A stretch of DNA of 64,000 nucleotides from Rickettsiales bacterium. GTDB lineage: Bacteria; Pseudomonadota; Alphaproteobacteria; Rickettsiales; UBA998. Shown here piece by piece: positions 1 to 64,000 of the stretch. The translations under genes were made by a program, and so were the position numbers. How positions within the stretch are numbered: the stretch's first letter is position 1; every line of letters starts with the position of its first letter. The DNA lies in the NCBI GenBank assembly GCA_965248995.1, contig CBDFKY010000006.1:101729-165728 (forward strand). The letters are read 5' to 3'. The notes under the pieces were generated by a model that made no database searches, was not told where the DNA came from, and was given only the letters and a program-made list of their open reading frames with translations.

Positions 1-85
1 TGGAGCGGAGCAGGAAGAAAGCTTAAGCGGGCTGTTTTGCGCCTTATATTTTAAGGGGACGTTATACTTAGCTGGCCAAAAATGT

Positions 86-110
86 GTCATTCCAGCGGAA
101 GCTGGAATCC
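86..110. repeat. short palindromic hairpin element GTCATTCCAGC-GGAA-GCTGGAATCC
   Basis: Perfect 8-bp stem ATTCCAGC/GCTGGAAT (89-96 / 101-108) around a GGAA loop. It shares the GTCATTCC head with the repeat at 188 and resembles the arms of the palindrome at 60557. Confidence 0.5.
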
Positions 111-187
111 AGTTGTTTTAATAGTTAGACGGATATGTAGATCTCTATTTTTAATAGGAGGCAAAACCCTGCTGTTCTTACACAGAA

Positions 188-304
188 TATAGTCATTCCG
201 ATTAAAAACCGTACGGTTTTAATCGGATAAAATGACTATAACCATATAATTTATAGTGTTTTTAACCGAAAATTTTCGTACGAAAATTATTCGGAAACAC
301 TATA
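188..304. repeat. 117-bp tandem double-hairpin repeat, copy 1
   Basis: Matches 18737-18853 with 6 differences. Two modules, each with a perfect 10-bp outer stem (TATAGTCATT/AATGACTATA; TATAGTGTTT/AAACACTATA), a ~13-bp inner stem and a central CGTACG. Confidence 0.9.
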
Positions 305-340
305 AAACCACGTAAAATGTTTTTTACGTGGTTTTATTTC
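304..340 (-). terminator. hairpin terminator (possibly bidirectional) downstream of the entericidin-like gene
   Basis: 14-bp stem AAAACCACGTAAAA/TTTTACGTGGTTTT (304-317 / 322-335). T-rich flanks on both strands. Confidence 0.5.
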
Positions 341-363
341 GTTATCTTCAGTGTAGAACAGTA

Positions 364-525
364 TTATTTATAGCTGCGTGAATCCGGGCCTTTGTTTTCG
401 TCTGCAGAGCGTTCCAGTTTTTTTCCGCCTGTCTGCATATCTTTTCCGGCGCCTTCAAACGTGTTGCAGGCCGATACGATGGCTACGTTAGCCAGAAGTG
501 CTGCGATAATTGCGATACGTCTCAT
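364..525 (-). CDS. entericidin-family small lipoprotein
   Basis: Internal ATG of listed ORF 364..765 gives 53 aa. MRRIAIIAALLANVAIVSAC is a signal plus lipobox, followed by a short Gly/Lys-rich tail. Confidence 0.7.
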   Translation of the reverse strand: MRRIAIIAALLANVAIVSACNTFEGAGKDMQTGGKKLERSADENKGPDSRSYK

Positions 526-661
526 AATGTTTCTCCTTGAAATGTTGATATCTGTCCGTTGAATCGTTTCCAGCCCGCCCGGTGTCAGCCGGAAAAGTGG
601 AACCGATGTTGTGTATGCCAGAAATACCGTTTTATCAAGAAAAAGAAAGCGTGAACCCGCT

Positions 662-1630
662 CTACGGAAGGAGAGCATGGCGGGTATGGTATTCCATGAT
701 ACGCGCGTAATGAAGAGGGTCGTGCGGCGTGACGAGCGCATCGGCGTCAGGATAGAGCTGATCATGCAGACGGGTCAGCAGAAAACGCAGTGCCGCGACG
801 CGCAGCAGTGCAGGCAAAGCGGTTTTTTCGGATCCGGTGAGTGGGCGGATCGTCTCATAGCCCTTCAGCACCGCTTTGAACAGCTCTTCGTTCACATGAC
901 CTCGCGCATCGAAACACCAGGCATTCACCACGATCGCCAGATCGTACGCCAGCAGATCCGTGCAGGCGAAATAAAAATCGATCACTCCGGAAAGCCTGCC
1001 TTCCGCATCAAAAAAAACGTTGTTCGGGAAAAAATCGGCATGGATGATGCCGGAGGGTAAATCATCCGGCCAGTTCCGTTGAGCGAATTCCAGCGCCGCA
1101 TCGATGCCGGCCAGTAAATCCGGCGGTTGAACCCGATACCTGCGAGCCACGATTTTTTCCCGTAAATCCCTCCAGCCGGCATAGGACATGCCGTTGGCGC
1201 GGCTGAGGGGAAAGCCTGCCGCCGCTTCGTGCAGGCGTGCGAGCATTTCTCCCGCCTGCCTGCAATGGTCGGAGGAAGGAAAGGAAACGCTGGCGCCGTT
1301 CAGAAAGCTCACGACGGCCGCATTTTTTCCCTGCAGCGTAGTGGTGAGTTCGCCGTTCAACGTACGCTCCGGTAACGGGCAGGGGATATGATTGCCGTTC
1401 AGATGTTCCTTCAGGTGAAGGAAAAACGGTATGTCCTCTGTCCGTACCCGCGCTTCGAACAACGTAAGAATCACCCGCGTCTCCTGGCCTTGCGCATCCC
1501 GGTAATGGAGCAGGTAGTTCGTATTTTCCACTCCTTCGGCAATCGGATGCGCCGTCGGGAGGGTCGCGAAGCCGTAGGTTCGCATCAGCGTGTGAAGATC
1601 ATCCTGCGTAATGGTGGTATAGACGGCCAT
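662..1630 (-). CDS. thrB: homoserine kinase, type II (aminoglycoside-phosphotransferase fold)
   Basis: 322 aa. The N-terminus MAVYTTITQDDL...GVENTNYLL and the HADFFPNNVFF catalytic-loop motif are typical of alphaproteobacterial ThrB. Confidence 0.9.
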   Translation of the reverse strand: MAVYTTITQDDLHTLMRTYGFATLPTAHPIAEGVENTNYLLHYRDAQGQETRVILTLFEARVRTEDIPFFLHLKEHLNGNHIPCPLPERTLNGELTTTLQGKNAAVVSFLNGASVSFPSSDHCRQAGEMLARLHEAAAGFPLSRANGMSYAGWRDLREKIVARRYRVQPPDLLAGIDAALEFAQRNWPDDLPSGIIHADFFPNNVFFDAEGRLSGVIDFYFACTDLLAYDLAIVVNAWCFDARGHVNEELFKAVLKGYETIRPLTGSEKTALPALLRVAALRFLLTRLHDQLYPDADALVTPHDPLHYARIMEYHTRHALLP

Positions 1631-1681
1631 GCAGGCTTTTAGCCAAAATGCGTCATAGGTGTAAAGCGTTAAATTTTTAAA

Positions 1682-1942
1682 ATGTCAGGGGTTTATGGAT
1701 GTATCGGGAATAGGAAAATTAACGATTATATGCTAACCTGTTCAGGTACACTTCATTTAAAGCACGTTATGACTGACTTTCAATTAAACGGTATCTACAC
1801 CGTGAAAAGATCCGCTTTGTTAAAGCCGGAATGGATAGGAAAGAAAGTGACCATTCTAAGTTTTCCTGCGACGAATTTGGCAAACGTTCAATTGAACGGT
1901 ACTGATAAAATCAGTATGACTTCGACGGAACATCTCCAATAA
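1682..1942 (+). CDS. hypothetical protein (AT-rich islet)
   Basis: Only an open frame in an AT-rich gap between thrB and the DUF2335 gene. No recognisable motif. The start is uncertain (alternative ATG at 1769). Confidence 0.3.
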   Translation: MSGVYGCIGNRKINDYMLTCSGTLHLKHVMTDFQLNGIYTVKRSALLKPEWIGKKVTILSFPATNLANVQLNGTDKISMTSTEHLQ

Positions 1943-2012
1943 CTCTTATCACCCATTAATTAAAATTTATTCTTATATTTAAGGGGTGATTTCTTATATC
2001 ATGCTTACGGCA

Positions 2013-2489
2013 TTAAACCGTTGGGTTTTCCGTTACGCTTTCTTTCTCCTTCACCGGCCGGAAATGCGTCCGCATCTGCGGACGTCCGAATAAAGGGCGC
2101 TGCCCGAGCGTTTTAGCGTACATCCAGACCAGTCCCGACATGACGATAATCGCCAGGCCGAACACCCAGATGACCGCCGCGATGGTCTTGTCGCCGTATA
2201 TCCCGATAATGCTCGCGGAGACGAAGACGGATACGCAGATCAGGAAACCGAGCAACTGACCGAGCAGCGTGGAAAAATGATGCGTCTTGAGCGCGTTTTT
2301 TTCCCATTCATGCCGGTGCTGCTGTTCACGCGTAAACATATCCATGATCTGTTGCGCGGAGCCTTCCACCACGTAATCATAGGCTTCGAGCAATTCGGGC
2401 GAGGGCATGATATCCGAAATCTTGCGGGCCTGCTGTTCCGGCGTGCGTCGCTTTCCCTGTTCCTTCTGCCTGGAATATTCAGTCGACAT
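2013..2489 (-). CDS. DUF2335-like membrane protein
   Basis: 158 aa. A charged N-terminal half (PSPELLEAYDYVVEGSAQQIMDM...) is followed by two hydrophobic helices, the pattern I associate with DUF2335. Confidence 0.65.
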   Translation of the reverse strand: MSTEYSRQKEQGKRRTPEQQARKISDIMPSPELLEAYDYVVEGSAQQIMDMFTREQQHRHEWEKNALKTHHFSTLLGQLLGFLICVSVFVSASIIGIYGDKTIAAVIWVFGLAIIVMSGLVWMYAKTLGQRPLFGRPQMRTHFRPVKEKESVTENPTV

Positions 2490-2664
2490 CTTTTTGCTCC
2501 CGACCCAGGATAAGCGTTATGTCACCGTCGATACGCGAAAAATCACCGCGCAGCGCTTCCAGCGGAAAATAGTAAGGGTAGCGGTAGAGCGCCGCGACCG
2601 GAAAAGAGAACGCCGCATTCATTCCCAGCAGTAAGCCGCGCAGAAAAGAAATCATACGGTCAAC

Positions 2665-3999
2665 CTATTGCGTAATCCTTTTATCAATCAGGCGATTGGC
2701 GATATCGTCGAATGCCTGTTTCAACGTGCTCTCACTTGACGCGTTATAACTGCATCCCGGAGTAGCGCAATCGGTAAGGCGCGTAGCGGTCGCCGAGTTG
2801 GGAGGGACATCAAAAGAAATGGTGCAGAGAAGAATGGATTGCTGCTTGACCTGTTCGCACAGGCTGGCGAGACGATCATTCGCGGCGGTATCCGGCTGAA
2901 ATCCTTCCTTGTCACCGCTGAGAGGAGCAGGCTGGCCGTTTTCGATATTGTCCCTGTCCACGTTCTGATATTCACTTTCTCCATCGGTCAACAACACCAG
3001 CACCTTGGTGTTAACGAAACTTCTGACTTTTTCGAAGTCCGACGGGTGATTTTTTTCATCCTTCGCCTGTGATGAGCCGGTAAATATATTTTTACCGTCA
3101 GGGCGTAAGGCTGCCCATCCATACCACATGCCCATCGCCACGTTCGTTCCGCCCTCAAAGGAAATCTGCGTATTATTGATTGCATTCAAAAGAGGTTCGG
3201 GATCGTTGCTCAGACCCAGAGCGGATTGAACTTTAGGCTTCTGGCTGTCATAAACAAAATTAAAATCAGCCAGAGAGCCGTCGATGGCGACGTTATGCGT
3301 GAAAGGAACATATGCATAGTAGGCAGCCAGCGGATTATCGGAGGTGGTAACCGCGTCCTGCACGGAATTAACCAGTGAATTGATGCTGTCCTTCACCGCC
3401 TGGAATTTTTTACTGGTGCCGCCGCTTGCACAGGCGGCGTCTCTCTCAGCCGGTGACACCCCCCACGGCTTGCTGCGCTGAAGTTCGTAACACATGGAGG
3501 CGGACTCATCCACTGCAAGCGCCAGTTCGATGGTGCGGCCCCCTGTCGTGCGGGCAACTTCGGAAAAGACATTCATGCCCAGAGAAGTCAAACTATTCGC
3601 CCTGTTTAAATTCGTATAGATTCCGCCGAATACCAGTGGCAGGCGGGCGGCTACGTTTCCGGAAACCTTCCCGTCACCCGGATCGAAATTGATGACCAGA
3701 TCTGCATCAGTGACGTTTGTTCCCAGATAGCCTTGCGGGAAGTTGGCGCGGAAAAATTCCCGGCCCCGCCGCTGCAATGCTTCAGGATCGTCTTTATACA
3801 GCTGTTTGGTAGCGATATCCGCTACGGCGATCAGGGAAGCGTCCAGCGCATGGCTGAGTTTATTACGCGCCAGGAAATACCTGCCGCTGTCGATCGCCAC
3901 GCCCATGAACGCGATCAGCAGCACGATGCTCAGGCCAATCAGAGGCATTACCGCCCCTGATTGGCTGGAAAGGATAGAATGGTGTTTGGTCTTGGTCAT
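2665..3999 (-). CDS. TadG-like pseudopilin/pilus-assembly protein with C-terminal vWA-like domain
   Basis: 444 aa. N-terminal TadE/G-type hydrophobic segment (PLIGLSIVLLIAFMGVAIDSGRYFLARNKL). vWA-like core (ELALAVDESASM ... VLVLLTDGESE). Confidence 0.8.
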   Translation of the reverse strand: MTKTKHHSILSSQSGAVMPLIGLSIVLLIAFMGVAIDSGRYFLARNKLSHALDASLIAVADIATKQLYKDDPEALQRRGREFFRANFPQGYLGTNVTDADLVINFDPGDGKVSGNVAARLPLVFGGIYTNLNRANSLTSLGMNVFSEVARTTGGRTIELALAVDESASMCYELQRSKPWGVSPAERDAACASGGTSKKFQAVKDSINSLVNSVQDAVTTSDNPLAAYYAYVPFTHNVAIDGSLADFNFVYDSQKPKVQSALGLSNDPEPLLNAINNTQISFEGGTNVAMGMWYGWAALRPDGKNIFTGSSQAKDEKNHPSDFEKVRSFVNTKVLVLLTDGESEYQNVDRDNIENGQPAPLSGDKEGFQPDTAANDRLASLCEQVKQQSILLCTISFDVPPNSATATRLTDCATPGCSYNASSESTLKQAFDDIANRLIDKRITQ

Positions 4000-4029
4000 A
4001 GCAATCCTTGTTTAAACGAATAGCGAGGC

Positions 4030-5217
4030 TCAGCTTCCGAAGAAAGGCGGTGGAGGTGCCGGAGGTGGTGACGGCGGTGCAGGAGGCGCCGGTGGTTCCG
4101 GAGGCGACGGAGGTGCCGGTGGCTCCGGCGGTCCGGGAGGCGCCGGCGGTTCCGGCGCTGGTGGGACCGGACAATCGGCATCACCCGGGCTGGTTGCAGG
4201 AGAATATTGGTCGTTATCATCTATACAGCCGAAGCAGCGTTTGATGGCACTACCCGATGGGAGGCTGGAACAGCAAACTTTCTTACCTTCGGCCTCTGCA
4301 TAACTGTCCGGAATGGGTTGACCATTCAATGTGTTATCCAATCCATCCCGTGAAGGACAGTTGTAAGGGGTCGCCAGCAGTTGAGGGCGGCAGGTTTTAA
4401 GTTTCTGTTTCAGATCGTCGCGCTGGTCTTCGCTGTAGCACTGGCACGGATGCGGTGCATCTTTCCCGATTGGCCAGATGTCGTAATACCCACGATCCAC
4501 ATCATCGTCCTTAACACCGCCGTCATGATTCACGTCCGCGTCCCGGTAATAGCCGCAGATGCCCGGTTTATCTCCCAGATCCTCATCGGCTGGGTCGCGC
4601 TTATCCTTGATGATATCGAGCCGGTAACGGTAAATCGCTTTTTTGTACAGGTTGCGGCCATTCAGATTGACAGCGTTACCGCCTTTGGTAAGGGTGTCCA
4701 GCAGTCCGCCGAGGACGTTGCTGTGTTTATAGCTCACCTCCACGATGATCAGCGTATCGCGGCTTCTGAGAACGATGCCGCCGAGATCCTTATCGCTATT
4801 GAGTTTCGTTCCCTTCCCTCCGATGGCCGAGCTTGCATTGTTCGCGCTCTGAGAGGTGATTTCCGCCGGCTGGGTGGTATCGTTCGGGTTGGACGGATTG
4901 ACTACGCTTACCACGAATCCCGCATCGGCGGTACCGAACGGGCTCATCAGTTTCTGAAAGGTTGAAGTTAATTCAGGGGAACTTGCGGAAACCGTGCTCG
5001 GTTCCGGAACCTGCGCGATGAAATCCGCCATCTGGTTGGCGACCTTGTCCACCTTCTGGTTGGCCAGCACGAACCGCGTGATTTCGATGCCGCCGACGAT
5101 CAGCAGCAGCAGTACCGGCAGCACCAGCGCGAATTCGATCAGCGCAACGCCGCTTTCCCTGGCACGGTGAGGCAAAGTGTGACGGGCAGGTGAGGAGTTC
5201 ATAAACACATGATTCAT
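4030..5217 (-). CDS. TadE-like pseudopilin with long Cys-rich and poly-proline C-terminal extension
   Basis: 395 aa. TadE N-terminus (GVALIEFALVLPVLLLLIVGGIEITRF). Later a DxDxDG-like acidic block, 11 Cys, and the tail PPAPEPPAPPGPPEPPAPPSPPEPPAPPAPPSPPPAPPPP. Confidence 0.75.
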   Translation of the reverse strand: MNHVFMNSSPARHTLPHRARESGVALIEFALVLPVLLLLIVGGIEITRFVLANQKVDKVANQMADFIAQVPEPSTVSASSPELTSTFQKLMSPFGTADAGFVVSVVNPSNPNDTTQPAEITSQSANNASSAIGGKGTKLNSDKDLGGIVLRSRDTLIIVEVSYKHSNVLGGLLDTLTKGGNAVNLNGRNLYKKAIYRYRLDIIKDKRDPADEDLGDKPGICGYYRDADVNHDGGVKDDDVDRGYYDIWPIGKDAPHPCQCYSEDQRDDLKQKLKTCRPQLLATPYNCPSRDGLDNTLNGQPIPDSYAEAEGKKVCCSSLPSGSAIKRCFGCIDDNDQYSPATSPGDADCPVPPAPEPPAPPGPPEPPAPPSPPEPPAPPAPPSPPPAPPPPFFGS

Positions 5218-5306
5218 TGACAGCTCTTCATAGACTATAATTAAATGGTGAGATAAATTTTACCTTACAAGGTACGCGTATAAACATCTAGCTTAAAAAA
5301 TTCCCG

Positions 5307-5921
5307 TTAATTCCCACCGGGACTACCCGATCCGGAGGTAAAATTCTCATTATGTACGACCATGGAGGATTCCAGAAGGAGGTGGTTCTCGGGAAAGAAT
5401 TTTCCGATGATCGGCGTGAAAAAATTCCAGCAGTACGCCACCGTATAGACCACCGCCGCATCGCCACCACCGATATCCTTGCAGCTCTTATCGTTATCGA
5501 CTTTACCGCTGCATGCGTAATCTCCTGCCGAACTCGCGGGCAGCGAGCCGAACGTATTGCCGAGAGACTGGCAGGAAATGCTCAACCGGGCGGGATCAAG
5601 CAGGCTACCGGCCTTCTGGCGTATGTTTTCGCGGATGACCGTCACGCGGTCCACCGTTCCCTTCGTCGGTTTGGCGACGCGGCCTTCCCCGGCATAGTCG
5701 CTGCCGGTGATCCCGAAGCGGGCTCCCACGGACGCGGCGTTTTCGATGACGTTGTCTGCGAACAGCACCAGGCCGAACTCGATGATGCCCATCATCAGCA
5801 GGAACAAAATCGGCGCCACCAGAGCGAATTCGATGGCGGTCGCCCCGTCTTCCGCTTTCGCGAAATTTTCAGGTTCGGCGGAAAGATCCTTCCGCTCCGT
5901 GTCGTCATCGTTTGCTGTCAT
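5307..5921 (-). CDS. TadE family pseudopilin
   Basis: 204 aa. GATAIEFALVAPILFLLMMGIIEFG is a TadE-type N-terminal motif. Confidence 0.8.
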   Translation of the reverse strand: MTANDDDTERKDLSAEPENFAKAEDGATAIEFALVAPILFLLMMGIIEFGLVLFADNVIENAASVGARFGITGSDYAGEGRVAKPTKGTVDRVTVIRENIRQKAGSLLDPARLSISCQSLGNTFGSLPASSAGDYACSGKVDNDKSCKDIGGGDAAVVYTVAYCWNFFTPIIGKFFPENHLLLESSMVVHNENFTSGSGSPGGN

Positions 5922-6014
5922 ACGTATTTCCCGACGTTATTTGTAAAAACTCTGTAAAAGAGGTGATTTCATTTAACTTTACAATAAAATCACGGCATGG
6001 GATAGCCTTAATTC

Positions 6015-7205
6015 ATGGTTGCGGTGCGTCGGGCGGATATTCTTGTGGTAGGCGCCGGGGCGGCAGGACTGATGTGCGCGCTTACCGCAGGGCGTCGGGG
6101 ACGGAAGGTCCATGTGATCGACCACAACGCGAAGCCTGCCGAGAAAATCCGTATTTCCGGGGGAGGCCGTTGTAATTTCACCAATATCCATACGCAGGCA
6201 TCTTATTATCTCTCGCAGAATCCCCGCTTCTGCCTCTCCGCACTGGCCCGTTATACGCCCGGACATTTTCTGGAGATGGTGCGGGCGCACGGCATCGCCT
6301 ATCATGAAAAAAAACTCGGGCAACTGTTCTGCAACGGGTCGGCGCAGGCGATTATCGACATGCTGATGCGTGAATGCGCGGAGGCGGGCGTGGAAATCCA
6401 TCTGGACACGCAGGTGCGGGAAGTGGAAAGGCGGGACGGGACGTTTCGGCTCGGCACTACTGTTGGGAAATGGGAAGCGGAGGCTCTCGTCATAGCGAGC
6501 GGCGGACTGTCCATTCCCAAAATGGGGGCCAGCGGATGGGGATATGAGGTGGCCCGCATGTTCGGAATATCGATCATTCCGCCGTCACCCGGCCTGGCGC
6601 CGTTCACGCTGCCGGAGACCCTGCTTAAACAGACCGCGCCGCTCTCGGGGATCGCGGTGGAAGCGTCCGTACGATGCGGAAAGCAGCGGTTCGACGAGGG
6701 CCTGCTGTTCACGCACCGAGGGCTCAGCGGTCCTTCCATCCTGCAGATTTCCTCCTACTGGCAGGAAGGGCAGGCGATTACCGTGGATCTGTACCCTGTC
6801 CGGGAACTGGAATCCGTGTTGCGGGCCGCGAAGGAAGCCCATCCCCGGCAGGAGGCGGTAACGATTCTCGGGGAATATCTGCCCAAGCGGCTGGCGGGGT
6901 TCGTCGGTGAGCGCACGGGGCTGGCCGACCGTCGCCTGGCGGATCTTTCCCATTCCGTTCTGAGGGAGGCGGCGAAATTCATGCACGGATGGCAGGTGGT
7001 GCCGGGCGGTACCGAAGGATATCGTACCGCGGAAGTCACCAAGGGCGGGGTGGATACCCGCGCTCTTTCCTCGCAGACGATGGAAAGCGTGGCGGTGAAG
7101 GGATTGTATTTCATTGGGGAAGTGGTGGACATGACCGGCTGGCTCGGAGGGTATAATTTCCAGTGGGCCTGGGCTTCCGGCAATGCGGCGGGGATGGCGG
7201 CATGA
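6015..7205 (+). CDS. NAD(P)/FAD-dependent oxidoreductase, HI0933/BaiN-like flavoprotein
   Basis: 396 aa. Dinucleotide-binding motif ILVVGAGAAGLMCA plus ISGGGRCNFTN, characteristic of the HI0933 family. Confidence 0.9.
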   Translation: MVAVRRADILVVGAGAAGLMCALTAGRRGRKVHVIDHNAKPAEKIRISGGGRCNFTNIHTQASYYLSQNPRFCLSALARYTPGHFLEMVRAHGIAYHEKKLGQLFCNGSAQAIIDMLMRECAEAGVEIHLDTQVREVERRDGTFRLGTTVGKWEAEALVIASGGLSIPKMGASGWGYEVARMFGISIIPPSPGLAPFTLPETLLKQTAPLSGIAVEASVRCGKQRFDEGLLFTHRGLSGPSILQISSYWQEGQAITVDLYPVRELESVLRAAKEAHPRQEAVTILGEYLPKRLAGFVGERTGLADRRLADLSHSVLREAAKFMHGWQVVPGGTEGYRTAEVTKGGVDTRALSSQTMESVAVKGLYFIGEVVDMTGWLGGYNFQWAWASGNAAGMAA

Positions 7206-7272
7206 AAAGGCATAGGAGATGAAACATGTTTGATGAAAATAAAATGATGTGGATGCAGAAACCAGACGGGAA

Positions 7273-7299
7273 TAAAAAAAACTCCGCGAAATGCGGAGT
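7273..7299 (-). terminator. rho-independent terminator of the lipoprotein gene
   Basis: Stem ACTCCGC/GCGGAGT (7281-7287 / 7293-7299). It is preceded on + by an A-run at 7274-7280, which is a U-run on the minus strand. Confidence 0.6.
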
Positions 7300-7333
7300 A
7301 TCAGAATGCGGAGATTGTCAGAGATAATGCCAA

Positions 7334-7753
7334 CTACCGGTGATCGTAAAGTCTGAATACGATCTCGGTTCCCCCCGTTTTTGTCACTACGTGATAGTTC
7401 CAAGAACCGTTGCCATTATTCTCCAAATTGAGCTTTGCCCAATTCGCTTCAACCCCATCAACCCGAGCTTTGCTATTCTTAAGTAACAGGAAATAATGGT
7501 TTTTTGATTGAAACTCCATCAGATCCGGATGATTCCGAACCAATAGAAATCTTTCGTCAACCTGTTTCCCGGCCACCAAGAAATCGAAACCGTATGTTTG
7601 ACCTTCTTCCAAAAACGTTGGCAGCAGGTTACTGATTTCCAGCGTTTTTGGAGAATCGCTGTCCGGATTGTCAAGGACTTTGGCACATCCTGTTGTTAAC
7701 GCTGTGAAAAATAGAAAAGCCGTTAAAAGGACAGACGGAAGTACTGGTTTCAT
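7334..7753 (-). CDS. hypothetical lipoprotein (AT-rich islet)
   Basis: 139 aa. Signal peptide plus lipobox FFTALTTGC. No other motif. Confidence 0.65.
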   Translation of the reverse strand: MKPVLPSVLLTAFLFFTALTTGCAKVLDNPDSDSPKTLEISNLLPTFLEEGQTYGFDFLVAGKQVDERFLLVRNHPDLMEFQSKNHYFLLLKNSKARVDGVEANWAKLNLENNGNGSWNYHVVTKTGGTEIVFRLYDHR

Positions 7754-7997
7754 TCTTTTTTGCCCTATGGGACTTTTATGGGAATTTCCGCATCTATGGC
7801 TTATTTAGACTGAACTGTCTGTAAATATGCTTTTACTTCAAAGAGATGAAGTATAGATAAAGAAACATATCCATGATAAATCATTTTTTTCGTTTAATCA
7901 ATGAATGTTTTAACGATTTTTTACCGTTATTAATCCTGATGCATTTATCGTAAGGTTCCCGTTTCCGCACGCGCGTCAGGAACCTGTAACCATTAAT

Positions 7998-10040
7998 CTA
8001 GAGGAAGTTCACCGGGTCGACATCGATGCGAATCATCACGGAAGCAGGGCAGGGGGCTGCATCACACCACGGTTTGACCACCGCCTGCACGTCCACAGGG
8101 CGCGGCGCGATCATCAGAAAGCGCAGGCGGTAGAGGCCGCGCAGTTTATACAGTGCCGCCGGCGCGGGTCCGAGCACGCGGATATCCTGCAGGTGCGGCG
8201 TGCTCATGCTGAGCGCCCGGGCCACTTCCAACACTTTTTCTTCCGGCGTTCCCTCTACGATGACGGCGCATAAGCGCCCGTAAGGCGGCATGCCTGCGCG
8301 GACGCGCCCTTCCATTTCCAGGGCGAGGAATTTCTCCCGGTTCCAGGAGGCGAGCGCCTGCATCAGCGGATGATCGGGGCGGTACGTCTGGATATACACC
8401 CTGCCGCGTATTTCCTCCCGTCCGGCACGTCCGGCGAGCTGGTGCAGCAGCTGATAGGTCTTTTCCGCGGCGCGGATGTCTCCGCCCTGCAGGCCGGCGT
8501 CCGCGTCGATCACGCCGACCGTGGTGAGGGAGGGAAAATGATGCCCTTTCGCCAGAAGCTGCGTGCCGACGACGATATCCACCTCGCCCATCGTCACGAG
8601 GGCAAGCAGGCATTTAAGGCGGGTGTGGTCTTCCGACGTATCCCCCGAAATGACGCAGATGCGGGCCTGCGGAAACAGCTTGCGCACTTCCTCCTCCACC
8701 CGCTCCACCCCCGGTCCGCACATGGCGAGCTGGTCGCCTCCCGCCTGACATTCCGGGCAGGACGGGGGAAGCGGTACCTGCAGGCCGCAATGGTGGCATT
8801 GCAGGCGGCGCCGTCCCGCATGGTAGACCAGCCAGGCGGAACAATTGGGACATTCGTAGCGATGCCCGCAGGCGCGGCACAGTACCAGCGGCGCGTAGCC
8901 CCGGCGGTTCATAAACAGCAGCGTCTGTTCCCCGCGCGCAATCGCTTCCGCGACGTGCCCGGCCAGGCGTGGCGAAATCCAGCAGTTTTTCTCCAGCTTT
9001 TCCTTCCGCATATCCAGCAGATGGATGGCGGGCAGCGCCGACTGGTCGCTGCGCCGTGTGAGGGTCACATGCCGGTATTTGCCGCGCTCGACATTCACAT
9101 ACGTTTCCAGCGAGGGGGTGGCGCTGCTCAGGATCACCGGGATCCGTTCATGGCGGGCACGCAGCACCGCCATGTCCCGCGCATGGTACATCACCTGATG
9201 CATCCCGGAGCCCTCCTGTTTGAAGGCGCTGTCATGCTCCTCGTCGACGATCAGCAGGCCGAGCGAGGCATAGGGCAGGAACAGGGCCGAGCGCGCGCCG
9301 ATGATGAAACGGGCGGTTCCTTTCATGATTGAGCGCAAAGCTTCCCGCCGGGCCGCGGGAGTTTCGGACGAGTGCCAGAGGGTCGGTTTGAAACCGAAAC
9401 GCGCCTGTGCCCGTTTCATGAACGGCACGCTGAGGGCGATTTCCGGCACCAGCATCAGTACCTGCCCTCCGTCCCACATGACGTTTTCCGCCACTTCGAA
9501 AAACACTTCCGATTTGCCGGAGCCCGTTTCCCCGTCCAGCAAAAAGGGCTGGAATCCGTGATCGGCGGCGGAAATCATCGTCTGCGCCGCTTCCTGCTGT
9601 TCCGGCGTGAGGGAGTGAGAGGCGGGAATAAGAGTGGGGGGTTCCGCCGGCGCCGCGCTCCGTGGTTTCACTCGGTTATCGGCCGCTTTTTCGATTCCGG
9701 GGATGGCCAGGCGAAGCATATTGCCGAGAGAGGCGCAGTTATACCGCGCCGCTCCGGCCAGCGTCTCACGAAGCGCCTCCCGCATTACGGGGAGGTGCCG
9801 ATGAACCGTCCGGATCGTTTTCAGTTTCGCATCAGCAAGAGCGGATGTTCCTTCCTCCCCCCATACGACCCCGATCACGTTGCGCCCGGCAAACGGCACG
9901 GTGACATAACATCCCGTCAATTCCCCTTCTTCGGTGGTGAGATAGTCGAAACAGCCTTCCACATTGAGCGGAACGCAGACGGAAACGCGGCGGACAGGGT
10001 AGGGCATGACATCGACGATCCTAGCCTTAAAACTTCTCAC
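7998..10040 (-). CDS. priA: primosomal replication protein N' (PriA helicase)
   Basis: 680 aa. Walker A GETGSGKSEV, DEEHD box and the Cys-rich zinc module CRACGHRYECPNCSAWLVYH...CHHCG. Confidence 0.95.
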   Translation of the reverse strand: MRSFKARIVDVMPYPVRRVSVCVPLNVEGCFDYLTTEEGELTGCYVTVPFAGRNVIGVVWGEEGTSALADAKLKTIRTVHRHLPVMREALRETLAGAARYNCASLGNMLRLAIPGIEKAADNRVKPRSAAPAEPPTLIPASHSLTPEQQEAAQTMISAADHGFQPFLLDGETGSGKSEVFFEVAENVMWDGGQVLMLVPEIALSVPFMKRAQARFGFKPTLWHSSETPAARREALRSIMKGTARFIIGARSALFLPYASLGLLIVDEEHDSAFKQEGSGMHQVMYHARDMAVLRARHERIPVILSSATPSLETYVNVERGKYRHVTLTRRSDQSALPAIHLLDMRKEKLEKNCWISPRLAGHVAEAIARGEQTLLFMNRRGYAPLVLCRACGHRYECPNCSAWLVYHAGRRRLQCHHCGLQVPLPPSCPECQAGGDQLAMCGPGVERVEEEVRKLFPQARICVISGDTSEDHTRLKCLLALVTMGEVDIVVGTQLLAKGHHFPSLTTVGVIDADAGLQGGDIRAAEKTYQLLHQLAGRAGREEIRGRVYIQTYRPDHPLMQALASWNREKFLALEMEGRVRAGMPPYGRLCAVIVEGTPEEKVLEVARALSMSTPHLQDIRVLGPAPAALYKLRGLYRLRFLMIAPRPVDVQAVVKPWCDAAPCPASVMIRIDVDPVNFL

Positions 10041-10147
10041 CCGATAGGTAAAACCTTTCCTCCGTTAGCCAAAAAATAACCCTTTGCCTGCTACACAGGA
10101 ATCCGTTACACAGACTTTGAGTTGTTTATCGCAGGAGAATCCGTCAC

Positions 10148-11371
10148 ATGTGCGCAGATATCGTTGTTCCGTCCCTCGGGGAATCCGTTTCCGAGGCCAC
10201 CATCGCCAAATGGTATAAAAAACCGGGGGATGCGGTTAAAAAAGATGAGCCGCTCGTCGAACTGGAAACCGATAAGGTGACGATGGAGGTCAATGCGCCG
10301 GAAGACGGCGTGCTGGACGCGCAAAGCGCCAAAGAGGGCGATACGGTCAGTGTCGGGGCGGTGCTCGGCAACATCAAAGCGGGCACCGGGGCCGCTTCCG
10401 CGCCGGAAGCACCGGCGAAAGCGTCGGCTCCCGCCGCTCAGGTGCCTGTACAGGCAGCCTCCACGCAGGCCGCAACCGCGCCGAAAGACGGACCGGCCGC
10501 CACCAAAATGCTGGCCGAACATCCGCAGGTCGCTCGTGATTCCCTTTCAACCACGGGGAAAGACGGACGGGCGACCAAGGGCGACGTCATTACCGCTATT
10601 TCAGGAGGGAACGTTACAGGCGGTGGGGCCGTTGCGGAGGTACCTGGGGCCGCCTACGGTAAAGCACGCGGGGCCCGGGAAGAGCGGGTGAAGATGAGCA
10701 AGCTGCGCCAGGTCATTGCCAAGCGCCTGAAGGATTCACAGAATACCGCGGCGATCCTGACCACGTTCAATGAAATCGACATGTCGAACGTGATCGAGCT
10801 GCGCTCCCAATATAAGGACGATTTCGAGAAGAAATTCGGCATCAAGCTCGGTTTCATGGGATTTTTCGTCAAAGCCGCGGTGGCGGCGCTGAAAGAGATT
10901 CCGGAAGTCAACGCGCAGATCGACGGCACGGACGTCATCTATAAGAATTATTACGATATCGGCGTGGCGGTCGGCACCGAGCAGGGGCTGGTGGTACCGG
11001 TGGTACGGGACGCGGACATCAAGACGCTCTCCGAGATTGAGGCGGATATCGCCGGAAAAGCCAAGCAGGCGCGGCAGGGCACGCTCGGCATGAGCGATCT
11101 GCAGGGCGGCACGTTCACCATTTCCAACGGAGGGGTGTACGGGTCGCTGATGTCCACCCCGATCATCAACCCGCCGCAGTCCGCCATTTTAGGGATGCAC
11201 AAAACCGAAGATCGTCCGGTCGTCATCAACGGGCAGATCGTCATCCGGCCGATGATGTATGTGGCGATGTCCTATGATCATCGCATCATCGACGGTAGAG
11301 AGTCGGTGACGTTCCTGAAGCGTGTCAAAGAACAGATCGAGGATCCGCGGCGGTTTCTACTGGGATTGTAA
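10148..11371 (+). CDS. sucB: 2-oxoglutarate dehydrogenase E2, dihydrolipoamide succinyltransferase
   Basis: 407 aa. Lipoyl domain ([13 protein letters not shown]), Ala/Pro linker and catalytic C-terminus ([13 protein letters not shown]). Confidence 0.93.
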
Positions 11372-11591
11372 GCGAAGCGTGGGACCGGTTTAAGTTTTAA
11401 TTGCTATCTTGCATCTTCGCTATTCCGAATCGCAGGCTAATGCAGCCCGAAAACCTCGGTTGATGCGGGAGCAGCTAATCATGTGCATCCCAAGGCATAT
11501 CGTTCTGCAGTTCAAGCTGGAAACAGGTCAAACAACCCGAAGTGACGCTCGCGGATGGCGGCAAATGAACGATTAATCAGGCGCGGCCACG

Positions 11592-11605
11592 CTAAGCCGC
11601 TTTCG
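11592..11605. repeat. 14-bp direct repeat CTAAGCCGCTTTCG, orphan copy (left edge of islet)
   Basis: Exact match to 13115-13128, which is the stop codon and last codons of ohr. Confidence 0.45.
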
Positions 11606-11876
11606 AAAAGTGCAAAAGTTTTTTCGGCATTATGGTCATAGGAGAATATCTGCTTTTCAAAGGGATAGAGATGGACGTAATTATTCATCCGCGATTAAAA
11701 CGCTCTAGTCTTAATTCTCTCAATAGTCTGACCATGCTGGCCTATGCGCGCCGCCAACTTTTGCTCAAAATTCGAATTTATTTAAAAGTTTTGTTCACAA
11801 AAATGTAATAATTATGTAGTATAGATTAATAATATTTAAATAAATAATAAATTAACTAAAGTATAAGGTTGTCCAT

Positions 11877-12941
11877 ATGTTTAAGAAAAACCTGACTTTT
11901 ATTGACCTTTCATCGCAAATTAACGAAATTTTATCTAAAATCAACGGTGCTGGAACAGCTGCCGGATTTAATGGAAAAATAGAAATTGCCTACGACCCAA
12001 CAGAAAATATCGATTTCCAAAACCTTGAAAATCAAAAAAAATATGTTGTTGACCTGATTGTTAATGATACTTCGAAAAAGATGCAGAAATATACTGAATT
12101 GTTCGATAAAGGTATCATGTCTGCTGAAGAAGCAACGTATCATCTCTACAATGATCCACGTCAGCATGAAGATTTAATCTTCTCCTATTCTGAAAAAGGT
12201 GGAATGATTCAGTCTGCTGAAATAGCTGATAATATTCAATTTACTCCAAACGCAGCGCCTTCAATTGTGTTTGTAGAAAATAATGAGGAATATTTTATTC
12301 AAGGTACAATGAAAGATGAAGCCGGAAAAATTACGCTCATTACTGGCAGTCCACCCGGTCAGCAGACAGATTACAGTGCCTTAGAGAAGCTAGTGGGATC
12401 AAATATCATAGAACATGATATCGGGCACGCCATCGGTGGTGCAACATTGCTTGATCCAGATGGTACTTTAGTAACTAATGATATGCCGGAAGCTATTGTT
12501 GGTTATTTAGTGTCTGAGCTTATATCACACGGAATTACCGGTGAACTGCGAAATACTAAAACTGGCTATGCTCCGACAGATCCTAACGATCCGGTTTCGA
12601 CACCAGAGAATTTTATCAATAATGTGAACTTACTTAACGAATTACTTCCAGGGTTGGGTTTTGATAAGGTTATCGATTCATATAAGAAACAAGGAGAAGG
12701 TTTGATAGAACCGGACTCTGAAACAAGGCTGTATGCTTTAGCTGCAGGATTAAGAGCATATGATCGATTTTTTAAAGATTTTGACCAGCTACCTGCTATG
12801 AACGAATATCCCGGAGAAAAACTTGGGCCTAGTAAAGAAGAGCTGGCATTCAGAAATTCTGAGCCTGATACTAATTTGCATGCCGCGTCATGTAAGGTCG
12901 AGAAAATGCATAATTATTACAATGGCATACAATTGCACTGA
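11877..12941 (+). CDS. hypothetical protein with degenerate metzincin-like motif (AT-rich islet)
   Basis: 354 aa in a very AT-rich segment. IIEHDIGHAIGG resembles HEIGHAIG of zinc metalloproteases, but with Asp in place of the catalytic Glu. Confidence 0.6.
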   Translation: MFKKNLTFIDLSSQINEILSKINGAGTAAGFNGKIEIAYDPTENIDFQNLENQKKYVVDLIVNDTSKKMQKYTELFDKGIMSAEEATYHLYNDPRQHEDLIFSYSEKGGMIQSAEIADNIQFTPNAAPSIVFVENNEEYFIQGTMKDEAGKITLITGSPPGQQTDYSALEKLVGSNIIEHDIGHAIGGATLLDPDGTLVTNDMPEAIVGYLVSELISHGITGELRNTKTGYAPTDPNDPVSTPENFINNVNLLNELLPGLGFDKVIDSYKKQGEGLIEPDSETRLYALAAGLRAYDRFFKDFDQLPAMNEYPGEKLGPSKEELAFRNSEPDTNLHAASCKVEKMHNYYNGIQLH

Positions 12942-13114
12942 TATTTATAAAAAAATTCCAGCTAAGTGAATTTTGGAAAATGAGTTAGTATAGTCGTTAA
13001 AGATTTTTACAGAATTTTGAAAGTAATTGAGCCTGCATTCCCTGGATAAGCGAAGATACGGTAATGATAGATACCGGATTTCCGCTTATCCTGAAAATGC
13101 AAAGAAGCGTTATC

Positions 13115-13128
13115 CTAAGCCGCTTTCG
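13115..13128. repeat. 14-bp direct repeat CTAAGCCGCTTTCG, functional copy (3' end of ohr)
   Basis: Exact match to 11592-11605. Confidence 0.45.
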
Positions 13129-13549
13129 CAACCGCCTGGTTGTTGGCTTTCAGCGTCACCTCGATATTGCCGCGGGTCGCCTTGGAATACGGGCAGATCT
13201 GGTGTGCGGCTTCCACCAGTTTCTGCGCCGCTGCAGCGTCCAGCGACGGGATCGTCACGTCCAGCACCACGCTGATGGAATAACCGTCGTCGCCCTGATT
13301 GAGACTGACATCCGCTTTCACTTCCGCATCCGCCGCCGAAACATTCTGTTGTTTGGCTACCGCTTCGATCGCACTGCCGAAACAGGCGGCGTACCCGCAG
13401 GCGAACAGTTCTTCGGGATTGGTCGCTCCCGGTTTAGCGTTAGCTGTGCCAGCGGTACCCAGATCACAGGAAAGGTTGCCGTTTACCGTTGCCGCGTGAC
13501 CGTTTCTTCCGCCTTTCGCCGAGGCATGCGCCGTAAAGAGTGTTTTCAT
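13115..13549 (-). CDS. ohr: organic hydroperoxide resistance protein (OsmC/Ohr family)
   Basis: 144 aa. The two conserved Cys contexts (ELFACGYAACF and QICPYSKATRGN) are typical of Ohr. Confidence 0.9.
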   Translation of the reverse strand: MKTLFTAHASAKGGRNGHAATVNGNLSCDLGTAGTANAKPGATNPEELFACGYAACFGSAIEAVAKQQNVSAADAEVKADVSLNQGDDGYSISVVLDVTIPSLDAAAAQKLVEAAHQICPYSKATRGNIEVTLKANNQAVAKAA

Positions 13550-13639
13550 AAATCAATGCTCCTGGTTGTTGATTTTCCTTTTACCGCATTCATCTATACC
13601 CTGTTCGGGTTAAAAGGGAATATTTTTATCCGGCATGAT

Positions 13640-14539
13640 TCATGATCCGGCCCGCACGCCGATCAGGTGGCAGATGGTGCGCGTCAGCATGGAGCGGTTG
13701 AGCGTGTAGAAATGAAATTCCTCCACGCCCTCCAGCCGCAGGCGGTGGCAGAGCGACGCCGTCACGTAGGCGGCCGTCTGGTTGTGCAGGTCGTGATCGT
13801 CATGGATGCTCTCGAACAGGTGGTTCAGCCAGTCGGGCACTTTCGCGCCGCACATGGCTGCGAATTTGCGCAGCTGTTTGATGTTGGTCACCGGCAGGAT
13901 GCCCGGCACGACCGGCACCGTGATTCCGGCTTTACGTACCTTGTCCAGGAAACGCAGATACGTTTCCGCCTCAAAGAAAAACTGCGTGATAGCGCGCTTG
14001 GCGCCGGCGTCGATCTTGCGTTTCAGATGGTCGATGTCCGTCGCCGCGTCCACCGCCTCCGGATGCGTTTCAGGGTAGGCGGCGACACTGATTTCGAACG
14101 GATGCCGCTTGAGGAGCCCGGCTACCAGATCCGCTGCATACGCATATCCTTGGCTGTGAGGAACATAGGCCTGCTGCTCCGGCATGTCGCCCCGCAGCGC
14201 TACGATATGCCGGACGCCTGAGAGCCAGTATGCGTCCGCGACCGCATCTATTTCCTCCGACGACGCTCCGACGCAGGTCAGGTGGGCGGCGGATTTGAGG
14301 TCCGTTTCCGCCATAATGCGGCTGATGGTGGCGTGGGTGCGTTCCCGCGTCGTCCCGCCGGCGCCATAGGTCACCGACACGAACGCGGGCTTCAGGGGAA
14401 GAAGCGCCTGAACCGAAGTCCAGAGGCCCGCTTCACTTGCGGCGTCCTTCGGGGGGAAAAATTCGAACGACACCGCTGCCGGAGGCGTGGTATAAAACTG
14501 ATAAAGCCGTTGTTGAAGAATTTCGCTGAAGGCCGGCAT
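13640..14539 (-). CDS. metF: 5,10-methylenetetrahydrofolate reductase
   Basis: 299 aa. SFEFFPPK, VTYGAGG and ITVPVVPGILP motifs. Confidence 0.93.
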   Translation of the reverse strand: MPAFSEILQQRLYQFYTTPPAAVSFEFFPPKDAASEAGLWTSVQALLPLKPAFVSVTYGAGGTTRERTHATISRIMAETDLKSAAHLTCVGASSEEIDAVADAYWLSGVRHIVALRGDMPEQQAYVPHSQGYAYAADLVAGLLKRHPFEISVAAYPETHPEAVDAATDIDHLKRKIDAGAKRAITQFFFEAETYLRFLDKVRKAGITVPVVPGILPVTNIKQLRKFAAMCGAKVPDWLNHLFESIHDDHDLHNQTAAYVTASLCHRLRLEGVEEFHFYTLNRSMLTRTICHLIGVRAGS

Positions 14540-14785
14540 GAAAACTCTGTCGTTTGAAAACTGAAGAAAAATTGTGGTGAGGTTACACGGAAAGCGGAAG
14601 CGTCCGCCATATGTTTATTCGCCCCCGGTTAAATTCATTTTAACTATACAGTGCTGCCCAAGCGGGTATATGAACAATGCATATCGATATTTAACTCGTG
14701 TGATGGCTTAGTCCACCGCGATGTCCAGATTGAAATATTTTTGTAACTTCCAATTTTTTGTAACTCCCTGGCAGTGGAAATTTAA

Positions 14786-15508
14786 ATGAACGTGCGCCTT
14801 TTTCTCCTACAAAGCATGAAACCGCTCTGCCTGGCGGTCGTGGTGGGGATGATGGTGTCCGCCCCCGCTGTTGCCGCCGCTTCGGATGATCCGGCCGAGC
14901 CGGTCAACCGGGCGATTTTCCGCTTTAACGAATATGCCGACCGATATGTGCTCAAACCCGTCGCCGAAGGCTATGACTATATCGTCCCCGACCCCGGCAA
15001 GCGCGGGATTTCCAATGTGCTGCACAACCTCACCATGCCCGTGACGTTCGTCAATTCGATCCTGCAGGCCGATCCGGGCAACAGTTTCGAGTCGCTCTGG
15101 AGTTTCGTGCTGAACAGTACGTTCGGCATCGCCGGAATCTTCGATTTTACCGGAGCCAATACGGATCTCGACGTGCATGACGAGGATTTCGGCCAGACGC
15201 TCGGTACGTGGGGAGTGGGCGCAGGGCCGTATCTGGTGCTGCCGCTGTTCGGTCCTTCGAATCTGCGGGATCTGGGCGGAATGGGCGTAGATTACGCCGC
15301 CGATCCTTTCAATTACGTCGATAACGATGCCTTCGTGTACGGACGTGCCGGGCTCGGCGTCGTCGACACGCGCTACCGCGCCCTCAAACTGGTGGATGAC
15401 GTGTACGCCCAGTCACTCGATCCGTACGCCACGTTCCGCAGCGGCTATGCGCAGCGGCGGCGTGCCCAGATAGTCAATACCAGAAGCAGCGATGAAAACG
15501 AGGAGTAA
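14786..15508 (+). CDS. mlaA: MlaA/VacJ family lipoprotein
   Basis: 240 aa. Signal peptide, then DPAEPVNRAIFRFNEYADRYVLKPVAEGY, the typical VacJ core. Confidence 0.85.
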   Translation: MNVRLFLLQSMKPLCLAVVVGMMVSAPAVAAASDDPAEPVNRAIFRFNEYADRYVLKPVAEGYDYIVPDPGKRGISNVLHNLTMPVTFVNSILQADPGNSFESLWSFVLNSTFGIAGIFDFTGANTDLDVHDEDFGQTLGTWGVGAGPYLVLPLFGPSNLRDLGGMGVDYAADPFNYVDNDAFVYGRAGLGVVDTRYRALKLVDDVYAQSLDPYATFRSGYAQRRRAQIVNTRSSDENEE

Positions 15509-15511
15509 GGA

Positions 15512-16120
15512 ATGAAACGTCTCTTTCAATGGATACCGATAATCATCATGGGGCTGGCCTTCAGCCCTAACGCTTCCGCGGCGCCCGCCACGCAGCAGGC
15601 GGCGACGCCGGAGCAGGCGTTCGTCTATGAGGTGGCGGGCGAGGTGTTGAGCGCTGTGCGCGCCGCGCCTTCCAACGCGGATGCGAAACGCACGCTGGAA
15701 GCGGTGTTCACCAGATACGTGGATATCGAATGGGTGGGCCAGTTCGTGCTGGGCCGTCACTGGAAGGAGGCGAAGCCGGAGCAGCAGCAGCGTTTCCTCA
15801 GCGCTTACCGTTCGTTCATGGTTGGAAGCTATACCACGCGACTGCGGGATTATTCGGGGGATGATTATACCGTTTCAGCCCCGCGCACTGCCGGCGAGGG
15901 TCGCTCGGCTCTCACCATGAAAGTGAAGCGTGCGCAGGGCGCGCCGGTCGTCATCGATTACAAGATCCGTAAAAGCGGAGACGGGTACAAGATTTACGAT
16001 CTGGTGGTGGAAGGCATCAGCCTGATCACCACCCAGCGCTCGGAATTCGATTCGGTGGTCAGTCAGAACGGACTGGATTTCCTGATCGACGCGCTCGTGA
16101 AGAAATCCGCTGTGAAATAA
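15512..16120 (+). CDS. mlaC: phospholipid-binding protein MlaC (Ttg2D/toluene-tolerance family)
   Basis: 202 aa. Signal peptide. FVLGRHWKEAKPEQQQRFLSAYRSF and YKIYDLVVEGISL motifs. Starts 4 nt after mlaA. Confidence 0.8.
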   Translation: MKRLFQWIPIIIMGLAFSPNASAAPATQQAATPEQAFVYEVAGEVLSAVRAAPSNADAKRTLEAVFTRYVDIEWVGQFVLGRHWKEAKPEQQQRFLSAYRSFMVGSYTTRLRDYSGDDYTVSAPRTAGEGRSALTMKVKRAQGAPVVIDYKIRKSGDGYKIYDLVVEGISLITTQRSEFDSVVSQNGLDFLIDALVKKSAVK

Positions 16121-16122
16121 TC

Positions 16123-17208
16123 TTGGGCGAGGCGAATCTTTTCCTCCCCGTCTGGTCGCTCGGCCTGATGAGCGGCACTTCGCTCGACGCGCTGGATCTG
16201 GCATTGATTCTGACGGATGGTCACCGGGTAGTTGAGCGCGGGCCCTGGTCGGACGTTGCGTTTCCGAAATCCCTTGCGGAGTCGTTGCGTGGATTGATGC
16301 ATGGAGAAGGGGACGCACTGCGGCTTGAACAGGAATATACGCTGTTCGTGGCAGGGTGCGTGGATATGTTTCTGAAGCAGCATCCTGCGTTTGAGAAAAC
16401 CGTTTCGATCATCGGTTTTCATGGACAGACCATCACGCACCGCCCGCTGGAGGGAATTACCTGGCAGCTCGGTAATCCCTCCCTGCTCGCCGAACGTACG
16501 GGTATCCCGGTGGCGGCGGATTTTCGTCGCCGTGACATGGCGGCGGGCGGACAGGGGGCGCCGCTGGTGCCGTTGTATCATGCGGCGCTGTCTGCCGATC
16601 TGCCGAAACCGCTAACTATCGTCAATATCGGCGGCGTGGCAAACGTCACGTATGTGGGAGAGAGTGAAGATGCATTGCTGGCATGGGACACCGGGCCGGG
16701 GAATGCGCTTCTGAATGACTGGATTTCTTTCCATACCGGAGAGACTTATGATGCGGACGGACGTTATGCGCGGGCCGGTTATGCGCATGCCTCTATTCTG
16801 GCGGGTTATATGAAAGACACGTACCTTTCGGCGATTCCGCCCAAGTCACTCGACCGCAATCATTTCTCGCTTGACACAGTGCGCGAGCTGTCGTTGCAGG
16901 ACGGGGCGGCGACCCTTACCGCGTTCACGGTGGAAGCGATTGCAAGAGCCGGGGATTTTTTCCCGCAACCGCCTACGCGATGGCTGATAGCCGGAGGTGG
17001 ACGTCATAACGCGGCGATCATGCAATCGTTGGCGGCAAGGCTGGGGCAGCCTGTCATCAACGCGGACGATCTCGGCTGGAGGGGCGATGCGATCGAAGCG
17101 GAAGCGTTCGCGTATCTCGCCGTTCGCTCCATGCGGGGCCTGCCGATCAGCCTGCCGGGAACGACGGGGGTGCGTGTTCCTACCAGCGGCGGCGGTCTCT
17201 ACACTTGA
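16123..17208 (+). CDS. anmK: anhydro-N-acetylmuramic acid kinase
   Basis: 361 aa. GLMSGTSLDALD N-terminal motif and IVNIGGVANVT. Apparent TTG start at 16123. Confidence 0.9.
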   Translation: MGEANLFLPVWSLGLMSGTSLDALDLALILTDGHRVVERGPWSDVAFPKSLAESLRGLMHGEGDALRLEQEYTLFVAGCVDMFLKQHPAFEKTVSIIGFHGQTITHRPLEGITWQLGNPSLLAERTGIPVAADFRRRDMAAGGQGAPLVPLYHAALSADLPKPLTIVNIGGVANVTYVGESEDALLAWDTGPGNALLNDWISFHTGETYDADGRYARAGYAHASILAGYMKDTYLSAIPPKSLDRNHFSLDTVRELSLQDGAATLTAFTVEAIARAGDFFPQPPTRWLIAGGGRHNAAIMQSLAARLGQPVINADDLGWRGDAIEAEAFAYLAVRSMRGLPISLPGTTGVRVPTSGGGLYT

Positions 17209-17211
17209 GCG

Positions 17212-17910
17212 TTATTCCCTGGGCAGCAGGCGCTTTTTCTTGACGCCGACGGCGTTGCGGCTTTCCATGAAATCCTCCATGCGACGCGCGATATAATCCG
17301 ACGTCCGCTGCTCGAACTCGTCAAGGGAGTTGCGGAAATAATGATCCGCGCCGGTGAACAGTTCGTATTCCACGCCGTTCGAATGATTGGAGTGCAGTTT
17401 GCCGACCAGCTTGCCGACATCGGGGGCGTTGACGATATCGTCCCGGTCGCCCTGCAGGATGAGGCCGGACGCGGGGCAGGGGGTCAGGAAGGAAAAATCG
17501 TACTTATTGACCGGGGGAGACGCGGCGACGAATCCTTCGATCTCCGGGCGCCGCATCAACAGTTGCAGGGCGATCCACGCCCCGAAGGAAAAACCGGCGA
17601 TCCAGCAGGTGCAGGCTTCCGGGTTCTTCAACTGGATCCAGTCGAGCGCGGTGGCCGCGTCGCTCATCTCGCCGATGCCTTCATCGTACCGGCCCATCGA
17701 TTTTCCCACTCCCCGGAAATTAAAGCGCAGCACCGAAAATCCGTTATTCATCAACGACTGAAACAGGCGGTACACCACCTTGTTGTTCATCGTCCCGCCA
17801 TAAAGCGGGTGTGGATGCAGCACGATCGCCACGGGGGCGGTAGGGTTTTCATTATGGTGATAGCGTCCTTCCAGGCGACCTTCGGAACCGTTGAATATGA
17901 CTTCGGGCAT
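17212..17910 (-). CDS. alpha/beta hydrolase (COG2945-like)
   Basis: 232 aa. HPHPLYGGTMNNKVV and the nucleophile elbow GFSFGA. Confidence 0.85.
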   Translation of the reverse strand: MPEVIFNGSEGRLEGRYHHNENPTAPVAIVLHPHPLYGGTMNNKVVYRLFQSLMNNGFSVLRFNFRGVGKSMGRYDEGIGEMSDAATALDWIQLKNPEACTCWIAGFSFGAWIALQLLMRRPEIEGFVAASPPVNKYDFSFLTPCPASGLILQGDRDDIVNAPDVGKLVGKLHSNHSNGVEYELFTGADHYFRNSLDEFEQRTSDYIARRMEDFMESRNAVGVKKKRLLPRE

Positions 17911-17930
17911 GCGGCGTAAAACCTTCGGAG

Positions 17931-18000
17931 TGAAATAACCCCCTACCGTTACTTTAATTCCCTGCCGATTTCAATAGAGTAGTTAAACCCGTTTCCCATG
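17931..18000. repeat. diverged duplicate of the cysE 5' region (orphan copy)
   Basis: 17953-18000 aligns with 19087-19133 with 5 mismatches and 1 indel, and both end in ATG. A weaker match extends back to TGAAATAACC (17931) versus TGAAAAACC (19076). Confidence 0.75.
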
Positions 18001-18208
18001 CACAAGGGTCAACGCCTGAAACAGCTTCAAAAGGAAACGAAGAACCGGCAAAACCTGCTTTATGGAAGCAGCGAACTATGATGATACGGTATCGGTCTGA
18101 ATATCAGGACAGGAGATTTATCGGGAAGGACCGGTGCTTCCGGCAATCGGTCGCGAGCTTTGCAAATATATTTTTACTTTTTAAAAGTCCCACGCGGCAA
18201 TACGGAAA

Positions 18209-18553
18209 ATGAACTTCAGCGTTTTGAATTTGAAACTGACCGACCTATGGCTGGAAATGCTTTCGGAAAATGAACAGGAAATTTACATCAATCATGTGTG
18301 TGGATCTACCATTTCAGATGCAAGACGACAAAACCGGAATGCCATTATTCCTTTTATCCTCCAAAGCGCGCTGCTTGGTAAAGACCTGGAAACGATCATA
18401 TCCACTTTTCCTAGCGTGCTGATCAAAGATTACTGTACAAGTAATCTATCCGAATGGCCAGCTCGTAAGGAACCTATCGGTCCTGAACTGACAAGTTTCG
18501 TCGCGTTCGTTTTCCATATGTTAACCGGAAGCGAAAACCACAGGAGAAGATAG
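18209..18553 (+). CDS. hypothetical protein (AT-rich islet)
   Basis: 114-aa open frame in an AT-rich insert. No motif recognised. Confidence 0.4.
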   Translation: MNFSVLNLKLTDLWLEMLSENEQEIYINHVCGSTISDARRQNRNAIIPFILQSALLGKDLETIISTFPSVLIKDYCTSNLSEWPARKEPIGPELTSFVAFVFHMLTGSENHRRR

Positions 18554-18736
18554 AGTGCCTATTGCATAAGCGTTACAAAAGCTACCTCCTTTGGAAAATT
18601 CTCCCGTCCCGAGATGATCAATCCAAAAAAGGTTCGGTCATCTTAGCAAAAAGCATTGTCAAGTTTGTTTTAGGAAAAATTAAAAGAGATGAATGCGCTG
18701 GACTGGCGCTGCTCAAATGTCAAGGTCATGACACGA

Positions 18737-18853
18737 TATAGTCATTCCGATTAAAAACCGTACGGTTTTTGTCGGATAAAATGACTATAACCATATATTT
18801 TATAGTGTTTTTATCCGAAAATTTCCGTACGGAAATTATTCGGAAACACTATA
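18737..18853. repeat. 117-bp tandem double-hairpin repeat, copy 2
   Basis: Same orientation as 188-304, with 6 differences. These include a compensatory T:A to C:G change in the inner stem of module B. Confidence 0.9.
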
Positions 18854-18916
18854 GTAGCGGAGATCGAGGAACTTTTCATCGCGATAAGCGAACTGCCTTA
18901 GAAAACTTTCTGTTTT

Positions 18917-18951
18917 GACCGCTGGCCTTGCATGGCAAGCGGTCTTTTTTT
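18917..18951 (+). terminator. rho-independent terminator-like hairpin with no ORF directly upstream
   Basis: GACCGCT-GGCC-TTGCAT-GGC-A-AGCGGTC stem followed by T8 (18945-18951). Confidence 0.5.
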
Positions 18952-19075
18952 CTGCGATTTTTCAAACTTTGCAGGGGTATCTTATTCTCCACATCGTTCA
19001 TGATATGGCTATCACCCATCTACGAGGTTGAGCGTCCAGTCCGCTGGATATAAAGTCAAGAGCCCCGGTTCGCTA

Positions 19076-19133
19076 CTGAAAAACCATTTAATTCCTTGCC
19101 GATTTGAATACAGCAGTTAAAACCGTTTCCATG
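19076..19133. repeat. cysE 5' region, functional copy of the duplicated segment
   Basis: Aligns with 17931-18000. Its terminal ATG (19131) is the likely cysE start. Confidence 0.75.
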
Positions 19134-19646
19134 TTCACCCGCATGAAGGAAGATATTGCCACGTTCCTGGAGCGTGACCCCGCCGCCCGCAGCCGTCTCG
19201 AAGTCATGCTCTGTTACGCCGGGCTGCATGCCGTCTGGCTGCACCGCATCGCGCATTTCCTGTGGAGGCGGCGGTTGAAACTGGCGGCGCGCATCGTCTC
19301 CCATCTTGCCCGTTTTTTGACGGGCATCGAAATCCATCCGGCGGCGACGCTCGGGCGAAGGCTGCTGATCGACCACGGCATGGGGATCGTCATCGGCGAG
19401 ACCGCTGAAGTGGGGGATGACGTCACCATGTATCACGGGGTGACGCTCGGCGGGGTTTCGCTGCATAAGGTGCGACGTCATCCCCGCATCGGCGACCGGG
19501 TGGTCATGGGCGCTGGCGCCAAGATTCTGGGCGCGATCACGGTAGGTAACGATGCGCGGATCGGCGCGAACGCCGTCGTCACGCGGGACGTGGAACAGGG
19601 CGCGACGATGGTCGGTATTCCCGCGATGATGGTGACAAAAGAGTGA
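19131..19646 (+). CDS. cysE: serine O-acetyltransferase (short form)
   Basis: [25 protein letters not shown]... plus hexapeptide repeats ([29 protein letters not shown]). The listed ORF starts at 19104, but the ATG at 19131 fits the family N-terminus. Confidence 0.88.
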
Positions 19647-19748
19647 CAAAGCGTCTCGCTTGAAACCGGCCGTTATCGGGGATTGCGGAATGAGCTTCCA
19701 AGAAGGGTTCATTTTTCTGTTCAGATAGGGTATAAAGAAAGCGTAAAT

Positions 19749-22700
19749 ATGGCGACGCTCCCTTCTGCCCTCTTTCGTCAGCGACTGCTGGTATCCTGCG
19801 CTATGCTGGCGTGCGGTGCGGGAATCGCTATGCCTGCCCCTGCTGCTGCCGCCAACATGGCCGCGCAGCTTCGGAAGGATTTCGCCCGTCTCACCTTGAA
19901 CGGAGCGGACGGCGCGAAAATGAAACCCTCCGCGAACGGGCGGGACGTGATCATCGAGTTCAATCAGCCGGTGCCGGTGACCATCGACGGGATCACGCAG
20001 AATCTGAAACCCTATATCCTTAATGCCCGCCAGTCGCCCGACCAGCGACAGGTGATCCTCACCATGCAGGACGATTATCCGATCCGCAGTTTCATCAGCG
20101 GCACTACGAGCGGGGTGGATATCCTGTTCAAGGGAAGGCCGAAGCCCGAGCGCGTGGTGACGGACAAGACACCCCTGCCTTCCACAACGCATCTTAACCC
20201 GTCAAAAGGGGTCGACGTCAAAGACTCGATACTGACTACATACAAAGGCGGGAAAAACAGCGTTTTCTCCACCCAACCATCCAATCCGGCGCTTAAGGTG
20301 GCAGAAACATCCGCTGTTCCTTCCGTGCCGCTGCTGACGAAGCAGCCGGTACAAACCCCATCTTCCGCGCCACGGCCAGAGCCAAAAGCGCCGAAGGTCA
20401 TCACCACCAAAGCTCCGGGTGTGGAAAAAGGGAGCCGGAAAAAAGAGTCGATACTGCAGACGAAGCCGGTTGCAAAGGCAGAGCCAAAACAGACCATTAC
20501 CGCGCTCGGCAAGCAGATTGCCGCCATTCCCATTCCCGTGAAGAAGCCCGAAATGCAAGAATCTGTCAAGACGGCGCAGGCTGCGCCGCCAGTTCTGCCT
20601 GAAAACACACCGATTCCGGCACCAGCCGCACCCAGGGCAAATCCGTTGCCGGAAGCGATTCCGGTGGTTCCGGAACCCACTTTGTCCACCAGGGAGGAAA
20701 AGGAACAGGCGGCGCAAGCGCGGATCAGCGCCCTGATGAACAGCCATCCGCTGGTGGTGGGATTGAAAGGCGGGCCGGTCGACGCGCAGCTTTTCTTTCC
20801 GTTCAACGAGCGTACCGCGGCGGCGAGCTTTACGCTCGGCCATAATCTCTATGTCGTATTCAACAGCAAGCGGCAGATCGATATTAAAAACCTGACGACT
20901 ATTCTGCCGCGCTATTTGACCTCCGTTCAGCAGCTGCCTTCCGAGAAGGGCACAGTGCTGCGTTTCGTGACGGACGGGGAGGTGTACACCACCGCCAACC
21001 TGACCGGCAACGGCTATGAATGGGTGGTCGACGCGTCCCGCCGGCCGAAAATTCCCAAGATCACCACCCTTCCGAACGTGGTGAGTGCCCCGCCGCTACC
21101 CGCCCACGTGGAGCTGGAAATGGTGCAGATGGGCGACGTCATCACGGTAATTGACTCGGTGAGCGGTGACGACGTGGACGTGGTGCCGGGATATGAGGGC
21201 AATCACGGCGTGTTCCCGGAGCGTATCCTGCCGGACGCGACGGTGCTGCGTACCGGGCAGGGGATGGCGTATCTGCCGACGCGCCCGGATGTGCGCCTGA
21301 TGAAATTGCGCAGCGGTTTACGCCTGAGCGTACCCGGCGGGCTCGCCGTTTCTAAAAATCTGGCCGCGCTGCCCGCCGATGCGGCGCTGGCGGATCAGCA
21401 GCAGAGCTTCACGTTTTATCCCTATAGCCAGTGGAAGGCGGCGGATAATACCGATTTTTATGCGAAAGAGCGTGAGCTGTTCGCGGATATCAGCACGGCG
21501 GACAGTAAGAAAGCGCCGCTGCTGCGGATGAAGCTGGCGGAACTGTATCTCTCGGAAGGGATGCATATGGAAGCGCTCGGCGTGCTGGACATCATCCATC
21601 AGGATACGCCGGATGTGTATGACGACTACCAGCTCTCGGCCTTGGCCGGAGCGGCGAATTTCATGATCGGGCGCTTCGATGCCGCAGCTCAGAATTTCAC
21701 CCACCCGACGGTGAAGGACGAGGAAGAAGCGAAAATGTGGCAGCGGATGCTGGAGGTGCTGGACGGGGCGGGGAAAAATTTCGATTACTTTACGTATAAC
21801 CAGCATTACATCCGGTTCTATCCGCCGGATATGCGCCGCCGCATCGCCCTGCTCGCCGCGGATAACGCCCTCGCGCAGGGGAAAATCGAGGCGGTGCAGA
21901 AGATTTTCGCAGGCCTGGCACAGGATAAGCTGACGGATTCGCTGGAAGGGTACAAACAGTATATGTTGGGGCGGATTTATGCCGAGGCCGGAAAATTCGA
22001 CAAGGCGGAAGAGAAACTGAAACCGCTGATCGACAATCCCGAGGACCGCTTTCTGCGGGCCCGCGCCGCATTCACGCTGGCGACCTCGAAATATAAAGCG
22101 GGGTTGATCGACCGGCCGGCGCTGATCGCCGCGCTGGAGCCACTGCGCTATGTCTGGCGGGGGGATGCGTTCGAGCTGAACCTGCTCAACCTGCTGGGTG
22201 AACTGTATGCCAATAACGGACAGTATCTGGATGCCCTGCGCGCCTGGAACGATGCAGTGACGTACTACCCGGATACCGCCGTGGCGCGTGACGCCAGCGG
22301 TAGGATGGCGGCGGCGTTCGTCTCCCTGTTTAATGAGGGGAAGGCAAATAATCTCACCCCGCTCAGCGCGCTGGCGCTGTATTACGAGTTCCGGGACTTG
22401 ACGCCGCTCGGCCGCCCGGGGGACGTGATGATCCAGCACCTTGCCGACCGGCTGGCAGGCGTCGACCTGCTCGACCGCGCCGCCTCGCTGCTGCAGCATC
22501 AGGTGACCTACCGGCTGGAGAAAGAAGAGCGCAGCCGCGTCGGCGCGCGTCTGGCGCTGATCTACCTGCTCAACCGTGAGCCGGACAAGACGCTGGAGAC
22601 GCTGGAGTTGACCGGCTACGGCGACAATGGCGCGGACCTCAACCGTAAACGCAACCATCTGGCGGCGCTCGCCCAGGCCAAGCTCGGCAACTGGCAGCGG

Positions 22701-23117
22701 GCGCTGAATTTGCTGCGCGACGATTTCAGCCCGGAAGCGAAACTGATCCGCGCCGATATCTACTGGGACAACAAGGACTGGGACAACGTCGCCAAGTCGG
22801 TCGAGGATATCATGGCCAGCCGTAAGGATATCACGGCGCCGCTGAATGATGAGGAAACGCAGGCACTGCTCAAGATGGCGGTGGCATATACCTACCGGCA
22901 CGAGACCGACCAGCTGCAGTACCTGCGGGATTATTTCCTGCCGCTGGTCAAGGACAAGCAGCGGAAAGACACGCTGGATTTCATCACCTCCGGTATCGAT
23001 CCCGTCAACCGTAACACCATCGAGCGCCTAAGCGCGGAAATGGGCAAGATGAAAGGGTTTCTGGATAATTACAAGGTGAGCCTGAGTAAGGAAGGGCTTA
23101 GCAGCGTGATTGATTGA
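19749..23117 (+). CDS. large secreted TPR-repeat protein with proline-rich linker
   Basis: ATG at 19749 gives a signal-like N-terminus (LLVSCAMLACGAGIAMPAPAAAA). A Pro/Ala/Lys-rich spacer covers about aa 170-330. The C-terminal half is rich in TPR-like helical repeats. Confidence 0.8.
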   Translation: MATLPSALFRQRLLVSCAMLACGAGIAMPAPAAAANMAAQLRKDFARLTLNGADGAKMKPSANGRDVIIEFNQPVPVTIDGITQNLKPYILNARQSPDQRQVILTMQDDYPIRSFISGTTSGVDILFKGRPKPERVVTDKTPLPSTTHLNPSKGVDVKDSILTTYKGGKNSVFSTQPSNPALKVAETSAVPSVPLLTKQPVQTPSSAPRPEPKAPKVITTKAPGVEKGSRKKESILQTKPVAKAEPKQTITALGKQIAAIPIPVKKPEMQESVKTAQAAPPVLPENTPIPAPAAPRANPLPEAIPVVPEPTLSTREEKEQAAQARISALMNSHPLVVGLKGGPVDAQLFFPFNERTAAASFTLGHNLYVVFNSKRQIDIKNLTTILPRYLTSVQQLPSEKGTVLRFVTDGEVYTTANLTGNGYEWVVDASRRPKIPKITTLPNVVSAPPLPAHVELEMVQMGDVITVIDSVSGDDVDVVPGYEGNHGVFPERILPDATVLRTGQGMAYLPTRPDVRLMKLRSGLRLSVPGGLAVSKNLAALPADAALADQQQSFTFYPYSQWKAADNTDFYAKERELFADISTADSKKAPLLRMKLAELYLSEGMHMEALGVLDIIHQDTPDVYDDYQLSALAGAANFMIGRFDAAAQNFTHPTVKDEEEAKMWQRMLEVLDGAGKNFDYFTYNQHYIRFYPPDMRRRIALLAADNALAQGKIEAVQKIFAGLAQDKLTDSLEGYKQYMLGRIYAEAGKFDKAEEKLKPLIDNPEDRFLRARAAFTLATSKYKAGLIDRPALIAALEPLRYVWRGDAFELNLLNLLGELYANNGQYLDALRAWNDAVTYYPDTAVARDASGRMAAAFVSLFNEGKANNLTPLSALALYYEFRDLTPLGRPGDVMIQHLADRLAGVDLLDRAASLLQHQVTYRLEKEERSRVGARLALIYLLNREPDKTLETLELTGYGDNGADLNRKRNHLAALAQAKLGNWQRALNLLRDDFSPEAKLIRADIYWDNKDWDNVAKSVEDIMASRKDITAPLNDEETQALLKMAVAYTYRHETDQLQYLRDYFLPLVKDKQRKDTLDFITSGIDPVNRNTIERLSAEMGKMKGFLDNYKVSLSKEGLSSVID

Positions 23118-23148
23118 AAGCTGTAAATCCTGCTTTGGTTCATTCGTC

Positions 23149-24054
23149 ATGTATTTTTCACAAGAAGATATTTTACAGTTCAAAGAAGGGTGGATTCTTA
23201 TGAATCACCAATACGAGCAGCTCAAGTTTTCATGGTCATGGGCTCAATTTCAAACAGAAAAAGGGAAAGAATACGCTCTGCATGGATTCTCTAGAAGAAT
23301 AAGTACGCTCAAAAGATGCATTGACAATATCTTCGCTATCTTTCCGCCGGAAAAGCGTGAAAAATTGAATAGCGAAGAAATGAAAGACGTGGAAATCAAT
23401 CTGCAAGCGTTCTTCCTAAACATATTCGGCTGTCTGGATAATTTGATATGGGTATGGGTATTTGAGAAGAACGTAACTGATAAAAAAGGAAACTTTCTCG
23501 GAAGCGTGGATCGTAACAGGGCGTTGACGTATAGACATAAGGTTGCTTATCCGGATTTGAGCAAACAAAATGTTGATCAGTTTGTTTACAATTCCCTGCC
23601 TGATAGTTTGCAGGAAGAGGTTGCAAAAACCCAGACTTGGTTTCAGGCGCTTAAGATATTTCGGGATTCTTTAGCCCACCGCGTTCCTCTCTACGTTCCC
23701 AAGGTACATACGCCGGAGACGCAAGAACGGGAACGGCAACTGATGGCCGAGCGCAACTTTTTATATCAGGAAATAGAGTCGCTCAATGCGGCGTGGCGTG
23801 AAACATGCTCGCAAAATTTGTTCAGCGGCGCAATAGGAAAGGAAGCGATTGAAGCACATAATCTTTTGCTTGATCCAAAACTTGACCGTTTGGAGCAAAT
23901 GAGAAGTGAGTTGGATACCACCGCTAACAACGGATATGCGATGTTCGCTTCATACAACGAATTTTCAAGAGGCATACAATTTCATGACCAATTATTTTCT
24001 TCGTTCGCCACTATTCATCTGTTAGCTACCAACTTTCTAAAAGAGATGGCCTAA
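23149..24054 (+). CDS. hypothetical protein with HEPN-like Rx4H motif (AT-rich islet)
   Basis: About 301 aa from the ATG at 23149. Helical protein. FRDSLAHR contains R-x4-H. AT-rich. Confidence 0.55.
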   Translation: MYFSQEDILQFKEGWILMNHQYEQLKFSWSWAQFQTEKGKEYALHGFSRRISTLKRCIDNIFAIFPPEKREKLNSEEMKDVEINLQAFFLNIFGCLDNLIWVWVFEKNVTDKKGNFLGSVDRNRALTYRHKVAYPDLSKQNVDQFVYNSLPDSLQEEVAKTQTWFQALKIFRDSLAHRVPLYVPKVHTPETQERERQLMAERNFLYQEIESLNAAWRETCSQNLFSGAIGKEAIEAHNLLLDPKLDRLEQMRSELDTTANNGYAMFASYNEFSRGIQFHDQLFSSFATIHLLATNFLKEMA

Positions 24055-24056
24055 TT

Positions 24057-24395
24057 TTGTACTTCCTGATCAAAACCTTTCTCACCGCACTGATCGTGGC
24101 GGGCACTTCCGAACTAGCGCGGCGTTCCACCCTGTTCGCGGCGGCGGTCGTATCCCTGCCGCTCACATCCATTCTGGCGTTCATCTGGTTATATCACGAT
24201 ACCGGGGACAAGCATAAGGTGGCGGAATTGTCCACCTCGATTTTCTGGCTGGTCATTCCCTCTTTGTTGTTCTTTCTGGCATTTCCCTGGCTGATCAAAA
24301 CGGGGCTCGGGTTCGCACCCGCCCTTCTTAGCGCCTGCGTTTTGATGGCGGCGGGGTATGCTGCATTCCTGTATTGTATGAAAACACATCCATGA
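24057..24395 (+). CDS. DUF3147-like small membrane protein
   Basis: 112 aa, four hydrophobic helices, TTG start. N-terminus MYFLIKTFLTALIVAGTSELARRS. Confidence 0.7.
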   Translation: MYFLIKTFLTALIVAGTSELARRSTLFAAAVVSLPLTSILAFIWLYHDTGDKHKVAELSTSIFWLVIPSLLFFLAFPWLIKTGLGFAPALLSACVLMAAGYAAFLYCMKTHP

Positions 24396-24417
24396 CCGCC
24401 ACTGAAACCGTTTCGCC
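24336..24417. repeat. ~82-bp junction repeat, copy A (intact DUF3147 3' end plus orphan ddpX-like start)
   Basis: Aligns with 25696-25777 at roughly four positions in five, by eye. The core GGCGGCGGGGTATGCTGC and CCATGACC are identical. Confidence 0.85.
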
Positions 24418-24420
24418 GAT

Positions 24421-24500
24421 CAATGAATCAGCAGGTTATCTTTCAGTACAGTATCCGAAAGATTCATGGTTCAAATATCTCCGGCATAAATTCAAACTTT
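24421..24500 (-). pseudogene. relic of a related toxin 3' end plus immunity 5' end
   Basis: 24464-24496 matches 24975-25007 (TCATGGTTCAAATATCTCCGG[C/T]ATAAATTCAAA). The minus strand reads ...KFEFMPEIFEP* and then an overlapping ATG giving MNLSDTVLKDNLLIH*. Compare DDFEFIPEIFEP* and MKQTQKLYIDNLLTYL in the intact pair. Confidence 0.7.
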
Positions 24501-24574
24501 ATTTCTCTTTTATAAAATCATATCCTAGGAAGGTTTGCGCTCAATTCCGGACATAGCACAGCCCTTTTTACGGG

Positions 24575-24979
24575 TTACTGTCCAGCTAACACGAATCTGA
24601 TTTCCGGCCCGGTTTTTAACCGGTCTTTACTCTGCAAAATCATATGGAGGGCTTGTAACGCTTTATTCCGAATATATTGCATCTGCGGGGTATCAATGAA
24701 CATTCTATCCGGCATATCCTGTTTGGTGACATCAATAAGGTCTGATAATTCTTTAATCGCTTGGTCGGCCTGCGCATCGAAGATGGCCCATCCCTCGTTC
24801 ATCGCATCGCCAAGCCCGGTATCATCGAATACCATGCACACGCTTTCCGTATAGGAAATACACATGTCGCCTTGTTTGGCTCCCATTTCCCGCCATACCC
24901 GTTTTTGATAGTCATAGTCCGCCAAGTATGACAAGTAAGTAAGAAGATTGTCGATATATAATTTTTGTGTCTGTTTCAT
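24575..24979 (-). CDS. putative immunity protein of the cassette
   Basis: 134 aa, acidic. Its start overlaps the stop of the upstream gene (ATGA). No family recognised. Confidence 0.6.
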   Translation of the reverse strand: MKQTQKLYIDNLLTYLSYLADYDYQKRVWREMGAKQGDMCISYTESVCMVFDDTGLGDAMNEGWAIFDAQADQAIKELSDLIDVTKQDMPDRMFIDTPQMQYIRNKALQALHMILQSKDRLKTGPEIRFVLAGQ

Positions 24980-25617
24980 GGTTCAAATATCTCCGGTATA
25001 AATTCAAAATCATCGATGGGAATATGCGTCTCTTCCGGGCCTTTCCCCATTTTACCCGCTTTGTCCAGCCACTGGCCATTTTTCTTCCAGCGCACATAAG
25101 GCCCTTGTGAAATAGGGTATTCACTGTCAGGGTTGCCTTCCATCGTTCTGACTTCGTTATGTTTATTATAAGCGTCCGTATATCTGGTTCCTTTATCATT
25201 CTTTGCAGGATTTGTCATCCAATGATCGGGGATACCGTCCGGTTTAGGCAAGTCGGAATTCGCCGGATGGATGTCCCCCGTATCGTCCATAATCATGCCG
25301 GGATCATCACCGGCATCGCCCAACTCCGTGCCGGAATCATCGGCATGGAGCACGCCGGTGCCTGAGGCGTTGCCGCCTCCGCTTGTCCATTGTCCGCCGC
25401 CGTGGCCGCCCGCCGGAACGCGGGGTTGATCGGGATCGTACTTATACCCCAGCGTCGCTTCGATGGCCTGCAATCGCGATTCTGCCTGTTGCACTTCATG
25501 ATAAAGACGGGCGAGGACCGTTTTTTGTTCCGGCGGGTCCGGGGTATGCGCACGGTGCAGATGCGCATAATGACGACGGTTCGCTTCCAGTATCTTTTGC
25601 AGATTATCGTGATGCAT
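24976..25617 (-). CDS. putative polymorphic-toxin-like protein
   Basis: 213 aa. Helical N-terminus, Gly-rich linker PRVPAGGHGGGQWTSGGG, acidic spacer, then a basic C-terminal ~100 aa (GTRYTDAYNKHNEVR...PYVRWKKNGQWLDKAGK...ETHIPIDDF). Confidence 0.6.
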   Translation of the reverse strand: MHHDNLQKILEANRRHYAHLHRAHTPDPPEQKTVLARLYHEVQQAESRLQAIEATLGYKYDPDQPRVPAGGHGGGQWTSGGGNASGTGVLHADDSGTELGDAGDDPGMIMDDTGDIHPANSDLPKPDGIPDHWMTNPAKNDKGTRYTDAYNKHNEVRTMEGNPDSEYPISQGPYVRWKKNGQWLDKAGKMGKGPEETHIPIDDFEFIPEIFEP

Positions 25618-25695
25618 CCGTACTTCCTGAAAAAAATACCTCTATCGCGGCACGGTCATGTGCCGGAAGGGACGGTTTTCGCGCGCATCAACGCT

Positions 25696-25777
25696 TGCGT
25701 TTTGAGGGCGGCGGGGTATGCTGCGTTTCCGTATCGTATGAAACCGCACCCATGACCCTCGTTGAAATCAGCCCGCC
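25696..25777. repeat. ~82-bp junction repeat, copy B (relic DUF3147 3' end plus real ddpX start)
   Basis: Translates as ...ACVLRAAGYAAFPYRMKPHP*, against ...ACVLMAAGYAAFLYCMKTHP* in the intact gene. Confidence 0.85.
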
Positions 25778-26333
25778 GGACTATCCCGTCCTGATCGATA
25801 TCGCCTACGCCACCGCGAGGAATTTCACCGGTGCCCCGGTCTATGCCCGCCCCGGCTGCTACCTGCATGAAGGGGCGGCGGACTGCCTGAAGCAGGCGAT
25901 CTATTATGCCGCCGAGATCGGGTACCGTTTCAAGGTTTTCGACGCGTACCGTCCGGCGGAAGCGCAGTATATTTTGTGGGAACATACGCCGGACCCCAAT
26001 TTTCTCGCCCATCCGGAGCGGGGGTCGCCTCATTCACGCGGGGTGGCGGTGGATCTCACCCTGATCGACGCGGCGGGAAATGAGCTGGACATGGGAACGC
26101 CGTTCGACAGTTTCGTGCATCTCTCGCATCACGGCGCTTCGGGGATTTCACCGCAGGCCGCCCGTAACCGGCTGATGCTGCTCGGTATCATGACTTCCGC
26201 CGGGTTCGATTTCTACCGTAATGAATGGTGGCATTACCAGTTGTTCAACAGCCGAAATTATCCGCTGATCTATGATCGCGATACGCATCTCGGCATGATG
26301 AAGCCGGATCCCGCGCAGAGCCGTTCCGCCTGA
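25752..26333 (+). CDS. ddpX: D-alanyl-D-alanine dipeptidase (VanX/DdpX family)
   Basis: 193 aa from the internal ATG of listed ORF 25383..26333. FDAYRP, SPHSRGVAVDLTL and WWHY motifs. Confidence 0.88.
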   Translation: MTLVEISPPDYPVLIDIAYATARNFTGAPVYARPGCYLHEGAADCLKQAIYYAAEIGYRFKVFDAYRPAEAQYILWEHTPDPNFLAHPERGSPHSRGVAVDLTLIDAAGNELDMGTPFDSFVHLSHHGASGISPQAARNRLMLLGIMTSAGFDFYRNEWWHYQLFNSRNYPLIYDRDTHLGMMKPDPAQSRSA

Positions 26334-26398
26334 CGTTTCATGCCTTATCGTCTTCGTCCCTGCAGGATGTTTCCGATTCGGGTCTCGCAGGGCAATCT

Positions 26399-28777
26399 TT
26401 AAGCCTGGCGTGAGATGTTTTCCGTCTGATTTTCCTGCTGCCTGGTCAGCCTGTCACGCCAGGAAACCGTTTTCACCAGCCGGTCACGTATCGTTCCCTT
26501 TGCCGCTTCAAGGGTGGAGATCACCTCGATGCCATAAGTTTCCATGACGTCCGTATTCAGGCTGCGGTCAGCGTTCATCAGGCCATAGGTCTGGAGAATA
26601 CCGTCGAATATGCCGGTAGGCTGGAGGGTGAGGCCTCCGGTCTCATGTGAACGTGGTTGCATGATTTCCCGGTTGTAGAGAATGATTTTCCCCTGACGTT
26701 CGGGCGTGCCGTCGCTGTACGGACTGTTGTCGTTGGCGGCTGGCGCTTGCCGTCTTTCTTCCATGACCTGTTTGAATGCGTGAACGATCTCTTCGTCGGT
26801 TCCGATGGCGCCCGGGAAAAATACTTTGGTGCCGGTCGACATCAGCCCGTCAAGCCGGCGCACGCGGTTGCCCGTATCCTGATACAGCGTAGCGGCAGGC
26901 CACTGGCGGTTGGGACTCTCCATGTCGATCAGCGGCTGGGTGCTGTAGGCGTAGAACATGTCGCGCGGAATGTGGCCGAGGTCCGCCAGCTTGTTGACCA
27001 GGCCGGGATGCTGCAGAATCAGTTCTTCCGCAGCAAGCCGGAACAGCACCTCCCTCTCCGAGGATTCGAGCGTACGCATGGCGCTGCTGTTTTCTTTCAA
27101 CCGGTCGAGATGAAAGCGGATGAAACCGGTATGGGTGGCGCCCATCGAGCCTTCCACCTGTCCGCCGCCCGTGACGATCCGTATCCCCTGCGATGCCAGG
27201 AAGTGGCCGAACGCTTCCGCCTCCTCCAGATCCTGCCTATTATTGTTATGATGACCGCCCGCCACCAGTACCGAGAGCGTCCCGTCATCCGGAATCAGGT
27301 CAAGCGACCGGGAAGGGTCTGTGTCCTCGGTAGGGGCAGGGGCGTCGTCGCTCCGGATGATCACGCTGCCGAGGTTGTCCACCTCCTGATGAAGGAGGTG
27401 TTGCAGCGCTTCATCCGACTCCGCCACCAGAAACGGAAATTCTCCCATGAAACGTCCCGTTTGGAATCCGTGCCGGAACACTTCCAGCGTATGGCGGAAC
27501 TGGCCGCTGCGATTATCCAGGATCACGGGCGTGCCCATCGAGAGCGGGTCGGTCAGTACGCTTACCCCGATGTAATCGGCGAGCAGCAGGTTCGGATCGT
27601 AGATCAGCCCGTCCTTCTCAACGACCGGCTCAGGACGCAGCACGATGATGTCCGATCCGTTCAGCAGGCGCCTGCCAGGATGGTTTCGCAGTTCGTCCCG
27701 CGTCGGGATGGAGGCGATCCGGAAGTCCTTTCCGGCGATGCCGGAAAGCAGGGAGGTGGTCGCTTCCGGTAGTGTCCGCTCCTCTCCTTCGAATTCGGAA
27801 GGCGAGACATACGCGATATGAATTTCCTGATGCTGCTGCGTCTGCGGCTGCACCCCGAGCCGGTCCTGCAGCCATTCGGCGCATTGGCGGCGGGCAAAGG
27901 AAAACGGCAGTGTCGTGCTGTGGGTGGAGAAAGACCGCTCCCGCAACTGAGCAAAACTTTCCGGTCGGTCCACCGTCTGGCCGTCTGGAATCTGTACGGA
28001 ATCCGTATTGAGCGCCATTCCTTCCGGCAGGTTTTCGATCAGCCGGTGGAATTCCTTCAGGCTGATGATGTCGCCGGATGCGTCGAAATGCTTGGTGAAC
28101 ACATGATTCTCCAAGTTTTCTCCCCGGATGCCGAACGCTACCTGAATGTCCGTCCGGTAGCGCAGCTCCCGCATTCCGATGCTCTCAGAGGCGGCGTACA
28201 CCACTTCCATCAACTCGTTGAACCCTCCCGGCAAATATTCCTGAAAAGGTTTCAGGTTCGGGCCGGGAAAAGAATCGGTGATATGGTTGAAAAGCCATGC
28301 CTTGTCTTCCGGCCGGAAACGCTCGGCCAGCAGCTCGGTCACCTTATCCAGAAACGGTTTCTTCTCCGCGTCGGTCAGGATAACTTCCCAGCCGGAATCT
28401 TCCGTCATGCCCACCAGCATGGTCGCTTCCGCCTCCTGCTCCGTCATGCCGCTGCCCTGAAGGCGGGCGCGGATGGAGCGTTCCCGTTCAGTTAGGGTCC
28501 GGGTCAGCGCATTTACCTTCAGCAGCGCGTGTCGTGCGTAGTCTCCTTCTTTTTCAGGGATATATCCGGGGGTGATGCCCAGCGCGCCCGTGTGGGTGAA
28601 GATTCCGTCGATACCTTTTTTCCCGGATTTCTCCCCATTATCCAGCGCATTGAACAAAGTCGCATATTTGCTGCGCTTGTCGGCAGAGGAGGTGCCTAGG
28701 ATAAAGGCAGGATTTTTTCCTTCAAGCAGGCTGAAAAATTCTTTCTCGCTGAGGGGATGCATCGCGGGCGTCGACAT
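26399..28777 (-). CDS. multidomain protein with tandem LOG/TIGR00730-like Rossmann modules and an uncharacterised N-terminal domain
   Basis: 792 aa from the ATG at 28777 (MSTPAMHPL...). The C-terminal module has VLVAGGHH...IRIVTGGGQVEGSMGA and FFPGAIGTDEEI (a PGGxGTxxE variant). The middle module has a LOG-like tail (GTPVILDNRSGQF...FLVAESDEALQHL). The N-terminal ~250 aa weakly resembles Ham1/ITPase. Confidence 0.7.
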   Translation of the reverse strand: MSTPAMHPLSEKEFFSLLEGKNPAFILGTSSADKRSKYATLFNALDNGEKSGKKGIDGIFTHTGALGITPGYIPEKEGDYARHALLKVNALTRTLTERERSIRARLQGSGMTEQEAEATMLVGMTEDSGWEVILTDAEKKPFLDKVTELLAERFRPEDKAWLFNHITDSFPGPNLKPFQEYLPGGFNELMEVVYAASESIGMRELRYRTDIQVAFGIRGENLENHVFTKHFDASGDIISLKEFHRLIENLPEGMALNTDSVQIPDGQTVDRPESFAQLRERSFSTHSTTLPFSFARRQCAEWLQDRLGVQPQTQQHQEIHIAYVSPSEFEGEERTLPEATTSLLSGIAGKDFRIASIPTRDELRNHPGRRLLNGSDIIVLRPEPVVEKDGLIYDPNLLLADYIGVSVLTDPLSMGTPVILDNRSGQFRHTLEVFRHGFQTGRFMGEFPFLVAESDEALQHLLHQEVDNLGSVIIRSDDAPAPTEDTDPSRSLDLIPDDGTLSVLVAGGHHNNNRQDLEEAEAFGHFLASQGIRIVTGGGQVEGSMGATHTGFIRFHLDRLKENSSAMRTLESSEREVLFRLAAEELILQHPGLVNKLADLGHIPRDMFYAYSTQPLIDMESPNRQWPAATLYQDTGNRVRRLDGLMSTGTKVFFPGAIGTDEEIVHAFKQVMEERRQAPAANDNSPYSDGTPERQGKIILYNREIMQPRSHETGGLTLQPTGIFDGILQTYGLMNADRSLNTDVMETYGIEVISTLEAAKGTIRDRLVKTVSWRDRLTRQQENQTENISRQA

Positions 28778-28922
28778 ACGGAATCCTGAGTTAAGCCGCG
28801 TTAATATATAAAGAGGATTGCATGTGTGCAATGCGAATGTTTTACGACGCCCAACTTTTCTCTTCCGGAATTCGAGATCCTGTTTCTTTATAAATGCCGA
28901 ACAACAGGAAGAGGAATAGAGC

Positions 28923-31900
28923 ATGGCATCCATCGTACTCGGTGCGGCAGGCGCGGCGGCAGGGGCAAGCGTACCCATCTTCGGCGCGACGCTGGGGCGG
29001 GCGCTTGGAAGATCGCTGGGCGTGGCGGTGGACCATGCGTTTTCCGGCACGTCCGTGCGCCATGTCGACGGCGCACGGCTGGCCGATCTTTCCGTGCAGG
29101 TCTCCACCCTACGGCAAGATGATTCCGAACCTGTACGGAACGATGCGACTGGCCGGGAATATCATCTGGTCGACGCCGATCAAGGAAACGCGTACCACGA
29201 CGTCCGCCCACTCCGGCGGTGGCAAAGGCGCGGGCGGCGGGGGCACCAAAACCACCACGACGACCTACAGCTATACCGTGTCGCTGGCGATCGCCCTATG
29301 TACCGGCGAGATCAGCGAGATCATCCGCGTGTGGGCGGATGCGAAACTGCTGGACCGCTCTATGGGGACTTACCGCCTGTATAAAGGCGATGAAACCCAG
29401 CTGCCCGATCCGCTGATGGAAGCGGTGGAAGGGGTGGGCAAGATACCGGCTTACCGCGGTCTCGCCTATCTCGTGATCGAGGATTTCCCGCTCGCCGATT
29501 ACGGCAACCGTATTCCCAACTTCACGTTCGAGGTCAAACGTCCGCTCAGGCTGCCCGATTATCAGGGCCAGACCACGGAGGAAATGGTCACGGCGATCAC
29601 CCTGATCCCCGGCGCCGGGGAATTCGTGTATGATACCGTCCGCCAGACCAAAGTGCAGGGGGAGGCGACAGGTACCGGTTTCGCGGAGAGCGCGTTCAGG
29701 CAGCCGATCAATTACCATACCCCGGAAGAGGGAACGAACGCGAGCGTGGCGCTCGACCAGCTGGCCGGCAACTGTCCGAACCTCGAATGGGTGTCCGTGG
29801 TGGTCACTTGGTTCGGTGACAGCATGGACGCGGGCGTCTGCACCATCCTGCCCGCCGTGGAATACCGGGATGGGGCGATGACTGATCCGAACAGCTGGTC
29901 AGTCGCGGGCTATAGCCGCGATACCGCACGCGTGATGACGATCATCGACGGCAGCCCGCGTTACGGCGGCACGCCGGATGACGGATCGGTGCTGCGCCTG
30001 CTGGCCGACCTGCGGGCCCGCGGGTATAAGATCATGTTCTATCCGCTGTTCTTCATGGATGTGGACGACAAGCCCTGGCGCGGGCGAGTGACGGGCAGCG
30101 CCGGCGACGTGGCGTCATTTTTCACGCGTACCCACGGGTATGACGCGTTCATCACCTATTATGCGAATCTGGTGAAGGACAAGGTGGACGCGTTCGTGAT
30201 CGGCTCGGAGCTGATCGGGCTTACCCGTGTCAGTAGCAGCGCGGGAGTTTATCCCGCTGTGAGCGCGCTGGTCTCCCTGGCAGCCAGTGTGCAGAGCGTG
30301 ATGGGTACGGCCACCAAACTCACCTACGCCGCCGACTGGTCGGAATACCATCATACCGACGGCGGATGGTATAACCTCGACCCGCTCTGGGCTTCCGCCA
30401 ATATCGACGCGATCGGTATCGATGCATATTTCCCGCTGACATCCGCGCCGCAGACCGAACTGGGGTACGGGATCGACCCGGTAGTCGCCGGTTGGGATAG
30501 CGGCGAGGGACATGATTATTATTATACGGACGCGGAGCGTACCGTCACGGCACCACTCGGTGCGGCGTATGCGTGGAAAAACCTGGAATGGTTCTGGAAC
30601 CAACCGCACACCAACCCGAACGGAGCGACGACAGGCTGGGTGCCGCAATCCAAAAAAATCTGGTTCACCGAGTTCGGCTTTCCAAGCGTGGACGGCGCGA
30701 CCAACCAGCCCAACGTGTTTTACGATCCGACCAGTTCGGAGAGTTTTTTCCCGCGCTTCTCCTCCGGAATGGTGGATATACGGGCGCAGCGGACCGGCAT
30801 AACGGGTACGCTCGCCAAGTGGAAAGGGTCGAGCATGGTGGAGCGTCTGTTTCTCTGGACGTGGGACGCCCGGCCTTATCCGTATTTTCCGGATCTCCGT
30901 TCCGTCTGGGCAGACGGGGGCGTGTGGGCGACCGGCCACTGGGTGACGGGGAAATTCGGTGTCTCGGGGCTCGCGGCGATCGTGCGGGATCTTTGCTTTC
31001 AGGCGGGTCTGGGCGATGAGCAGGTCGACGTCAGCCGCCTGACAGACCGGGTGGACGGCTATGCGTTGACGCGGCGGGATACGGCGCGGGCGTCACTGGA
31101 AGAATTGATGAGCGCGTACTTCTTCGATGCGGTGGAGCGCAGCGGGGTCCTTACCTTCCTGCCGCGGGCCGGGGCGTCGGTGGCGGATATTTCCGTGACC
31201 GATCTGGTACGCCCGGAAGGAAAGCAGGTGCTCGCCAAGGCCCGCCGTCCCGAACTGGAACTGCCCGGAGCGGTGGAAGTCCTCACGCTCGACCGGCTGC
31301 GCAATTACCAGACTTCCACCCGCCGCGCCGTGCGGCAGGTGACGGTCAGCCGCACCACGGAGACACTCACCCTGCCGCTGGTGATGTCAGGGGCGGAAGC
31401 GGAAGCGATCGCGGCCCGGCATCTCTACTTGGCGTGGCTGGAGCGGGTGGCGTATGTCTTCACGCTGGACGCCGCTTACAGCAGGCTGGAACCTGCCGAC
31501 GTGGTGACGCTGGTGGAGGAAAATACCGCCACGCGCCTGCGGATTACCCGCCTCCTGCAGGAAAAGGGGCAGGTACATGTGGAAGCGGTGGAAGAAGACA
31601 TCACGCTGTATGACGTGGTAGCGCCCGACGATACCGTCCCGGTCACCCCTACGGTCGCCACCGTCCCCGCTACTGCCGTGATACTGCTGGACCTGCCCGC
31701 GTTTCCGGGCGACGCTCCGACCGACGCCACGCTGCGGGTCGCCTGCATAAGCGAGGCGGCGGGATGGAACGGGGCCGCGCTCTATCGCGGCGAGGACGGG
31801 GGAGAATACAGCCGTATCGCCGATGCCGGGGATGCGGCGGTGATCGGTACCGTGACACTTGCGCCCGCGAATTTTGCCGGCGGTAACCGACTGGATGAAG

Positions 31901-32586
31901 CCTCGTTTTTCGAAGTGCTGTTGCGGGGGGAGGGGTCGCTGTCCGGCGTACCCCTGCAGGGATTGCTGAACGGGGCCAACGCCGCCGTCATGGGAAATGA
32001 GATCCTGCAATTCAGGGACGCCGTACTGCTCTCCCCTCATAAGTACCGTTTAAGCGGTTTGCTGCGCGGCCGGCTCGGCACGGAAGAAGCGACAGCGGGT
32101 CATGCGAGTGGGGAACGTTTCATACTGCTCAGCCCGGCACTGACGGAAATCGCCGTCGCGCCGCAACTGTTCGGTCTACCGCGAAATTATAAGGCGGTGA
32201 GCATCGGTGCGACGCTCGCTTCTGCCCCTGCCAGTTCTTTTATGTATACCGCCAAGGCGCTGCAGCCTTACGCGCCGGTGCGCGGCGCCGTTTCGGGTGC
32301 GGTCGGGAGTGATATCACGTTGACCTGGATCCGGCGTGACCGGCTGTACGGTCAGTGGCGGGATGGAGTCGATGCCGGATTGAGCGAGGTTTCGGAGCAA
32401 TATACGGTAGAGGTGATGCACGGCGCTAACTTGCTGCGTACCCTGACCGTCTCCATGCCGGTTGCGCTCTATGGTGCGGCGATGCAGGCAACCGACGGAA
32501 TAAGCGCCGGATCCACGCTGTCTTTTCGCATCTATCAGATGTCCGCGCTGGCGGGGCGCGGGAAACCGCTGGTGATCACGCTGTAA
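28923..32586 (+). pseudogene. GTA ORFg15-type host-specificity/tail protein, frameshifted
   Basis: The family-typical N-terminus MASIVLGAAGAAAGA...DLSVQVST is in the frame starting at 28923. The rest (YGKMIPNLYGTMRLAGNIIWSTPIKE...NRIPNFTFEV...) is in the +1 frame of listed ORF 28894..32586. The switch occurs at the C-run 29107-29109. Confidence 0.75.
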
Positions 32587-32596
32587 GGAAGAGCGC

Positions 32597-33142
32597 TCAT
32601 TCAAGCGTGAGGACCGTCAAGTTATGGTTGGTATACACGCAGATATCCCCGGCGATTTTCATCGAGGCGCGGGCGATGGTTTCCGCGTCCATCTCCGTCT
32701 CGACGAGACAGAGCGCCCGGGCGGCGGAGAGCGCGTAGTTCCCGCCGGAGCCGATCGCCGCGATGCCGTCCTCCGGTTCCAGTACATCCCCCGTGCCGCT
32801 TAAAATCAGGGTGGTGTCCCTGTCGGCGACGATCATCATCGCTTCCAGCCGTCGCAGATACCGGTCGGTGCGCCAGTCCTTCGCCAGTTCCACGCAGGCC
32901 CGCATCAGCTGGCCGGGATGTTTCTCCAGCTTCGCCTCCAGCCGTTCGAACAAGGTGAACGCATCCGCCGTCGCGCCCGCGAAGCCGGTGAGAATGCCGC
33001 CGTTCGCCAGGGTGCGCACTTTTTTCGCCGTCGCCTTGATGATGGTAGGCCCCAGACTTACCTGTCCGTCCCCCGCGATAATCACCTTTCCACCCTTGCG
33101 TACGGAAAGGATGGTGGTGGCGTGCCATGATTGTTCCGTCAT
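32597..33142 (-). CDS. hslV: ATP-dependent protease subunit HslV
   Basis: 181 aa. [26 protein letters not shown] is an N-terminal Thr protease motif. Confidence 0.95.
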
Positions 33143-33226
33143 TTTCCTAAATCCTGATGGTTATTTTCTTTCTATATAGGTTTCATTTGCTTTTTCGCCA
33201 GTGGCTACCCATAAAATAATCAAACC

Positions 33227-33991
33227 ATGCAGCTCACCCAGGACGATGTCAATAATGCGTGCCGCTCACTTGCCTATCAAGTGGCGTTTATCGCCGTGAC
33301 GTTGGGCATGGGGATCGCCTACCTGCCACTGCTGCTGATGCGGCATCCCAGCCTGAAACATGCCGTTCCCTATAAATGGACGGGGATCGCCCTGAAACTG
33401 CAGCGTAATATCCTGGGGCTGGACTATGAAATGCGAAGCCACGTGCCGCTTGCGAAAGGCGGCGTGATTTATGCGGTGAAGCATCAATCGGCGTGGGAGA
33501 CCATCGCGCTCTGGCATATTCTCGACCGGCCCGTTTTCGTGCTGAAAAAAGAACTGCTGCATATTCCCATTTTCGGATGGTATCTGGGACAAGCAGATAA
33601 TATCGTCATCGACCGCGCTTCCGGGAAAAAGGCGGTCGGTCAGATCATCGACCAAAGTATGAAATATCTTAAAGAAGGCCGCGCAATCGTCATGTTTCCG
33701 GAGGGGACACGCAGCGCGCCGGGGGCGGAGGTGAAATATAAAAGCGGGATCGGGGCGGTGTATGAAGTGCTTTCCCCCGAAATCTATCCCGTAGCGCTCA
33801 ATTCCGGCTGTTTCTGGGGGCGTAACCGGTTGATGCGCAAGGCCGGTACGATCGACGTGGAAATCCTGCCGCCCCTGCCGGTCGGTCTCGGCAAGGCGGC
33901 ATTCATGAACGTGCTGGAAAAACAGATCGAGGCAGTGACCGCCCGGCTCGTCGCCAATCCGCAGTTTCCGAAAGGTTCAGAGTATTATTAG
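33227..33991 (+). CDS. plsC: 1-acyl-sn-glycerol-3-phosphate acyltransferase family protein
   Basis: 254 aa. HQSAWET (HX4D-type block) and FPEGTRS motifs. Confidence 0.85.
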   Translation: MQLTQDDVNNACRSLAYQVAFIAVTLGMGIAYLPLLLMRHPSLKHAVPYKWTGIALKLQRNILGLDYEMRSHVPLAKGGVIYAVKHQSAWETIALWHILDRPVFVLKKELLHIPIFGWYLGQADNIVIDRASGKKAVGQIIDQSMKYLKEGRAIVMFPEGTRSAPGAEVKYKSGIGAVYEVLSPEIYPVALNSGCFWGRNRLMRKAGTIDVEILPPLPVGLGKAAFMNVLEKQIEAVTARLVANPQFPKGSEYY

Positions 33992-34006
33992 TGTCATTTT
34001 CGCGTA

Positions 34007-34975
34007 TTACCGGTGGTGCATCTGGTTCATCGCCGCACCGCCGGTGGTCACCGGTCTGAGAGTGGGAGCGGAGTCGACCGCGTGAGCCACCTGCCCGCCT
34101 GATACCGTTCCATGCAATATCTTTTCAACCCTGGCAAGATATTCCGCACTGGATTCCTGATGCGGCTTGGGTAGAGCCGGATTCGGTTCATGCGCAGGCG
34201 CGGCAGGTACAGCTGACGCGGCTGGCGCGACAGGCGTAGCTGACGGGGCTGGCACGGCGGCGGACGGTTTTGCCGGCGCAGGTTCCGTCTTTTGCGGTGC
34301 CGGTGCGGAGGCGGCTTTGCCGGATTCCGGATAATCGGCGGGATTGAACTTCGGAATGTCCTGCCCCACCTCCGGCACACCTCGCAGCATGGCATCCAGT
34401 TTATCCGCGCGCCGAAACAGGGTATCCATCTTCTGAACATAGGTCTGCTGCTGGGGGTTTAACGGATGCGTCTCGATCACCGTATCCCTCAACGCCTTAT
34501 TTTTTTCCGTCGCGAGGAACGATCCGAACGATCCGGTCAGCGTATCGATGCCGAGATTGGCGCTGGCGGCTTTGGAAAAATCTCCCATAGCCTGCGCAGC
34601 GCCCATGATGTTGCCCTGTTCCACCGATACAAGCGCCGCTTCCAGTTCTTTCGGGGGCACGGCGTTATACAACGCGGCGATTTTCTGCGGCGATTGCGGA
34701 CTGACGATCCCCTTGAAATAGGCGTTGACGATCTCCGCCGTACCCGCGCTATGCAGCAGCGGGCTGGACTGCGCTTCCTTCTGGAACGCCACTTCCACCG
34801 TCTGTTTGATCGCCGCCGCTTTCTGTTCGGCAGAAAGTGCCGCGAATTGCTGATTGGCATCAAGTGCCTTATGCGCGTCAAGGACGCCGTGGATCAGCAC
34901 TTCGCGCAAGGCGATGTTGGTGACCATGTCTCCCACTTTATATTTTTCGGTATATTGCTGTATCGTCTGCGTCAT
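34007..34975 (-). CDS. hypothetical protein with Ala/Pro-rich segment
   Basis: 322 aa. Helical N-terminal ~200 aa, then SAPAPQKTEPAPAKPSAAVPAPSATPVAPAASAVPAAPA. No signal peptide seen. Confidence 0.6.
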   Translation of the reverse strand: MTQTIQQYTEKYKVGDMVTNIALREVLIHGVLDAHKALDANQQFAALSAEQKAAAIKQTVEVAFQKEAQSSPLLHSAGTAEIVNAYFKGIVSPQSPQKIAALYNAVPPKELEAALVSVEQGNIMGAAQAMGDFSKAASANLGIDTLTGSFGSFLATEKNKALRDTVIETHPLNPQQQTYVQKMDTLFRRADKLDAMLRGVPEVGQDIPKFNPADYPESGKAASAPAPQKTEPAPAKPSAAVPAPSATPVAPAASAVPAAPAHEPNPALPKPHQESSAEYLARVEKILHGTVSGGQVAHAVDSAPTLRPVTTGGAAMNQMHHR

Positions 34976-35113
34976 AATGCTATCCTGCCAATCTATTTTT
35001 TAACTTTACCTAATTTTTATGACATATTGATGACGCTGCGAACGCTTTGATTGCGGTTGCATCGCACTCCCCCGTCACGTATACTGGATAGCAACCGAAT
35101 TTTTGAATTAGTT

Positions 35114-35833
35114 ATGTCCCGAAGTTTCAACCGTACTTACAGCGACCTGCGCCCGGTCACCATCACTCCCAACGCAACGCGTCATGCGGAAGGGTCCTGC
35201 CTGATCGAATGCGGTTATACCAAGGTGCTGTGCACTGCCTCGATCGAAGACCGTGCGCCGCCTTTCCTGAAAGGGCAGGGGCTGGGCTGGGTGACGGCTG
35301 AATACGGAATGCTGCCGCGCGCTACCAATACCCGTAACCAGCGCGAGGCCGCGAAAGGACGCGTTTCCGGGCGGACCCATGAGATCCAGCGCCTGATCGG
35401 TCGTTCGCTCCGCGCCGCCATTGATCAGCGGCTGCTGGGAGAGCGGACCATCACGATCGACTGCGACGTACTGGAGGCGGACGGCGGGACGCGCACCGCT
35501 TCCATCACCGGCGGATTCGTGGCGCTCAGCCTCGCCTGCCAGACGCTGGTGCAGTCGCGCATTATCCGCACCTCTCCCATTATCCGGCCCGTGGCGGCCA
35601 TTTCCTGCGGCATCGTGCAGGGGGAGGCGCTGCTCGATCTCGATTACGTGGAGGATTCCAGCGCCGATGTCGACGCCAATTTCGTCATGACGGACGGAGC
35701 CAAGCTGATCGAGGTGCAGGGAACCGCCGAGGGCAATCCGTTTTCACTGGAGCAGTTCCAGAAGATGATGCAGCTCGCCATGCTGGGCACGACGGAACTG
35801 GTGGAGAAACAACGGGCGGCGCTGCATGGCTGA
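35114..35833 (+). CDS. rph: ribonuclease PH
   Basis: 239 aa from the ATG at 35114. [28 protein letters not shown] and [12 protein letters not shown] motifs. Confidence 0.93.
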
Positions 35834-36455
35834 GTCTTACTATTTAAAGCCTGAGGATACCGTGGTGATCGCCACCCATAACGCCGGGAAACTGCGGGAG
35901 ATTTCCGCTATTCTGGCGGATATCGGCGTATCCGCCGTCGGTGCAGAGGCGTTCAACCTGCCGGAGCCGGAAGAAACGGGAGATTCGTTCGAGGCGAACG
36001 CGGTATTGAAAGCGGAAAGCGGCCTTGGTTACGTGCCGGAGGGCCACATCGTGCTGGCCGATGATTCGGGATTGTGCGTGGATGCGCTGGACGACAGGCC
36101 CGGTATTTACTCGGCGCGATGGGCCGGGCCCGCCAAGGATTTCGGCACGGCCTGGGAGCGTATTCAGGAGGAACTGACCGCTCGGGGCAGTACGCCCGAA
36201 GGCGCGGCGGCACGTTTCGTCTGCGTACTGGCACTGGCGAGGCATGGCGTGCCGTCCCTCACTTTTCGCGGCGAAGTACGCGGCCATCTCACGTTTCCCG
36301 CGCGCGGTGAAAAAGGATTCGGCTATGATCCTGTTTTTGTGCCGACGGGTCAGGCTCTCACCTTTGCGGAAATGGATGCCGGGATGAAATATGCCCTTTC
36401 CCACCGCACCCGCGCTTTTAATGCATTGATGGACTATGTGCGGAGGGCGGCATGA
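35826..36455 (+). CDS. rdgB: non-canonical purine NTP pyrophosphatase (RdgB/Ham1)
   Basis: 209 aa. [37 protein letters not shown] and SHRTRAF motifs. Overlaps the rph stop. Confidence 0.92.
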
Positions 36456-37000
36456 ACCTGCTGGCTTTCGCGGCTTCGCACCGTGCGGATTCCATCAATC
36501 TTGCCCTGCTTGAGCAAGCGGCTTCGTATATCGGTGTCGCTCATCACGATATCGCGATGACACTGGAACCTTTTTCCTCGTTCGACCTGCCGCTCTACAA
36601 CGACGTGGACCGGTTGGAGAAGGGAATGTCCCCCGCCGCCGACCGTCTGCGCGACCTGTTCGCCGCCGCCGACGCGGTGGTGATCGCCAGCCCGGAATAT
36701 AACTGGTCGGTGCCGGCGCACCTGAAAAACCTGCTGGACTGGATGTCGTGCTACCGTCCCGTTCCCTTTGAAAACAAGCCGGTATTCCTGATGAGCGCCA
36801 GCCCTTCCGAGCGGGGCGGCGTGCTCGGCCTTTCCCACCTCAAAACCGTGCTGGAAGCGCTGGACGCCTTGCCGTATCCGTTCATGATGCTGCTCGGTCA
36901 CGCACCCGGCTCGCTGCAAGACGAGGCAAAAATCACGCAGTTGCACGCGCAGCTCGACGCATTCATCGGGTACGCGAAGCGCCTGGCCTCCCCGTTTTGA
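36452..37000 (+). CDS. NADPH-dependent FMN reductase family protein
   Basis: 182 aa. AASHRADSIN and VIASPEYNWSVPAHLKNLLDW motifs. Confidence 0.85.
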   Translation: MNLLAFAASHRADSINLALLEQAASYIGVAHHDIAMTLEPFSSFDLPLYNDVDRLEKGMSPAADRLRDLFAAADAVVIASPEYNWSVPAHLKNLLDWMSCYRPVPFENKPVFLMSASPSERGGVLGLSHLKTVLEALDALPYPFMMLLGHAPGSLQDEAKITQLHAQLDAFIGYAKRLASPF

Positions 37001-37872
37001 CAATGCGGCGTACTCTCGCTACAACCAGCGCAGTGCTTGATTACCTGCCCGTTTCCTTCGCTCCCGCTCCTTTTTCGCCCATCCATCTGGGAGGGTTTTC
37101 GGTCTGTGTCGCACAGACTCCCGAAGAAGTGATAGACGCGCAGCGGCTGCGTTATCATGTATTCGCGGAAGTGATGGGCGCTGAGCTGGCCGGTGGCGCG
37201 ACCAATGAGAAGCGTGATGCGGATGCGTACGACGCGGTATGCGACCATCTGCTGGTACGTTATCATGAAACGCCGGACGCGGCGCCTCGCATCGTCGGTA
37301 CGTATCGCCTGCTGCGGGGCTCGGAAATGCCGCGTATCGGACGCTATTATTCCGAGAGCGAATATGACGTCTCCTGTTTCAAGGCCTATCCCGGTAATAT
37401 ATTGGAGCTGGGCCGTTCCTGTACGCATCCGGAGTTCCGTCACAAAGTGGCGATGCAATTGTTATGGCGCGGTATCGGGGAATACGTGATGCATTACCGG
37501 ATCGCGCTGATGTTCGGCTGCGCCAGCTTTGCCGGCGTGGACCCGGAGGCGCATGCGGCGGCTTTGAGCTATCTGTATCATTTCCACCGGGCGCCGGAGG
37601 GCTTATGTCCGCGCACGCTAGCCGAGTTTTACGTGCCGATGGAACGGCTCGCAAAAGAGGCTATCGACCAGCGGCGCGTCTTCGCCTCGCTGCCGGTGCT
37701 GGTGAAAGGGTATCTGCGCCTCGGCGGGCTGGTGGGTGACGGGGCGTTTCTCGACCATGCGTTCAATACGACCGATATTTTGATGATGGTACGGACTGAG
37801 TCGATCGATGAGAAATACGTCAGCAAATACGCGCCGGACAGCGTGGTGGGTGGGGAAAGTAGTGCATCCTAA
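36997..37872 (+). CDS. olsB: GNAT-family acyltransferase, OlsB-like (ornithine-lipid N-acyltransferase)
   Basis: 291 aa. RLRYHVFAEVMGA..., IVGTYRLL, YYSESEYD and ELGRSCTHPEFR. TTG at 36997 or ATG at 37003. Confidence 0.8.
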   Translation: MTMRRTLATTSAVLDYLPVSFAPAPFSPIHLGGFSVCVAQTPEEVIDAQRLRYHVFAEVMGAELAGGATNEKRDADAYDAVCDHLLVRYHETPDAAPRIVGTYRLLRGSEMPRIGRYYSESEYDVSCFKAYPGNILELGRSCTHPEFRHKVAMQLLWRGIGEYVMHYRIALMFGCASFAGVDPEAHAAALSYLYHFHRAPEGLCPRTLAEFYVPMERLAKEAIDQRRVFASLPVLVKGYLRLGGLVGDGAFLDHAFNTTDILMMVRTESIDEKYVSKYAPDSVVGGESSAS

Positions 37873-38060
37873 TAAAAATAAATAAAAGGTAAACGGTCCT
37901 TGTTATTATTGTGTATGTGTGTTAAAAACGCGGAGTCAATCCGCATATTCTCTGTAAAATTACCGAGTATCCCTGCCTACTGACCTTCCCTCGGTGCATC
38001 TGATGGGAAGTTTCGATGATCGTCTATGACCTTTTTCCTTAAATTGGGAGTTTTTTTGCT

Positions 38061-39002
38061 ATGCTATTTTTAGCAATCGCAATCGGTTTGGTCATTTTCG
38101 CCGTATTCACCGTGATACTGGCGGAACGTGGCAAAGGACTGGTAGCGGCAGGTTTTACCATTACCCTGCTCGCCCTGGCATTAGTGTTTTCAGTCAGCTT
38201 CGTGCAGACCGGGAACGTGCAACTGTTACGGAGTTTCGGGGTCATCCAGACCCGCACGCTGACGGAAGGTATTCAATGGCATGCCCCTTGGCAGGTCACT
38301 GAAGACGTCAATATCCAGCGTCGCCAAGTCGATGTGGATTCCACTAAAGATGCAGCTGTCAAATCCTTGACACTTGATCAGGTGGACCTGGATGTGAGCG
38401 TCACGTTTCCCTACCGTCTAAACCCGACCTTCGCAGGTTTGTTATATGCCAAGGTAGGTGATCAGGACGGAATTTTTCAACTGCTTCAGCGGGCGGCTCA
38501 AAGTGCTTTGCGGGATACCTTGGCAACTCTACCTTGGGAAGATGCCGCTATCAACAAGAGAAGTCTTTTTGAGAGCGGTCTTGGAAATTCCATTTTAGCT
38601 ATCGTTTCCAATGACCTGCAACGTGCCGGTCTGACTGAAGCCGATGCCAAGGGCACCATCCTGTTTTTTACACTGATCATCGCGCAAGCCGCTCCTCCCG
38701 AGCGTCTGCGTCGTGAACTGGAAGAAAAACAGGCTGCTGAAATTGAGTTGGGTCGTCAACAGAAATTGACGGCGATCGCTGGGGAAGTCGCCAACCGGCG
38801 GGGCGCTGAAGGAGTCGGCATTGCTGCGCTTCTTAGCAAACTGCCTCATGAAGGTAGCGTATTTACGCCCAGTGAAATTGCTAACCTGATCAATGCCAAT
38901 GCTGCGGAAACGCGTGCACAGGCACTGCTTAAAGCGGTGGAAGCAGGACAACTGCGCTCTATCGTTTTCTCTGAACAGCCTGCAACCATTCCGGTTAAGT
39001 AG
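38061..39002 (+). CDS. SPFH/band-7 (prohibitin-like) membrane protein
   Basis: 313 aa. Two N-terminal TM helices, then VQTGNVQLLRSFGVIQTRTLTEGIQWHAPW... (SPFH core) and a coiled-coil tail. GC is lower than in the neighbouring genes. Confidence 0.8.
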   Translation: MLFLAIAIGLVIFAVFTVILAERGKGLVAAGFTITLLALALVFSVSFVQTGNVQLLRSFGVIQTRTLTEGIQWHAPWQVTEDVNIQRRQVDVDSTKDAAVKSLTLDQVDLDVSVTFPYRLNPTFAGLLYAKVGDQDGIFQLLQRAAQSALRDTLATLPWEDAAINKRSLFESGLGNSILAIVSNDLQRAGLTEADAKGTILFFTLIIAQAAPPERLRRELEEKQAAEIELGRQQKLTAIAGEVANRRGAEGVGIAALLSKLPHEGSVFTPSEIANLINANAAETRAQALLKAVEAGQLRSIVFSEQPATIPVK

Positions 39003-39029
39003 TTTGTTTCAGACGTAACGACGTATAGA

Positions 39030-39062
39030 AAGACCCGGGCCTCACGGTCAGGGTCTTTTTTT
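39030..39062 (+). terminator. rho-independent terminator of the SPFH gene
   Basis: Stem AGACCC/GGGTCT (39031-39036 / 39051-39056) followed by a T-run. Overlaps the dnaB stop. Confidence 0.6.
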
Positions 39063-40614
39063 ACCCGAACCGGTCCGGCAACCGTCCCGCGTCGGCCAGA
39101 TCCTCGAAGCGGGTCTGTTCCCCGTAGAACTGCAATGTCACCGTGCCGATCGCCCCGTGGCGCTGTTTGGCGACGATGACGTCCGCCTTGCCGTGCACCC
39201 GCTCCATGTCCTCCTGCCACTGCTGCATCTTGGGACTGGATTCGTCCGGCTTGGTGCGCGACAGGTAATATTCCTCGCGGTAGACGAACATCACCACGTC
39301 GGCGTCCTGCTCGATACTGCCGGATTCGCGCAGGTCCGAGAGTTGCGGGCGCTTGTCGTCGCGCGATTCCACCGCGCGCGATAGCTGGGAGAGGGCCACG
39401 ACGGGGATGCTCAGTTCCTTGGCCAGCGCTTTCAGCCCCTGCGTGATTTCGGAGACTTCCTGCACGCGGTTCATCTGTGAGGTGCGGGAAGCGGCGGTGA
39501 GCAGCTGCAGGTAATCCACCACCACCAGCCCAAGATTATGCATCCGCTTCAGGCGCCGCGCCCGGGTGCGTACCGCCGCGATGGAGAGGGCGGGCGTGTC
39601 GTCGACGAAGAACGGCAGGCCGGCAAGCTCGGCGTTGGCCCCCATCAGCCGCGAGAACTCATCGTTGTTCAGTTCGCCGCGCATGATGCCGGACGAGCTG
39701 ATATTGGCCCGTGCCGAGAGCACCCGGGTTGCGAGCTGTTCGGAAGACATCTCGAGAGAGAAGAACCCTACGGATTTTTGCGGCTGGTCGGGATTGGCGG
39801 CTTTTTCCTCCTGAAAGGCGAGCGCCGCCTTATACGCCATGGTCGTGGCCAGCGCGGTCTTTCCCATGGAAGGACGGCCCGCCAGGATGACCAGATCCGA
39901 ATCCTGAAACCCCCCGAGCAGACGGTTGAGATCGGCAAGGCCGGTCGTCACCCCTACCACCTCGCCCTTACGTTTATATGCTCGCTCGGCCTGCGCCACG
40001 GCGCTCGCTCCGAAGACGCGGAACGGCTGGAACTGTTTGCTGCCTTCGCCGTGCTCGGCGAGGTTGAACAGCATCTGTTCCGCTTCTTCCAGCCGGGTAC
40101 GTGCTGTGATGTGAAATTCCTGCGCGTAGGCGCCGTTGACCATTACCTGTCCCACTTCGATGATCTGGCGTTTCAGGTACAGGTCGTGCAGGATTTCGGA
40201 ATATTCGCGCACGTCGATGACGGTCGCGGCGGCGTAGGTCAGCTGGGCCAGGTATTCCGCGCCGATCTCTCCGGCCTCGCTATTGGAGAGGAAATAATGC
40301 TTCAACGTGACCGGGTTGGCGATGTTGCCCCGGTCGTGGAAATGCTGGATGGCGGTGTAGATGCGCGTATGGATCGGTTCGTGGAAATGCTCCGGCTTCA
40401 CCCGGTCGTCCAGATGATGCAGCACGGCGTTGTTGACCAGAATCGCCCCGAGCAGCGCCTGTTCCACGTCCAGGTTATGAGGGATCAGGCGCATTTCCAG
40501 AATCTTTTCGTCAGATTGCGGTTTGCCAGGCGTAAATACCGCGTCAAGTTCGTCGTCGGAGAGAGAAAGGGGTGCCATCGTCTCCAGTATAAGAGCGCGA
40601 GGATGCGGAAGCAA
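39061..40614 (-). CDS. dnaB: replicative DNA helicase DnaB
   Basis: 517 aa. PHNLDVEQALLGAIL N-terminal motif, Walker A AGRPSMGKTA, and LSQLSRAVESR. Confidence 0.96.
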   Translation of the reverse strand: MLPHPRALILETMAPLSLSDDELDAVFTPGKPQSDEKILEMRLIPHNLDVEQALLGAILVNNAVLHHLDDRVKPEHFHEPIHTRIYTAIQHFHDRGNIANPVTLKHYFLSNSEAGEIGAEYLAQLTYAAATVIDVREYSEILHDLYLKRQIIEVGQVMVNGAYAQEFHITARTRLEEAEQMLFNLAEHGEGSKQFQPFRVFGASAVAQAERAYKRKGEVVGVTTGLADLNRLLGGFQDSDLVILAGRPSMGKTALATTMAYKAALAFQEEKAANPDQPQKSVGFFSLEMSSEQLATRVLSARANISSSGIMRGELNNDEFSRLMGANAELAGLPFFVDDTPALSIAAVRTRARRLKRMHNLGLVVVDYLQLLTAASRTSQMNRVQEVSEITQGLKALAKELSIPVVALSQLSRAVESRDDKRPQLSDLRESGSIEQDADVVMFVYREEYYLSRTKPDESSPKMQQWQEDMERVHGKADVIVAKQRHGAIGTVTLQFYGEQTRFEDLADAGRLPDRFG

Positions 40615-40629
40615 GTCCGCTAACCGTGC

Positions 40630-40956
40630 CTAAAGCGAAAAGCCGGGTCTGGAAGGCGGGAGGAAATCTTTCTGCGAGACATGGAACTGTTTCATATGTT
40701 CCCATGCCTCCTCGGAGGGCGTGTTACCCTCACCCCGGTACAGCACTTCGCCGTATGCGGAAAGCTCCTGAACGGTGACTCCCCGCTCCCCGGTATTATC
40801 ATATTCCTTCGTCAATGCGGTAGCGTCCTGCAGCGCCGCGAACTGCGCATCGGTGCAGCGTAAGAAAAAATACTGCTGCTCACCCCATTCGTCCTGTGCA
40901 TTAATGATACGGATACGGGGAAGATGGCGATGATCAAGACGATTGACATGGTTCAT
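40630..40956 (-). CDS. hypothetical protein, third gene of a coupled three-gene operon
   Basis: 108 aa. The start overlaps the upstream stop (ATGA at 40953-40956). It ends 15 nt before the dnaB start. Confidence 0.6.
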   Translation of the reverse strand: MNHVNRLDHRHLPRIRIINAQDEWGEQQYFFLRCTDAQFAALQDATALTKEYDNTGERGVTVQELSAYGEVLYRGEGNTPSEEAWEHMKQFHVSQKDFLPPSRPGFSL

Positions 40957-41327
40957 TTGCGTCCTCCTCTCGACATACCTGCTCCTACGGGCTCTCTTGC
41001 ACGTGTCTGCTCGGCGACAGGAACGACGGAACTGATGACGACTTTATTGCGTTCTCTTTCTTTTTGCCGTTCCTGAACCATATCCATCACCGCGTCTCTC
41101 AAGGGATGCTTGTTTTCAATAATCGCTACCGATCCGGGATGCTTGAAATACTGATGGTCTTTTACAGGAGACCGATAGCTGGTTTTTTCCAAAGCATCCA
41201 GTACGTTTTTCACGGAAAACTCAGGTGATCCTTTCGGCATTTCCTTGTTGATTCTGTTAGTGAAAGGTTCCAGGGCTTTCACTAAGCTGCTAAGCGTCGC
41301 CACGTTCACCCGTTGTCCTTTTTCCAT
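40953..41327 (-). CDS. hypothetical protein, second gene of a coupled three-gene operon
   Basis: 124 aa. The start shares one base with the upstream stop (TGATG at 41325-41329). Basic C-terminal tail. Confidence 0.6.
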   Translation of the reverse strand: MEKGQRVNVATLSSLVKALEPFTNRINKEMPKGSPEFSVKNVLDALEKTSYRSPVKDHQYFKHPGSVAIIENKHPLRDAVMDMVQERQKERERNKVVISSVVPVAEQTRAREPVGAGMSRGGRK

Positions 41328-41848
41328 CAGGTCCAGTAATCGGGCGTATATTTACCGCTGCCATCATTACTGACGATGATACGAGTGCCTTGTTTGGGGG
41401 CATCGCGTTCATGCTCCAACATGGCGTATTCACCGTAGTTTTTATCAGCGCGTGCGTCTGCAACCGGACTATAGTGTAACTTTTCCGAATTTTTCCCCTG
41501 ATATTCAAGTGCGGCTTCATTGAAATCCATCCCCGATCTGGTTTTCGCCACCACCAGTCGATCGGTATTGAGAGGGTAATCTGCACCCGGCTCTATTCTT
41601 ATCGCATTATCGATCATCTCCTGAATGGGAGCGGAAACCCTGAATTTCGTTTGAAGGTTAGTAGGGCGGTACCCGTTCTCGGTTTTTAAACGGTTGCACA
41701 GTTCCACGTCCGCCACGAGATCCACCATCATAAGGGTGATGCCCGGCATCTTGGCGATGGCAGGGAGCAGGTCTTCATACCCGATTGCTTGCAGAGCGCT
41801 TACAATATTGGTATCTACGTTTAGAAAAGTGCGATTTTTAGTTGCCAT
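41327..41848 (-). CDS. hypothetical protein, first gene of a coupled three-gene operon (weak PIN-like N-terminal motif)
   Basis: 173 aa. FLNVDTNIVSAL resembles the first acidic motif of PIN domains. The spacing of later acidic residues is atypical. Confidence 0.6.
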   Translation of the reverse strand: MATKNRTFLNVDTNIVSALQAIGYEDLLPAIAKMPGITLMMVDLVADVELCNRLKTENGYRPTNLQTKFRVSAPIQEMIDNAIRIEPGADYPLNTDRLVVAKTRSGMDFNEAALEYQGKNSEKLHYSPVADARADKNYGEYAMLEHERDAPKQGTRIIVSNDGSGKYTPDYWT

Positions 41849-41926
41849 ACTCTTTTACAATAAAACATATAGTTTACATTTTTGTTACCTTACCTCTCAT
41901 TTATTTAAAATATTTTAATAAAAGTT

Positions 41927-43042
41927 ATGTCGCTCCGATTCACCCTCCACCATCTCCATGGCCGCGCACGCAGCGGCGTGCTGCATACCGCGCATGGGGA
42001 GATCCGCACGCCGGCGTTCATGCCTGTCGGCACCGCCGCTACGGTAAAGGGGCTCACTCCCGAAATGGTGGCGGAGACCGGAGCGGATATCCTGCTCGGT
42101 AATACTTATCATCTGATGCTGCGCCCCACCGCCGAGCGGGTGCATCGGCTGGGCGGGCTGCATCGTTTCATGCAATGGGAAAAACCCATCCTGACCGATT
42201 CGGGCGGCTTTCAGGTCATGTCTCTGGCGGCCATGCGCAGGATCACGGAAGAAGGGGTGGAGTTCAAATCCCATATCGACGGCAGCAAGCACATGCTCAC
42301 CCCGGAGCGGGCCACGGAGATCCAGTTCCTGCTGGACAGCGACATCACCATGGCGTTCGATGAATGCACGCCGTATCCCGCTACGCATGCGCAGGCGAAG
42401 CAGTCGATGGAGATGTCCATGCGCTGGGCGGCGCGCTGCCGGGAGGCGTTCGTCGAGCGGGAGGGGTACGGCCTGTTCGGCATCCAGCAGGGCGGCGTGT
42501 ATGAGGACCTGCGCCACGCTTCCGCTTCCGCCCTGCGCACGCTCGGTTTCGACGGCTACGCGATCGGCGGGCTGGCGGTCGGTGAGGGGCAGGAAGTGAT
42601 GTTCGGCGTTCTCGACCATGCGGCGCCCGCCTTGCCGGAAGACCGGCCGCGCTACCTGATGGGTGTCGGCAAGCCGACCGACATCGTCGGTGCGGTGGAG
42701 CGCGGCATCGATATGTTCGACTGCGTGATTCCCACCCGTTCGGGCCGTTTCGCCCGCGCCTATACGACGTACGGCGAGATCAATATCCGCAACGCCAAGT
42801 TCGCCGACGACGAGCGACCGCTGGATGCGGGGGTGCCGTGCCGCGCCTCGCAGTTCAGCCGCGCCTACCTGCATCATCTGTTCAAAGCCGGGGAGATGCT
42901 TGGCCCCATCCTGCTCAGCTGGCATAACGTCGCGTATTACCAGGCATTGATGCAGGAATTGCGTGACGGGATTGCGGGGGGTGCGCTGAATGACGTTGCC
43001 AAGCGCGTTCGGGCTGCGTATACTACGACTCCCTCTACTTAA
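41927..43042 (+). CDS. tgt: tRNA-guanine transglycosylase (queuine tRNA-ribosyltransferase)
   Basis: 371 aa. [26 protein letters not shown] and GLAVGE motifs. Confidence 0.95.
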
Positions 43043-43049
43043 TGATTTT

Positions 43050-43126
43050 CGGGGTGTAGCGCAGCCTGGTAGCGCGTCCGTCTGGGGGGCGGGAGGTCGT
43101 CGGTTCAAGTCCGGTCACCCCGACCA
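43050..43126 (+). tRNA. tRNA-Pro (anticodon GGG)
   Basis: 77-nt cloverleaf. Acceptor CGGGGTG/CACCCCG, D-arm GCGC-AGCCTGGTA-GCGC, anticodon loop CTGGGGG, T-loop TTCAAGT, encoded CCA. Confidence 0.9.
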
Positions 43127-43203
43127 TCCTACGCCCTGCGGGCTTCGGATGGTTCGCCGCCGCGATGGCGAAGCCATACGGAACCGCATCTTGGGCGTAG
43201 GAT
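43126..43203. repeat. long imperfect hairpin immediately 3' of tRNA-Pro
   Basis: Perfect 11-bp outer arms ATCCTACGCCC/GGGCGTAGGAT (43126-43136 / 43193-43203). Inner pairs TGCGG/CCGCA and GGCTTCG/CGAAGCC. Confidence 0.6.
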
Positions 43204-43239
43204 GCGCTACGAAGCCGGAGCGTAGCGGAGGAGGGCTTT

Positions 43240-43470
43240 GTGTATTACGTCTATCTTATAAAGAGCCTCAGCCACCCCGATCAAAAATACATCGGGATTA
43301 CAGAGGATTTGAAGAAACGCTATGTCGACCACAACAAGGGCTTCTCCAAACATACCGCAAAATATACGCCTTGGGAAATCGTGACCTATCACGCCTTCAA
43401 AGATAAATACAAAGCATATGAATTTGAAACTTATCTCAAAACAGGGGGATTATATACTTTGCAGGACTAA
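43240..43470 (+). CDS. GIY-YIG nuclease family protein, C-terminus replaced by IS insertion
   Basis: GTG start. YYVYLIKSLSHPDQKYIGITEDLKKRYVDHNKG...PWEIV is a GIY-YIG core. From 43445 the frame runs into the IS inverted repeat. Confidence 0.75.
   Translation: MYYVYLIKSLSHPDQKYIGITEDLKKRYVDHNKGFSKHTAKYTPWEIVTYHAFKDKYKAYEFETYLKTGGLYTLQD
43437..43444. repeat. 8-bp target-site duplication CAAAACAG (left)
   Basis: Identical to 45524-45531, directly outside the inverted repeats. Confidence 0.8.
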
Positions 43471-43479
43471 GCGCAACAT

Positions 43480-43656
43480 CTAGTTTTCGCTTGATTCCGT
43501 TTTTTCTTCTGGCAGGTCTTCTGGCTTAACCGTCATCAGCTTTTTCATTTTCTCATCGAATGCCTCCAGCGACTCATTGCACTCTAATTCACGGGCTGTT
43601 TCGATAAAACGTTGAGATTGCAAGGTATCAAGCGGAAACTTCTTCTTTGATGTCAT
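43480..43656 (-). CDS. small acidic hypothetical protein (IS passenger)
   Basis: 58 aa from the internal ATG (MTSKKKFPLDTLQSQRFIETARELE...). Start uncertain. Confidence 0.4.
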   Translation of the reverse strand: MTSKKKFPLDTLQSQRFIETARELECNESLEAFDEKMKKLMTVKPEDLPEEKTESSEN

Positions 43657-43936
43657 GGAGAACAGCCTCTTCATCCATTGTGATGCGGATGCTATGCAGA
43701 TACACTGTAGAATCATCGTAACTATAAAGAACGACAATATCTGGTAAATCCGCTAATCCCTTTTTCTTATAAAGATAAAAGTTACCATGTCCTTTAAATA
43801 ACGGATGGGCGAGCTTATCAGCAGAGCGGCTTAATAGCCATTTTAGCCCCTCCCAATCTTCGTCTAACCTATCAATTGAGGAATAAGAATCAATGGTATC
43901 GCTAACAGCTTTTTCTTCTACAATTTGTCTTAGCAT
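43628..43936 (-). CDS. RelE/ParE-fold-like putative toxin (IS passenger)
   Basis: About 102 aa from the ATG at 43936 (7-nt overlap with the upstream stop). The C-terminal pattern GNFYLYKKKG...DIVVLYSYDDSTVYLHSIRI resembles RelE/ParE beta-strands. Confidence 0.55.
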   Translation of the reverse strand: MLRQIVEEKAVSDTIDSYSSIDRLDEDWEGLKWLLSRSADKLAHPLFKGHGNFYLYKKKGLADLPDIVVLYSYDDSTVYLHSIRITMDEEAVLHDIKEEVSA

Positions 43937-44511
43937 GCCTTTGCTAGCTCCAACCCCAAATGATTTACCTGATTTTTTGCCCACGTCATGTCGTCACCAG
44001 ATAACTCGCCCTGCCTGCTTGCAAAAATTGCACATAATGGGATTTCCTCGCCTATTTCCGCCGCTTCCCATATTATATCGTGCGTATGCTCGCTAATTGA
44101 AGAAGCAGTATGGGAATGGCATATACTCTCCATTACATCATCAACCAAACTGATTTCATCGCTTGTGAAACCCGATATATTAGGAGAACGCAAAGATATA
44201 AAATGCGTTTGTGGGTAGCCGCCATAAATAGCGGTTCTCTCAAAAATCAGTCCACTTCTTTTCAGGGATTTTCTGACACTCATTATATCCTTAGGAACTG
44301 GACCAAATTGTCTTTTTTCATACTTTGCCCCACTGATAGATTGCCCTTTATAGAGATAACTTAGTGCATCGGAAAACCAAAGCACTTTATTCAGCTTGGT
44401 CGCTCCCAACTTTACAGGGTCGTCGCATTTAGAAACAATGTAGTGGGTTAGATTGTGAAACTTGTCCATTTTATTACCTTCATAGGCAGTTGAATGGTTT
44501 GATGAGTACAT
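43930..44511 (-). CDS. Panacea/DUF4065 (SocA-like) antitoxin-domain protein (IS passenger)
   Basis: GATKLNKVLWFSDALSYLYKGQSISGAKYEKRQFGPVPKD matches the DUF4065 core as I recall it. Start at 44511, or alternatively 44469. Confidence 0.7.
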   Translation of the reverse strand: MYSSNHSTAYEGNKMDKFHNLTHYIVSKCDDPVKLGATKLNKVLWFSDALSYLYKGQSISGAKYEKRQFGPVPKDIMSVRKSLKRSGLIFERTAIYGGYPQTHFISLRSPNISGFTSDEISLVDDVMESICHSHTASSISEHTHDIIWEAAEIGEEIPLCAIFASRQGELSGDDMTWAKNQVNHLGLELAKAC

Positions 44512-44536
44512 GACAATTCTCCACTTTGCTAGCAAA

Positions 44537-45457
44537 TCAGCAATTATGTGTTTTATATACTAATCTTTTTCCTAAAATTCCAATTAGCATCTCACGCGAA
44601 CGCTCACTATCAGTAAGGTGTCTCTCATTATAGCGGAAGTCAAACTCTGCAAGGTAGCGTTTCAGGTGACGACTGTTGCAATGCTGATAGATTCCCTTCA
44701 TGCCACGTTTGAAAACGCTGAAATATCCCTCAATGGTGTTTGTATGTGCATCACCGCGCACATACTCACCAATTCCATGATTGACGCTATGGTGTTCCGC
44801 AAAGGCTTTGCCAAGAGGTTTGTATTGACGTGCTTCATCCGTCATGAGGATGCTGTCAGTATGCAGTTGCTCCATAAGAATAGGGCGCAGGTTTTCAGCG
44901 GTGACATGTGTTACATGCTGGCTGCGGACTTTCCCGCCGCGCTCCACAAGGGAAAACACGATTTCCTTATTTGCTCCACCTTGGGAATGTGGAATATGCT
45001 TGTTCTTATGCTTATTCTTCTCCAATCCACCAAAGTACGTCTCATCCGCTTCAACAGTTTTGCCCTCACCACCCATAGGCTCAATGTTCAATACACGCAT
45101 TGCCTCACGCAAGCGGTGAGTCATGAACCATGCCGTCTTATAGGTTACGCCTAGCGTGCGGTGCAACTGGTGGGAACTGATGCCCTTTTTACTGGAAGCC
45201 ATAAGGTATGCAGCTTGTAGCCATAAATGCAGCTTCACATGAGAGGATTCAAACACCGTACCGACTTTGACGGTGAACTTTTTATTGCAGTCAGAGCATT
45301 TACGAAGTCCAGGACGGTCGCCCTTGCCGTTCAGCGCATACATTTTACCAAGGCTCCCACAATGAGGGCAGGAAACGCCATTAGCCCATACGATGCTTTC
45401 TAAGTACGCGATGGCGACAGTTTCATCATGAAAACGGGGAGCGGACAAAATAGACAT
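44537..45457 (-). CDS. IS1595 family transposase (ISXO2-like)
   Basis: 306 aa. N-terminal zinc ribbon CPHCGS...CSDCNKKFTVKVGTVFESSHV, an HTH (ISSHQLHRTLGVTYKTAWFMTHRLR), and a DDE core with VEADETYFGG. Confidence 0.92.
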   Translation of the reverse strand: MSILSAPRFHDETVAIAYLESIVWANGVSCPHCGSLGKMYALNGKGDRPGLRKCSDCNKKFTVKVGTVFESSHVKLHLWLQAAYLMASSKKGISSHQLHRTLGVTYKTAWFMTHRLREAMRVLNIEPMGGEGKTVEADETYFGGLEKNKHKNKHIPHSQGGANKEIVFSLVERGGKVRSQHVTHVTAENLRPILMEQLHTDSILMTDEARQYKPLGKAFAEHHSVNHGIGEYVRGDAHTNTIEGYFSVFKRGMKGIYQHCNSRHLKRYLAEFDFRYNERHLTDSERSREMLIGILGKRLVYKTHNC

Positions 45458-45523
45458 AACAACATTCCTTGGTTATAAGGAAATACTATATTATGTGGCT
45501 TGTCCCGTCAAGTATATAATCCC

Positions 45524-45531
45524 CCAAAACA
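45524..45531. repeat. 8-bp target-site duplication CAAAACAG (right)
   Basis: Identical to 43437-43444. Confidence 0.8.
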
Positions 45532-45569
45532 GGGTCCGGAAAAGCGTTTGCCAGCAAACGTTTTTGGTA
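45532..45569 (+). pseudogene. displaced 3' end of the GIY-YIG gene
   Basis: Joined to 43444 it reads ...YLKTGSGKAFASKRFW*, a typical GIY-YIG small-protein C-terminus. Confidence 0.75.
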
Positions 45570-45590
45570 ACAAAAAAATCTAGTATCACT

Positions 45591-46259
45591 TTACGCGATA
45601 AATCCTTGCGTCCGCTTGAAATATGCGTAATCTGGTGACAGGGACTTCACCGGCGTCGCGGGAACACCCGAATACAGCATATGCGTATCACCGTACGCTT
45701 TCTGCAACGTGGAACCCGCTCCCAGCGCAGAATAATCCGGCAGTACGGCGCCTTTGAGCAGGATGCTTCCCGCCCCCACCATGCAGTAATTGCCGATGGT
45801 GATCGGAGCGCTTTCCTGGCGGTTGAGCTCCATGTTGACGCTGTGGCTGAAAAAGCAGGTGCGCATGCCGGCGATAATTGTAAACGCGCCGATGGTGACC
45901 GTGTTGCAGCAATCCACGTAATGCCGCCCTGTCAGGCTGCTGTGGCGGCCGATGATCAGCGCCGGGATGCGGGCCGGTTCGCCCGCGAAATGGACGCGGG
46001 AATGCGAGGGAATGGCGCTGATGACGTTGAAAGGCCCGATATTCGCGCCTTCGCTCATCTCCAACCGGTCGAGCTGCTTGATGATCGTGAAATTGCCGAT
46101 GCGCGCCCCTTGTGCCATGCCGACTTTCCGGCACATGACCAGCGAGAAGCCGATTCGTGCGCCGGGCGCGATCTCGTACCCGAACAGGCGGTGATAGGCG
46201 ATGCGTTTCAACGGCATCGGCAGGAACATCACTATAATATGAATGATTTTTCTGAACAT
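45591..46259 (-). CDS. hexapeptide-repeat (LbH) acyl/acetyltransferase
   Basis: 222 aa. Repeated [LIV]G-x4 hexapeptides (IGNFTII, IGPFNVI, IGAFTII, IGNYCMVGAGSILLKG). WcaF-like. Confidence 0.8.
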   Translation of the reverse strand: MFRKIIHIIVMFLPMPLKRIAYHRLFGYEIAPGARIGFSLVMCRKVGMAQGARIGNFTIIKQLDRLEMSEGANIGPFNVISAIPSHSRVHFAGEPARIPALIIGRHSSLTGRHYVDCCNTVTIGAFTIIAGMRTCFFSHSVNMELNRQESAPITIGNYCMVGAGSILLKGAVLPDYSALGAGSTLQKAYGDTHMLYSGVPATPVKSLSPDYAYFKRTQGFIA

Positions 46260-46350
46260 CCCCTATTCATAGCAAATGAAGCGTTAAAAATAAAGTACTG
46301 TCATGAAAGCATCATACCACTTTCTACATTCCTATGGTATAATTTAGTAT

Positions 46351-47403
46351 ATGGGAGAAAACTTGGTCGATAGTGCGGGTGTCTCGACTATGCGCATTCC
46401 GCATCGTCTTAAACCTTTGCGACAAAAACTAGCAGAGGGGGAAAAAGAAGAGCGTCGAATCAATTTTGTCAGTTCCACCCGCATCGATACGGCGGACGGT
46501 CCGGTGTATCATGTCGACATTAAAGAGGTGCCCGGCACCGAGAAAGTCACCTGGATCGAGAAGGCGACGCAGCGTGATTTCGCGATCGGCGTGAGTCTCG
46601 GCGGCGTTGCCGTACTGGCGATGATGACGTTGACCGGCGGCGCGGCCCTGCCGATCGCCCCCTCCCTGCTGCCGTTCATCGGCGCGGTGATCGGCGGCAT
46701 CAGCGACTTCCGCCGCAATGACAAGGAATTGAAGGAAGGGGTGGATATCGGCCCGCCCAAGCGTTTCAACCGCGATCTCATTAAAAGCGCGCTCGGTTAC
46801 GGGTTCATGGCGAAACTGCTGCTGATCGGCGTCAGCGTGGCGATCGCGGCCAGCGGCCTGCCGATTCCGGGCGCGGCGGGTCTGGTCCATGCCTGGGCGG
46901 CGGGCGGCGGGTTGCTGACGCAGATCGGCCACGTGGCGGAAATGCTGCCGAGCGTGATCGGCTGGGGTGCGTTCGCCATCGGCGCCAGCTGCGGCGCGGT
47001 GAAAGGTTCGGAAATCGGCTATGCGCGGATGCAGCGGGAATATCTGGCGGCGAAAACCAAGAACGAACGGCCCGAGCTCGGCGTATCCGTCACGCCGGAA
47101 CAGTCGCTTGGCGTGCCCGAACTGGTGGCGAACGTCGTCGCTCCCACGATACTGCCGGTCGGGCTGGCAGGAGACCTGGTGGCGGCGACCCAGTCGGCGG
47201 TCGATCAGCGCGCCACCGCCAATGAACGCAAAGCATGGCATCCGAAAGACGACCAGAAGCTGGGTTTCACCTTTACCAACGCGGTGACGTCGCACCAGGC
47301 GGGAGAACGCCTGCGGTTCGACGGTTCCTCTTCCCTCGCCGAACAGATCGGCAAACAGCGGGAAACGGCGGCTGTGCAAGGCATAGCTCAGATTGGCGGC
47401 TGA
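46351..47403 (+). CDS. hypothetical membrane protein with glycine-zipper-like helices
   Basis: 350 aa. Several Gly/Ala-rich hydrophobic segments (GVSLGGVAVLAMMTLTGGAALPIAP..., IGASCGAVKGSEIG). The long antisense ORF is Arg-rich and rejected. Confidence 0.6.
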   Translation: MGENLVDSAGVSTMRIPHRLKPLRQKLAEGEKEERRINFVSSTRIDTADGPVYHVDIKEVPGTEKVTWIEKATQRDFAIGVSLGGVAVLAMMTLTGGAALPIAPSLLPFIGAVIGGISDFRRNDKELKEGVDIGPPKRFNRDLIKSALGYGFMAKLLLIGVSVAIAASGLPIPGAAGLVHAWAAGGGLLTQIGHVAEMLPSVIGWGAFAIGASCGAVKGSEIGYARMQREYLAAKTKNERPELGVSVTPEQSLGVPELVANVVAPTILPVGLAGDLVAATQSAVDQRATANERKAWHPKDDQKLGFTFTNAVTSHQAGERLRFDGSSSLAEQIGKQRETAAVQGIAQIGG

Positions 47404-47622
47404 CGCTTTCCTGCCTTTATGACAGATCCGTGAAGGATCCGGGACAAAAACATGACAGGTATATGTCAATCACATGAAGATTAATATTCAATTAATAAAA
47501 CGGCTTTTTTATTATGCTGTTTTGTAGTAAGGTAACAATACAAGCAAATGATTTATGAAATACATGGATCATTTTATTAACAAATAACCTTTATACTACT
47601 TACACAATTTAGGAGAATTAAA

Positions 47623-50067
47623 ATGGCTGATTCAGACCAACCTGCACAAGTAACCAAAGATTTCCCTCTTGAAGTTCAGGGCGACCTTCTTCCCGGCATG
47701 CAAGGCAACCCTGCTGGAGCTTCTACCGGACCTGACGGAGTTACTGTAACACCTACGAAAATTCCAAATTTAACGCCGGACCAAATCCACAACTGGACTG
47801 TACCAGACGCATCTTTTGTTCTTATTGACGCTAAAACGAACAAGCCAATTATTGGGGCTGACGGTCAGGTACAAATGTTAACGGGTGCTACGGTCAATGG
47901 TAATGTTCCGGAACTATTTGAACAGCTTAAAGCGAATCCTGACCAAAAAACCTATACCTTACCAGATGGTAGAATCGTTCCTTTATATACTTCTAAGGAT
48001 CTTCCCCATACTACCACATTAGTGAATGGGGTTCCAACAGAAGTCATTTTGTCGGCAACCCCGGAGACCATCAGCAGAACGCCTGGAACTCAAAATGGTG
48101 ATCGTTTAACTGAAAAGAATCCTGATGGTAGCTATAAATCAGACCCCTATGAAAACGGACAGTTAAATGGGGTTAAAGTATTATCTGCGGCTACCAGTAT
48201 TACGCTTAAAGATGGAACAAAAGTCCCTGTTACGATTGAGCATCAATTAGATACCACAGGAATTCCCGGAAAAGGCCAGCTTAGTGATGTAGAAAATGGA
48301 AGCGGAGCCATTCAATCGGACATTGACAAAACAACTGTCAAATCGGCGACTGTTAACATTCCCACAACCGCGATAACGCCTTTTAAGGATGTCAATCCCA
48401 ATGCATTCCGTGATGGCAAAATCACATTTGACGATCCCAAGTCGCATATAGAAAAAGGGCAGTCCACCACTGAAATCGAAAGACAACGTTTTGTTGAACA
48501 GACAAAAGCTAAACCTGGTGATATCGTCAATTTCGGTCCTTTCGTACCTAATACCGTACAACTTACGGGAGAAGGGTTGAAAATCAAACCTGCCATAGGT
48601 GTTCAAAGTGGTGGAGCGGATCAAGCTATTTTGGCAGGAGACACCACCCTTGGTTATTCCGTTCCCCTAGGAAAAGCGGATGCTTACAATAAAGGCAGTG
48701 GCGTAGGCACTTTCTTCGTGGATGGTAGCGTAAACCTTGAAAACATTGCCCATCCTAAACTTGGCGCTCCAAAAGCGGGGGTAACAGCAGGGGTAAGATT
48801 AAGTACACCGCTGTTAGAGCCTGATGACAAAGGCGTGATGAGAACAACAAAACATGCTGAGTATATACAAGCGAGTGTTGGAGCCAGTCTGGTTCCAGAC
48901 ACCCAAAATGTGGACGTTCTCGCCATTACGCCTGTTACCAAAACGCCTATCAACCAGGTAACCGATACAGCTCATAAGGAACAGGCAGGAAAAGTACTGG
49001 GTACGGAAACGGTTAGTGGCAACAATGTTCAAAACGGAACAACTCCTCAAACTACGACTGCAACTACAAGGGAAACGGGTACCTCCGTTAGCTATAACGG
49101 GGCTGAAGTAGGCCGCGATACCCATGTGGCAACGACTGTGGCAGTGACAAATGGCACACCTAACTTAGGTTCTGTTGAAAGACACGTAGATAAAGTGGAT
49201 TTCGCACCAAATGGGCAATTCGTTGCGGTGGGTGATGCCAAGACTCTCTCTACCGACAGGACCAGCAAGCAGATCGGTACCCAAGTTGAGCGAGGTGAAA
49301 CCACCGTTGAAAGAGGGGATCCAAATTTGTCTACAGGGATTGTTATCACACCAGATCTACGCATAGGGTCAACCAACTTGCACCATGCACTGGATACAGG
49401 AGGACTCTATTACGATGTCAATGCAGGTGTTCAAGCAAACATTATGACGAACGGTATGGGGGCGACTCCTTTTGCAAGAGCGGGAGGTGATCTTGGATTT
49501 GCTGCTGACAATAGCACGTGGTCATTGAATGTCGAAGACCGCCAAAATCTTGAAAACGGCAAAAACGATTTTAGAGCAGGTCTTAAGTTTCAGGTCCATA
49601 ACAACGGCAAACCACTTTCTCCCGAAGAGCACGCAAAGCTTGTGGCCAACCAAGCCGCATTGGGAATCGGTAAACCGTTGACGCCGGAAACCGCTACGGC
49701 ATTGTCACAGGAAAGTGTGGCGAATGCGCCGAAAGTGGCAAAAGAGCACCAAGACAATGTCGCAACTATTACGAAGATCGGTGTTGAACCAGTGCTTAAA
49801 GTCTTGAATGGCATTGCGGAAAGTGATTCAGGAGGACGAGACTTCGCAAGTGCGGTCAAAAAGCTTCAGGAGACTAACACACTAACTCCGGAAGCACTCG
49901 CCAAAGAGGCTGAATTACATCTTGGAGGCAAGCTGACGCAGGCAGTGAAAGAAGCAAACGCTAAAGAACAAGCAAAAGCGGCAGTTCCTCTTTCTCCGAC
50001 GTTGGCACCTGCATCCAGTACCAATAAAAGTGTGCCTCAAGAAACAGGTGTGGGTGCACAACGTTAA
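47623..50067 (+). CDS. large Thr/Gly/Asn-rich hypothetical protein (AT-rich islet), no signal peptide
   Basis: 814 aa, no Cys, beta-rich composition, Lys/Ala-rich helical tail. AT-rich with a long AT-rich upstream region. Confidence 0.65.
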   Translation: MADSDQPAQVTKDFPLEVQGDLLPGMQGNPAGASTGPDGVTVTPTKIPNLTPDQIHNWTVPDASFVLIDAKTNKPIIGADGQVQMLTGATVNGNVPELFEQLKANPDQKTYTLPDGRIVPLYTSKDLPHTTTLVNGVPTEVILSATPETISRTPGTQNGDRLTEKNPDGSYKSDPYENGQLNGVKVLSAATSITLKDGTKVPVTIEHQLDTTGIPGKGQLSDVENGSGAIQSDIDKTTVKSATVNIPTTAITPFKDVNPNAFRDGKITFDDPKSHIEKGQSTTEIERQRFVEQTKAKPGDIVNFGPFVPNTVQLTGEGLKIKPAIGVQSGGADQAILAGDTTLGYSVPLGKADAYNKGSGVGTFFVDGSVNLENIAHPKLGAPKAGVTAGVRLSTPLLEPDDKGVMRTTKHAEYIQASVGASLVPDTQNVDVLAITPVTKTPINQVTDTAHKEQAGKVLGTETVSGNNVQNGTTPQTTTATTRETGTSVSYNGAEVGRDTHVATTVAVTNGTPNLGSVERHVDKVDFAPNGQFVAVGDAKTLSTDRTSKQIGTQVERGETTVERGDPNLSTGIVITPDLRIGSTNLHHALDTGGLYYDVNAGVQANIMTNGMGATPFARAGGDLGFAADNSTWSLNVEDRQNLENGKNDFRAGLKFQVHNNGKPLSPEEHAKLVANQAALGIGKPLTPETATALSQESVANAPKVAKEHQDNVATITKIGVEPVLKVLNGIAESDSGGRDFASAVKKLQETNTLTPEALAKEAELHLGGKLTQAVKEANAKEQAKAAVPLSPTLAPASSTNKSVPQETGVGAQR

Positions 50068-50195
50068 ATCTGGGGCAATGCTATTTAACTCTCCACCACC
50101 GTCACGGGTTCGCCTGTGGCGGTGGTGGTATGTTTGGGGGATGGGTTGTGGTGCCGCTTGCGTTTTGGGCAGGCGGGCGCTAAGTTCTGCCTCCT

Positions 50196-51530
50196 ATGGT
50201 ACAGTCAGAATTTTTGCGCCGCATGGAGATGCGCGGCTATATGCATCAGGCCACCCATCTGGAGGCGCTGGATGCGCTGATGGGTGCTGGCGAAGCAGTC
50301 CCTGCCTATATAGGGTTCGACTGCACCGCTCCCAGCCTGCATGTCGGCAGCCTGATGCAGATCATGATTTTGCGTCACCTGCAACAATGCGGCCACAAAC
50401 CGATCGTGCTGCTGGGTGGGTTCACCACCAAAATCGGTGATCCTTCGGGGAAGGATGCTTCGCGCAACGCACTGGATGACGCCACCATCGCGAAGAACAA
50501 GGCGGGCATCCGGCAGGTGTTTGAAAACTTTCTCACCTTCGGCGATGGGCCGGCGGATGCCGTGATGGTCGATAACGACGACTGGCTGGGACAGATGAAC
50601 GTGAGTACGTTTTTGCGAGATATAGGGCGGTATTTCTCTGTTAACCGCATGGTTAAGATGGATAGTGTCAAGCTGCGTCTGGAGCGCGAAAGCAATCTCA
50701 GTTTCCTGGAATTCAGCTATATGCTGATGCAGTCCTACGACTTTGTGGAATTGAACAGGCGTTATGGCTGCCGCCTGCAGATCGGCGGGTCGGACCAATG
50801 GGGCAATATCGTGATGGGTATCGAGCTGCATCAAAAGACAGGGGTGCAAATTTCCAGTCTGGACATGAAAGATGCCATGCGTATCAGTGGCGAATTTCTG
50901 GATGATCCAAGCCGTTCCTCTCCAAAGGAATGGAGTGCTTCTTCGCCGGTATTCGGCCTTACCACACCACTCCTCACCACCGCATCCGGTGCGAAAATGG
51001 GTAAAACGGCGGACGGCGCGGTATGGCTGAATGCCGATATGCTCTCACCCTATGACTACTGGCAGTTCTGGCGCAACTGCGATGACGGGGATGTCGGGCG
51101 ATTCCTGAAACTGTTTACGGAACTGTCGCTGGAAGAAATCGCCGAACTGGAAAAAGGCGCGAATATCAACGATGCCAAGAAAGTGCTGGCGACGGAAACC
51201 ACCGCTCTGCTGCATGGGCGCGAGGCCGCCGGGCAGGCGGCGGAGACAGCCCGGCGCACGTTTGAGGAAGGGGGGAGCGATGCCAACCTGCCGACCATAA
51301 GCCTGTCTTTGGCTGACGTGGGGGATACTTTGCCTGCTTTCAAACTGTTCCAGTTAAGCAGCCTTGCCACCTCCGCGTCCGAAGCAAAGCGCTTGATTCA
51401 GGGAGGGGGGGCACGGTTGGATGATGAGAAAATCACGGATGAAAACATGGCGCTGGTGCTGTCAGCCGGAACGACCTTCAAACTCGCTGCCGGGAAAAAG
51501 AAGTATCTGCTGGTAAAGATCGAAGCCTGA
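50196..51530 (+). CDS. tyrS: tyrosine--tRNA ligase
   Basis: 444 aa. [14 protein letters not shown] (HIGH-type), KMGKT (KMSKS-type) and a C-terminal S4-like domain. Carries an extra ~30-aa segment before the KMGKT loop. Confidence 0.93.
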
Positions 51531-51663
51531 AACATGCTCCAGGTTTTTTCTGCAAAGACACGAATCCGGTAATGCGGTAAAAGATGGTTTGCTTGGCGGC
51601 CCTTCAGGTCCTGCCTCCGCAGACCCGAAGGGCTGCGTTAGCGAAATAACGAAACTTCGGAGT

Positions 51664-51987
51664 CTAACCGCGGTTCTTTTTCTCCTCGATCCCCGACTTG
51701 TTTTCCCGTTTGCTCATTTCCTCCATCACCTGATCCAGGGTGACCCCGGCGCTTTCCAGTCCGAGCATGACATGGAATATCAGGTCCGCCGCCTCGTAAA
51801 TCACTTCCTGTTTATCATCCAGGACCAGCGCCAGCGCCAGTTCCACGCCTTCCTCGCCGATCTTCTGGGCGATTTTGGCGGGGCCTTTGGCGAAACGTTT
51901 CGCCACATAAGACACGGACGGGTCGGCGCTTTTGCGTATCCGGATGGTGTTTTCTATGGTACGCAGAATGCTGAGCGGATCGGTCAT
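51664..51987 (-). CDS. hisE: phosphoribosyl-ATP pyrophosphatase
   Basis: 107 aa. SYVAKRFAKGPAKIAQKIGEEGVELALA and EAADLIFHVM motifs. The start overlaps the etfA stop (ATGA). Confidence 0.9.
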   Translation of the reverse strand: MTDPLSILRTIENTIRIRKSADPSVSYVAKRFAKGPAKIAQKIGEEGVELALALVLDDKQEVIYEAADLIFHVMLGLESAGVTLDQVMEEMSKRENKSGIEEKKNRG

Positions 51988-52907
51988 GAGAGTTTCCTGG
52001 TAAGTTCGGGCAGTACGTCGAATAAATCCGCCACCAGACCGTAATCCGCCACTTCGAAGATCGGGGCGTTTTCATCCTTGTTGATGGCGACGATCACTTT
52101 CGCTTCCTTCATTCCCGCCAGATGCTGGATCGCCCCCGAAATGCCGACCGCGATATAAAGGGCCGGCGCCACCACCTTGCCTGTCTGTCCCACCTGATAA
52201 TCATTCGGGACATATCCGGCATCCACCGCGGCGCGTGAAGCACCCACCGCCGCACCGAGCGCGTCGGCCAGTTGTTCGATGAGGGCGAAATGTTCTTTTG
52301 CGCCTAACCCTCGTCCACCGGAGACGACGATTTTCGCGGCGGTCAGTTCGGGACGGGCGCTTGTCGACGCGCTCATGGAGACCAGCTGCGTTATCGCTGC
52401 CGCGGCATCCGGCGCGGGTAAAACCATGATTTCCGCGTTGCCCCCGTCGGCGGCCGCCTGCGCGAAACTGGTGGGGCGGATAGTGAGCAGGTGGCGCGGG
52501 CCCAGGCTTTGGACGGTTTCAAACGCGTTGCCGGCATATATGGGGCGGATGAACGTATCGGGCGTCAGAATGGCGGTAAGGTCTGATATCTGCTGGATGT
52601 CAAGCAGGGCCGCGAGGCGGGGAGCCAGATCTTTCCCGGTCGTGGTGGCGGGCAGGACGATATGCGTATAATTTTCCGCGAGCGAAGCCAGGGTGAGCGC
52701 GAGCGGTTCCGCCAGCGTGATATCCCCGGACGGCACGTGCAGCACCTTGGATATGCCGGCACATGCGGCCGCCTGCGCTGCCGCCTGCTCTTCCCCTGCC
52801 ACGAACACATCCGCACCGCCGCCCAGCTGGAGGGCTGCCGTCGTGGCGGCGCGGGTGGCGGGAGTCAGGATTCCATGAGAATATTCCGCGATGACCAGTG
52901 CCGTCAT
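51984..52907 (-). CDS. etfA: electron transfer flavoprotein alpha subunit
   Basis: 307 aa. The C-terminal FAD-binding motif [28 protein letters not shown] is typical. Confidence 0.93.
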
Positions 52908-52908
52908 G

Positions 52909-53658
52909 TCATATCACCTTCGCCTGATTACGGAGCGCTTCGATCAGCGCATCAACGTTCGCGACCTTCACCCCGCCACCGCGTTTGGCGGGGGCCGACA
53001 CTTTCACGAGGCGGGTGCGCGGCGTCAGATCGACGCCGAGCGAGGTGACATCGACGGTTTCCAGCGGTCTGGAGCGCGCTTTCATAATGTTGGGCAGCGT
53101 GGCGTAGCGCGGCTGGTTGAGGCGCAGATCCGTGGTGATGACGCAGGGCAGGGGCGTGCGCACCGTCATCAGGCCGCCGTCCACTTCGCGGATGACGACC
53201 GCCTGCCCGTCTTGAATCGTGACGTTTGAGGCGAACGTCGCCTGGCCCCAGCCGAGCAGTCCCGCCACCATCGGGCCGGTCTGAGCGGCGTCATCGTCGA
53301 TCGCCTGTTTGCCGAGCAGGATGATGTCCGGTAGTCTCATTTTCACCTGCGCCGCGATCAGTTTCGCCGCCATCAGCGGCTCGATAGCCGCATCCGTTTT
53401 GAGATGCACCGCGTTATCCGCCCCCATCGCCAACCCTGCCCGCAGGGTCTCGATCACCGCGTCCGGCCCGATGGAAAGAACGGTGACGGACGCCGCCACC
53501 CCTGCCTCGCGAAGGCGGAGCGCCTCTTCCACCGCGATTTCATCGAACGGGTTTATCGACATCTTGACACCGGCGAGATCGACGCCAGTCTCATCGGTGC
53601 GGACCCGCACCCGCACGTTGTAGTCCACGACTCGTTTGACGGCGACCAGAATGTTCAT
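52909..53658 (-). CDS. etfB: electron transfer flavoprotein beta subunit
   Basis: 249 aa. MNILVAVKRVVDYNVRVRV... and GKQAIDDDAAQTG motifs. Confidence 0.93.
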   Translation of the reverse strand: MNILVAVKRVVDYNVRVRVRTDETGVDLAGVKMSINPFDEIAVEEALRLREAGVAASVTVLSIGPDAVIETLRAGLAMGADNAVHLKTDAAIEPLMAAKLIAAQVKMRLPDIILLGKQAIDDDAAQTGPMVAGLLGWGQATFASNVTIQDGQAVVIREVDGGLMTVRTPLPCVITTDLRLNQPRYATLPNIMKARSRPLETVDVTSLGVDLTPRTRLVKVSAPAKRGGGVKVANVDALIEALRNQAKVI

Positions 53659-53729
53659 GGAATGATGTTAGCGCGTTTTGCCGCTAAAGTAAAATCCTAA
53701 CACCCGCCGGTTGTTGAGAAGAAAGAAGA

Positions 53730-54521
53730 TCATCGACCTTGACTATGGGAAGAATTTTCTCTTTTTTTCTGAGGAAATTCCACCAACCTGTCACCGACTG
53801 AAACAGTGCCCTGCTGGACGCCGTCCGCCTGCGTGTTGATGGAGGCGGTGACCGGTTTTCTGATCTGTCCGGCACCGGGTTTCTCCCGGGCGTCGTTTAT
53901 ACGCATCGTATACCGCCAGTCGAACTGCGCCGTTTCGGGATCACGCGCCGGCATGGTGCAGCGAACGCAGGGATTTGAGTTGATGATCCTTAGATCTCCC
54001 AGTTTGAACCGTTTGCCTACCAGGCGTTCTTCGCCAAACGCGTCCATCCCTTCAATAACGACATTCGAACGCAGACGTCTTTTCGTATCGTTATGACTGG
54101 TTTCCGCTTCTATCGCATCCACCGTGGCCTGGCTGATGATGGTAGGGCCGGTGAAGATGTCCTGTTCATCGCAAAAACCGGTTTCGTCGTCGCGCTCCAG
54201 CGTGAGTTTTTCATGGATGGCCTCGCTCATCCATGCGGCTGCTTCCTTTGCCTGGGTATGCAGATCGAATTTCGCGGGTTCAGGGGCGCCTTCCACGCCA
54301 GGCATGGAAAAAGAAGCATGGCGGAACGTTTCATCGAAATCCACTCGCACCTTGAACAACGCTTTATTGTTCGTGCCATTGAGCTGGATTCCGCTTTCTT
54401 TCCTGAACGCATATTCCCGGTCATGCCGGAAACTGCCATTGGCACGCAGGGAGGCGGCTTTCACTTCTACTCCGTCGAACGATTTGATCGGAAAAATATT
54501 CAACTGGGTTATTTCAGGCAT
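53730..54521 (-). CDS. MOSC domain-containing protein
   Basis: 263 aa. N-terminal beta-barrel (IFPIKSFDGVE) and MOSC core with the conserved Cys (NSNPCVRCTMP). Confidence 0.85.
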   Translation of the reverse strand: MPEITQLNIFPIKSFDGVEVKAASLRANGSFRHDREYAFRKESGIQLNGTNNKALFKVRVDFDETFRHASFSMPGVEGAPEPAKFDLHTQAKEAAAWMSEAIHEKLTLERDDETGFCDEQDIFTGPTIISQATVDAIEAETSHNDTKRRLRSNVVIEGMDAFGEERLVGKRFKLGDLRIINSNPCVRCTMPARDPETAQFDWRYTMRINDAREKPGAGQIRKPVTASINTQADGVQQGTVSVGDRLVEFPQKKRENSSHSQGR

Positions 54522-54607
54522 GATGGTTCCTGTCTGCGTATGATCGCGGTATCATTTACCAATACATACTAATTTAATTTTATTAAATTCCAAACAACAA
54601 AATGAAT

Positions 54608-56734
54608 TTAACGCGGTACTCGGCGCCTGCGTTTGCGGCGCTCGCCGGACAGCGCCGTGCCGCGGCCTGATAAGCTCGGATTTTCCATGAAATACCGGTG
54701 CGCGGAGAACTGTTCCTTCGCCTCCACCCGCAGGTAAGTGCCGTCAGGCTGCAGTTCCCAGCTGTTCATGTCGTCCTTCAGGTTCGCCACCATGATCTGG
54801 TCGAGCACCTGCGCGTGAACAGTGGCGTTGGTGATCGGCACCATCACTTCCACCCGCCAGTCGAGGTTGCGCGTCATCCCGTCCGCCGAGGCGATATAAA
54901 CCTTCGCTTCCGGCGAGGGTAACCCGTGGCCACCTCCGAAACAATAGATCCGCGCATGTTCCAGGAAACGCCCGACCAGGCTTTTGACCCGGATGTTTTC
55001 CGACATGCCCGGCACGCCGGGGCGAAGGGCGCAGATGCCGCGCACCACTAGTTCGATCTTTACTCCCGCAGTGGATGCGTCATACAGCGCGTCGATCAGC
55101 TGCGTGTCCAGCAGGGCGTTCATCTTGATCCAGATGGCGGCGGCTTTTCCTTCGCCGGCGTAGACGGCTTCCTGTGTGATCATTTCCAGCAGGCAGTTAC
55201 GCATGTGGGTGGGGGCGGGGATCAGGTAATGGTAGGCGGCGGGGGCGCCGTAGCCTGTGATATAGTTGAACAGGTAATGCGCTTCGCGCACGTAATCGCG
55301 GTTGCAGGTGAAATAGGAAAGGTCGGTATAGACCTTCGCGGTGATGGGGTGGTAATTGCCGGTGCCGAAATGGACGTAGGATACCAGCGCCTGCTTTTCC
55401 TTGCGCACGACGATCGAGATTTTGGCGTGCGTCTTAAGCTTGACGAAGCCGTACACTACCTGCACGCCGGAGCGCTCCATATCCCGCGACATGCGGATGT
55501 TGGCCTCCTCATCGAAGCGGGCGCGCAGTTCCACCAGCGCCGTGACGGACTTGCCAACTTCCGCCGCGCGGATCAGCGCCTTGACGATCGGGGAATCGGT
55601 ACTGGTACGGTACAGGGTCTGCTTGATGGAAATCACGTCCGGGTCTTCCGCCGCCTGGTTCAGGAACTGCACCACCACGTCGAAACTTTCATACGGATGG
55701 TGGACGATCATATCCTTGGCGGCGATGGCGGCGAAGCAGTCCCCGCCATATTCGATGATCCGGTCGGGAAAGCGCACCTGATGGGGCGGATATTTCAGTT
55801 CGGGGCGGGGCAGGTTGCAGAGTTCGCTCAGTGAGGCGAGACCGAGCATTCCCTCCATTTCGTGCACCTGCTGGATATCGGTCTCCACATATTCCAGAAA
55901 CAGACGGACCAGCTGGGGGGAGGCGGGCTGCAGCGCCTTTACCCGGATCACGCGGCCACGACGGCGCTGTTTGACGGCATGTTCATAATTCTGCAGCAGG
56001 TCCTCCGCGTCTTCCTCCACTTCCAGGTCACTGTCGCGCAGGATCCTGAACAGGCTGGTGTCGGTGATCGCGAACCCCGGAAACAGCAAGTGCGCGAAGC
56101 GGCCGGTGATCTCTTCCAGAGGAATCAGGTGGATGCCCGTTCCACCGCCGGTAATCTCGAAAAACCGGTTCAGTTTCTGGGGCAGCGGCAATACCGCGTT
56201 GAGGGACTGGCCCGTCACTTCATGGCGCAGCGTGAACAATTGCGCCATGCCAAGGTTCGGCAGGAAGGGAAACGGATGGGCGGGGTCGATGGCGATGGGG
56301 CTCAGCGCCGGGAAAATGTCTTCCAGGAAAACCATTTCCAGCGCGGCCAGTTGATCGTCGCTCAAGCCGGCAGGGCTGGTCACGAAAATCCCTTCCGCCG
56401 CCAGCGCCTCGCGGAGTGTTGCCCAGCACTGCTGCTGCTGCTTCAGCAGTTCCTTCATCACCTCGCTTAAGGAGCGTAACTGCTGCGCAGAAGTCAGTCC
56501 GTCGTCGCTCATCTCCAGCAGGAGATGCCGCGCCTGGTCTTTCAGGCCTGCGACCCGCACCATGGTGAATTCATCGAGATTGCCTGCGGAAATCGCCAGA
56601 TAGCGTACCCGTTCCAGCAGGGGGTTGGCGTGGTTTTCCGCTTCTTCCAGCACACGATAATTAAAGGCGACCCAGGACAGTTCACGGTTGAGGTAGCGTT
56701 CCCGCCGTTCTTCTATCGAATATTCCTTCCCCAT
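54608..56734 (-). CDS. ppk1: polyphosphate kinase 1
   Basis: 708 aa. YLNRELSWVAFNYRVLEEA N-terminus and the two PLD-like HKD regions (KTHAKISIVVR ...). Confidence 0.95.
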   Translation of the reverse strand: MGKEYSIEERRERYLNRELSWVAFNYRVLEEAENHANPLLERVRYLAISAGNLDEFTMVRVAGLKDQARHLLLEMSDDGLTSAQQLRSLSEVMKELLKQQQQCWATLREALAAEGIFVTSPAGLSDDQLAALEMVFLEDIFPALSPIAIDPAHPFPFLPNLGMAQLFTLRHEVTGQSLNAVLPLPQKLNRFFEITGGGTGIHLIPLEEITGRFAHLLFPGFAITDTSLFRILRDSDLEVEEDAEDLLQNYEHAVKQRRRGRVIRVKALQPASPQLVRLFLEYVETDIQQVHEMEGMLGLASLSELCNLPRPELKYPPHQVRFPDRIIEYGGDCFAAIAAKDMIVHHPYESFDVVVQFLNQAAEDPDVISIKQTLYRTSTDSPIVKALIRAAEVGKSVTALVELRARFDEEANIRMSRDMERSGVQVVYGFVKLKTHAKISIVVRKEKQALVSYVHFGTGNYHPITAKVYTDLSYFTCNRDYVREAHYLFNYITGYGAPAAYHYLIPAPTHMRNCLLEMITQEAVYAGEGKAAAIWIKMNALLDTQLIDALYDASTAGVKIELVVRGICALRPGVPGMSENIRVKSLVGRFLEHARIYCFGGGHGLPSPEAKVYIASADGMTRNLDWRVEVMVPITNATVHAQVLDQIMVANLKDDMNSWELQPDGTYLRVEAKEQFSAHRYFMENPSLSGRGTALSGERRKRRRRVPR

Positions 56735-56831
56735 GCAGATCTTCGCATCGCCCCCGTGTCATAGAGTTACAGCACCACTTAACCCGTATCATCGCACCGG
56801 AAATGGTAATGATAACGTTAAGCCGCTATAA

Positions 56832-57899
56832 CTACGTCATTTCCCCGCGCTGAAAGGTCACGATCCGCATCATCCGCACGATACGGTTGCCGATCCGCCA
56901 GCTGGGAGACTGCTTGAGCAGGGCGATATCCTCATGTTCCTTACGGGCCAGCTGGGCGCAGCGTTCCTTAAGTAGCTCAATCTCCCGATGCCCGACTTCC
57001 ACTTTGCGCTCCAGTTCGTGCTGTTGCTGCACTGAATCGGAATAGCGCTGGTTCTGGTCTTCCAGTCTTGCCTGCATGGTGCGGTAAGCATCCAGCGCCG
57101 CGATCAGGTCATGGCTGATTTCCGTCGGTTTGAGCAGGCCTTTTTCGACAGGCAGTTTTCCGCTCAGCATTTCCATCAGGCGTTTCTGGTACGGGGTGAT
57201 CATCTCTTCCAGCATGGCTTCCGATCCTTTGGAGCGATACAAGGCCGGGTCGATGAATGAGGTGATTTCGCGTTCGCTCGGCATCCGAAGGCCCTGAATT
57301 TCCTGTTTCTGCAGGGATTCAAACAATTTGCGTACCGTCTCCACCGGGTCTCTCAGCATGTCCTGATGGGAGACAAAAATGGTCGGTAGGCCGTTAATAG
57401 CGTTGGCGACGCCTGTCGCGTAATATTCCCACAGCGCCATGCTTTGGGAGAAGGAAAATTCATTGCGGGTTTTCAGGGAGCGGGCGATTTCCAGCGGATT
57501 GCGGTAGACGCAGACGATGACCGGGATTTCCAGATGCGGCTTCCAGTAGGGCCATGTCAGGCACATGCGCGGGTCTTTCACTACCCACGGACGGTTGGCG
57601 TCCAGCTCCAGAACGATTTTCTTGATGTTTTCGGTGTTGGTGGCGAGCGCTTCCGCATCTTTCTTCGCAGGCACCTCCATGAATTCCCATTTCGCCAGCT
57701 TATCCCATTCGCACCCGTAATGCCGGAGAATACTGTTATTGGCGGCGATCACATCCCACCGCTCCCAGAATCCCTTGGGGTTTTCCTCATTGGCGCCGAG
57801 CGCTGTTTCCCCGATGGCGAAATACGCTCCCATCATGTTGATCAGGCGGGTAACCAGTGAGGTTCCGGAACGGTGGGCACCAAGGACGATAATCTGCAT
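56832..57899 (-). CDS. sulfotransferase family protein with C-terminal coiled coil
   Basis: 355 aa. The 5'-PSB loop IVLGAHRSGTSL is at the N-terminus. The C-terminal ~90 aa is heptad-like (LEDQNQRYSDSVQQQHELERKVEVGHREIELLKERCAQL). Confidence 0.8.
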   Translation of the reverse strand: MQIIVLGAHRSGTSLVTRLINMMGAYFAIGETALGANEENPKGFWERWDVIAANNSILRHYGCEWDKLAKWEFMEVPAKKDAEALATNTENIKKIVLELDANRPWVVKDPRMCLTWPYWKPHLEIPVIVCVYRNPLEIARSLKTRNEFSFSQSMALWEYYATGVANAINGLPTIFVSHQDMLRDPVETVRKLFESLQKQEIQGLRMPSEREITSFIDPALYRSKGSEAMLEEMITPYQKRLMEMLSGKLPVEKGLLKPTEISHDLIAALDAYRTMQARLEDQNQRYSDSVQQQHELERKVEVGHREIELLKERCAQLARKEHEDIALLKQSPSWRIGNRIVRMMRIVTFQRGEMT

Positions 57900-57942
57900 G
57901 GCACAGTTATAACGTCAAAAAAAACCTGCTGGCAAATGATTT

Positions 57943-59037
57943 TTAGGCCGGCTGATACTCCCGCCGCACGCGCCGGCCGATGGATGTCAGCACTTCATAC
58001 CCGATCGTGCCGTAGATCCGCGCCAGGTCATCCACGGTCTGGCGGTGATCCATCAGGGTGAGGAACGTTTCTTTTTCCAGTACGCTTTCGGGCACGCCGC
58101 TCACGTCGAAACACAGCATATCCATCGTCACCCGGCCGATGAGCGGGACGCGATGATTCCCGATATGGCCGTAGAGCCGGTTGCTGCCGGTACGAAAAAT
58201 CCCGTCGGCGTAGCCGATGCCAACGGTGGCGGTGCGCATCCCCGGCGTGACGTGGGCAGTCGCTGCGTAGCCGAGGCTGGCCGTCTCGTCGATAGTGCGT
58301 ACCTGCAGGATGGGCGCCCGCAGCGTGGCGACCGGCCGCATGGGGTTCGGCGCTTGGTCGAGCGGGGTGATGCCGTAAAGCGCGCAGCCGGGGCGCGTCA
58401 TGTCCCCATGATAGGGGGCGGGCAGGAAATGCCCCGATGAATTGGCGTAGCAGGTCCGCAGATGCGGCAACAGTACATGGGCGGCACGAATTTTTTCCAG
58501 TTGGCGGGCGTTGGTGGGATTGGCTGTATCCGATGCGCAGGCATAATGCGTCATCAACAGGTCGATGTGAGGGCCTCGCGCCGCTTCCAGAGTATCCTGA
58601 CGCTGCAGATCGGTGAAGGTGAGGCCCAGACGCTGCATGGCGGTATCGACATGCATGGCGGCGGGCAAGGCGTCGATATGGTCGGCGGCGCAGCGTTTCC
58701 AGGTTTCAAGCTGGGCGTGCGTATTCAGCACCGGCCGCAGGCGATGGGCGAGATATTCTTTTTCCGTACCCCGCAGCAATCCTTCGAACACGTAAATATC
58801 CGCTGCAGGCAGGGAAGCGCGCAGTTCCAGCGCTTCGGTAAGCGTTGCGACGAAAAAAGAGGTGCAGCCCGCCTCGAACAGGGCCGCGGCTACCGGCAGA
58901 ACGCCGAGCCCGTAAGCGTCGGCCTTGACGACCGCCGCCGTCGCACCGCCGCCGTGACGTGCTTTTAAAAGCCGCCAGTTCGCGATGATGGCGGAAAGAT
59001 CGACGGTGAGTTCGGGTATGTGAGACGGGGCATTCAT
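57943..59037 (-). CDS. alr: alanine racemase
   Basis: 364 aa. AVVKADAYGLG (PLP-Lys motif) and the typical C-terminal YEVLTSIGRRVRR. Confidence 0.93.
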   Translation of the reverse strand: MNAPSHIPELTVDLSAIIANWRLLKARHGGGATAAVVKADAYGLGVLPVAAALFEAGCTSFFVATLTEALELRASLPAADIYVFEGLLRGTEKEYLAHRLRPVLNTHAQLETWKRCAADHIDALPAAMHVDTAMQRLGLTFTDLQRQDTLEAARGPHIDLLMTHYACASDTANPTNARQLEKIRAAHVLLPHLRTCYANSSGHFLPAPYHGDMTRPGCALYGITPLDQAPNPMRPVATLRAPILQVRTIDETASLGYAATAHVTPGMRTATVGIGYADGIFRTGSNRLYGHIGNHRVPLIGRVTMDMLCFDVSGVPESVLEKETFLTLMDHRQTVDDLARIYGTIGYEVLTSIGRRVRREYQPA

Positions 59038-59187
59038 GCCGGGCTATATAGCGGTGATAGTTGGGCCTGTCAGCAGGATTAAAGAAAAGGTTATGCTGCG
59101 ATGCACAAATATTATGCTTGTCATATGGATGAAATTATGGTCATGTTTCGCCAGACCATATTCTATAGCAAGTTAGGAGATTTTCCT

Positions 59188-59628
59188 ATGGCTAGCATAT
59201 TGCGTTGGTTTCAACTTCTCTGGATGCGAATTCAGAGAATGCTGGGTTTGGAGATTGCTCCGCCTGTCGTAGGGCGGTTTTCGCCGAAAACCAGTTTCTA
59301 TGTCACGGCAGTGTATCCTGGGGTAATGACGGAAGTCGTACCGATCCCCACCACGTCGGAAGGATTAGAGGTTTTAGCTAAAAACTCTCGGATTGTTCTT
59401 AAGTGGTTCGGTGTCTCGTTACCTAAAGGAATGATGGTGGAAATCGATGGGGTGGAAAAAATCAAGGGCGTCACTGCTCCTTTTACCAACTCTCCGGAGA
59501 TTACGGCACCATTCATTTCTTACTGGTTCACCATCAAAGGCGTTAACGCCCTTGATGGTGGTATCGCTCAAGGATATTCCGAGCATATCGCTGACGGAAC
59601 AGCCGTTTGCGTCTTCTACGAAACCTGA
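59188..59628 (+). CDS. hypothetical protein (AT-rich islet)
   Basis: 146 aa from the ATG at 59188, preceded by AGGAG 7 nt upstream. The listed ORF begins at 59101. No motif recognised. Confidence 0.5.
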   Translation: MASILRWFQLLWMRIQRMLGLEIAPPVVGRFSPKTSFYVTAVYPGVMTEVVPIPTTSEGLEVLAKNSRIVLKWFGVSLPKGMMVEIDGVEKIKGVTAPFTNSPEITAPFISYWFTIKGVNALDGGIAQGYSEHIADGTAVCVFYET

Positions 59629-59631
59629 CCA

Positions 59632-59658
59632 CCACCTAACGTTTAGGTGGTTTTTTTT
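59632..59658 (+). terminator. rho-independent terminator
   Basis: Stem CCACCTAA/TTAGGTGG followed by T8 (59651-59658), directly after the stop at 59628. Confidence 0.75.
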
Positions 59659-59727
59659 GTCTTTCTTTCGGGCTTCTCTCATAAAGACGCTTCGCATTTA
59701 CCTTTAAGTCCGCTACATCTCGTCGGC

Positions 59728-61662
59728 ATGGAAAAAGCGCAGTTGAAACTGGTCATCGTCGGGCATGTGGATCATGGGAAATCCACCCTGATCGGCCGCC
59801 TCATCCATGATACCGGCAGTCTGGTGCAGGGGAAATACGAACAGATCACGGCGAGTTGCGCCCGTCGCGGTGTCCCGTTCGAGTGGTCGTTCCTGATGGA
59901 CGCGCTGCAGGCCGAACGGGCGCAGGGTATCACGATCGACATGACGCAGATCTGGCTGCGTACGCCCGTGGTGGATTACGTGATCATCGACGCGCCGGGC
60001 CACCATGAATTCCTGAAGAACATGATGACCGGCGCGGCGGAGAGCGACGCCGCCATTCTGATCGTCGACGCGGTGGAAGGGATGCGCGAGCAGACGCGCC
60101 GCCATGCGTACCTTCTGCACCTGCTCGGTGTTTCGCAAGTGGTGGTCGTGGTCAATAAGATGGACGCCGTGGTCTATGATGAAAAGCGTTATCAGGCGCT
60201 CGCGGATGACTGCCGGGCGTATTTGAAGGAACTGGGAATCACGCCGGTTCAGGTGATTCCCGTCTCGGCATACAGGGGGGAAATGCTGGCTTCCCGCCCG
60301 GCGGACGTACTTACCTGGTATAAGGGACCCACCTTGACGGAGGCGCTTTCGCATTTGCAGCCTTATGCGCATTCGGTTTCCTCGGCCCTGCGCCTGCCGG
60401 TGCAGGACGTCTATAAATTCGATGCGCGGCGGATCATCGCGGGTACGCTTGAGAGCGGAACGCTGAAAGTCGGGGACGAGGTGCTTATTTCTCCCACGAA
60501 TTACACCGGCCGCATCGCCAGCATCGAGTGCTGGCCGGAAATTAGCGGCGCATCCTGTCATCCTGCGCATAGCGAAGGATCTCATCCGGCGGCACGGGAT
60601 TCTTCGGCTGCGCCTCAGAATGACGAGGCCGTCGCAGGCCAGGCGGTGGGCATCACGCTGGAGGACCAGCGCTACATCGAGCGGGGGCATGTCATCAGCC
60701 ATGTGACGAACGCGCCGATTCTCAGTAACCAGTTTTTCACCCGCCTGTTCTGGATGCATCCCGAACCGCTGGAAGAAGGGGCGATGTATGAACTGCGTAT
60801 CACCACGGCGACGTACCGCGTGGAAGCGAAGCATATCGCCTACGTCGTGGATACCGATACCTGTGAGCGGATGCCGGGCAGGCCGGTAGAGCGCCATCAG
60901 GTGGCGGAAATCCTCTGGCAGGTGCGCGGTCTGGCCGTGCTCGACGAACACGCCGTTCTTCCCGCCACGGGGCGCTGCGTCGTCCTGAGGGACGACCGTA
61001 TCTGCGGCGGCGGCATCATCCATATGCAGGGGCTGTCCAACCAGCGGGCGGCAAGGGTGGCGGTGAAATCCGCCAACGTGCTGACCGAGGACATGCGCCT
61101 GACGAAAGACGAGCGGGCGAGGGCGAACGGCCACACCGGCGGGATCCTCTGGTTTACCGGGCTCTCCGGTTCCGGCAAATCCACGCTCGCCAAGGAACTG
61201 CAGCAGCGGCTGTTCGCTCTGGGTTATCAGGTATATGTGCTGGACGGCGACAATATCCGGCAGGGGCTGAACGCCGATCTCGGTTTCACGCCTGCGGACC
61301 GTTCGGAAAACATCCGCCGTGTCGGAGAGGTGGCGGCCCTGTTCGCCGATGCCGGGATGATCGTCATTTCCGCTTTCATCTCGCCTTATCGCGCCGATCG
61401 CCACCGGGCCCGCGCCTCTGCGCCGGAACTGTTCCACACGATCCATATTAAAGCGGGCGTCGACGCCTGCGAGGCGCGTGACGTGAAAGGCCTGTACGGG
61501 CGGGCCCGCCGCGGTGAGATCACCGAATTCACCGGTATTTCCGCACCCTACGAAACACCGGACAACCCGGAACTGGTGATCGATACCGAAGCGCTGTCCA
61601 TCGATCGATGCGTGGAATCCCTGCTCGCCTACGTGGTGAAGCAGTTTGGACAGGCTTCATGA
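59728..61662 (+). CDS. cysNC: bifunctional sulfate adenylyltransferase subunit 1 / adenylylsulfate kinase (CysN-CysC fusion, NodQ-like)
   Basis: ATG at 59728. GTPase motifs GHVDHGKST, DAPGH and NKMD. The C-terminal APS-kinase has P-loop GLSGSGKST. An extra ~25 aa lies in domain II. Confidence 0.93.
   Translation: MEKAQLKLVIVGHVDHGKSTLIGRLIHDTGSLVQGKYEQITASCARRGVPFEWSFLMDALQAERAQGITIDMTQIWLRTPVVDYVIIDAPGHHEFLKNMMTGAAESDAAILIVDAVEGMREQTRRHAYLLHLLGVSQVVVVVNKMDAVVYDEKRYQALADDCRAYLKELGITPVQVIPVSAYRGEMLASRPADVLTWYKGPTLTEALSHLQPYAHSVSSALRLPVQDVYKFDARRIIAGTLESGTLKVGDEVLISPTNYTGRIASIECWPEISGASCHPAHSEGSHPAARDSSAAPQNDEAVAGQAVGITLEDQRYIERGHVISHVTNAPILSNQFFTRLFWMHPEPLEEGAMYELRITTATYRVEAKHIAYVVDTDTCERMPGRPVERHQVAEILWQVRGLAVLDEHAVLPATGRCVVLRDDRICGGGIIHMQGLSNQRAARVAVKSANVLTEDMRLTKDERARANGHTGGILWFTGLSGSGKSTLAKELQQRLFALGYQVYVLDGDNIRQGLNADLGFTPADRSENIRRVGEVAALFADAGMIVISAFISPYRADRHRARASAPELFHTIHIKAGVDACEARDVKGLYGRARRGEITEFTGISAPYETPDNPELVIDTEALSIDRCVESLLAYVVKQFGQAS
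60557..60624. repeat. 68-bp imperfect palindrome inserted in frame within cysN
   Basis: Left arm GTCATCCTGCGCATAGCGAAGGATCTC. The reverse complement of the right arm is GTCATTCTGAGGCGCAGCCGAAGAATCCC. Encodes CHPAHSEGSHPAARDSSAAPQND, which has no counterpart in the E. coli CysN segment as I recall it. Confidence 0.7.
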
Positions 61663-61768
61663 CATTTTCATGATTATTTCGCCATTATTTGCGTAGTATA
61701 CTGGCAGGGGACTGGTATCTGTGATAAGTTAACCTATATAGTGCTTATTACTATTCAAGGACAATATT

Positions 61769-62290
61769 ATGGCATCCGACGACACATCCGTTAAAGCGGC
61801 GTTATTTCAGGCCACCGCCAGCATCGCCGGGGCGTATATCCGCGCCCATGCGACGCCGCTGGAAGAGATCGCCGAACTGATCGAGACGGTCTATGCCTCG
61901 CTGCACGGACTGGAAGGTGACCTTTCCCTTCAGCCGGAAGGCGCGCATGTGGACATCGCTTCCTCCATCACGCCGGAATATCTGATCTGCCTGGAAGACG
62001 GCAAGCGGCTCAAAATGCTCAAGCGCTATCTTAAAACCAATTATAACATGACGCCGGAAGACTACCGCAAACGCTGGAACCTGCCGGCCGATTACCCGAT
62101 GGTCGCCCCCAATTACGCGATACGCCGCAGTGAGCTCGCCAAGGATATCGGGCTCGGCAAGCAATCCATCCGCCAGCGCAAGCAGGTGGCGTTCGGGAAA
62201 TTCAAAGGCGGGCTGCCGGTCGGGAAAGGGAAACTGCGGATCGTACGCTCTACGGATATCATGACGGCGAGGCCGGTGCTGCCGCATTGA
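61769..62290 (+). CDS. mucR: MucR/Ros family transcriptional regulator
   Basis: 173 aa. ITPEYLICLEDGKRLKMLKRYLKTNYNMTPEDYRKRWNLPADYPMVAPNYA is the Ros/MucR zinc-finger core (the Cys/His pattern is partly substituted). Confidence 0.9.
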   Translation: MASDDTSVKAALFQATASIAGAYIRAHATPLEEIAELIETVYASLHGLEGDLSLQPEGAHVDIASSITPEYLICLEDGKRLKMLKRYLKTNYNMTPEDYRKRWNLPADYPMVAPNYAIRRSELAKDIGLGKQSIRQRKQVAFGKFKGGLPVGKGKLRIVRSTDIMTARPVLPH

Positions 62291-62324
62291 GTCAACCTGC
62301 CGAACATTGAAGCCGGCAGTTTAT

Positions 62325-62987
62325 TTAACGGCTCCAGCCGTCGCCCTTCTTAGTATAGGTCAGGGTGCGCATATCGGAAATGGCCGACTGAGTGTCCGGT
62401 GACTTCCATATCTCCGGTGAAATCTTGATACCGCCGGCTATTTCGGATAAATTTACGGAGGCATTCAGTCCCTGCCGTTGGATATCCAGAGAATCACCGA
62501 ACGGAGAGTGGGTAAACGTTACGGATCGGGCTCCCAACGCGGTTGCTTCCTTATTGAACTCTTCGCTGGAAAGCAGTTTCTGAATTTCTTTTATATCCAG
62601 AATTTTGTCATCACCCCGGGCTACATTCACCAGATATTCCATATTCTGCGTATGCGTGGAGATCTCGTCCGCGGCAAGCTGGGCAGTGATAAGCTCAACC
62701 TGCTGGATACTGCGGGCTATTTTCTTATATTCCGCACCTTCCAGTAACGTTGCTCTCGTTTCGGGATCGATCAGCTTTATCGACATGTCGGCCTTTTGTT
62801 CGAGCGCGTTCAAAAACTGCTCAGGGCTCTGGTCTTTCAGCTGAATCACTATCTTATCACCATCGGCGTGAAAAATGGCATTCATCTCCTGCAGCTTCTT
62901 TGTAAGGAAGGCATTGAATTCCTTATTTGGATCTAGCAAGGTCAGGGTGTGGTTAGGTTCATCTATGGTAGCCGGGATATCAAACAT
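62325..62987 (-). CDS. hypothetical protein (AT-rich islet)
   Basis: 220 aa, acidic and helical. No signal peptide or motif recognised. Confidence 0.5.
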   Translation of the reverse strand: MFDIPATIDEPNHTLTLLDPNKEFNAFLTKKLQEMNAIFHADGDKIVIQLKDQSPEQFLNALEQKADMSIKLIDPETRATLLEGAEYKKIARSIQQVELITAQLAADEISTHTQNMEYLVNVARGDDKILDIKEIQKLLSSEEFNKEATALGARSVTFTHSPFGDSLDIQRQGLNASVNLSEIAGGIKISPEIWKSPDTQSAISDMRTLTYTKKGDGWSR

Positions 62988-63048
62988 GTTGCCCTCACTT
63001 AAAATCCGATTTATCTTAACGTACGGACTAAAATTGTAAAGAAAAAGT

Positions 63049-64000
63049 TTACTCTCCTTTGTAGAGTACGCTCTCCCGGTAGCCGGTAATGGCGAAGCGG
63101 ATCAGCACGCCGCAGACCGCCGTCACCGGCACCGCGATCAGCGTGCCGACGAATCCCATCATAGCGGCTCCTGACAACATGCCGAAAATAATCCAGAGCG
63201 GATTCAGGCCGACGGAGCGTCCGATCAGGCGGGGCGTGAGCACATATCCTTCCATCGTCTGCCCGAACACGAAAATCGCCACGACGATCAGCGTATCAGT
63301 GGTCGCGCCGAATTGCGCGTAGGCGATCCCTATGGCGATCGCGCCGGAAATAATGGTGCCGATATAAGGGAGGATGATCAGCAGCGCCGCAAGCAGCGCC
63401 ACCACCAGCGCGTAGTTCAGGCTGGCGAGCGACAGGGTGATGCCGTAGTAAACGCTCAAGACCAGCATGACGTTCAGCTGGCCGCGCACGAACGCCGACA
63501 GGGTACGGTTGATGACGGCGCATTGTTCGCGGATGATCGGCGCATGGCGGCGCGGCAGCAGGTCGTCCATCTCCTGCATGATCTTGTCCCAGTCCCGCAG
63601 CAGGTAGAATGAGACCAGCGGGGTGATGATCAGCAGGGCGAGCACGTTGAGCACCGCCATGGAAGACTGGATCAGGCCGCCGGCGATGCCTTTGAGGCCG
63701 TTGGTCAGGCTGTCGGAAATTTCCTTCATGGTCTGCGCGTTGTTCAGCTGGAACTGGCGGGTCAGGTGCATCAGCTGCGGCTGCAGGGTCGTCCTGGCCT
63801 GCGAGATATAGGTCGGCAGTTCGGCGGCAAGCGCGATGCACTGATCCACCAACATCGGCAGCAGCGTGGTCATCAATATCGCGGTCATGGCCAGGAAAGT
63901 GGCGGAGATCAGCGTGGTGGAAGCGGTGCGCGACAACCCTTTCGCTTCCAGCCTGTCCGCCAGCGGATCGAGGATATAGGCCAGCGCCATTCCGACGACG
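63049..64000 (-). CDS. AI-2E family transporter (PerM/YhhT-like), 5' end outside the window
   Basis: Multi-pass membrane protein. The reading frame is open to the window edge, and family members usually have further N-terminal helices. Confidence 0.85.
   Translation of the reverse strand, partial: VVGMALAYILDPLADRLEAKGLSRTASTTLISATFLAMTAILMTTLLPMLVDQCIALAAELPTYISQARTTLQPQLMHLTRQFQLNNAQTMKEISDSLTNGLKGIAGGLIQSSMAVLNVLALLIITPLVSFYLLRDWDKIMQEMDDLLPRRHAPIIREQCAVINRTLSAFVRGQLNVMLVLSVYYGITLSLASLNYALVVALLAALLIILPYIGTIISGAIAIGIAYAQFGATTDTLIVVAIFVFGQTMEGYVLTPRLIGRSVGLNPLWIIFGMLSGAAMMGFVGTLIAVPVTAVCGVLIRFAITGYRESVLYKGE

Follow-up and report, generated by a model that had tools for sequence, protein, structure and literature searches.

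Panacea-domain antitoxins (PanA) are known for their many unrelated toxin partners and for the transposases that are often adjacent to their genes. The Panacea proteins tested to date are antitoxins; Kurata et al. (2022, PNAS, PMC8832971) showed direct complexes between PanA and its partner PanT, found the GPV motif to be critical for neutralization, and already catalogued ParE and RelE/HigB/YoeB-like proteins among the partners and transposases adjoining PanAT loci. A second group of described systems is formed by the IS1595-family transporter insertion sequences (tIS), a category for which we follow the definition of ISfinder/TnCentral (preprint 10.1101/2021.05.26.445724). Toxin–antitoxin (TA) pairs are also known as passengers of transposons of the Tn3 family (Lima-Mendez et al. 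2020, mBio, cited in PMC8832971).

Here, we describe a locus of a Rickettsiales bacterium located in a stretch of 64 000 nucleotides (contig CBDFKY010000006.1, positions 101 729–165 728), hereafter called the window. The reading that we favour, and hold to be probable, is that of an intact IS1595 tIS with a two-gene cargo of the PanAT kind, resembling a type II TA system, and with a third small gene, ORF3, that stands outside the pair. A PanAT-type cassette on an IS1595 tIS is a kind of system already published. The suggestion, in the original prediction, that the arrangement may not be a described pair was therefore overstated, since both the ParE and RelE/HigB/YoeB-like partners and the nearby transposases are listed in PMC8832971.

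The locus shares with PanAT a Panacea domain with the GPV motif, an antitoxin-first bicistron with a stop/start overlap, a small partner with a predicted RelE/ParE fold and the frequent proximity of transposases. What sets the locus apart is the ORF2 family, an acidic one that neither Pfam nor NCBIfam models and in which the known catalytic residues are missing. The closest PanAT systems are those with ParE-like or RelE/HigB/YoeB-like partners (CDD ParE matches; clusters T14 and T28). An assignment of ORF2 to clusters T6, T8 or T46, which share taxa with the related loci, was rejected; these clusters are MazF-like.

As in known IS1595 tIS, the element has a single DDE transposase whose N-terminus bears a zinc ribbon, and short terminal inverted repeats with an 8-bp duplication enclose the passengers. 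Two features distinguish the sub-lineage found in the window: a conserved small gene, ORF3, at the distal end, and a variable slot between the transposase gene (tnp) and ORF3 that repeatedly holds TA-like two-gene cassettes. In the literature searched, we found no published description of such a tnp–slot–ORF3 layout with TA-like cassettes. With the TA pairs of Tn3-family transposons, the locus has in common a TA-like pair as an integral and presumably stabilizing passenger. It differs from them in the transposon family and transposition chemistry, in having a Panacea protein as antitoxin, and in the position of the cassette, which is placed after the transposase and oriented like it within a 2-kb IS.

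An IS1595-family element inserted in a GIY-YIG gene

The element occupies 2080 bp of the window (43445–45524); its features are given in table 1. All four of its genes, tnp, panA, ORF2 and ORF3, are encoded on the minus strand. The terminal inverted repeats, GGGGGATTATATACTT, match perfectly over 16 nt, and the repeat search returned arms at 43444–43492 and 45477–45525. A target duplication of 8 bp is usual for IS1595-family elements. The transposase scores 135.5 bits against PF12762, 44.6 bits against PF12760 and 202 bits, over the full length, against NF033547. The DDE_Tnp_IS1595 domain with its zinc ribbon, and the inverted repeats and duplication enclosing tnp and the passengers, identify a tIS, which probably belongs to one of the IS1595 subgroups bearing passenger genes.

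Table 1. Coordinates of the features of the IS1595 element and its insertion site (positions in the window).
Feature	Position	Strand	Evidence
GIY-YIG nuclease-family gene, 5′ part, split by the IS	43240..43444	+	PF01541, 51.6 bits
Target-site duplication CAAAACAG, cargo-end copy	43437..43444		same 8-mer at 45525–45532
Transposase-distal terminal inverted repeat (GGGGATTATATACTTTGCAGGAC)	43445..43467		repeat search and 16-nt perfect terminal match
ORF3, 58 aa, small helical, putative accessory gene of the IS1595 sub-lineage	43480..43656	-	distribution among relatives
ORF2, 102 aa, putative PanT partner, predicted RelE/ParE fold, net charge −8	43628..43936	-	AF2 and Foldseek
panA, Panacea-domain antitoxin-type gene, 193 aa	43930..44511	-	PF13274
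IS1595-family DDE transposase, 306 aa, N-terminal zinc ribbon	44537..45457	-	PF12762, PF12760, NF033547
Promoter-like site TTGACG-17-TAGTAT	45483..45511	-	consensus scan; partly within the transposase-proximal inverted repeat
Transposase-end terminal inverted repeat	45502..45524		repeat search
Target-site duplication CAAAACAG, second copy	45525..45532		8-bp direct repeat

The gene split by the element resumes at 45533–45583 with its last 16 codons, and excision of 43445–45532 regains a GIY-YIG ORF with the ending YLKTGSGKAFASKRFW. The equivalent of the empty site, an intact 80-aa GIY-YIG orthologue, is present in a related genome (G002, locus L171, 256–498). The predicted status of the three genes as IS passengers is thus borne out by their location inside the terminal repeats, the duplication and the restorable target gene. 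Because the terminal repeats are perfect and the two copies of the target duplication identical, the data point to a recent insertion of the IS1595 element into the GIY-YIG gene. The GC content is 43 per cent in the element versus 55 per cent in the window. The transposase-distal end of the element is also present in two other loci (L167 and L169). When the DNA of the whole IS was compared with plasmids, only pieces of the transposase were matched, at 69–76% identity.

The element is present as a single copy in the host genome, so that recent activity here is no more than a possibility. This single copy, together with a search of 150 further genomes from the order that did not find the ORF2 family, would be compatible with the cassette being an inert relic in a dead IS, its genes intact by chance. 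Such a relic seems to us very unlikely. All four ORFs are full length and retain the residues conserved in their families, the terminal repeats are perfect over 16 nt and the target duplication is identical, and ORF3 is under purifying selection relative to a close relative (see below).

The four genes are close-packed or overlapping, with no terminator-like site found between them, and would probably form one transcript originating in the transposase-side inverted repeat. The promoter-like site listed in table 1 is a possible promoter for the whole string. It should be read as a hint, for the single transcript and its promoter are suggested only by gene spacing and by a consensus scan in which the number of sites was not above chance.

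The Panacea gene

The 193-aa protein had been assigned from its sequence to the DUF4065/SocA Panacea domain. This assignment holds: the match to PF13274 (SocA_Panacea) reaches 50.1 bits, for a cut-off of 25.7, with an E-value of 6.1e-13, and covers profile positions 1–112 of 113. PanA also matches phrog_1281. It contains the sequence TKLNKVLWFSD...RQFGPVP, in which RQFGPVP corresponds to residues 67–73; in 25 members of the PanA subfamily, G70 and P71 of the GPV motif are invariant, and V72 is nearly so. An alternative start, the ATG at 44469, would give a protein of 179 aa, and most homologues begin there. There are 303 relatives of PanA in the databases, PF13274 being found in all of them, and the nearest two are both IS-borne. 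No N-terminal HTH was found in PanA. By homology, this protein without a DNA-binding N-terminal domain would most likely bind the product of ORF2 and neutralize it directly, in the manner demonstrated for other PanA–PanT pairs.

ORF2, an acidic protein with a predicted RelE/ParE fold

The ATG of ORF2 is at 43936 and the TAA of panA at 43932–43930, so that the sequence ATGCTAA is common to both genes, giving the 7-nt overlap that had been predicted. The ORF2 start is confirmed by its homologues, which begin with MLRQII.... A word-based search yielded a single relative each for ORF2 and ORF3, and an exhaustive phmmer search was needed to recover the ORF2 family, represented by 84 relatives.

Sequence comparison does not link this family to known toxins. 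Searches of Pfam, NCBIfam, PADLOC and PHROGs with ORF2 gave nothing significant, and the weak matches to HP0268, P4Ha_N and ExsD obtained in family-library searches with ORF2 and ORF3 were all below the cut-off. The ParE_toxin profile (PF05016) matches two of 83 members of the ORF2 family, under the cut-off; applied to the host genome, it finds two other genes and not ORF2. Aligned by hhalign with 20 local members of PF05016, the ORF2 family gives a P-value of 0.0017 and a probability of 16%. Searches of the PDB sequences with ORF2 alone and with the family profile retrieved matches at chance level only (asparaginase, beta-lactamase, OT3), and tblastn against plasmids and phages found no match.

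Structure prediction gave a different picture. The AF2 model built with an alignment of 83 sequences has a pLDDT of 91.6 (from the single sequence it was 57, too poor for use). Its predicted topology is b1-a1-a2-b2-b3-b4-a3, with the elements E4-7, H9-17, H24-38, E54-58, E66-73, E77-86 and H89-101. This agrees with the architecture that defines the RelE/ParE superfamily, in which an N-terminal strand precedes a hairpin of two helices and an antiparallel sheet of three strands. In a Foldseek search of the PDB with this model, the best matches, about 38 in number, are all toxins of the RelE/ParE superfamily, including ParE2, RelE, HigB2, YafQ and YoeB. The probabilities are mostly 0.98–1.00 (0.63 for the weakest) and the TM scores reach 0.76, most being between 0.5 and 0.65; the E-values are modest, the best being 1.6e-3. 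The predicted fold and the order of secondary structure elements are those of ParE2 of the PaaR2–PaaA2–ParE2 system of E. coli O157:H7 (PDB 5cw7/5czf) and of RelE toxins such as RelE1 of M. tuberculosis (PDB 9g12). The b3-turn-b4 signature of ORF2 (hydrophobic-Y-x-x-D-D-x-x-V-x-I) is in register with these toxins, at an identity of 7–20% and with no significant profile match. A RelE/ParE fold for ORF2 is thus supported by the predicted model and is visible only via structure prediction and Foldseek. The claim of a RelE/ParE-like partner stands for the predicted fold, but it found no backing in profile searches.

Several properties separate the ORF2 family from the described members of this superfamily. 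ORF2 is paired with a Panacea protein instead of PaaA2, ParD or RelB. The family is acidic, unlike the basic RelE-type toxins, with a median pI of 5.1 and 92 per cent of members below pI 7. The only conserved residues are R3, E7, D16, R23, W33, L35, R37, P65, Y71 and D74. RelE and YoeB carry catalytic Arg, His and Tyr after b4, whereas no K, R, H or Y is conserved in or after b4 across the ORF2 family. The catalytic residues and basic character of the ribosome-dependent endonucleases RelE, YoeB, HigB and YafQ are therefore both lacking. The C-terminal tails, corresponding to the segment on which gyrase inhibition by ParE-type toxins depends, are not conserved in the family. An acidic protein of RelE/ParE fold without catalytic or C-terminal ParE motifs may be no toxin; among predicted PanTs, eight were non-toxic in E. 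coli (Kurata et al. 2022, PMC8832971).

These properties are an argument for considering that PanA–ORF2 is not a TA system, ORF2 being a non-toxic RelE/ParE derivative and the complex having another function, for example sensing phages or regulating the transposase. This alternative would also fit the absence of any profile tying ORF2 to known toxins, the fusion of PanA and ORF2 in a single ORF in one locus (L053), and the inclusion of both genes in one string with tnp. We nevertheless consider it unlikely. In gene order, size, tight coupling and scattered, mobile occurrence, the pair matches type II TA systems, and the Panacea proteins with tested activity are antitoxins (PMC8832971). About 46 of the 63 pairs are without any transposase, so that regulating transposition cannot be the general role of the pair. 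Returning to the TA-like reading, ORF2, if toxic, might rather be a ParE-like, non-nucleolytic toxin, with a target such as gyrase or an unknown one.

Distribution of the PanA–ORF2 pair

Among 80 related genome loci, belonging to many phyla, panA is immediately followed by a gene of the ORF2 family in 63, at a spacing of −50 to +35 nt. This recurrence, and the 7-nt overlap in the window, correspond to the coupled downstream partner typical of PanAT. An IS1595 transposase is located just upstream in 17 of the 80 PanA loci; the survey of IS1595 relatives called for by the passenger hypothesis thus showed that at least 17 related IS loci carry this cargo too. In 13 cases, IS elements of 2.1–4.3 kb could be delimited by inverted repeats. 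The surroundings of about 40 non-IS pairs are mixed (integrases, terminases, relaxases and housekeeping genes), a pattern that a mobile selfish cassette would produce, and no defence-island context was seen around non-IS pairs.

PanA and ORF2 vary together in pairwise identity (rho 0.71). The similarity of the transposases follows that of the cassettes poorly (rho 0.34 with PanA, 0.15 with ORF2). For this reason, and because the IS-borne PanAs are scattered over the PanA tree, a history in which the IS captured the cassette only once, long ago, was rejected as the sole one; the tree contains 13 changes between IS and non-IS labels, of which at least four are forced by well-supported branches. 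Judged from these gene neighbourhoods, the putative pair PanA–ORF2 is widespread and autonomous, found with and without IS. It would behave as a selfish cassette in its own right. When carried by an IS, it would impose a cost when the element, or the replicon bearing it, is lost or silenced, and it might add an abortive-infection defence.

ORF3, a putative accessory gene of the IS lineage

ORF3 overlaps ORF2 by 29 nt. In the source annotation (P0206), it is 64 aa long and starts at 43674, six codons earlier. Its pI is 4.78, in agreement with its initial description as a small acidic ORF, and its core motif is RFIETARELxCxESxEAFDEKMKKL...KP. Nothing significant was found for ORF3 in Pfam, NCBIfam, PADLOC or PHROGs, and the plasmid search gave one weak match only. 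A copy in locus L169, where ORF3 and the IS end are 90% identical at the nucleotide level and the upstream sequence differs, shows 10 synonymous and three non-synonymous differences. These substitutions for ORF3, and the number of relatives found for PanA and ORF2, indicate that none of the three is a chance ORF.

The three genes had been described as a three-component arrangement. In a true three-component TA system comparable, by analogy, to PaaR–PaaA–ParE or TAC, ORF3 would be a second antitoxin, a chaperone or a transcriptional regulator. Its overlap with ORF2, its small size, helicity and acidic core resembling PaaA2-type antitoxins, and the ParE2 of the PaaA2–ParE2 complex as the top Foldseek match of ORF2 would all suit this idea; a separate regulator would also make sense with a PanA devoid of a DNA-binding domain. 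The third gene of such a system is conserved with the TA pair, and ORF3 is not. Its homologues follow ORF2 in IS-borne loci only, and it was found beside none of the approximately 46 non-IS PanA–ORF2 pairs.

Conversely, ORF3 occurs with other genes. The ORF3 motif was used to fetch 80 metagenome loci, 77 of which carry ORF3; at least 35 have an IS1595 transposase upstream, mostly with other cargo in between, and PanA is present in three and the ORF2 family in none. In the ORF3-bearing IS1595 relatives, the cargo consists of PIN-domain cassettes or of other genes, or no clear cargo ORF is present, and L169 retains ORF3 and the IS end next to other sequence. The distribution of ORF3 thus largely refutes the three-component reading, which appears extremely improbable. 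IS1595 relatives keep ORF3 even where their cargo is unrelated or no clear cargo ORF is present, which places the gene in the IS lineage; on this comparative evidence, it is a putative accessory gene, conserved at the end far from the transposase and outside the TA-like pair.

Possible cassette exchange in an IS1595 sub-lineage and its implications

The cargo slot of this IS1595 sub-lineage would lie between tnp and ORF3. Two kinds of two-gene modules were found in the slot, one composed of PanA and the RelE/ParE-fold protein and the other of an unknown 270–295-aa protein and a PIN protein. We tentatively extend these observations to a possible, though doubtful, general scheme. ORF3 would mark IS1595 cassette carriers of the form IR–tnp–variable slot–ORF3–IR, whose slot would repeatedly have acquired or swapped two-gene TA-like modules. 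It would be an undescribed accessory factor or regulator of transposition, the carriers would be dedicated vehicles spreading TA or defence cassettes between phyla, and the target of ORF2 would perhaps be neither the ribosome nor gyrase.

For the annotation of this genome, the outcome is a recent horizontal insertion that knocked out a GIY-YIG gene beside tRNA-Pro. The locus and its relatives are a concrete case of a Panacea pair inside a delimited IS, and PanA and its partner of predicted RelE/ParE fold form a family that is widespread and so far missing from the profile libraries. If ORF2 is toxic, it would extend the RelE/ParE superfamily by a divergent, acidic branch. One IS lineage appears to carry different TA-like cassettes in the same slot, the constant companion of the transposase being ORF3 and not the cassette; a role of ORF3 in transposition, if it has one, would make it a new IS accessory factor.

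Structure and insertion site of the IS1595 element

The genes studied here lie within an insertion sequence (IS) of the IS1595 family. The insert (43437-45532) has a GC content of 43.4% versus 55.4% for the window, and carries four close-packed genes on the minus strand: the transposase gene, panA, ORF2 and ORF3. The transposase scores 135.5 bits for the ISXO2-like DDE domain (PF12762) and 44.6 bits for the IS1595 zinc ribbon (PF12760); a match to NCBIfam NF033547 (202 bits) spans the entire protein. The IS termini are inverted repeats, identical in their outer 16 nt (GGGGGATTATATACTT), and are flanked by an 8-bp direct repeat (CAAAACAG). When 43445-45532 is deleted, a split GIY-YIG gene (PF01541) becomes a continuous ORF of 80 codons that ends in ...YLKTGSGKAFASKRFW. 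An intact 80-aa orthologue, ending in ...YLKTGSGKAFANKRFW, occupies the equivalent position, after a tRNA-like stretch, in a genome of the same family (G002; L171, 256-498). Together, the transposase domains, the two kinds of repeat and the restorable ORF identify a structurally intact element of 2080 bp and point to its recent insertion; they also confirm that the small genes are IS passengers, as originally predicted. The genome contains a single copy. That the cassette is an inert relic is an improbable reading. With three passenger ORFs, the element fits the definition of a transporter IS. IS1595-family transporter ISs are a recognised class, and the TnCentral paper (10.1101/2021.05.26.445724) describes transporter ISs as so far limited to the IS1595 and IS66 families.

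Features of the IS1595 element and of the gene that it interrupts.
Feature	Position	Strand	Domains and remarks
Transposase, 306 aa	44537-45457	-	PF12762, PF12760, NF033547
Panacea protein (PanA), 193 aa	43930-44511	-	PF13274
ORF2, 102 aa	43628-43936	-	predicted RelE/ParE fold
ORF3, 58 aa	43480-43656	-	conserved helical core among homologues
GIY-YIG (UPF0213-like) gene, split	43240-43444 + 45533-45583	+	PF01541; inactivated by IS insertion

The sole Rfam match in the region is a tRNA-Pro upstream of the GIY-YIG gene. The structured spacer between them (43140-43231) recurs in the same genome (C14:295525-295618, C22:91207-91243 and C2:152900-152945, with 80, 97 and 87% identity, respectively). 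It is thus a small dispersed repeat, not a unique att-like remnant.

The Panacea protein

PanA matches PF13274 (SocA_Panacea) from end to end (E 6.1e-13, 50.1 bits, cut-off 25.7), and the proposed Panacea/DUF4065 assignment is therefore upheld by the Pfam profile. It also matches phrog_1281, and its 303 relatives in the database (44-64% identity) are all precomputed as PF13274. [quoted passage not shown] PanA has no N-terminal HTH. Because most homologues begin where PanA has its second ATG (44469), the true protein may be 179 aa long.

Panacea proteins are antitoxins that bind their toxins directly, and transposases often adjoin loci of the Panacea antitoxin and toxin pair, PanAT (Kurata et al. 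2022, PMC8832971). The partners listed in that paper include ParE and RelE/HigB/YoeB-like proteins (CDD ParE; toxin cluster T14; toxin cluster T28 at 89% HHpred), so this type of pair, initially thought to be possibly undescribed, is already published. The carriage of toxin-antitoxin (TA) systems by transposable elements is likewise published. Three of its clusters that share taxa with the PanA loci are MazF-like.

Predicted fold and chemistry of ORF2

No recognised family was found for ORF2 in the Pfam, NCBIfam, PADLOC and PHROGs libraries, and no match of note among PDB sequences, either with the single query or with the family profile. A word-indexed search returned one relative; in soil metagenome contigs, its gene lies 2 nt after a Panacea gene, beside a gene for a type I restriction S subunit. 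Exhaustive phmmer searching yielded 84 representatives (83-119 aa), the alignment of which defines the motif R-T-I-V-E-E ... RF..AWEGLKWLLAR.PE.G ... LY ... P.I.VLY.FDD..V.I..I.

AlphaFold2 gave a poor model from the single sequence (pLDDT 57) and a confident one with the family alignment (pLDDT 91.6, pTM 0.77), in which one strand, two helices, three strands and a final helix follow one another. The top approximately 38 Foldseek matches of this model in the PDB are all RelE/ParE-superfamily proteins, among them ParE2, RelE, HigB2, YafQ, YoeB, PfiT, ParE and the RelE-like domain of Cami1 (best E 1.6e-3; probability mostly 0.98-1.00, weakest 0.63; target-normalised TM at most 0.76). The sequence-level links are marginal. 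The ParE_toxin profile matches two of 83 family members, below cut-off, and a PF05016 search of the genome found two other genes but not ORF2. Alignment of the family with 20 genuine PF05016 members from related genomes (hhalign) gave P 0.0017 and a probability of 16%; the register is as expected, and the helix-2 P..G loop and Y...DD..V.I hairpin coincide. On these grounds, we accept a predicted RelE/ParE fold but do not place ORF2 in the curated ParE_toxin family; the RelE/ParE-like partner of the original prediction stands as a fold but not at the profile level.

The ORF2 family is acidic (median pI 5.1, 92% below 7), and the window's ORF2 has a net charge of -8. The conserved polar residues (R3, E7, D16, R23, R37 and D74) are confined to the N-terminal strand and helices and the β3-β4 turn. 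After the last strand, where catalytic Arg, His and Tyr residues are found in RelE, YoeB and YafQ, the family alignment has no conserved residues, which makes a ribosome-dependent RNase activity unlikely. ORF2 may instead have a ParE-like activity or another one of the binding type. It is rather unlikely that the PanA-ORF2 pair is non-toxic or functions otherwise.

Conservation and mobility of the PanA-ORF2 pair

The pair was studied in 80 genome loci encoding relatives of the PanA subfamily, from Nitrospirota, Alpha- and Gammaproteobacteria, Acidobacteriota, Cyanobacteriota, Spirochaetota and others. Immediately 3' of panA (about -50 to +35 nt), 63 of them have an ORF2-family gene; in several others, panA is followed by small ORFs with a similar pattern that escape the ORF2 profile. 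Among IS-borne copies, the pairwise identities of PanA and ORF2 covary (Spearman 0.71). Approximately 40 non-IS pairs have neighbours of mixed kinds (phage integrases, terminases, TrwC relaxases, other transposases and housekeeping genes), and a sample of 150 other genomes from the order of the window's genome gave no member of the ORF2 family. These patterns are those of an autonomous, horizontally moving two-gene cassette, with gene order and coupling as in type II TA systems.

One locus (L053, 3944-4810) encodes PanA and an ORF2-family protein, without its first strand, as one 288-aa ORF, which could reflect a true fusion or else an artefact of assembly or a frameshift in a MAG. The nearest non-IS homologue of the pair (L002, 3-980) directly follows a type I restriction-modification S subunit gene (Methylase_S, PF01420); this defence-island-like context is a single instance, not general among 40 loci checked.

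An IS1595 transposase gene (34-57% identity to that of the window) directly precedes panA on the same strand at 17 of the 80 loci, so that like cargo recurs among relatives of the element. At 13 of these, terminal inverted repeats of this kind (consensus about GGCGATTATATACTTGACAAACC) bound 2.1-4.3 kb, the window's element being the smallest of those delimited. The two closest PanA relatives in the large database (64% and 60%) are both IS-borne: one locus (L168) has the complete tnp-panA-ORF2-ORF3 order, and the other (L167) has the same left end as the window's element. In the PanA tree, IS-borne copies are dispersed among the others (13 label changes, at least four forced by well-supported branches), and transposase similarity is a weak predictor of cassette similarity (rho 0.34 for PanA, 0.15 for ORF2). 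Simple co-divergence of cassette and IS is thereby ruled out; either the cassette was captured or exchanged more than once, or the transposases were frequently lost.

ORF3 and the variable cargo slot

ORF3 has no family match in the Pfam, NCBIfam, PADLOC and PHROGs libraries. Its conserved part is a helical core, RF..(A/T)AREL.C.E...E.F...L..(I/V)...KP, followed by a tail that is acidic in the window and basic and proline-rich in most homologues. A metagenome copy with 90% DNA identity (L169, 1-290 of a 539-bp ENA contig) differs over 47 codons by 10 synonymous and three non-synonymous changes, a pattern that marks ORF3 as a real gene. Similarity to this copy begins only about 25 nt inside ORF3: the gene start, with the preceding 71 nt, is AT-rich DNA unrelated to that of the window, the same IS end follows, and the flank past the inverted repeat is also different. 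L169 is thus a close relative of the window's IS with different cargo at a different site.

The ORF3 profile finds homologues after ORF2 only in IS-borne loci (six full, two partial) and none at non-IS pairs. A metagenome search with the core motif (ARELGCDE...) gave at least 230 relatives, and 80 loci were examined. The ORF is present in 77, and an IS1595 transposase lies upstream on the same strand in at least 35, many contigs being too short to tell. PanA lies between transposase and ORF3 in three of the 80, and an ORF2-family gene in none. A true three-part system including ORF3, as first suggested from the gene arrangement, is therefore highly improbable. Four elements (L126, 2149-3487; L129, 968-2417; L134, 2610-4002; L148, 1272-2649) instead carry a gene for an unknown protein of 270-295 aa overlapped by a PIN-domain gene downstream (PF01850); this pair resembles a further TA-like cassette occupying the same slot. 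The remaining cargo consists of other unknown proteins, or of 460-930 nt without a convincing ORF. From these many cargoes and the lack of ORF3 matches at non-IS pairs, we conclude that ORF3 consistently accompanies the transposase, at the distal end of an IS1595 sub-lineage, and that the TA-like cassette occupies a variable slot. Our guess is that ORF3 is accessory or regulatory in transposition.

Two IS1595 relatives with only about 500 nt from the transposase gene to ORF3 have a 70-77-aa ORF before ORF3 (L095, 1570-1803; L096, 1669-1881; pattern V.LRV.V.P.L..YL..L...), which could encode a small ribbon-helix-helix-like regulator.

Our literature search found no description of the ORF2 family itself, of the ORF3 hallmark gene or of the variable TA-cassette slot of this sub-lineage.

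Proposed function of the cassette

The cassette is probably a PanAT-type TA cargo of the IS1595 element. No terminator was seen between the four IS genes, and the transposase-side repeat contains a weak consensus match, TTGACG-17-TAGTAT, in a scan that was not above chance; gene spacing and this match would be consistent with a single transcript from the IS end. By analogy with the Panacea family, PanA would bind and neutralise ORF2. As in TA systems generally, the cassette would then make it costly to lose or silence the element or its replicon, and it could also serve in phage defence.

Follow-up and report, generated by a model that had tools for sequence, protein, structure and literature searches.

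An in-frame palindromic insert in a bacterial cysNC gene belongs to a family of hairpin repeats associated with Ssn-like GIY-YIG nuclease genes

How does a long palindrome come to lie, in frame, in the middle of a conserved enzyme gene, and to what kind of DNA does it belong? The question is raised by a stretch of 64,000 nucleotides, called the window below, from an alphaproteobacterial genome (G000) of 2.4 Mb and 55% G+C. The gene concerned, cysNC, encodes the large subunit of sulfate adenylyltransferase fused to APS kinase, with Pfam matches to GTP_EFTU (E = 6.5e-46), GTP-eEF1A_C and APS_kinase (3.2e-62). A cysD-like gene is located elsewhere in the same genome. The original prediction, made from the letters of the window, described in domain II a 68-bp imperfect hairpin that adds some 25 residues and behaves like a Rickettsia palindromic element (RPE). 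The two arm sequences, their positions and the translation all agree with the sequence, and the exact boundaries give an element of 69 nt, that is exactly 23 codons in phase 0 through which the frame stays open (Table 1). Counted from the start codon ATG at 59728, the insert comprises residues 277-299 of the protein and the predicted peptide spanning it reads ...CHPAHSEGSHPAAR...; the open frame suggests that this peptide is indeed translated.

Table 1. Features of the cysNC locus (positions in the window)
Feature	Position	Strand	Description
Intact bifunctional cysN/cysC host gene, 644 aa	59728..61662	+	Pfam domains; 52-78% identity to CysN/CysC proteins
Imperfect palindromic element, 69 nt	60556..60624	+	23 codons in phase 0, translated CHPAHSEGSHPAARDSSAAPQND; CysN domain II
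Left arm GTCATCCTGCGCATAGCGAAGGATC, SRM-like hairpin, top strand	60557..60581	+	2 mismatches to the family consensus
Copy-specific loop TCATCCGGCGGCACGG	60582..60597	+	Loop sequence varies from copy to copy
Right arm, SRM-like hairpin, bottom-strand reading GTCATTCTGAGGCGCAGCCGAAGAATC	60598..60624	-	Sub-type with 2 extra bases

The comparison with orthologous proteins delimits the insertion cleanly. The conserved IASIE and AVAGQ blocks are separated by 33 residues in this CysNC versus about 10 in 32 orthologues (52-69% identity), all of them without the insert, and the alignment makes the 23 extra residues coincide with the palindrome to the codon. The length excess that had been stated relative to E. 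coli CysN is borne out on this set of proteins. The closest orthologue from a genome (L057, 69% identical) is likewise without the insert, and no comparable segment is found in orthologues devoid of palindromic DNA; the sole relative with a long segment at this site, the protein P0002 (78% identical), carries the same element in its DNA. The expected surface position was examined on an AlphaFold model, in which pLDDT is below 50 over model residues 274-297 and reaches 88-89 on either side. This low-confidence segment lies between strands 260-270 and 301-303; in the model, the insert is thus a disordered loop of domain II flanked by two beta strands of high confidence, in keeping with the loop that had been postulated. 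The length of this loop is also variable in other lineages: a long AT-rich non-palindromic insert is present in L024, and another alphaproteobacterium, L063, harbors a different perfect palindrome, in frame, in the same CysN loop.

The age of the insertion can be read from P0002, the nearest known CysNC. Its homologous element ends at the same codon boundary and has a related loop, and the protein is the sister of the CysNC studied here with a support of 100/99 in a tree from which the insert residues had been removed beforehand. The loop part GCACGGG is common to the cysN copy and to the orthologous insert in L358. The homology of the insert in the nearest known CysNC, its end point included, shows that the insertion is old; it would date back to the common ancestor of the source organism and of its nearest known relative. 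Such persistence could mean that the insert has been co-opted, the loop or an mRNA or DNA hairpin serving CysNC (for example by modulating its contact with CysD, by pausing translation or through local recombination) and being kept by selection. The insert has indeed kept an open frame in two lineages whose proteins have diverged at 22% of residues, neither arm has moved far from the family consensus, and L063 has its palindrome in the same loop. The insert is nevertheless predicted to be disordered, the peptide is very different in the two proteins (23 residues here versus 39 in P0002, only the arm-encoded ends being alike) and all the other orthologues manage without it, whereas repeated insertion in one loop is also expected of a permissive site. 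Co-option is for these reasons considered quite improbable, and the insert seems neutral rather than useful.

By its folding energy alone, the palindrome of the cysN copy is unremarkable: the DNA fold has an energy of -13 kcal/mol, with z = -1.34, a stability that is equalled in 25 of 200 shuffled sequences. Its significance comes from its membership in a repeat family. The cysN copy is matched by an nhmmer profile built from five seeds with E = 1.3e-19, and about 26 distinct loci of the family are found in the genome at E <= 0.01 with this profile. A search for the 25-nt arm that allowed up to 3 mismatches found 26 occurrences in the genome, and 0 for the same pattern read backwards. These results bear on the simplest alternative, in which the segment is an ordinary lineage-specific extension of a CysN loop, self-complementary by chance, and no mobile repeat at all. 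The unremarkable fold and the variable loop length in other lineages, as in L024, agree with such an extension; the profile match, about 25 other copies in unrelated contexts of the same genome, identical arms in many phyla and extra residues that are the repeat to the codon refute it, and it is now hardly tenable.

The search for further copies of the arm, suggested along with the original prediction, retrieved them both between and inside genes. The other copies measure 58-75 nt, are inverted arm pairs like the cysN copy and have diverged to 73-80% identity. The copy in UbiE is in frame and lies between the LPF and FD motifs, where it accounts for 24 residues. The GltB copy is also in frame, in a variable linker; it lengthens the protein by no more than about 9-15 residues net, so that its boundaries are not clean. 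A copy in a gene for an RND pump (C6:380397) is probably in frame. The relatives of this pump, at most 38% identical, have loops of similar length, so that this copy may be either an insertion or a replacement. About 3-5 of the 26 copies would be translated in frame inside conserved genes, judging from the reading frames. A YgfZ-like copy (C6:387759) is a weak profile match (E = 1.5e-4). The right-arm sub-type with two extra bases recurs in the UbiE copy and in a copy upstream of gltB. Characteristic peptides arise from these repeats, namely CHPERSEGS, VILSEAKDL, ..PQDD and ..FRMT. No direct repeat or target-site duplication was seen at the boundaries of the copies when the printed flanks were inspected. 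A described RNA family was ruled out with Rfam, which at a permissive threshold returned for five element loci chance sub-threshold matches only (miRNA families and an Aggregatibacter sRNA), and a literature search with the arm sequence or the typical peptides yielded nothing relevant, apart from one irrelevant primer.

The arm, GTCATCCTGAGCGNAGCGAAGGATC, is itself a hairpin. In an alignment of 137 arms, double compensatory changes are seen at each of the 7 proposed pairs and 98.9% of the cells are paired; the observed values were reached in 0 of 500 shuffles and collapse in slid controls. The arm plan comprises a 5' TGTC head, a 5-bp stem, tandem G.A/A.G mismatches and a GNA triloop closed by GC. 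Among 382 distinct arms, T0 is a T in 82%, conservation is at least 98% at each of G1, T2 and C3, and it is about 99% at each of the mismatch bases G9-A10 and G18-A19; the variable base N14 agrees with its partner in the opposite arm. The exact arm sequence is present in at least 120 stretches of DNA from many phyla, and arms were detected in 10 of 41 related genomes, in numbers from 1 to 77 per genome, a patchy distribution. A short oriented hairpin with a conserved non-palindromic 5' head is also the mark of the NTS/SRM repeats, beside which the Ssn nucleases cut ssDNA, on one strand only, and which can take an NTS-ssnA-NTS layout (Chenal et al., Nat Commun 2025, PMC11893778). The published SRM string, HGTCWYN(0-2)YYVSBRHN(0-5)WNVSBRGN(0-2)RNCYNB, leaves the consensus arm and the cysN copy unmatched on either strand; it matches the Neisseria NTS and about 10 CGTCATTCCCGC copies in the source genome, where canonical NTS-type copies (CGTCATTCCCGCGAAGGCGGGAATCCAG) number about 35-40. 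A hairpin at 86-110 of the window had been thought related to the cysN element because of a common GTCAT head. It is related in kind: the hairpin at positions 86-108, GTCATTCCAGCGGAAGCTGGAAT, is canonical and NTS-like and belongs to a sister family, and a place of the cysN element among the Ssn-associated hairpin repeats would explain the shared head.

An association with an Ssn-like gene is visible in the genome itself. On both sides of a GIY-YIG gene (G000:C19:22075-22359; Pfam E = 4.8e-15) lie full copies of the family, at C19:21988-22055 and 22378-22447. Family searches with its protein gave GIY-YIG as the only Pfam match and two sub-threshold partial matches in NCBIfam, and a PDB sequence search gave no match. 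The reading frame is without a stop codon of its own, which leaves it uncertain whether this is a normal gene. Homologues 55-70% identical are encoded in many phyla, and at 80 such loci, with an arm called at up to 5 mismatches in 25, an arm lies within 700 bp in 45 and arms lie on both sides within 200 bp in 22, for a canonical NTS arm in 1 of the 80. In L215 and L141 the nuclease gene stands exactly between two arms, and no other gene is consistently adjacent to them. Repeats flanking single-domain GIY-YIG homologues, often on both sides, are a further mark of SRM/NTS that the arms share. A second ssn-like gene (C22), 45-47% identical to its C19 paralogue, adjoins a hairpin identical to the NTS core, an indirect sign that the C19 protein may belong to the Ssn clade (cd10448). 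At the level of whole genomes, the co-occurrence of arms and ssn among the 41 relatives is imperfect. In particular, no Ssn homologue was found at E <= 1e-5 in G024 (48 arms) and G038 (77 arms), the genomes being 98-100% complete, so that the repeats can persist in a genome without a nuclease of its own. A Y1/RAYT transposase (PF01797) had no match in the source genome, which is 90% complete.

On the basis of these observations, the 69-nt segment is most likely a non-autonomous, MITE-like member of a hairpin family associated with Ssn-type GIY-YIG nucleases, which entered the gene in frame in an ancestor and settled in a tolerated loop. The full unit would consist of an arm, an ssn gene of about 95 codons and an inverted arm; in the short form the gene would be gone and two inverted arms would surround a short loop. 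Each arm would form an ssDNA hairpin on the same plan as the NTS, which SsnA binds and cuts beside. The short form would have landed, in the common ancestor mentioned above, in codons of domain II that specify a turn linking two beta strands. Its survival would be due to a length divisible by three and to the absence of stop codons, in this sub-type, from the frame that it entered (TGT CAT CCT ...), and its product would now be a disordered loop at the surface, tolerated by the enzyme. The C19 nuclease may recognise the arms, and the arms may spread through nicking of ssDNA by the nuclease followed by host repair or copying. GIY-YIG nucleases are not known to have strand-transfer activity.

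The role given here to the nuclease has a competitor. The repeats could be real and the Ssn nuclease unrelated to their spread, the arms being hairpins with a structural or regulatory role (as terminators, or as marks for recombination or transformation) multiplied by an unseen transposase, by template switching at hairpins or by gene conversion, and the nuclease merely using the sites. The arm-rich genomes G024 and G038 with no detectable Ssn homologue point in this direction, as do the lack of target-site duplications and the divergence of the copies together with the age of the cysN copy, which give no sign of current activity. Moreover, the demonstrated role of SsnA in Neisseria meningitidis is the restriction of transforming ssDNA and the control of transformation, not transposition (PMC11893778). 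Against this stand the precise position of the gene between inverted arms in several phyla, its spread among phyla, at 55-70% identity, along with arms of one type, the failure to find a Y1/RAYT transposase in the source genome, and the lack of any other gene consistently adjacent to the arms. A spread independent of the nuclease is consequently regarded as unlikely, and a nuclease-associated family remains the preferred reading.

This locus joins an observation of 2000, that of palindromes written into Rickettsia proteins by no known agent, with the Ssn nucleases of 2025. Hairpin repeats of the Ssn type have been described as almost always outside genes, only 2% of the NTS lying inside them and coding copies not being discussed (PMC11893778). 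The cysNC insert indicates that an Ssn-type hairpin pair can sit in an enzyme of an essential pathway, apparently as a translated loop, and persist through substantial protein divergence, and the same loop took a different palindrome in another lineage. A concrete candidate is thereby provided for the maker or mover of protein-coding palindromes, as well as a new arm variant for SRM searches. A warning for annotation follows from the peptides listed above, since these are generated by repeats. A broader extrapolation is conceivable, though doubtful: arm-ssn-arm units would be minimal nuclease-driven mobile DNA, and their gene-less arm pairs would widely give rise to protein-coding palindromes like those of Rickettsia, inserted in frame in loops of essential enzymes across bacteria. 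The C19 nuclease gene and gltB appear to share a single reading frame that runs through one of the element's copies, and the nuclease may in this extrapolation be made as a removable N-terminal extension of glutamate synthase.

Four known systems can be compared with this family. A classical MITE was rejected: the inverted arms are present, but no target-site duplication was seen and the only coding relative carries a GIY-YIG nuclease, not a transposase. The likeness to RPEs advanced in the original prediction holds for behaviour, a palindrome being found in frame in unrelated housekeeping genes of an alphaproteobacterium (CysNC, UbiE, GltB) with an extra peptide compatible with the fold. It fails for length, RPEs being about 150 bp (Ogata et al. 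2000, as reviewed in PMC10969869), roughly twice the 69 bp of the element and the 58-75 nt of its other copies, a comparison made by description. The host differs as well, its 2.4-Mb genome being nearest to uncultured 'Rickettsiales/Alphaproteobacteria bacterium' MAGs and not to Rickettsia, and a candidate partner gene is visible for this element, whereas a literature search found no paper naming a GIY-YIG partner for RPEs. With REP/REPIN-RAYT systems the family shares hairpins that often form inverted doublets, tens of dispersed copies, one small partner gene flanked by repeats and, likely, a single-strand DNA lifestyle. The partner is here a GIY-YIG nuclease instead of a Y1 (HUH) transposase and, unlike REPs, extragenic by definition, the copies are partly intragenic and apparently translated. 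The closest resemblance is with NTS/SRM. As in these, a short multi-copy hairpin has a conserved, orienting 5' (C/T)GTCAT head, the repeats enclose a GIY-YIG gene with one domain and about 95 residues, and the distribution is patchy across phyla and common in symbiont-like alphaproteobacteria. The arm differs from the NTS, with its ATTCCCGC..GCGGGAAT stem, by an ATCCT..AGGAT stem, G.A/A.G mismatches and a GNA triloop, by its pairing into inverted palindromes and by the copies carried in frame inside conserved genes. The sequence features taken together suggest a variant of the hairpin repeats associated with Ssn nucleases (NTS/SRM), which would be a better name for this family than RPE-like.

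The element lies in the open frame of a CysN/CysC fusion, recognized in Pfam by GTP_EFTU (6.5e-46), a split GTP_EFTU_D2, GTP-eEF1A_C and APS_kinase (3.2e-62). A cysD-like gene is found elsewhere in the source genome (G000), and a pathway partner of CysNC is therefore present. Re-reading of the sequence gave the same arm pair and translation, CHPAHSEGSHPAARDSSAAPQND, as the original prediction, in which a mobile-type palindrome was proposed to interrupt CysN domain II in frame. The palindrome is imperfect, and its DNA fold (-13 kcal/mol, z = -1.34, with 25 of 200 shuffles equally stable) is unexceptional by itself; the significance of the element comes from other evidence. The insertion itself was borne out when the CysNC protein was aligned with 20 orthologues from related genomes and 32 from a wider collection (52-69% identity). 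The IASIE and AVAGQ blocks are separated by 33 residues in the G000 protein versus about 10 in the other orthologues, and the surplus corresponds exactly to the 23 codons of the palindrome, in phase 0. In L057, which at 69% identity is the closest genome orthologue, the same region reads GWPAAGDAAASAGQ. An AlphaFold model built from a 33-sequence alignment (mean pLDDT 82.5; numbering one above that of the protein) represents the insert, as predicted, as an unstructured segment between two domain II strands: residues 274-297 have a pLDDT <50 and no secondary structure, and are located between barrel strands 260-270 and 301-303, with flanking ten-residue blocks at 88-89. The same CysN domain II loop contains another palindrome, also in frame, in locus L063 (= L026; JAFLCR010000080.1, Alphaproteobacteria bacterium UWPOB_ALPHA1), which marks the site as permissive. 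The loop is presumably just tolerated by the enzyme.

The nearest CysNC was sought in a collection of 5.8 billion proteins. The closest, P0002, is 78% identical (L358:1107-3182, JGI contig Ga0654462_0014131), and its DNA reads TGTCATCTTGAGCGACGCGAAGGATC...GCACGGGG...GGATCCTTCGTTTCACTCAGGATGAC (117 nt) in the same loop. This element, which owes its larger size to an additional right arm, terminates at the codon boundary where the G000 copy also ends, two codons before A-[VI]-A-G-Q, and both cysN copies share the loop motif GCACGGG. Neither this element nor the other one carried by P0002 is found in proteins P0003-P0006 (69-76% identical), and a tree computed after deletion of the insert residues groups P0002 with the G000 protein as its sister (100/99 support). 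The simplest reading of these sequences would be a single insertion in their common ancestor, with the frame kept in both lines. The other element of P0002, of a related arm type (TATCATTTTGAGCGGAGCGAAAAATC...; HFERSEKS..PSAAPQDD), occurs towards the end of the GTPase domain, also in frame.

The element belongs to a repeat family. BLAST against G000 detected full-length relatives on other contigs, and nhmmer with a five-seed profile placed the number of distinct loci at about 26 (E <= 0.01), both intergenic and intragenic; the further arm copies that had been anticipated were thus found. The family consensus is TGTCATCCTGAGCGnAGCGAAGGATCTC - loop - GAGATCCTTCGCTnCGCTCAGGATGACA, copy lengths range from 58 to 75 nt, and the 64-kb window contains no copy besides that in cysN. 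For several copies in long open frames, the host genes were confirmed by Pfam and by comparison with solved structures (see the table). At most 6 of the 26 copies are genic, and the majority of the others are intergenic or at gene ends, one being immediately 5' of the dxr start codon. Assuming the usual bacterial coding fraction of about 90%, genic copies would fall far below random expectation, which suggests that selection purges most genic insertions. The surviving genic copies occupy loops or linkers, span a multiple of three nucleotides and are read in one of two stop-free frames. Frame 1 (CHPERSEGS) and frame 2 (VILSEAKDL) of the element are both free of stops, and frame 3 has a TGA. The CysN, UbiE and pre-gltB copies form a sub-type with two extra right-arm bases, in which frame 1 is fully open.

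Coordinates and properties of the element, its relatives and associated genes (C19, contig of G000; ssn, small GIY-YIG nuclease gene)
Feature	Location	Description	Evidence or remark
Element	window 60556-60624	TGTCATCCTGCGCATAGCGAAGGATC-TCATCCGGCGGCACGG-GATTCTTCGGCTGCGCCTCAGAATGAC (arm-loop-arm)	sequence
Host frame cysN/cysC	ATG 59728	644 codons	Pfam
UbiE copy		+24 residues between LPF and FD motifs of methyltransferase	Pfam, solved structures
GltB copy		22 linker residues, amidotransferase/central domains	net gain ~9-15 residues vs relatives
AcrB-type pump copy		TM6-TM7 loop	candidate in-frame copy
YgfZ-like protein copy			weak profile match
GIY-YIG (ssn-like) gene	C19:22075-22359		Pfam GIY-YIG 4.8e-15
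Full copies flanking ssn-like gene	C19:21988-22055 and 22378-22447		
L063 palindrome	L063:1501-3381	CCAACCCCCACCCTGCCCTCCCCCTC-TGA-GGGGGAGGGCAGGGTGGGGGTTGG, perfect, GC-rich	encodes TLPSPSEGEGRVGVG

Each arm is a hairpin in its own right. Among 382 distinct arms, the base counts of positions 4-8 are mirrored at 24-20, and those of 11-12 at 17-16. In a covariation alignment of 137 arms, one per source, compensatory double changes occur in all seven proposed pairs and 98.9% of cells are paired; none of 500 shuffles attains the observed values, and sliding the partner by 1-3 columns reduces pairing to 18-50%. Over the 382 arms, the head is near-invariant (T0 82%; G1, T2 and C3 each at least 98%), as are the tandem G.A/A.G mismatches (about 99% per base). 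The triloop is a GC-closed G-N-A, which we take to be the classic stable d(GCGNAGC) mini-hairpin.

The exact 25-nt arm was found in at least 120 genome stretches from many phyla, including Acidobacteriota, Chloroflexota, Bacteroidota, Clostridia, Patescibacteria, Planctomycetota and Nitrospirota, with loops of 11 to about 100 nt. A small GIY-YIG gene adjoins the arm in 3 of 80 exact-arm loci, and lies exactly between the arm pair in L215 (Chloroflexota) and L141 (Cyclobacteriaceae). The reverse test started from homologues of the C19 GIY-YIG protein (55-70% identity), encoded at 80 loci in many phyla. An arm (<= 5 mismatches/25) is present within 700 bp in 45 of these loci, for a chance expectation that we estimate to be on the order of 1e-5 per locus, and arms occur on both sides within 200 bp in 22. 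Typically, a plus-strand arm is situated about 40 bp upstream of the ssn homologue and a minus-strand arm just downstream; the canonical Neisseria-type arm was seen in only one locus. Two tandem truncated arms (TTGTCATCCTGAGCATAGAAG, TTGTCATCCTGAACGTAGAAG) also stand at C19:21946-21987, 5' of the full copy upstream of ssn, and tandem arrays with a period of about 34-70 bp likewise flank ssn homologues in L258, L275, L300 and L314.

At the genome level this co-occurrence is imperfect. Across 41 related genomes, in which a reversed arm pattern gave no match, arms number 26 in G000, 31 in G011, 14 in G012, 48 in G024 and 77 in G038, with 1-4 in five others and none in 31; Ssn homologues occur in 22. 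No Ssn homologue was detected in G024 and G038, two near-complete genomes of the same order, despite their 48 and 77 arms; a resident nuclease is hence not needed for the repeats to persist. The G024 arms are mostly of a covarying GTCATGCTG...AAGCATC form.

Several further arrangements were noted. The C19 ssn-like frame (ATG 22075) is stop-less and continues through the downstream element into gltB (C19:21940-22560, outside the window). The catalytic Cys of GltB is codon 142 of this frame, and between ssn codon 86 and this Cys no in-frame ATG, GTG or TTG is found, the only candidate being a CTG at codon 133. It would consequently seem that GltB is made either as an Ssn-element-GltB precursor or by initiation at an unusual start. 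The genome G025, from another family, likewise has an ssn-like gene directly upstream of gltB in the same open frame (1609 aa). Another small GIY-YIG type (YYVYLIKS...) is encoded about 115 bp downstream of a tRNA-Pro (window 43050-43126; region 43050-43440). Its frameshifted paralogue on contig C14 (91700-92400) also follows a tRNA-like sequence, and is directly followed by a 117-bp TATAGTCATTCCG... double-hairpin repeat that recurs at window 188-304.

Two structured hairpins in inverted orientation, built on the plan of the Ssn repeats, make up the repeat, and the only gene carried by its full-length relatives is a GIY-YIG gene. An Ssn-type nuclease might nick exposed single strands beside the arms, and arm pairs could then spread via host repair or copy-choice. 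SsnA of N. meningitidis, a single-domain GIY-YIG protein of 94 residues, binds the NTS hairpin CGTCATTCCCGCGMAVGCGGGAATCYRG solely as single-stranded DNA and in a single orientation, with cleavage immediately upstream (PMC11893778). SRM motifs flank the genes of its homologues in many phyla, intragenic NTS amount to only 2%, and the NTS-ssnA-NTS layout was likened to an insertion sequence by Chenal et al. (PMC11893778). G000 resembles this system in its 35-40 or so hairpins of the canonical NTS-like type, frequently arranged as inverted pairs with a spacing of about 45 bp, and in a second ssn-like gene on contig C22, followed by GCCGTCATTCCCGCGAAGGCGGGAATGACGG. One such hairpin, GTCATTCCAGCGGAAGCTGGAAT, is found at window 86-108; where its stem departs from the Neisseria consensus, the changes are compensatory. 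The cysN element shares the head and the plan of NTS but differs in its stem. Because it is not matched by the published SRM search string, it is filed here as a probable variant of the SRM kind, short of a proven member. Overall, the predicted in-frame palindrome is confirmed and its reading as a mobile-type element supported; judged from sequence comparison, it is best described as a putatively ancient, translated copy, in frame, of a hairpin-pair repeat of the Ssn type.
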